Shown here: in pieces, positions 1 through 23,601 of the stretch
Layout: each line of letters begins with the position of its first letter
Numbering within the stretch: position 1 is the first letter of the stretch
Origin: an uncultured cyanobacterium
Lineage (GTDB): Bacteria; Cyanobacteriota; Cyanobacteriia; Leptolyngbyales; Leptolyngbyaceae
Assembly: GCA_963766075.1 (NCBI GenBank)
Contig: CAVYAN010000058.1
Coordinates: forward strand, 1 to 23,601
Length of the DNA: 23,601 nt
Direction: 5' to 3'
Translations under genes and position numbers: made by a program
Notes under the pieces: model-generated
What the model was told of the DNA's origin: nothing
Seen by the model: the letters and a program-made list of their open reading frames with translations, nothing else
Databases searched by the model: none

Positions 1-27
1 CGATCGCTTACCCCATTCGTTCACCTA

Positions 28-122
28 TAAGTAGGTAGGCGCAATTAAACTTACAACGACTTTCAATCACCGCAAGGGTTTCAGGTAAAGCCATCTTATA
101 TTTGATTCAGTCCACCTACTGA
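28..122. mobile_element. ~95-bp MITE-like short dispersed element with imperfect terminal inverted repeats
   Basis: Left end TAAGTAGGTAGGCGCAATTAAA (28-49) matches the reverse complement of the right end, TCAGTAGGTGGACTGAATCAAA (101-122), at 16 of 22 positions. No credible ORF. Resembles TAAGTAG-ended cyanobacterial miniature repeats (from recall, not searched). Confidence 0.45.
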
Positions 123-228
123 GTAATCCACAACCACAACCCATACATTTCGGTTAACCGCAGTTAAACATCCTCAAAATAAGGTGTAGGTTGGTAGATA
201 GGTAGCTTATGGGATAGGAGTTAGGCAA

Positions 229-942
229 ATGGCAGGTCAACTATTGCTGGTGGATGATGAACCCGGATTACGAGAGGCCGTCCAAGCCTATCTCGAAGAC
301 AGCGGCTTTACAGTCCACGTCGCCAGCAACGCCAAGGATGGGCTGCACCTGGCCCAGCAAAAGCTCCCCGACCTAGTGATCACCGACGTGATGATGCCCC
401 AAGTCGATGGCTTTCAGTTCTTGCAGCAATTGCGGGAAGACCCCCAATGCAAAAAACTGCCCGTCGTCTTCCTCACCGCTCGCGGCATGACCGGCGATCG
501 CATCCAGGGCTACAACGCGGGCGTCGATGCCTATATCTCCAAACCCTTTGACCCCGATGAACTCGTGGCGATCGTCACCAACATCCTCACCAAGCGCAAC
601 GCCCCCGCCACCGGCGACAGCGAAGAAACCCAAAGCCTCGCTGACATGGCCCGCCAAATCGCCGAAATTCGGGCCATGCTGACCCAGAGAGGCGCGATCG
701 CCCCGCAAAACGCCAACACCGTCAAAATCGACTTCACCGCCCGCGAAGCCAGCGTTCTAGAACTGGTCGTCGAAGGCTTGATGAACAAAGAAATCGCCCG
801 CCGCCTCGAAACCAGCGTCCGCAACGTCGAAAAATACGTCAGCCGCCTCTTCACCAAAACCAACACCAACAGCCGCACTGAATTGGTCCGATTTGCGCTA
901 GAAAACGGCCTGATCCGACGGCAAGACAATAGCGAAGGATAG
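229..942 (+). CDS. rre1: NarL/LuxR-family response regulator (Rre1/Ycf29-like)
   Basis: Receiver domain (LLLVDDE, DLVITDVMMP, FLTARG, YISKPF) plus LuxR HTH (GLMNKEIARRLETSVRNVEKYVSRLF). AGGAG RBS upstream. Confidence 0.88.
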   Translation: MAGQLLLVDDEPGLREAVQAYLEDSGFTVHVASNAKDGLHLAQQKLPDLVITDVMMPQVDGFQFLQQLREDPQCKKLPVVFLTARGMTGDRIQGYNAGVDAYISKPFDPDELVAIVTNILTKRNAPATGDSEETQSLADMARQIAEIRAMLTQRGAIAPQNANTVKIDFTAREASVLELVVEGLMNKEIARRLETSVRNVEKYVSRLFTKTNTNSRTELVRFALENGLIRRQDNSEG

Positions 943-952
943 GGCTTTCACC

Positions 953-1654
953 CTAAGCCTTAGCCAGCACCACCACACCACAGACCCGCAGGCCGGAGCC
1001 ACGGCAGGTCTGTACGGCTTCCCGTACCGTCGTCCCCGTGGTGTAAATATCATCCACCAGCAGGATAGGGCGCGCATCGTGGACCAAATCGGGATGGACC
1101 TGGAAGGCTTGGGCCATATTGCGTTCTCGCTGCGTCGGGCTGAGTTGAAATTGTGCCAAAGTAGACTTAGGGCGGGCCAGTCCGTGAGCCACCAACCGCA
1201 GGCGCGCCACCCGGCAGAATCGCTCCGCCAACAGTTCCGCTTGGTTAAATCCCCGTTCTTGAAGCCGGGTCGCATGCAGGGGAATCGGCACCACCACAGG
1301 CACCTGGGGCAGTTGACTCGCTGACGAGGCTAACCAGGCTTCACCTAGCCATTGCCCTAGTGGTTGAGCGAGTTGGGGCTGGTTTTCATATTTGAAGGCC
1401 GCGATCGCCCGCTTTAATTCGCCCCCATACATTCCCCAGGCAAAAACCGGCGGCAGTCCCTTAACCCCCGAGAACTGACGACTCGTCTGTCCCTGTTGCA
1501 GTTTGCGCTGACAATCCCGACAGAGCACCTGCGCTGTCGAGCGCTGGCACAGCGGACAGGGACTTTCCAGCGCAATACTGAGAAAATTACGCCATTGGTG
1601 GGACCATTGCTGAAGCCACACCCTGCGCCCGCCGATTCCGTTAAATCCTGGCAT
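953..1654 (-). CDS. comF: ComF family competence protein (Zn ribbon + phosphoribosyltransferase domain)
   Basis: CPLC...CRDC zinc ribbon, RGFNQAELLA motif, PRPP-binding LLVDDIYTTGTT. Exact start uncertain. Confidence 0.88.
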   Translation of the reverse strand: MPGFNGIGGRRVWLQQWSHQWRNFLSIALESPCPLCQRSTAQVLCRDCQRKLQQGQTSRQFSGVKGLPPVFAWGMYGGELKRAIAAFKYENQPQLAQPLGQWLGEAWLASSASQLPQVPVVVPIPLHATRLQERGFNQAELLAERFCRVARLRLVAHGLARPKSTLAQFQLSPTQRERNMAQAFQVHPDLVHDARPILLVDDIYTTGTTVREAVQTCRGSGLRVCGVVVLAKA

Positions 1655-2036
1655 ACTCTTCTGTGATATATTCAGTATCCTAAAATTGCCCGATTTTGCC
1701 TAGAATGCGTCAGCGTAGAAACTCATAGTTCCTATCAGCAGTTCCTGTCAGTTAGGTGCTATCAGACGGGTTTTTTGATGGCCTGGTTTTGGGTGGTGGG
1801 TGTCTGGTTGGATGAAACCTACGTTTGATGCGGCTTTAGTTTGATGAAATCTGAGTTTGATAAAACGTTGAGAAACCTCCACTTGTTTGCCGATCCCGAT
1901 TACGATCAGGTATAACCATAAAAAAGATTTTTCTATAGAATTTTGTTGAGGCAGGTTCACCAACGGTTTTGGCAGCCGCCTATGCGCATAACCCACCTGC
2001 ACCTTCATCAAAGGATCCCGCCTTTGCACCGTCATC

Positions 2037-4446
2037 GTGGATACCCTGTACTGGCTCCATCAGATTCATCCGAGCCATCGTCAACTCATCGGGAACAAAG
2101 CATTTCACCTGGGTCAGGCAGGGCAGCGGGGCTATCCGATAATGCCGGGATTTGTGATTTCTGCGGCTGTCGGTCGTCGCTTTTTGGAGCAGATTAATTG
2201 GCGTGATCCGCTGTTCACGGATTTGCCCCATTCGTCTCTGCGCGTGAATATTGAAAATCCGCAGCAACTTCAGGCGATCGCCCAGCGCATCCGGCAAACG
2301 ATTCACCACGCCGCCTTGGCCGATCCGGTCCAGCACGACTTAACTGCCGCCCTCGGCCAATTGAATACCACCAGTGTGATTCTCCGCCCGTCTCTGGTGT
2401 TGCCCGTCCACCCACCCCTAACCAGCCAATACCTCCACGAATCGGTGCTATTCAGCAGTCGCATCAGCACTACTGACCCCACCGCCGTTCTGAACAACCT
2501 CAAACTGCTGTGGGCCGAATTATTTGGGGCAAAAAGTTTATTTTATTGGCAGCGGTTAGGGCTGCCCTTGCACCGCATCGGCCTCGCTGTGATCGTACAG
2601 CCCATCTCCTCCGCGATCGCCGCAGGCACCATGCGCCCGCAAGCCAACCCCATAGAAATTCAGGCCACGGTGGGCCTCGGGATGGCGATCGCCCGTGGCG
2701 AAGTGTGTCCCGATTCCTATGCGATCGATCCAAACACAGGCGCTATTCAAACCCGCCGCCTCGGCATTAAATCCCTGGCTTACGAACTCCAGCCCGCTGC
2801 CACGCCAATGCTCCAAACCCGCTGGCTCAGCCCCGAGCAACAGGCTCTCTATGCCCTTTCAGAGGAAAATTTAGCCCAGCTTCTGCCCCTGACCCAGCGC
2901 CTGCGGACCGAATTTTCCACGGCCACAGAAGTGGAATGGGTCATTTCTGTCGGCCCCGATGGTACCCGCTCCTGTTTTCTGACCCAACTGATTTTACCGG
3001 GCCCCCGCCCAACCACCCGCGCGATCGTCCCCGCCGCATCTGAACCTGCCGCTACCCCTGAGAGCCTAAGTCTTGAGCACGCAGCGGCCCCACCTGGAAA
3101 CAGCCCAGAAAAAAACCCAGAAAAAAATCCGGAAGCAAGCTTAGAAGTCACCCCAGGCCGCTCGGCAAGCCACTTACTCGCCAAGGGAGTCGCCGCCGCA
3201 CCAGGGCGCGTCATCGCCAGAGCCACAGTGATGCAAAAAGTCGCCCTAATTCAGGATAGTGCCAGCGCCCCCTTAGCCCCCGGCACCATCCTGATTGCCC
3301 CCACCATTCCCCTCGATTGTTTGGACTGGATCCATCGGGCCGCCGCCATTGTTACCGAGCAAGGTACCTTAACCGGGCACACCGCCATTGTCGCCCGCGA
3401 AATTGGCATTCCGGCAGTTGTCGCCGCCGCCGGGGCCACCCAGCGCATTCGTTCCGGCGATTTAGTTCTAGTCGATGGCAATCAAGGGAAGGTGTATCGG
3501 GTTGCCGATGCCGCGATCGCCCCGCCGGATCGTCCGACACCCACCCTGCGCGCCACCACCGGAATTCGCCACACCCAACTATTAGTCAATCTGAGCCAAC
3601 CGGAGCAGGTGGCCCGCATTGCCCATCTGCCCATTGATGGCGTGGGCTTGTTGCGATCAGAATTGTTGATGACCACCCTGGTCCGCCATCATTCCGGCCA
3701 CAGCCTCCTCGATCTCGATCCCGCCGAGCTGACCCAGCAATTAACCCACGCCATCCAAAAATTTACCCGCGCCTTCGCACCCCGCCCCGTCTTCTATCGC
3801 GCCCTTGATTTACGTTCTACATGAATTTAAATCACTCTTACCCACCCCCGTCCGCCCCGAAGCCAACCCGATTCTCGGCATTCGGGGCACCTTAAGCTAC
3901 CAGCTCAATCCGACCTTGTTTGACATCGAGCTGGCGGCTCTGGCCTCAGCCCAAAAAGCAGGGGCCACTCATCTCACGTTGCTGTTGCCCTTTGTCCGGA
4001 CGGTCGAGGAATTTCAGTTTTGCCGCGATCGCGTCGCTGCCGCTGGTTTGATGCACTCTCCCCACTTCAAGCTGTGGATCATGGCCGAAGTGCCTTCCGT
4101 ACTATTTCTGTTGCCGGACTACGTCAAAGCGGGCGTGCAAGGCATCTCGATTGGCTCTAACGATCTCACCCAACTCCTGCTTGGCATTGATCGCGACCAC
4201 GAAGCCATGGCCCCCGCCTTCCCCCAAAATCATCCCGCTGTCATCGCGGCGATCGCCCAACTGATTCATCACGCCCAGCAGCTCGGCATCCCGTGCTCCA
4301 TCTGCGGCGAGGTCCCTGCCCAATACCCAGAAATCATCCCCGATTTAATCCGCTGGGGCATCACCGCTATATCCGTCAGCCCTGACGCCCTTGCTCGCAC
4401 CCACGCCGCCATCCTCCAGGCAGAAACCCAACGGGCGGAAGCTTGA
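2037..4446 (+). pseudogene. PEP-utilising enzyme (PEP synthase/PPDK-like), split by a +1 frameshift at ~3819 (real or sequencing error)
   Basis: 2037-3824 has the N-terminal domain (IGNKA), phospho-His swivel domain (TGHTAIVAREIG) and GVGLLRSE. The next frame to 4446 has EANPILGIRG, MAEVPS, SIGSNDLTQ and ICG. Removing A3819 gives ...DLRS-HEFKSL... and one continuous frame. Confidence 0.85.
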
Positions 4447-4479
4447 TTGCAGAAGCTTGATTGCAGAAGCTTGATTTCA
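4438..4479. repeat. 3 x 14-bp tandem repeat GAAGCTTGATT(G/T)CA spanning both convergent stop codons
   Basis: Units at 4438-4451, 4452-4465 and 4466-4479. Confidence 0.9.
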
Positions 4480-4947
4480 GTTGTATTCCCGCATGTCATC
4501 CATGCCATCGGCAAAGCCCGCGTACTTGCGATCGCCCAAGGACCAATCTTCGTTTTCACCGCCAATGATCAGGCTTTCCAGGTTCACATAGTCCTTGCTG
4601 AACTGCCGCAGGGCGTTGATCAAAACATCCAGGGCGATCGCATCACTCGTTCCCAAATCAAACCAGCAGCGGGCCCAACCGCCCTCGTATTCCACATCGC
4701 CCATATTGTGCATCAACGCCGACAGACTCTCTTCCGCCCCGTCGCCGTTATAGTCCATGTGACTGATTTCCAGGCCCACATCCTGCACCTGTAAACTTTC
4801 CGCATTAAACCCGCCCAACTTGCCGATAAAGAACCAGGAATTAAGCACCTCCTCCAGATATTGCTTCTCCATCTCGGAAGGATTCATGCCAAATTCGATC
4901 CAAATCCACACATTGAACGGGTCAAATTCGCGAAATTGCACATTCAT
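4477..4947 (-). CDS. DUF3531 family protein (conserved in cyanobacteria and plants)
   Basis: MNVQFREFDPFNVWIWIEF...GKLGGFNAESLQ...WARCWFDLGTSD resembles the family. ATG at 4947 preferred over the ORF-track start at 5055. Confidence 0.82.
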   Translation of the reverse strand: MNVQFREFDPFNVWIWIEFGMNPSEMEKQYLEEVLNSWFFIGKLGGFNAESLQVQDVGLEISHMDYNGDGAEESLSALMHNMGDVEYEGGWARCWFDLGTSDAIALDVLINALRQFSKDYVNLESLIIGGENEDWSLGDRKYAGFADGMDDMREYN

Positions 4948-5051
4948 AGAGCAGACCCAGCAAACTACAGAGTATAGGCTACCGCAGAAGGGGCCATTCA
5001 CTGTGAGATCTGGACAGAGTGAGATCTGAACATCCCCCCGCACGCACCCGA

Positions 5052-5948
5052 TCACTTTTTGCCCAGCTTCTCCTTAGCGCGATCGCGCTCCTTGGTAATT
5101 TGCTTCACTAAATTCGACGGCAACTGGGCCTGCTTTGCCAAGGCTTGATTGAAATAGTCAACGCTGGCGGGATTTTCTTGTCTTCGTAAAATTTGGGCCT
5201 TGAGATAAAGCAGTTCCGGATTGTCCGGCACCGATTGCAAAGCCCGTTCCACCGCAGGCAGCGCCTTGGCCATTTGCTTCATTTCCAAATAGCCCATAGC
5301 AATGCCGCGATCGGCCAAATAGCGGGGTCCGGCAAATTTCTCCAACCGATTCAACCCTTGATTGGGGCTGGAAAATGGCAAATTCAGCCCAATGAACAGA
5401 TCAATATACCCTTTGATTAAATTCAGCTCCGGATCGTCCTTGGACACAGCCTGCGCCGCATCCAAGTATTTAAAGGCTTGCTGGACCTTGCCCAATACCT
5501 GGGGTGTACCCTTGACGGTTCCCTGCTCCTTGTAAATATAAACCCCTTCCAAAAATTGCCCCACCGCCAGATACAAATTGCCCCGCAGGGGATCGCTAGC
5601 CAGCAGAGCCTGCGCCGTGGTTTGCGTTTTTTGAGCATATTCTAGGAACGCTGCTGGCAGGATCGCTGCATTCTTATCGCCCTCACTAAACACAAGGGCC
5701 GCTTTCAACGCAAAGGCTAACGGTTCATTTGTCTCTGACTGCTGCAATAGTTTGCTGGCTTCCTGGTAGTTGCCCCGTTCAAAGAGTTGGACAAAGGCCG
5801 CACTGGTGCGATCGCCAATTGCCCTGGTATTCGTTGCCCGAAACGGATCCTTTGCCCACCCCGGACTGCCCCACAAACTCAAGGCCAGCACTGTCAGACC
5901 CACCACCGCCCGAGGCCGCGCCATCCGCCCAGATTGCCATCCACGCAT
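5052..5948 (-). CDS. Exported TPR-repeat protein (Sll0314/Alr1548-like)
   Basis: Signal peptide ending ...PGWA-KDPFR. Motifs DPLRGNLYLAVGQFLEG, DPELNLIKG and PDNPELLYLKAQIL. Confidence 0.8.
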   Translation of the reverse strand: MRGWQSGRMARPRAVVGLTVLALSLWGSPGWAKDPFRATNTRAIGDRTSAAFVQLFERGNYQEASKLLQQSETNEPLAFALKAALVFSEGDKNAAILPAAFLEYAQKTQTTAQALLASDPLRGNLYLAVGQFLEGVYIYKEQGTVKGTPQVLGKVQQAFKYLDAAQAVSKDDPELNLIKGYIDLFIGLNLPFSSPNQGLNRLEKFAGPRYLADRGIAMGYLEMKQMAKALPAVERALQSVPDNPELLYLKAQILRRQENPASVDYFNQALAKQAQLPSNLVKQITKERDRAKEKLGKK

Positions 5949-6138
5949 AATTCTGAATCCCCACCGCCTAAATTGAGTATCGACGAGTCGCCAAGTTGGT
6001 TAGAGTAGGAGGACTGTCATCCAGCACCCTTTTTCCACCGCCTCCTTTTCCAGCGTCTCCTTATTTTGCACGACGTTTTCCCTGACCTCAAGTTCCCATC
6101 CGGTGTGGTCAATCCAGCCCCGCTCACCTCTTTTACCC

Positions 6139-6801
6139 ATGCTCCACGTTCGCAATCTCACCTATCATCCCCCCGCCACTCCCACGGCAGTCCTGAAGGA
6201 TGTCACGCTACAAATTGCCCCCCAGCAGTTAACCCTGGTGGTCGGTCCCAGTGGCTCTGGCAAAAGTACCCTCCTGGAAATTTTGGCGGGGCTGGCCGAA
6301 AAAACTCGGGGCACCCTCTCTTGGCGCGAACAGGAACTGACCGCCCTGCATTTGCAGCAACTCAGTGGGTTAGTCTTTCAGTTCCCCGAGCGGCACTTTT
6401 GTGGCAATACCATCCTGGAAGAATTGCGGTTGGGGCATCCCGATCTGGGCAGCGATCGCATTGAGTACGCTCTCACCGAAGTGGGACTGGCGCACCTCTC
6501 CCTACAAGCCTCTCCCCAAGCCCTCAGCGGTGGTCAGCAGCGCCGTCTGGCACTGGCAGTGCAACTTATTCGTCAGCCCCATATTTTGCTCTTGGATGAA
6601 CCGACAGCGGGCCTAGATTGGTCCATGCGTCGCCAGTTGATCGCCCTCCTGGCCAAGCTCAAAACCCATTGGAGTCTGTTTGTTGTCTCCCATGATGCCG
6701 CCGAAATGGTGGATATCGCCGATCAATGTTGGACCCTGAGCCATGGCAAACTCGCGGCTGTCGCGCCCGCAGATCTAAAAGCGCGCCCGAGCAGATCTTA
6801 G
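6139..6801 (+). CDS. ABC transporter ATP-binding protein (ECF/CbiO-like)
   Basis: Walker A GPSGSGKST, Q-loop VFQFPE, signature LSGGQ, Walker B LLLDEP, H-loop VSHD. ATG at 6139 preferred. Confidence 0.9.
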   Translation: MLHVRNLTYHPPATPTAVLKDVTLQIAPQQLTLVVGPSGSGKSTLLEILAGLAEKTRGTLSWREQELTALHLQQLSGLVFQFPERHFCGNTILEELRLGHPDLGSDRIEYALTEVGLAHLSLQASPQALSGGQQRRLALAVQLIRQPHILLLDEPTAGLDWSMRRQLIALLAKLKTHWSLFVVSHDAAEMVDIADQCWTLSHGKLAAVAPADLKARPSRS

Positions 6802-7002
6802 GCATTTTAGAGCGGCATCTTAGAGGCATCGGCAGTGTGGAGGCATCGTGGCGGGGCGGAGATGCCGCGATCGCAAACCCTTGCCTGGGCCATTTTTAGC
6901 GGAAAGAACCGGGCGAGTCAACTGGGGAAAAGAGGGCACCGATGGGGCACGAAGCAGCCTACAATCGAGGCATCGTGTTGATTGTGCCCTTGGACTATTT
7001 CC

Positions 7003-7923
7003 ATGCCAGCTTTATATCCCGGATTGACTGCTTTTGACCCTGTTTTTGGCGCTGCGGCATTGCCGTTAGCCTTTCAGTTTACGTCGCCCGGACCCATCAT
7101 TTTTGACTGGGGTTGGCTGACTCTGCGCTGGTACGGGCTGCTCATTGCTTCGGCGGTACTCATTGGGGTTAACTTATCCCAGGCGCTGGCAAAACGGCGA
7201 CAGGTAGATCCAGAAGCGCTCGCGGATTTGGCCCTGTGGCTTGTGCTGGCAGCTATTCCGTCTGCCAGATTATATTATGTGCTGTTTCAATGGCGGGACT
7301 ACGCCGATCAGCCGGGAAAGATTCTCGCCATCTGGGAAGGAGGGATCGCCATCCATGGAGCCGTGATCGGTGGCTTATTGGCGAGTTTATTGTTTGCCCG
7401 CATTCGCCAAATCCCATTTTGGCAGTTGGCAGATTTAGTGGCCCCGTCGTTGATCCTGGGGCAGGCGATTGGGCGCTGGGGCAATTTTTTCAACTCCGAG
7501 GCGTTTGGCAGTCCAACCGACCTGCCCTGGAAACTGTTGATTCCGGAGACGCGGCGACCCCTTGGATCGGGGGCGATCGCCTATTACCATCCCACCTTTC
7601 TGTATGAATCGCTGTGGAACCTTGTGGTGTTTGGCATCCTGATGGGGCTATTTCGCCGCAGCATCCAACCCCATTCCCCCATCAAACGGGGCACGCTCTT
7701 TCTGGTCTATCTCGTAGGGTACGGCGCAGGGCGCGTGTGGATTGAAGGGTTACGTACCGATAGCCTGATGCTGGGCCCGTTGAAAATCGCTCAGGTTGTT
7801 AGCTTAATTGAAATGGGCGTGGGTATTGCCGGGTTGCTGTGGCTGTATGGGCGGCGGCGAGCCTTGCCGGATGTGGTTATGGGGGGGGCCAGAATCGGTG
7901 ACGCCACTGGCCCCGAACAATAA
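7003..7923 (+). CDS. lgt: Prolipoprotein diacylglyceryl transferase
   Basis: [45 protein letters not shown] and IEGLR motifs. Confidence 0.95.
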
Positions 7924-7967
7924 AGCTTTCTCAAAATATAAAAGTATAGAGAATCCAATCAAGCAAT

Positions 7968-8019
7968 AAAAAACCCTGAAGGGGTAATCCTCCAGGGTTC
8001 AATCAGGGTGCATCTACCA
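7968..8019 (-). ncRNA. NsiR1-like small RNA, copy 1
   Basis: Minus-strand core TGGTAGATGCACCCTGAT (8019-8002), then hairpin AACCCUGGAGG/CCUUCAGGGUU (its G-U pair works only on the minus strand) and a U-tract. TCCGGA lies 28 bp upstream. Confidence 0.7.
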
Positions 8020-8047
8020 CTCTATTCTTCCACGGGCATCCCGTTTT

Positions 8048-8053
8048 TCCGGA
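8048..8053 (-). promoter_or_regulatory. DIF1-like TCCGGA box (~-35) for sRNA copy 1
   Basis: TCCGGA, 17 nt, GAAGAAT, then the core. Spacing is identical in all three copies. Confidence 0.7.
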
Positions 8054-8167
8054 AGCTTTTGCAATTGGACGTGCTTTTTAAGTCAATTTCCTCCGTAGTT
8101 TTCCCGCGATCGCCTCAGTGCTGTTTAGGGCGTAAAGTCGCCGCTTATCAAAAGCCATCCAGCAATG

Positions 8168-8218
8168 AAAAAGCCCCGAAGGGTTAATCTTCGGGGCAAA
8201 ATCAGGGTGCATCTACCA
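8168..8218 (-). ncRNA. NsiR1-like small RNA, copy 2
   Basis: Identical 18-nt core (8201-8218). Perfect 9-bp hairpin GCCCCGAAG/CTTCGGGGC (8173-8197) plus U5. Confidence 0.7.
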
Positions 8219-8246
8219 CTCTATTCTTCTAAACCCATCACAATTA

Positions 8247-8252
8247 TCCGGA
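8247..8252 (-). promoter_or_regulatory. DIF1-like TCCGGA box for sRNA copy 2
   Basis: TCCGGA 28 bp upstream of the core; the intervening sequence has diverged except for GAAGAATAGAG. Confidence 0.7.
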
Positions 8253-8405
8253 CATTCTGATAGCAATCTCAAATTTTGAAGGTGTGATTCTATTCCATCC
8301 GTTATCCGTACTGACTGAATCACCCTAGGAAATCACCCTACACCCACTGATTCACGCAGAATTCACTGAACCGTCACGTCTGGCACCATCACGTATCCTG
8401 ATAAT

Positions 8406-8457
8406 AAAAAACCCTGAAGGGGTGAACCTTCAGGGCAAAATCAGGGTGCATCTACCA
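8406..8457 (-). ncRNA. NsiR1-like small RNA, copy 3
   Basis: Identical 18-nt core (8440-8457). Hairpin CCCTGAAGG/CCTTCAGGG (8412-8435) plus U6. Confidence 0.7.
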
Positions 8458-8485
8458 TTCCTTTCTTCCCGATCGCCGCCGGGGA

Positions 8486-8491
8486 TCCGGA
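8486..8491 (-). promoter_or_regulatory. DIF1-like TCCGGA box for sRNA copy 3
   Basis: TCCGGA 28 bp upstream of the core. Confidence 0.7.
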
Positions 8492-8694
8492 ACATTTGAG
8501 TGCAAACCTCAGTCCAGAAAAAATTTTCACCCAGAAATTTTTCCTAGAGGTTGGGTGACAGGCTCGGTCAGCAAGACAGTAACTCGATTCTCAAAACTCT
8601 GGAATCGCACAGTGGGGAAAACCCTGCCCCAAGACCTGTTGGCCGGGTCCGAATCTGCGCTAGGGTAAGGAGTGACTTTCTGTGGGTGGAATGT

Positions 8695-9801
8695 GTGGTG
8701 CTGCTGAGCCGTTCTAGGATTGCCCTATTCCTGCTGGCCAATGTGCTCTTGGCCAGTTGTGCCAATACGCCCTTGGGACAATCGCTGCAAAAATCCTTGG
8801 AGGCAGATCCCAAACTGCAATCCAGCCCCTTGGCGACCCCCATGGCGACGAGTATTACCCCATCGCCGCCGGTGGCGAGCAGTCCCACGCCCACCCCCTC
8901 CGCCGTTGGAGCCATGCCGCCGGACGCCGCACCCAGCGGAGTGGTCCAGAGCCCTGCTGTCCCAGGCTCTATAGATCGCGTCAAACCCTTTAGCGATCGC
9001 CTCTCCCTCGGATTATCAGGCGACTCCCTGGGCCTTCAGTCCGCCACCCCCACGGCCCTAGCCCCGTCCACCGTTGCCTTCACCGATCTAGAGAAAACGC
9101 CCCAACCGCTGCGACAGTACGTCTCCGAGGTGCTGCAACTGGGCGTGTTGACCTTTTCTCCGGCAGCAGTGGCCAAGGGAAATTCTGCTCCCAAGGCTGC
9201 TGACCCCAGCCCTGCTCCCAATCCTGAGCTGACTAAATTTGAGCCTAATAAAATTGTTACCCGCCGCGACTATGCCCGCTGGTTGTTCGCTGTCAACAAT
9301 CACCTCCATGCCGATACCCCCGTCCAGCAGGTGCGGCTAGGCTTGGAAACCTCCCAGCCTGCTTTTCAGGATGTGCCCCGCACCGATCCAGACTTCCCCG
9401 TTATCCAAGGACTTGCCGAAGCCGGATTGCTCCCCAGTCCCTTGTCTGGCGATAGCACAACAGTCGTATTTCGCCCCAATCAACCCCTAACCCGCGAACA
9501 TCTACTGCTGTGGAAAGTGCCAATGGATACGCGACAAGCGTTGCCCTTAGCCACCCTGGAAGCTGTGACCCAAACCTGGGGCTTCCAGGATACCGCACGG
9601 ATTGATCCCAAGGCGCTGCGGGCTGTACTCGCCGATTTTCAAAATGGTGATTTGTCCAATATTCGGCGCGTCTTTGGCTATACGACGCTGCTACAGCCCA
9701 AAAAACCCGTCACCCGAGCCGAAGCTGTCGCCGCGCTTTGGTATTTTGGCTTTCAGGGCGAGGGGCGATCGGCCCAGGCTGCCCTTGCCAAGCCGAATTA
9801 G
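8695..9801 (+). CDS. S-layer homology (SLH) domain lipoprotein
   Basis: GTG start at 8695 or 8698 gives a signal peptide with lipobox LLASC, then a Pro/Ser/Thr linker. SLH-type motifs FEPNKIVTRRDY, FQDVP, FRPNQPLTRE and PKKPVTRAE. Confidence 0.85.
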   Translation: MVLLSRSRIALFLLANVLLASCANTPLGQSLQKSLEADPKLQSSPLATPMATSITPSPPVASSPTPTPSAVGAMPPDAAPSGVVQSPAVPGSIDRVKPFSDRLSLGLSGDSLGLQSATPTALAPSTVAFTDLEKTPQPLRQYVSEVLQLGVLTFSPAAVAKGNSAPKAADPSPAPNPELTKFEPNKIVTRRDYARWLFAVNNHLHADTPVQQVRLGLETSQPAFQDVPRTDPDFPVIQGLAEAGLLPSPLSGDSTTVVFRPNQPLTREHLLLWKVPMDTRQALPLATLEAVTQTWGFQDTARIDPKALRAVLADFQNGDLSNIRRVFGYTTLLQPKKPVTRAEAVAALWYFGFQGEGRSAQAALAKPN

Positions 9802-9925
9802 CCCATTCGATCTTCGTTAAACTCCAAAATCTAAACTCCCGAATCGTTACGTCCTGCGAAGCCCGCTTCGGTTGATCCCCATCTTTTCTTACAATGGAGA
9901 CATAGGGCTTTGTTGAGGAAATCGG

Positions 9926-10393
9926 ATGATGTCTAAAACTGTTGCTGAAGTCATGAGTCGGGATCCGATCACGGTACGTCCAGAGACGGCATTGACGGAG
10001 GTTATTCAGATTTTGGCGGCACGCCGGATTAGCGGGTTGCCTGTAGTAGATGAGACGGGCAAGCTGGTTGGCGTGGTTTCGGAGACAGATTTGATGTGGA
10101 AGGCGACGGATGTGACGCCGCCGGCCTACATCATGGTGCTGGATAGTGTGATTTATCTGGAAAATCCGGGGCGTTATGAGCGGGATTTGCATAAGGCTCT
10201 GGGCCAAACCGTGGCCGAGGTCATGAGTCACCATCCCATTACCATTCACCCAGAGCAGTCCCTACGGGAGGCAGCACATCTGATGCACGATCGCCAAGTC
10301 CATCGCTTGCCCGTAGTTGACGCTGGGGGGCAGGTCATTGGTATTCTGACCCGCGGGGACATTGTGCGAACGATGGCGTTAGCCCAGGTTTAG
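9926..10393 (+). CDS. CBS domain pair protein
   Basis: VAEVMSRDPITV...ISGLPVVD...GVVSETD and VHRLPVVD...GILTRGD. GAGG RBS. Confidence 0.92.
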   Translation: MMSKTVAEVMSRDPITVRPETALTEVIQILAARRISGLPVVDETGKLVGVVSETDLMWKATDVTPPAYIMVLDSVIYLENPGRYERDLHKALGQTVAEVMSHHPITIHPEQSLREAAHLMHDRQVHRLPVVDAGGQVIGILTRGDIVRTMALAQV

Positions 10394-10410
10394 GGCCGCA
10401 GGTTTAGGGC
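10385..10410. repeat. Direct repeat CAGGTTTAGGGC x2 (14-bp period) duplicating the CBS stop codon
   Basis: Copies at 10385-10396 and 10399-10410. Confidence 0.8.
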
Positions 10411-10510
10411 GACATCGGCCTTGACTGCGTATTTTCCCGTTGAGCAAGATTATCGACTTCATACATTTTCCGACTTCATAAAATCTGAATCACTTTTAGC
10501 TGAATTATCT

Positions 10511-11173
10511 ATGACCATTACGCCTGAATCAGTTAAGCTATTGCTGCAGTCCGGGGATTTTGGCGATCGCCTGCGCGGCCTGAATCAAGTCCGGACCTTA
10601 GAACCTGCCGCGGGTTTTGCCATTATTCAACCCCTCGTCACCGACAGCAACGCCCGGGTGCGCTACGGGGCGGTCTCCCAACTGGCGACCCTTGGCCATC
10701 AAGATCTTAGTCAGGCGGGCATCCTGCTGCGGGAACGCCTACGGGATTCAGAACCCGATGTCCAGGCCGCCGCCGCCGATGCCATTGCCGCGCTGAAACT
10801 GAAGGATGCCTTTGAAGACTTGCAGGCACTCTATGCCAGCAGTTCAGAGTGGCTGGTCAAGTTTAGTATTGTGGCTGCCCTGGGAGAACTGGGCGATCGC
10901 CGCTGTTTCGATCTGTTAGCCGAGGCTCTGAATTCGGGGGATGAGCTGCTGCAAACGGTTGCTGTCGGTGCCCTAGGGGAACTGGGCGACGATCGCGCTG
11001 TCCCTTTACTGCTGCCCTTGACGACCCATTCCGATTGGCAAATCCGCTACCGGGCCATGCAGGGGCTATCCCAATTCCGCAGACCCGATGTAAAGACTGC
11101 ACTGGAACGCTTGGCCACGGATGACTTGGCCCAGATTGCCGATGCGGCACGGGAGTATCTGCAAGGGGCCTGA
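10511..11173 (+). CDS. nblB: HEAT/PBS-lyase repeat protein, phycobilisome degradation protein NblB-like
   Basis: N-terminus MTITPESVKLLLQSGDFGDRLRGLNQ and repeated AALGELGD HEAT units. ATG at 10511. Confidence 0.75.
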   Translation: MTITPESVKLLLQSGDFGDRLRGLNQVRTLEPAAGFAIIQPLVTDSNARVRYGAVSQLATLGHQDLSQAGILLRERLRDSEPDVQAAAADAIAALKLKDAFEDLQALYASSSEWLVKFSIVAALGELGDRRCFDLLAEALNSGDELLQTVAVGALGELGDDRAVPLLLPLTTHSDWQIRYRAMQGLSQFRRPDVKTALERLATDDLAQIADAAREYLQGA

Positions 11174-11196
11174 GGCATTGGACCTGAGGCATTGGA
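11169..11196. repeat. 2 x 14-bp tandem repeat CCTGAGGCATTGGA duplicating the nblB stop codon
   Basis: Copies at 11169-11182 and 11183-11196. Confidence 0.9.
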
Positions 11197-11372
11197 TCGG
11201 TATTCCCTACTGGTATCCGGGAGAACCGCTGCCTAGGATTGGAAAACTTGTTTTAATAAACCCGCCGACTGCATCCACTAAACTTAACAAATTGGCTTAA
11301 TATTTGCTAACAGGCCCTGCGAGATTGCGATCGCTCCCTCGCAGGCGTACTCCTCCGGGAACCCGCAAAGCA

Positions 11373-14300
11373 ATGGGCAAGGCAATGGGCAGAACAACAA
11401 ATAGCCGAGTCCGGCTTGACCATTACTACGAGCAAATCCACACCATTATTTTGGCGCGGCAAAATCCAATTACTGGGTTGTTGCCTGCGAGTACCGCCGT
11501 CAATGCCCATGGGGACTATACCGATGCCTGGGTGCGGGACAATGTGTATAGCATCCTGGCCGTGTGGGGATTGGCCCTGGGCTATCGCAAGCTGGACGAA
11601 GACGAAGGCCGTGCCTTTGAACTGGAACACAGCGTAGTGAAGCTGATGCGCGGCCTGCTGTTTGCCATGATGCGGCAGGCCGAAAAGGTTGAAAAATTTA
11701 AAGATACGCAAGAGCCCCTCGATGCACTCCACGCCAAGTACGATACCCAAACGGGCGGTACGGTAGTTGGGGATGCGGAATGGGGACATTTGCAGTTGGA
11801 TGCAACGTCAATTTTTCTGTTGTTCCTGGCGCAAATGACAGCATCGGGCTTGCACATTATTTTCAACACCGATGAAGTCAACTTCATTCAAAACCTGGTG
11901 TATTACATTGGCCGCGCCTACCGCACGCCGGACTATGGCATTTGGGAGCGGGGCAACAAAATTAACCATGGCAATCCCGAGCTGAATGCGAGTTCTGTGG
12001 GCCTTGCCAAAGCGGCGATGGAGGCCCTGAATGGGCTGAATTTGTTTGGCGTGCGGGGGGGACAGAGTTCGGTGATTCACGTACTACCGGACGAAATTGC
12101 CCGATCGCGGATTACCCTAGAATCCTTGCTGCCCCGCGAATCCAGCTCTAAGGAAGTGGATGCGGCGGTGCTGAGTGTGATTGGCTACCCGGCCTTTGCG
12201 GTGGAAGATCTGGAACTGTGCGATCGCACCCGCAATGCCATTATCCAAAAGCTTCAGGGCAACTATGGCTGCAAGCGCTTTCTGCGCGATGGGCACCAAA
12301 CGGTGATTGAAGATACAACGCGGCTGCACTACGAGCCGTGGGAATTGAAGCAGTTTGAACATATTGAAAGCGAGTGGCCCCTGTTTTTTACCTACTTGCT
12401 GCTGGATGCCCTATTTCGGGGAGATAGCGAGCAGGTGAATGAATACACGCAGCGTTTGGAAGCGGTGCTGGTGGAACGGGATGGCGTGAAGCTGTTGCCG
12501 GAACTGTACATTGTGCCGGAGTCGGCGGTGGCGGCAGAGCGGGCCAATCCCCATAGCCAAACCCGTGTCCCCAACGAAAATGTGCCCTTAGTGTGGGCTC
12601 AAAGCCTCTACTTTATGGGGCAAATGGTGCATGATGGCGTGATTGCGATCGGTGATATTGATCCCTTGGGTCGGCATATGCACATCCGGCACCAGCGCCA
12701 ACCCCGCGTCCAGGTGGCCCTCCTGGCCGAAGACGAAGCGTTGCAGTCGCGACTGGCGAGCTACGGGATTGAGAGTCAAACGCCAACGCAGGTGGAGGCG
12801 ATCGCCGTGCGCCAAGCGCGGGAACTGGCGATGGTCTATACCCAAATTGGGCGCAACGATAAGCTGGGCCTTACCGGACGGCCTGCCCGCCGTTTACGGA
12901 CCCTCACCACATCCAAGGTGTTCCGCGTGCAGGGCGAAACCCTGGTGTTTCTGCCTTCGTTTTTGGATGCACAGCAGTTCTACCTCACCTTTGATCCGGA
13001 GTTCCTAGCGGCCCAAATCCGGGCGGAACTGGCCTATATTCAGCGCCACTGGAGCCAGTTGGGCCGACCCACGATGACGCTGCTCCTGACTCGTACCATG
13101 CTGGGCAATGATGCCGACTTCAGCGACAGTGCGGCCCCGATTTTGGCCTTGATTCAGGAGCTGAAAGCCGGAGACTGTAATGGTGTGCCAATTAAGCTAG
13201 CACCGCTCTATCAACTGCTGTTGACGACCACGGTGGAGCGGATTGATTTTCTACATGACTTTAGTTTTACCCAATCCCCAGTACTGGATGCCTTGCCGCA
13301 CCAGTCTTACTTGGGCTTTGATCCCCAGGCAACGCAGACATTAAACAGCTTGCAGGAATTTGGCATTGAGTTGGAAACCGATTCTGCCCTGCTGTTACAC
13401 AATTTGCGTCAGTCCCAAAACCTCTACGAGCAGGTGGAGATTTTGAGTACGTTATCGCGGCTGCATGGCTTTGATTTCGACACGGGATTTGGCCATCCGC
13501 AGCGGCGGGTAACGGTGGCGAATCTGCTGGATGAGATCTACGCCACGGCGGGGCGGCGGAAGCTTTGGGCGGTGGTGCGGCGGGTGGCAGGCTTGTTCGA
13601 TCGCGTTGATCCCAACCTGACGGATGCAGTGATTGACATTTTGGTCCGGCAGAAACAAATCGCCGTGGGACGGGCCTACAGCGAAGCTTCGCTGATTACC
13701 CAACCGATGTCGTCCATTGAGGTGATGGAAAAGATTCGCGAATTCTGCCGGGAGGATATTCGCGATCGCGTCCTGACCCAGGAAATTCTGATCTACACCA
13801 GCCTCTTGCTCAAGTCGGAACCGAAGCTGTTTAAAGGGTTACTCACACTCCGGGTCGGGTACTTGATTCTGTTGCTCACGAGTAATCTGGCCCAGGAATT
13901 CCAGATTACCCAGGACGAAGCCTATGAACGCCTGATGCAACTGAGTCCCCATGAGATTCAAATGCAGCTTCGGCAATTGCTCTTGGGCTATGAAAGCTTT
14001 AATCAAGCCCTGTTTAAGCAAGAATCTTTGCACATTCAAAGAAAGCAGGCGATCGATTGGGTAGTGCTGCCCGAAAAACCTGCCGAGGAAGAGGATTGGT
14101 TGCAAAAACGCCGCACCGATGGTTCGACCAATCGCGTTCCGCAGGATTTCTATCCACGGGTGTGGCAAGTGCTCGAGCACTGCCGGGGCTTGATCATTGG
14201 CGATAAGCTAGAACGCCGGAACCGCCTGGACAGTAACTTGGTTTTGGAAATGACTCCTGGTGAGAAAAATTTCGCGCTCCAAGTGGAACATTTGCTGAAT

Positions 14301-14648
14301 AAAATCCAAGCGCCGGAATATCGCCAAGCCAATGTTGAAGCCTTGATGGAACTGGCAGCGATCGCCGAACGCAATCCGGATCTGCGCATTGAAGAATACA
14401 TTGTGCTGGATGTGCTGGTGGGCCATGCGGTGCGTTTGGCCTGGTTGGCGCAGCACCCCGAGGATGGCGATCGCTACGCAGAAGTGAAGGCTGTTGCATG
14501 GCGATCCTTTTATCGAAGCTCGCCCTATGCCGTCGCCAGTGCTGTCGCCAATGCCCTGCAATTCCTCAGCGATTTGGGTCAAACCGATGACGATGATACC
14601 GTTGAGATAGAGGCCGTTGGCAGTGCCCTGTCCTCTACGGGCTCCTAG
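11373..14648 (+). CDS. Glycoside hydrolase family 15 / phosphorylase kinase alpha-beta-like protein
   Basis: QNPITGLLPAS, AWVRDNVYS, WGHLQLDA, DYGIWERG, YGCKRFLRDG, EWPLF and WAQSLY motifs; C-terminal EMTPGEKNFA...PEYRQ. ATG at 11373 or 11385. Confidence 0.9.
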   Translation: MGKAMGRTTNSRVRLDHYYEQIHTIILARQNPITGLLPASTAVNAHGDYTDAWVRDNVYSILAVWGLALGYRKLDEDEGRAFELEHSVVKLMRGLLFAMMRQAEKVEKFKDTQEPLDALHAKYDTQTGGTVVGDAEWGHLQLDATSIFLLFLAQMTASGLHIIFNTDEVNFIQNLVYYIGRAYRTPDYGIWERGNKINHGNPELNASSVGLAKAAMEALNGLNLFGVRGGQSSVIHVLPDEIARSRITLESLLPRESSSKEVDAAVLSVIGYPAFAVEDLELCDRTRNAIIQKLQGNYGCKRFLRDGHQTVIEDTTRLHYEPWELKQFEHIESEWPLFFTYLLLDALFRGDSEQVNEYTQRLEAVLVERDGVKLLPELYIVPESAVAAERANPHSQTRVPNENVPLVWAQSLYFMGQMVHDGVIAIGDIDPLGRHMHIRHQRQPRVQVALLAEDEALQSRLASYGIESQTPTQVEAIAVRQARELAMVYTQIGRNDKLGLTGRPARRLRTLTTSKVFRVQGETLVFLPSFLDAQQFYLTFDPEFLAAQIRAELAYIQRHWSQLGRPTMTLLLTRTMLGNDADFSDSAAPILALIQELKAGDCNGVPIKLAPLYQLLLTTTVERIDFLHDFSFTQSPVLDALPHQSYLGFDPQATQTLNSLQEFGIELETDSALLLHNLRQSQNLYEQVEILSTLSRLHGFDFDTGFGHPQRRVTVANLLDEIYATAGRRKLWAVVRRVAGLFDRVDPNLTDAVIDILVRQKQIAVGRAYSEASLITQPMSSIEVMEKIREFCREDIRDRVLTQEILIYTSLLLKSEPKLFKGLLTLRVGYLILLLTSNLAQEFQITQDEAYERLMQLSPHEIQMQLRQLLLGYESFNQALFKQESLHIQRKQAIDWVVLPEKPAEEEDWLQKRRTDGSTNRVPQDFYPRVWQVLEHCRGLIIGDKLERRNRLDSNLVLEMTPGEKNFALQVEHLLNKIQAPEYRQANVEALMELAAIAERNPDLRIEEYIVLDVLVGHAVRLAWLAQHPEDGDRYAEVKAVAWRSFYRSSPYAVASAVANALQFLSDLGQTDDDDTVEIEAVGSALSSTGS

Positions 14649-14750
14649 ACGCGGTCTGAATGCCCTGAAAAAAGAATGGAATCACGGCAGGGGAACGGGG
14701 TGATGGCGTGATGAGCGGGGCGGACGGTTCCTTGATGGCCGCTGAGAAGT

Positions 14751-15446
14751 ATGAGAGCAGCGCGGACTGAAACCATGGCATTTGAATTCGATCATCTCTT
14801 TATATGTGTGGATGTTGGTGCTCCCGAGGGAGACTGTCTCACCACCTTTGGGTTAGTGGAGGGCTCCTCTAACGTGCATTCAGGCCAAGGCACCACCAAC
14901 CGCCGGTTCTTTTTCCGCAACGCTATGGTGGAATTGCTGTGGGTGCATGATCCCAGAGAGGCAATGTCCGAAGCCATTCATCACACGCGACTGTGGGAGC
15001 GATGGACGAGTCGGCATCAGGGGAGCTGTCCCTTTGGCATCTGTCTGCGCCCCGGCCCGGATGCTGATGACACCATTGCCTTTTCCAGTTGGTCCTATCG
15101 TCCGCCCTATTTGCCTAAAACCATGAGTATCGCGGTGGGCAACAATGCCGATCGCTTAACGGAGCCGATGCTGTTCCAGATTGCATCGCGGCAACGTCCC
15201 GATCAATCCCCGCCGGAAAAGGCTCAACCACTCGATCATGGGATTGACTTGCGCGAAATTACACGGGTGGAGTTGGTCGGTCCTTTTGCCGATCCTCTGT
15301 CTCCCGAACTGCACGCGGTGCTGGACACCCAACAGGTCACGTTGCGGCGAGGAACAGACTATTGTGTAGAACTGGGTTTTGATGGAGAAGTTCGGGGGCA
15401 CCAGGTGGATTTTCGGCCCGGATTACCGCTGATAATGCGTTGGTGA
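14751..15446 (+). CDS. VOC/glyoxalase-like domain protein (Glyoxalase_3-like)
   Basis: EFDHLFI...H.GQGTTNRRFFF.NAMVELLW pattern. Alternative start at 14775. Confidence 0.75.
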   Translation: MRAARTETMAFEFDHLFICVDVGAPEGDCLTTFGLVEGSSNVHSGQGTTNRRFFFRNAMVELLWVHDPREAMSEAIHHTRLWERWTSRHQGSCPFGICLRPGPDADDTIAFSSWSYRPPYLPKTMSIAVGNNADRLTEPMLFQIASRQRPDQSPPEKAQPLDHGIDLREITRVELVGPFADPLSPELHAVLDTQQVTLRRGTDYCVELGFDGEVRGHQVDFRPGLPLIMRW

Positions 15447-15591
15447 TGCCCAAGTTACCTAGCCTTGGCCTCGGCCCACTTAGCCCACTTAAGATTTTTC
15501 CTTCTGGCTCAGCTCAGCCAATTAAAGTCGTTATACAACCTTGTTAATTCCTCCGAAAATGCTTAGTTTAGTTTTTCATGAGTTATTAAGC

Positions 15592-16143
15592 TTACTGCAT
15601 TAAATTTCCCCACCAACCAAGCAAAGGATGGTCCTTACCTGGCATATATTTTCCTTTAGTTCGTATAGATCCAAGTACAGCGCGTAATTCGGTTAAAGTA
15701 AGATTTCCGGCTTCTGACCAATTCTTAATTATTTCTAAAGTTGATAAAACCTGTAAATCAGGTGCTTCTTTTTGAGACAATGAAATCGCTTTTTTGTCGT
15801 CAGTGGCAACTGCCCACCCTCGATGAATTGCAATGGAAAAAGTTGCAGATTCCCCGTCATCGCCTAGTTCAAAAGCATAGTTTACAAACGTCTCTTCCTC
15901 CGCTTCTGACTCGAAATCCACTACTGAAAGCAAATCCTGTGCAATGGCTGTCTCAAACTGAACTGCGCCTTCATTCTCCTCATTTTGGAGGCGTTGAAGC
16001 GTTAGCAGTTCTTTCTCTCTCACGACTTCAGTCACTACAACTTGAGCAGGGATTGACTTCAAAATTGCAATGAAATGCCCCGAAGCACAGAAGTTAAGGA
16101 CACAACAAGCGTCAAGAACAACATGGGAGTGTCTAATTTGCAT
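15592..16143 (-). CDS. PIN-domain protein (putative ribonuclease toxin)
   Basis: PIN acidic residues in VVLDAC, V..VVREKEL, LGDDGESAT and ATDDKKA. GGGAGA RBS, 19 bp after the upstream gene. Confidence 0.8.
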   Translation of the reverse strand: MQIRHSHVVLDACCVLNFCASGHFIAILKSIPAQVVVTEVVREKELLTLQRLQNEENEGAVQFETAIAQDLLSVVDFESEAEEETFVNYAFELGDDGESATFSIAIHRGWAVATDDKKAISLSQKEAPDLQVLSTLEIIKNWSEAGNLTLTELRAVLGSIRTKGKYMPGKDHPLLGWWGNLMQ

Positions 16144-16162
16144 AACTGATCTCCCTGTTTTC

Positions 16163-17356
16163 CTATGCTTGACGCAAATCTAAATGAGCAGTTTCTTCCA
16201 TGATTCCACTTGAATGTTCACGCAATGCCTCTGCAATGCGTCGAGCTTCCAAGCGGTCAACACCAAGGAAATCTGCAAATCGTCCTTCAGTGATGAGTCC
16301 CTGATCTAAAGCCTCAATTGCCAAGTGTTGATAGTGAGTGGGTACTACGTCAGTGCGCTGTTGAATGTCTTCTAAGCCTAGCTCCTGCTGTACTTTCCTT
16401 ACTTTCAATCCGCGATCTCGTAATCGATCTCCAGTGCCAGAGGGTAAAAGCCCCATTTCTTCTAAGCGATAAATTAGGGCTTCTATCGATACTCCGTAGT
16501 AGTGGGCAAGAGTAAACAAATTAGTTGGCGTGAACTTGCCGTGAGTGCGATGCATATCATTGAATCGTCTGAGCAGACCACTTGAAGGCATTAAGAAATA
16601 TTTTGGAAACGCCTCAGCTAAACGCTCACTTTCTGGGATTCTTTGGTATTGCCCCTCGAAGTCAAATACAGGCTTTCGTCGATGGGCAAGAAAATGAAGG
16701 TATCCATGCGCCATTGACCAGCGCCGTCGTTCTTCATAGTGGTCTAAGTTAATAGCCATGCAGCCACCAAGCTGCTCATCATAGCTATAAATTTCTGAGT
16801 ACTTTGCTGGCATTTTCAGATAGAAAATTCGGATGCCTACACTTTGTTCCAAGATGTCTCGCAGGAGTGGAATCGGACCATCGCCCAGTCCAATCCTTTG
16901 ACGTTCGGCGATCGCGATACTTTCTGCGGCAGCCTCTATCGGCATACTGGTCACGTCATACTCTTGAGGATAGTTTCGAGGAAGTGGAGCATCCACAATC
17001 TTCTCAAGTTCTAGATAATTTCGACATAACTCCTCTAAACGCTGAATGATCGGGTCAATTCGTGCTTCCTCTTGTTCACTCCGCTGATAAGCAGCGCGAA
17101 ATTGAACGGCGAAAGGTTCAATCACAGGGCTAGGGCGAACAAAGTCACTAATGGCTCGCCCGTAGGCGCGAGCCAGTTTAATCAACTCATTTGGCTTCAG
17201 ACGGCGTTCGCCTTTCTCAATCGCGACGATGGTAGTTCGGGCAGCATCAATAACCTTAGCGGCATCCGCCTGAGTCATCCCACACTTCTTACGCGCCTGT
17301 TGCAGCAGATCCCCTAGATTACGTAGATCAATATTGTCCAGAATATTGGTAGCCAT
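16163..17356 (-). CDS. XRE-family HTH fused to ImmA/IrrE (M78) metallopeptidase domain; HEXXH altered to HGYLH
   Basis: HTH ARKKCGMTQADAA...RTTIVAIEKGER. M78 features AAESIAIAERQRIGLG, RRRWSMAHGYLH, ERLAEAFPKYFLMP and LAHYYGVSIEALIYRL. Confidence 0.9.
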   Translation of the reverse strand: MATNILDNIDLRNLGDLLQQARKKCGMTQADAAKVIDAARTTIVAIEKGERRLKPNELIKLARAYGRAISDFVRPSPVIEPFAVQFRAAYQRSEQEEARIDPIIQRLEELCRNYLELEKIVDAPLPRNYPQEYDVTSMPIEAAAESIAIAERQRIGLGDGPIPLLRDILEQSVGIRIFYLKMPAKYSEIYSYDEQLGGCMAINLDHYEERRRWSMAHGYLHFLAHRRKPVFDFEGQYQRIPESERLAEAFPKYFLMPSSGLLRRFNDMHRTHGKFTPTNLFTLAHYYGVSIEALIYRLEEMGLLPSGTGDRLRDRGLKVRKVQQELGLEDIQQRTDVVPTHYQHLAIEALDQGLITEGRFADFLGVDRLEARRIAEALREHSSGIMEETAHLDLRQA

Positions 17357-17399
17357 AGCATTTCCCCTTCAGCCTTACTGAACAGCAATCAGATAATCA

Positions 17400-18815
17400 T
17401 CAGATGTTTGCCGATTGCTTATTTGATTCAAGAGATCTACTGAGATGTGCAGATTCTACAGCATCCCACTCAGTAACATAAGCTTGATAAAGACGAATCA
17501 AATGTTTCTGCATATCAGCAGGCAGTAGAATTTCTGCCATAGCCGTTCGATCCACAATGTCGTCCAGATCTGGAAATCTTCGGGTTAAAGATTCCCATTG
17601 GAGATTAAGGTTGTCTGAGACATTTAATAAATCTCTAAGAGTAGAAACTTGCGCCAGCATATGTCGCAGATACAAACTAGTGTCTCCTGCTGGCTTTCTA
17701 CCATGGGGAACTATGTATGGAGTTTTGTCTTCCATCTCTAAGGCAGCAAGCGCCTGCTTCCTCAAAATACAAGAAGAACAATACCCACACTGGATGGGTT
17801 GCTGTCGATGTGGACTATCGCATGACATCGTTAGCGGTGGCAGGTCATTTCTCTTATCTTCAGCTAATGGTTTACACATTTCCGCTTTAGTCCAGAAAAG
17901 GAAAGGGTTTTGTACTTTGAATTCCTCTCCTAAAAGCTCTGAAATGATATCACTTATTCTTAGCAAGGTTAATGGATGAACTGAGCGAGAATGATCAAGC
18001 CCTATGGCAGACTTACGGTATGGAAGATTGATTGCACCAATACCATTTTCGTACAAGTAAAGAATTCTTTGTCCCATTAAGTACGCACAGGCTGCACCCA
18101 ATAGCATAAATACAATGCCTCGCGCACGCGAGATTTTGTTCTTTTGATGCAGGCTACTCTCGGAGAAGCGAATTGGAACTCGACAAAGGTTCAAACGGTT
18201 AGGAAAAGAGGATTGAAATGCTTGGAATACTTGTTCCTGACGAGCAAGGGTGTTTTCATTGCTGCCTGTTCCAAATAGCATGAACGATACTTCATTACTT
18301 GTTTTAAGGCGGCTATAAAGCCCCGCAAGCGCATCAAGTCCCCCACTCCATAGTGTTACCTCCCCCACATAAGGATCTGCCGATGAAAGAAGAGGTTGCT
18401 GCTCAACAAAACGTCCTGAGTCAAGCCTCTTATGAAAATCGAACAACCATCGACTTCCGGTAGCCCACTCAAGCAAATTAGAAAGCTTATCTTGAAAGGA
18501 GGTCAGATTTAGTAATTCTGGATGACGTACTGGAAGAAATACACAAATGCGAGTCTGTTCTTGTCGCAGGCTTTGGAAAGTAAGACGATCAGTGGCATGA
18601 ATAGCAACAGCAAGATCAATCAGATCAGCAATGATTGATGGAAACTCTTGTTGTACCCGACATCCAAACCCACTGTCATCTATAGCAATGCCTATGTTGC
18701 TTTCCTTACCTCTGGAATGATCAATACAGCGAACATTCCCATTACTATTCATTATAGGGTCAAAAAACAAGGTGTAATTTCTGTCGTATGTGTCATGCTT
18801 TTTCATAATATTCAA
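17400..18815 (-). CDS. QueC-like (7-cyano-7-deazaguanine synthase fold) protein of the QatC/Cap9 defence-associated type
   Basis: PP-loop LWSGGLDA, YENGIGAINLP...SRSVHP, NPFLFWTKAEM, Zn site SC-x9-CGYCSSC..R, and N-terminal extension DLIDLAVAIHATDR. TTG start overlaps the upstream TGA; alternative ATG at 18806. Confidence 0.87.
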   Translation of the reverse strand: MNIMKKHDTYDRNYTLFFDPIMNSNGNVRCIDHSRGKESNIGIAIDDSGFGCRVQQEFPSIIADLIDLAVAIHATDRLTFQSLRQEQTRICVFLPVRHPELLNLTSFQDKLSNLLEWATGSRWLFDFHKRLDSGRFVEQQPLLSSADPYVGEVTLWSGGLDALAGLYSRLKTSNEVSFMLFGTGSNENTLARQEQVFQAFQSSFPNRLNLCRVPIRFSESSLHQKNKISRARGIVFMLLGAACAYLMGQRILYLYENGIGAINLPYRKSAIGLDHSRSVHPLTLLRISDIISELLGEEFKVQNPFLFWTKAEMCKPLAEDKRNDLPPLTMSCDSPHRQQPIQCGYCSSCILRKQALAALEMEDKTPYIVPHGRKPAGDTSLYLRHMLAQVSTLRDLLNVSDNLNLQWESLTRRFPDLDDIVDRTAMAEILLPADMQKHLIRLYQAYVTEWDAVESAHLSRSLESNKQSANI

Positions 18816-19444
18816 CCTGCTAAGAGATCCTCGTCTAGATCTATTGCCTTCCGTGAAGAACGCCTAGGTAGAGACAATTTAGCTACACTTTGTTTATTAA
18901 TCGCATCTTTAGCAAATTTACTAATACCATCCTTTATATTTGACTCCATTTCCTTAATGCGCCCTGAAAGAGTTGCTTGATCAATACCAGCATAATGCTC
19001 AGAAGTGAGTGGAACGCGTTCCTTAAATTCTGATTCATATACTTCATTCATATAACGCTGTAGCATCACAACTGAAATATTGCCAACATCTAGTTCTTGA
19101 CCATATCTCAAATCGCAAATAACACTCTTACCAGCACGAAGGGCAAGCTCTTTGAGATCTGGTCGTCCATCAGATTGCTGCACCAGCCTATCAAACTCCA
19201 TGCTCAAGGAAGTGTAGTCTTTTGCTCCAAGCTCATCGCTTGCAGTAATAAATTGAGCAACAATATCTGCCATCCCTTGACAAAGTCTGATAGGAAGATC
19301 GCCTTTTTGGATCAGGTCTTTTTTAAGGGACTCCAACACAGTCCGAGCACATTCATCGCTGGTGGCTTTTCCCTCGCAAAGCCATTTGTATGGCTTCTGG
19401 TAAAGCCTTCTGAGCCTGTTATGAACAATATCTCCATCGGGCAT
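18812..19444 (-). CDS. Hypothetical protein, probably helical; occupies the qatB-like position directly upstream of the QueC-like gene
   Basis: 210-aa ORF with GGAGGT RBS 6 nt before the ATG, adjacent promoter, and stop overlapping or abutting the QueC-like start. Confidence 0.82.
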   Translation of the reverse strand: MPDGDIVHNRLRRLYQKPYKWLCEGKATSDECARTVLESLKKDLIQKGDLPIRLCQGMADIVAQFITASDELGAKDYTSLSMEFDRLVQQSDGRPDLKELALRAGKSVICDLRYGQELDVGNISVVMLQRYMNEVYESEFKERVPLTSEHYAGIDQATLSGRIKEMESNIKDGISKFAKDAINKQSVAKLSLPRRSSRKAIDLDEDLLAG

Positions 19445-19482
19445 AGCAGCACCTCCGTCGGTCGGAGTTTGTTTCTACTATT

Positions 19483-19544
19483 AAGGTAGCCCTTAGATCT
19501 GACATTGTCAATGTTTAACATTTATTTTTTGCGAGAAATGTCAA
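19483..19544 (-). promoter_or_regulatory. Sigma70 promoter of the island operon with overlapping palindromic operator-like sites
   Basis: TTGACA (19511-19506), 17 nt, TACCTT (19488-19483); a second TTGACA at 19544-19539. Palindromes TGACA-T-TGTCA, ACATTG-T-CAATGT and AATGTT-T-AACATT at 19500-19522. Confidence 0.7.
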
Positions 19545-19752
19545 CTCAGTGACGTTGATACAAACTTAGACTGCTTCTACTGAGGGTGTTGTAGGCTTGA
19601 GGATCGTTTTTCTAAGAATTTTGCATTCGTGCATGGTTTGAACAGGCTATAACAACGCCCATAACCACAATCTCCTAGAGGTGATTGGGTTATGGCAGAG
19701 GCTATCCGCAGCAGACGATAGGCACCGTTCTCTTAGGCTCCCAGCCTTCTAA

Positions 19753-19786
19753 GCTTGCTCCCTTCTACTTTACTCAGGGAGCAAGC
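19753..19786 (-). terminator. Stem-loop downstream of the restored CocE stop (possible terminator)
   Basis: Perfect 11-bp inverted repeat GCTTGCTCCCT/AGGGAGCAAGC with a 12-nt loop; weak U-tract. Confidence 0.4.
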
Positions 19787-19818
19787 CCGGTCGGTAGAAA
19801 TCCTGTATGGCAAGCCCC

Positions 19819-21469
19819 TTAGGGATCCTCTTGCAGTAGGGGCAAGACAATCTGAGAGGGGTATGCGGCACCGCTCTGGAGGCTAATGGTGATGACACGT
19901 TGATCGATCTGGCGACTCGTGGCGGGGAAAGTGCCATCTCCGGCATTGATGGGATAGGCGGGGAAGCAGGCGGCACTGATGCTGAGCCGGAGGGCGTCCC
20001 CCGCCGCAATTTGGACGCAGGTTGGTTGTAGGCTGATCTGTCTTGGTTAGGCTGATCTGGCTTGAGGGAGACGTGCCGGATTCAAACCGACCATAGCCCT
20101 GGGTGATGTTGATCACGCTACCGGTGGGTGTCACCCTGGACAGCACCGCACAGAGATCAAAGCTAGGCGCATCAATCCCTGGGGCCGTGGCGGAGCAGTA
20201 GAGGTCAGCCCGGACCTCCCCCGCAATGTGAAGGGTTTGGGGCAGGGGCTCGGTGGTGTAGGTGAGAATATCAGTGCGGCAGTCGAGGCTGGCGCGATCG
20301 CAGGGACCAGTGGGCACAGCGGCATGCCCTCCCAGCACGGGCACGGGCCGCCACGGATCATGAACCAGCCGATCCGTTGCCTCAGGAATTGGGGCTTGGG
20401 GGTGGAGGATGAGTTTGCCGTCTTCATCCCGCAGGGCCGCCAGTCCAGTGCTGGCCAAGTAGAACGGCGTTGGCGTGCTCGGGATCCAGGTGTCAACCTG
20501 ACGCCACTGATTGCGACCCATTTCAAACAGCTGAAGCGGTGCAGCGGCCAGCAAGCCCGTGTCTATGCCTTTGAGGAACTGGTCGAACCAGCGAATTTGC
20601 AGGCGATCGCAGGGCGTGGCGGCTTCTGGGCCAAAGTCGATTGTCCCCACTTTGCGGCCCCAGGGCAGGTGGGCCCACGGCCCAATGATCAGATGCTGGG
20701 GCTGGGTGCTGCGAGCGGCCATGGCTTGATACAAATGCAGGGTGCCGCGCAGAAAGCTGTCGTACCAACCGCCAATGTGCAGCATCGGTAAATCAACAGC
20801 GGCAAAGTGGTTCTTGGGAGAGCAGGCTTGCCAATAGGCGTCGGGGTGGGGGTGATTGAGCCAGTCGTGGTAGAAGGAATCGGAATCGAGAGTTTCGAGC
20901 AGGGGCGATCGCGCCGGGATCGCGGTGCCAAAGTCCAGCCTTTGAGCAGCATTGGCCAAGGCCAAATAAGCCGTTTCATCGCCGCGCCGCCGCAACGTTT
21001 CTGCCGAGAGTTGCAGGGCCCAACTGAGATTGGCTTGCAGACAAAAGGCTCCGCCTTCGTAGGCCCAGTCGGTATAGAGATCGTAGCCAATCATTGCGGG
21101 ACAAATCGTGATCAAGGCCGGTGGCTGGGCGATCGCCGCATACAACTGAGTCATGCCCTGATAGGAAAATCCATACATGCCCACGCGACCTGTGCTGCCG
21201 GGAAGCCCCGCCGCCCACTGCACAGTGTCATAGCCATCGGCAATTTCGGCCTCAAACAGGTGGAAATTGCCCGCCGAGGTGCCCCGCCCCCGGACATCTT
21301 GAATCACTACAATATAGCCCTGGGCGGCGTACCAAGCGGGATGGGCATACACCACCGTGGAGGCGATCGCCCGTCCATAGGGCTGCCGCATCAGCAATAC
21401 AGGATACTCGCCGCCGTCTGCCGGACGATACACATCTGCATCTAAGCGCACGCCATCCCGCGTCTGCAT
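19819..21469 (-). pseudogene. CocE/NonD family serine hydrolase, frameshifted near 20041
   Basis: TRDGVRLDAD, RQPYG, QDVRGRG, nucleophile GFSYQG, GGWYD and IGPWAH. After the shift the typical tail LQPTCVQIAAGDALRLSISAACFPAYPINAG... continues to TAA at 19821-19819. Confidence 0.85.
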
Positions 21470-21530
21470 CGAGAGGGTTTCCTGGCTGACCCGTGCTGGG
21501 TTGGTCGATTGATTGCCCGCCTGATTGGCC

Positions 21531-21560
21531 GTGTTTGATTGACCTGTGTTTGATTGACCT
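21531..21560. repeat. 2 x 15-bp tandem repeat GTGTTTGATTGACCT
   Basis: Copies at 21531-21545 and 21546-21560, with degenerate GATTG copies at 21507-21530. Confidence 0.85.
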
Positions 21561-21601
21561 TCATCCTGCTGCCTTTATTTCATTCCGCCCGTCTGCTGCT
21601 G

Positions 21602-22063
21602 CTACGTTGAGGACCGCAGCGATCGCGGGGCACGGCGCAGTACCGCAAAATCTTCTTCATCCAGGTCCACCGGAATGCCACTGCGGATCAATTCGGCAAA
21701 ATCTTCATTCGGCACCATGAAACACAGGGCATACAGCCGTCCCGATCCCGTATTCCGGACTTCATGGATGCCGGTTGGCGGTACCAAGAGACTATCCCCA
21801 GCCTGAATTGGCACGGTTTTACCATCACAGGTGGCAGTCCCCTCGCCCTGGAGCACAAAGAACATCTCCACGGCCAATTGATGGCGATTGGGCGGTGTTT
21901 TTCCCCCCACATCAAAAATTTCGACACACATCGTCAAGGACATATTGGCACTTTGGGGATCAAACACAATCGCCAGCCGATTGGTGTCCCCTGGACTAAT
22001 CCGAAACGCTTGATAATCCGTAGGGGATTTGACAACCGAAATGACACAGCTTGAGGAGTTCAT
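21602..22063 (-). CDS. Cupin domain protein
   Basis: GGKTPPNRHQLAVEMFFVLQGEG and GDSLLVPPTGIHEVRNTG cupin motifs. Confidence 0.9.
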   Translation of the reverse strand: MNSSSCVISVVKSPTDYQAFRISPGDTNRLAIVFDPQSANMSLTMCVEIFDVGGKTPPNRHQLAVEMFFVLQGEGTATCDGKTVPIQAGDSLLVPPTGIHEVRNTGSGRLYALCFMVPNEDFAELIRSGIPVDLDEEDFAVLRRAPRSLRSST

Positions 22064-22109
22064 TATGGTTATGGGGGAACGTGTTCACGGTGAAAAGTCT
22101 GTCCAATGA

Positions 22110-22898
22110 CTACCCTATTTCAGAGACCGCCCTCAAAAATCGGCTAGAGTCCGTTACAAATCCGAAACATTGCTTAACGTTATACAGGGTCGCTTGCCAA
22201 CAAAAGTCGGGTGAGGTGGTTGCCGTGCAGTCTTCCAGCAAAATGCAGTCGTAACCGAGAAAGTTGGCATCCTGTAAGGTACAGAGAACACATTGATCGG
22301 CATTCACGCCAGCAAACAGCAGCGTGGTTTTGCCCAGATTTTTCAAAATACTATCCAAAGGCGTGTCCCAAAATCCGCTCATCCGGTACTTATCCACCCG
22401 GATATCGTGGGGGTGAGGCGCTAATTCATCGACGACGGCAGCCGCCCAACTGCCTGCTTCCAAGACGGGAGCACCATTGCGGGGCAGGGGATCGCCCAGC
22501 CCGATGCCGTCGCCGCTGGGGTTGTAGACATGCAGCGCGGCGGGACTAATGTTCAGCAGATCGGGGCGATTGCCCCAGTTGACCCACAGAATCGGCACAT
22601 CCCGCTGGCGGAGCGGGGGAATCAAGGCTTGCAGCGGGGCAATGGGCGATCGCGCGGGCGTCACATCAACACCAATATGGGCCAACCAACCATCGGGATG
22701 GCAAAAGTCGTTTTGCATATCGATGATTAACAGCGCCGTCTTAGCCAAATCCAACCGCAGCGTTTTGGTGGCGGTGAATAGGGTGATCCCCCGCGTCGGC
22801 AGCGAGGGCCGAGTCAGGTCGGCGGTGGTCGCATCAACCAACCAGGCGTTGGGGGGAACGCCTAAAGTATGGACGGGCACGGGAAAAGAGTCAGACAT
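22110..22898 (-). CDS. Cysteine hydrolase / isochorismatase family amidohydrolase (RutB/BiuH-like)
   Basis: Catalytic D-K-C triad in IIDMQNDF, DKYRMSGF and GVNADQCV. Confidence 0.92.
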   Translation of the reverse strand: MSDSFPVPVHTLGVPPNAWLVDATTADLTRPSLPTRGITLFTATKTLRLDLAKTALLIIDMQNDFCHPDGWLAHIGVDVTPARSPIAPLQALIPPLRQRDVPILWVNWGNRPDLLNISPAALHVYNPSGDGIGLGDPLPRNGAPVLEAGSWAAAVVDELAPHPHDIRVDKYRMSGFWDTPLDSILKNLGKTTLLFAGVNADQCVLCTLQDANFLGYDCILLEDCTATTSPDFCWQATLYNVKQCFGFVTDSSRFLRAVSEIG

Positions 22899-22930
22899 GG
22901 GGAAGAGGGCAAGAGAGCAAGGAAAAAATC

Positions 22931-23002
22931 GGGCAATCTTTCTTGAAAATTGGGCAATCTTTCTGATTGAGCAATCTCAAAGCTTATTGAGCAATCTCAA
23001 AG
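22931..23002. repeat. Degenerate 20-21-bp tandem repeats derived from the GH19 gene 3' end
   Basis: GGGCAATCTTTCT at 22931 and 22952; ATTGAGCAATCTCAAAG at 22966 and 22986. All four share GCAATCT. Confidence 0.8.
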
Positions 23003-23601
23003 GCTTGCTTGGCCGCACGGAGCAATTGTTGGCGATCGTCAAAACCGTTGAGGCCGCCGTTGATCACCCGAGTGATGGTTTCTACATCATCGCGATCGGC
23101 GTCGGGGTTCAGTTTGCGGGTGTTCCAGAACCATCCAGCACTTCGACAGGCCAAATCGGGATCAGCAAGGCGCGTGGGATGGGCAACTGAGGTCAACCCC
23201 AAGGCCACGACCGCACAGATCGTAGTTTTCACGGCCTGTAATTTGAATCAGGCCACGGCCTTTGTAGCGCACCCCATCTCCGGGATTGACGTTGCCGAGG
23301 TCCTGCCGCAATTCATAATCTTCGCCAGAAGCGTATTCTTCCAGAGCATAAAAGCGATCGGACTCGTGGGCCAACTGGGCCAGAAAATGGACTTGGCGCA
23401 GGGGCTTGGTGATTTTGTAGTTCACCATGGTCCGGTTCAAGTGGGGGACAAGGGAGGCCGCGCGATCGCCGCTGGCTTCCGGGGCAATGGCCAGCAGCAT
23501 TTCCGTTGTCAGCCAAACCATACTGCTTTGAGGAAACAAACTCGCATAGGGCTGTTTGTCGTCGGGGCGGGGCGGCTGTCCGCTTAGCGATCGCACCAAG
23601 C
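22984..23601 (-). pseudogene. Glycoside hydrolase family 19 (endolysin/chitinase-like), 5' end outside the window, +1 frameshift at ~23188
   Basis: FLAQLAHES, LEEYASG and YKGRGLIQITGRENY in one frame; SAGWFW and ITRVINGGLNG in the other. Removing base 23188 joins GVDL-VAHPTRLADP. Confidence 0.85.

Follow-up and report, generated by a model that had tools for sequence, protein, structure and literature searches.

The question raised by this locus is whether four adjacent genes of an uncultured cyanobacterium form a new defence operon built around a QueC-family enzyme, and how that enzyme would relate to the predicted repressor and nuclease encoded beside it. An earlier note on this DNA had proposed that the QueC pair senses and the PIN protein executes. 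The window, i.e. the whole stretch of DNA analysed, spans 23,601 nucleotides and contains the following features.

19539..19544, minus strand: second operator half-site, TTGACA in the window copy
19483..19511, minus strand: predicted sigma-70 promoter, TTGACA (19511-19506), 17 bp, TACCTT (19488-19483)
19500-19510, minus strand: predicted palindromic operator TGACAATGTCA (TGACA-N-TGTCA), overlying the -35 box
18812-19444, minus strand: G1, 210 aa, uncharacterised, predicted all-helical protein
17400-18803, minus strand: G2, 467 aa from ATG (471 aa from TTG 18815), long, QatC-like PP-loop enzyme of the QueC family, with a Zn site of four Cys
16163-17356, minus strand: G3, 397 aa, XRE-HTH fused to an M78 (ImmA/IrrE, COG2856) domain
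15592-16143, minus strand: G4, 183 aa, DUF3368/COG2405-type PIN-domain protein, predicted RNase toxin

The layout first described for the locus was largely confirmed. All four ORFs are co-oriented on the minus strand at the place claimed, with gaps of 43 bp between G2 and G3 and 19 bp between G3 and G4. The reported 4-bp overlap of G1 and G2 holds only for the TTG start of G2; the ATG start, which is used by the Drouetiella copy, leaves an 8-bp gap instead. The island (15451-19700) is AT-rich (GC 0.435 vs 0.535 for the genome) and HIP1-poor (1 site vs 5.8 expected). Annotation and searches of the window and scanned flanks place no QatA, QatD, CD-NTase, TGT or queDEF beside the cassette, and it has no toxin-antitoxin (TA) or nuclease neighbours in the window. 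A flanking glyoxalase-like gene was rejected as a fifth member: it is convergent, has host-like GC, and the DNA match to relatives ends at the cassette.

Co-occurrence of the four genes across distant bacteria, as had been suggested, is borne out by cyanobacteria, alphaproteobacterial plasmids and metagenomes. The order G1-G2-G3-G4 is unbroken in 48/48 metagenome loci, 24 of them complete and the other 24 stopping 0-196 bp from a contig end. Complete cassettes are also present in 12 of the 15 other cyanobacterial genomes with a G1 match (one more is split over two contig ends), in 3/3 genome_contigs loci and in 10 of 11 alphaproteobacterial plasmid loci of the same type examined. Among 401 cyanobacterial genomes, G1 is found in 16 and G4 in 28, and 3 of the 30 nearest relatives carry the cassette. 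Given these patchy counts, flanks that differ between unrelated hosts and low GC, the cassette is patchy and mobile. Searches of viral contigs with G2 and with the distant G1 alignment found no relative.

G2 is QatC-like rather than a housekeeping QueC. Its nearest solved relatives are QatC (PDB 9zee, E 2.5e-22; 9vlk, E 4.5e-22), and it matches the PADLOC QatC profile with E 7e-43. The motifs first read in it are all present: SGGLDA 153-158, RARG 226, ENG 252, HP 276-277, NP..TK 299-306 and C328/C339/C342/C345. So are the QatC-type (cluster 2) motifs of PMC13329287, namely D60, RxRxxxF 226-232, E252-x-G, HP, P(x)4TK and CGxCxxC; the variants are SGGLDA, GSRW for GDRW and a Cys spacer of 10 rather than 19. 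The P-loop ends in SGGLDA, not DS, in 117/120 close homologues, and reads S[D/E/N]G.DS in Alphaproteobacteria. By sequence alignment, S272/S274 correspond to T278/T280 of QatC. In a quick tree, 28 four-gene QueCs group together across very distant hosts (SH-aLRT 89), and seven QatC form a separate branch (97). A housekeeping role was rejected on score, motifs and tree position: G2 reaches 16.2 bits against TIGR00364 (cut-off 150.3) and does not match the YxQxH/VPxRN/YPDC motifs of housekeeping QueC, which are about 220 aa long. The host has two other QueC above this cut-off, far from G2 in the tree, as well as queD-like genes; therefore, CDG could be supplied. QatC-like proteins were also observed in other contexts, such as locus L098 (CHAT/ASCH) and locus L099 (haloarchaeal).

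G1 is predicted to be the partner and substrate of G2. It lacks sequence matches in Pfam, NCBIfam, PADLOC and PDB, sequence and profile searches of PDB giving weak helical-repeat matches at most, and an Atlas search found no usable match; its relatives number 388 at 50% clustering. The structure model (pLDDT 93.2) has seven helices, and residues 1-10 are flexible; the flexible tail measures about 12 residues, in contrast to 30-90 in QatB. Foldseek found no match to this model at E<=0.001, and the best VIA match (Z 8.4 over 68 residues) is a generic helical bundle, with no QatB chain in the top 50. These searches neither establish the fold as new nor set it apart from QatB. The first genes of the alphaproteobacterial cassettes, missed by the G1 HMM and detected by profile-profile comparison only, are homologous to G1 (prob 81.9, E 1e-5, 180 columns).

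The extreme N-terminus, M-[P/A/S/T]-D-G-D, is conserved. Among 110 homologues, position 2 is P in 87, A in 14, D in 4, S in 3, T in 1 and E in 1, and never glycine. The proteins start with M, a small residue and D in 105/110 cases and with M-D-x-D in 4/110. The initiator Met is removed before small residues, and so both forms would leave a free amine one residue before D3. This rule is also cited in PMC13279940. One alphaproteobacterial copy starts M-R-D-G, breaking the register. The idea that G1 is a QatB-like deazaguanylation substrate is not supported: apart from the lack of an N-terminal glycine, profile-profile comparison with seven QatB gave prob 1.6 (0.2 for the alphaproteobacterial G1), and neither PADLOC nor NCBIfam returned a QatB match.

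Two features were overlooked on first reading. The first is the operator, whose conservation upstream of the cassette also backs the single promoter proposed for it. The palindrome (<=1 mismatch) occurs in 40 of 49 distinct upstream regions (1000 shuffles: mean 0.38, maximum 3) and at least two half-sites in 46/49 (shuffles: mean 0.3, maximum 4), the second half-site in relatives usually being CTGACA about 30 bp upstream of the -35 box. TTGACA is followed by TGT[CT] in 35/44 cassette upstreams compared with 0.9% of host TTGACA sites, and TAnnnT stands at 16-18 bp spacing in 41/49 compared with 3.0% in the host. A plain sigma-70 scan returned nothing above chance and did not list the conserved promoter, because its -10 box TACCTT matches only 3/6 positions. 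The operator, at times degenerate, is also found no more than 220 nt upstream of G3 at six of nine loci without G2. As it stays before G3 after deletion of G1-G2, G3 is likely to be an autorepressor.

The second overlooked feature is the missing catalytic Glu in the HExxH motif of the window G3. The protein matches HTH_3 (E 1e-14) and Peptidase_M78 (E 1e-22) in Pfam, and its HTH helix motif RTT..(A/S)(I/M)E(K/R)G is kept in 52/54 copies. In the peptidase motif, however, the sequence is H217-G-Y-L-H221, and a Glu (E188) sits on the strand before it. Across 54 copies, this position is HG in 28, HD in 12 and HE in 14, HG or HD prevailing in most non-alphaproteobacterial copies. Glu is on the preceding strand in 28/28 HG copies and in 0/26 of the others. 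With the HExxH Glu missing in 28/54 copies, proteolysis by G3 is uncertain. In PADLOC, G3 matches RmrA best (E 1.5e-24), followed by capP (E 1e-10) and capH (E 1.5e-8). It is the predicted antitoxin of G4.

The assignment of G4 to the PIN family stands by way of homologues, as the window protein itself has no Pfam match. One homologue (L152) exceeds the Pfam PIN cut-off (27.5 vs 23.6). In addition, the nearest Atlas clusters of the Drouetiella copy, which is 86% identical to the window G4, carry DUF3368 in 29-42% of members (scores 0.97-0.98). D11, E98 and D115 are conserved in >=90% of 25 aligned copies. A G4 profile matched nothing among PDB sequences, NCBIfam gave nothing useful, and an hhalign comparison with a PIN alignment of four sequences, too shallow to inform, was no better than shuffles. 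Alphaproteobacterial copies match only PDC-S70 in PADLOC (E 1e-8 to 1e-10 at best). At the plasmid locus L154, G4 has no G3 match within 5 kb, a misfit with a strictly toxic G4.

We put the probability at roughly one half that this conserved, mobile cassette with its shared operator serves anti-phage defence through a QatBC-like core, a G3 repressor-antitoxin and a PIN-family toxin G4. It is best read as an inducible defence operon joining a QatBC-like modification core to a self-sufficient repressor-antitoxin/PIN pair, a relay from sensor to toxin being unproven. In this operon, G3 would bind the palindrome to repress transcription and is predicted to neutralise G4. Phage infection or DNA damage would inactivate G3 through its M78 domain, as in IrrE/DdrO or ImmA/ImmR, and lost repression would free both G4 and the core. 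G1 would then bind G2 and offer its alpha-amine one residue before the invariant D3, the predicted role of G2 being to join a small acid, activated by ATP, to that N-terminus. G4 would cut RNA and arrest the cell. The two arms would act in parallel under one switch.

A serial relay, close to what had first been proposed, appears rather doubtful. In such a relay, infection would lead G2 to modify G1, which in its modified form would trigger the M78 domain of G3, and G4 would be the sole effector, causing abortive infection. It is favoured by the clustering of the 28 four-gene QueCs despite very distant hosts, by the lack of a catalytic-looking fold match for G1, and by G1-G2 never being seen without G3-G4 where the contig reached far enough; shared repression also explains this last dependence. 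G1-G2 have been lost repeatedly with G3-G4 kept intact: on the G3 tree, eight stand-alone and seven partly deleted copies require eight and six changes, respectively, and starred branches account for at least five of each. Likewise, QatBC alone defends, without a separate effector, and needs its partner's N-terminus (PMC13279940). Both observations weaken the division into a sensing QueC pair and an executing PIN protein, and G1-G2 may thus be an effector arm of their own. A further reading would make the cassette a third class of QueC immunity, in which a sister of QatC conjugates an activated acid to the non-glycine (mostly proline) N-terminus of a new helical carrier; the modified carrier would trip an HTH-M78 repressor-antitoxin whose catalytic Glu, in many cyanobacteria, would have moved off the HExxH helix onto the strand next to it, and so release a PIN RNase. 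We hold this only tentatively; if true, it would be the first case outside CBASS in which protein conjugation by a QueC is tied to a readable output.

It is less probable still that the cassette is a selfish or stress module with no phage role, comprising an addictive G3-G4 TA pair and a stress-induced G1-G2 cargo, e.g. a protein- or metabolite-modifying pair. Cyanobacterial flanks would suit it, being mostly housekeeping with TA or nuclease neighbours at few of 17 loci, as would the frequent decay of G1-G2 beside retained G3-G4 and the control of DNA-damage responses by M78/XRE pairs described in PMC2701414. Against it, the closest characterised relatives of G2 are defence proteins, and six of eight annotated alphaproteobacterial plasmid loci have genes annotated for defence or TA functions no more than 5 kb away (Shedu, AbiE, AbiJ, Lit, restriction nucleases, dGTPase, VapBC), a count with no background control. 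Defence genes, too, are typically lost repeatedly and spread patchily. Finally, it is very unlikely that G2 adenylates a G1 carboxylate (D3, D5) or acts on nucleic acid, the alpha-amine not being the acceptor: D3 is invariant (110/110) and D5 conserved (>=90%) beside a variable residue 2, PP-loop enzymes activate varied acids (PMC13376578), and the CDG-binding Tyr/Asp pair of QueC/Cap9 is not evident in LDHSRSVHP of G2, but the near-fixed distance from N-terminus to D3 better suits an amine acceptor, and both characterised defence QueCs use their partner's N-terminal loop.

The defence operon favoured here matters since three structure papers from 2026 leave open which group QatC-type enzymes attach and how this stops phage. 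The cassette provides an independent lineage of QatC-like enzymes whose partner is not detectably related to QatB and has a non-glycine N-terminus; it also comes with natural deletion variants, a defined predicted operator and a candidate toxin read-out. Even with parallel arms, QueC-family protein modification would reach beyond Qat and CBASS, and the HTH-M78/PIN pair would be a testable case of a defence-operon switch.

The cassette appears unnamed so far, with no named system matching in PADLOC 2.0, NCBIfam or literature searches (supplementary tables of large prediction preprints apart). It shares with type IV CBASS (Cap9-CdnD) a QueC-family enzyme inside a predicted defence operon. Cap9, at about 185 aa, has retained the canonical motifs of QueC (10.1101/2025.04.06.647259, as relayed by PMC13279940 and PMC13329287), whereas G2 has 467 aa and G1 lacks an N-terminal glycine acceptor. 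Assignment to this type was rejected, as no CD-NTase, TGT-like Cap10 or short Cap9 was found in the four genes and scanned flanks. HTH-COG2856 (DUF955/M78) with COG2405 (DUF3368) PIN is a predicted TA class, for which the relevant parts of PMC2701414 and PMC5499597 mention no QueC link. G3-G4 have the same architecture, XRE-HTH-M78 directly upstream of PIN, and also occur alone; they differ in being embedded, together with a QueC pair, in an operon of four genes and, in the window, in lacking an intact HExxH (HGYLH). RosmerTA, which is defensive and has an M78 antitoxin (10.1101/2022.05.11.491447), likewise combines XRE-HTH with an M78 peptidase. It was rejected: no RmrT toxin was found beside the RmrA-like G3, and the window G4 has no PADLOC match, to RmrT or otherwise. 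CapH/CapP also use XRE-HTH and an M78 peptidase in defence; in G3 the two are fused, and a QueC pair takes the place of CBASS as cargo.

QatABCD is the nearest comparison. QatABCD and its QatBC core are described in PMC13279940, PMC13376578 and PMC13639016 (QatC: PDB 9zee, 9vlk), and the substrate of QatC is disputed, with no activity on CDG in PMC13376578 vs an NDG peptide in PMC13639016. Membership of Qat was rejected: G2 scores 155.6 bits against NF041925 QatC (cut-off 280), G1 has neither detectable QatB homology nor the MGTS glycine, and the QatA KAP NTPase and QatD TatD are missing, with no TatD among 186 flanking ORFs scanned and a lone KAP_NTPase match (E 8e-7) 1.5 kb downstream at L002 only. 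In both systems the QueC is long, is extended at its N-terminus and carries RxRxxxF, ExG, HP, P(x)4TK and a four-Cys site; the gene upstream is tightly coupled to it and encodes an all-helical partner of about 200-290 aa whose extreme N-terminus is conserved. The cassette differs in the separate branch, SGGLDA P-loop and S272/S274 of G2, and adds to this shared plan an HTH-M78/PIN pair and an operator.

The four-gene operon is real and widespread. In the window its genes are co-oriented, as the earlier note described, and follow a palindromic operator:

19500-19510, palindromic operator, conserved motif
19444-18812, minus strand, ORF of G1, an uncharacterised helical protein
18803-17400, minus strand, ORF of G2, a QatC-like QueC
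17356-16163, minus strand, ORF of G3, an XRE-HTH and M78 protein
16143-15592, minus strand, ORF of G4, a PIN-type protein

The gaps of 43 bp (G2/G3) and 19 bp (G3/G4) are those the note reported; its 4-bp G1/G2 overlap holds if TTG at 18815 is the G2 start, and otherwise 8 bp separate the two genes. The block is also the AT-rich, HIP1-poor island it described (GC 0.435 versus 0.535 for the genome; one HIP1 site versus 5.8 expected). Each gene has one copy in the host assembly, and the host is a cyanobacterium, judged by the names of its relatives. Bordering the island at about 19740-19800 is an intergenic element of ~50-60 bp with 82-89% matches on eight other host contigs; it is, by sequence, a small repeated element. 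A CocE/NonD-type hydrolase ORF (19883-21469, minus strand; Peptidase_S15 and PepX_C) has an apparent frameshift near 20030: its PepX_C match ends at residue 462 of 528 and another frame continues LRLSISAACFPAYP. This ORF appears to be a pseudogene or an assembly error.

The gene order recurs in three settings. G1 was matched in 16 of 401 cyanobacterial genomes, host included; among the other 15, 12 carry the full set in this order (G1 being frameshifted in one), one has a cassette split over two contig ends and two have internal deletions. Complete cassettes also occur in three genome_contigs loci, and the 30 nearest relatives include two with the whole cassette and one with a deletion form. 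Twenty distant G1 sequences, used to scan metagenomes, picked up 48 loci, some of them near-duplicates, with zero order violations (24 complete, 24 cut 0-196 bp from a contig end). Searching plasmids with G2 yielded 125 records, the greater part of them QatABCD; the 16 opened comprise eight Qat loci, two other contexts and six alphaproteobacterial four-gene layouts (Bosea, Roseomonas, Agrobacterium, Methylocystis, Labrenzia, R. rhizogenes). Third genes of these six match the G3 profile (E 1e-63 to 1e-78). Five of the six fourth genes are annotated and match G4 (1e-9 to 1e-15); in the remaining locus an open frame without annotation stands in this place. Profile comparison aligns 180 columns of G1 with the alphaproteobacterial first genes, most of which start M-S-D-G-P (probability 81.9, E 1e-5). 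A second plasmid search, made with alphaproteobacterial G4 to counter G1-G2 bias, gave 26 records; of five new ones opened, four hold all four genes and one (L154) G4 only.

G2 matches Pfam QueC (E 7e-9), PADLOC QatC (E 7e-43), the PDB QatC chains 9zee and 9vlk (E about 1e-22) and NCBIfam QatC at 155.6 bits, below the cut-off of 280. It contains the majority of the cluster-2 (QatC) motifs given in PMC13329287. The P-loop ends in DA, not DS, in 117 of 120 close homologues, and where QatC has T-R-T-T-H-P, G2 reads S-R-S-V-H-P. A quick tree built from 39 proteins puts the 28 QueCs of four-gene cassettes in one group (SH-aLRT 89, branch not starred) and seven QatC on a branch of their own (support 97), with the two housekeeping QueC of the host far from the cassette QueCs. 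Because of the sub-cut-off match, the motif variants and the separate branches, G2 is classed as QatC-like, as the earlier note had it, yet not QatC. In alphaproteobacterial copies (e.g. L095 4779-6176), S[D/E/N]G.DS replaces SGGxDS and ESG replaces ENG; their (Y)EDYRNHP segment resembles canonical QueC YPDCR, and they may therefore keep the CDG-binding Tyr/Asp absent from cyanobacterial copies. Two further plasmid QatC-like enzymes have long branches outside both the Qat and four-gene branches: one from Mesorhizobium (L098 905-6517), in the order CHAT protein, 229-aa protein starting MGSV, QueC-like, ASCH, and a haloarchaeal one from Natrinema (L099 3582-5915), preceded by two small acidic genes.

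G1 has no match in Pfam, NCBIfam, PADLOC or PDB sequences. A word search gives it 213 relatives and clustering at 50% gives 388 representatives, with one distant member labelled Chloroflexota. The predicted model (pLDDT 93.2) has seven helices and flexible residues 1-10. Conservation peaks at the extreme N-terminus among 110 aligned sequences, a sample biased by gene-caller starts and the profile used: 105 start with M, a small residue and D, four with M-D-x-D, and D3 is invariant. By the textbook rule, initiator Met is cleaved off when a small residue follows but stays on ahead of Asp; if so here, both forms would present a free amine one residue ahead of D3. We infer that this pattern matches expectation for an N-terminal acceptor. 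All seven QatB compared start MGTS, whereas Gly occupies position 2 in none of the 110 G1 sequences, and profile comparison with these QatB gave a probability of 1.6. The C-terminus (18812-18860) is a conserved extended tail, I-D-L-D-E-D-L-L, echoed by L-D-E-G/D in the alphaproteobacterial family; it is a candidate partner-binding motif.

The HTH-ImmA/IrrE and PIN assignments of the earlier note were likewise upheld. G3 carries HTH_3 and Peptidase_M78 domains, with RmrA as best PADLOC match. HExxH is replaced by HGYLH in the window, and 54 copies divide into 28 HG, 12 HD and 14 HE. A Glu on the preceding strand (E188 in the window) is present in all 28 HG copies and none of the other 26, which suggests migration of the catalytic acid to that strand, with few independent events behind the pairing as the copies are related by descent. 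G4 has no direct Pfam match; a Drouetiella copy (86% identical) sits among DUF3368 Atlas clusters (0.97-0.98; family on 29-42% of members), the homologue L152 exceeds the Pfam PIN cut-off, and D11, E98 and D115 are conserved. PMC5499597 counts DUF3368/COG2405 proteins among the PIN toxins found in three-component systems with HTH-DUF955.

Cassette upstream regions, located by start pattern (75, of which 49 distinct), carry TTGACA-N17-TAnnnT, the -35 box being half of the palindrome TGACA-N-TGTCA; a second half-site is also present. The palindrome occurs with at most one mismatch in 40 of 49 distinct upstreams (1000 shuffles: mean 0.38, maximum 3), TTGACA then TGT[CT] in 35 of 44 versus 0.9% in the host genome, and TAnnnT at 16-18 bp in 41 of 49 versus 3.0%. 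Cyanobacterial, metagenomic and alphaproteobacterial copies share this operator motif, and also the HTH recognition-helix motif (52 of 54 G3 copies). The host has four other perfect TGACANTGTCA palindromes (C10:55969, C41:44175, C72:186676, C101:41713). Three hypothetical genes diverge from the cassette promoter at L093 1373-4089 and L101 1356-4093 (minus strand); the L093 copies have no Pfam match.

The reading we prefer, at about even odds (roughly 0.5), is that the repressor G3 controls parallel arms, a QatBC-like G1-G2 core and the PIN RNase G4. G3 would repress the operon via the operator and also restrain G4. Signals of infection or damage that act on the M78 domain of G3 would end both restraints; the G1-G2 core would then be expressed, with the N-terminus of G1 modified, and G4 would be released alongside.

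G4 was matched in 28 of the same 401 genomes. Examination of 11 of the 12 genomes that G1 did not match (all but G166, whose E was 2e-4) and a second site in G356 found nine loci with intact G3 ahead of G4 and QueC absent (G4 broken in two), and fragments at the remaining three. In six of the nine, the 220 nt ahead of G3 contain the operator, in some cases in degenerate form. On a quick G3 tree, eight stand-alone and seven partly deleted copies are interspersed with full cassettes. This scatter takes 8 and 6 changes, and starred branches require at least five of each. Since deletion forms are scattered and the operator is kept before G3, G1-G2 is judged to have been lost repeatedly, with G3-G4 retaining the promoter. 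Intact G1-G2 without G3-G4 was not seen among the loci examined. This asymmetry is consistent with addiction, yet is suggestive and not proof, because G1-G2 is the larger deletion target. The serial relay first proposed, in which G1-G2 senses, G3 relays and G4 executes, is a doubtful alternative: it must account for G3-G4 staying intact alone, and for QatBC working without an additional effector, as PMC13279940 reports.

Flanking ORFs were scanned at 17 cyanobacterial loci (96 of 103) and 16 metagenome loci (90 of 102); those set aside were syntenic duplicates or truncated at the end of a locus. In cyanobacteria most neighbours are housekeeping genes, joined by a few PIN, DUF488, Uma2 or DUF29 genes. 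Among the metagenome neighbours are McrBC, GmrSD together with Panacea, YhcG, helicases of the SNF2 type, an HTH/M78 pair separate from that of the cassette, and an integrase accompanied by an antirepressor. Defence or TA genes lie within 5 kb in six of eight annotated alphaproteobacterial loci, a raw count without background rate, and for that reason context gives moderate support to a defence role. A non-defence reading, with G3-G4 as a TA pair and G1-G2 as cargo, seems unlikely. An HD-domain, AAA ATPase, 3'-5' exonuclease and radical SAM block adjoins the cassette in L152 (5715-9500, minus strand) and is possibly another conflict system. Reversed chemistry of G2 is very improbable. The host carries queD-like genes and two QueC, but what QatC itself uses as substrate is disputed (PMC13376578, PMC13639016).

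The operon is apparently undescribed: no description was found in full-text literature, judged by titles, the openings of abstracts and passages of the papers listed, with most subscription papers and bioRxiv supplements outside reach. Given this coverage and a PADLOC comparison using the 2023 release, it may sit unnamed in some prediction table. One supplement of PMC13329287 has no PF06114, and PF01850 and PF01381 solely for clusters 10 and 4. Membership of Qat failed on the sub-cut-off QatC score, the separate branch and the lack of QatB sequence similarity in G1. The operon probably works like the QatBC core; it is predicted to be a QueC-based defence variant that has its own repressor/PIN switch and draws on a new family of partner proteins.
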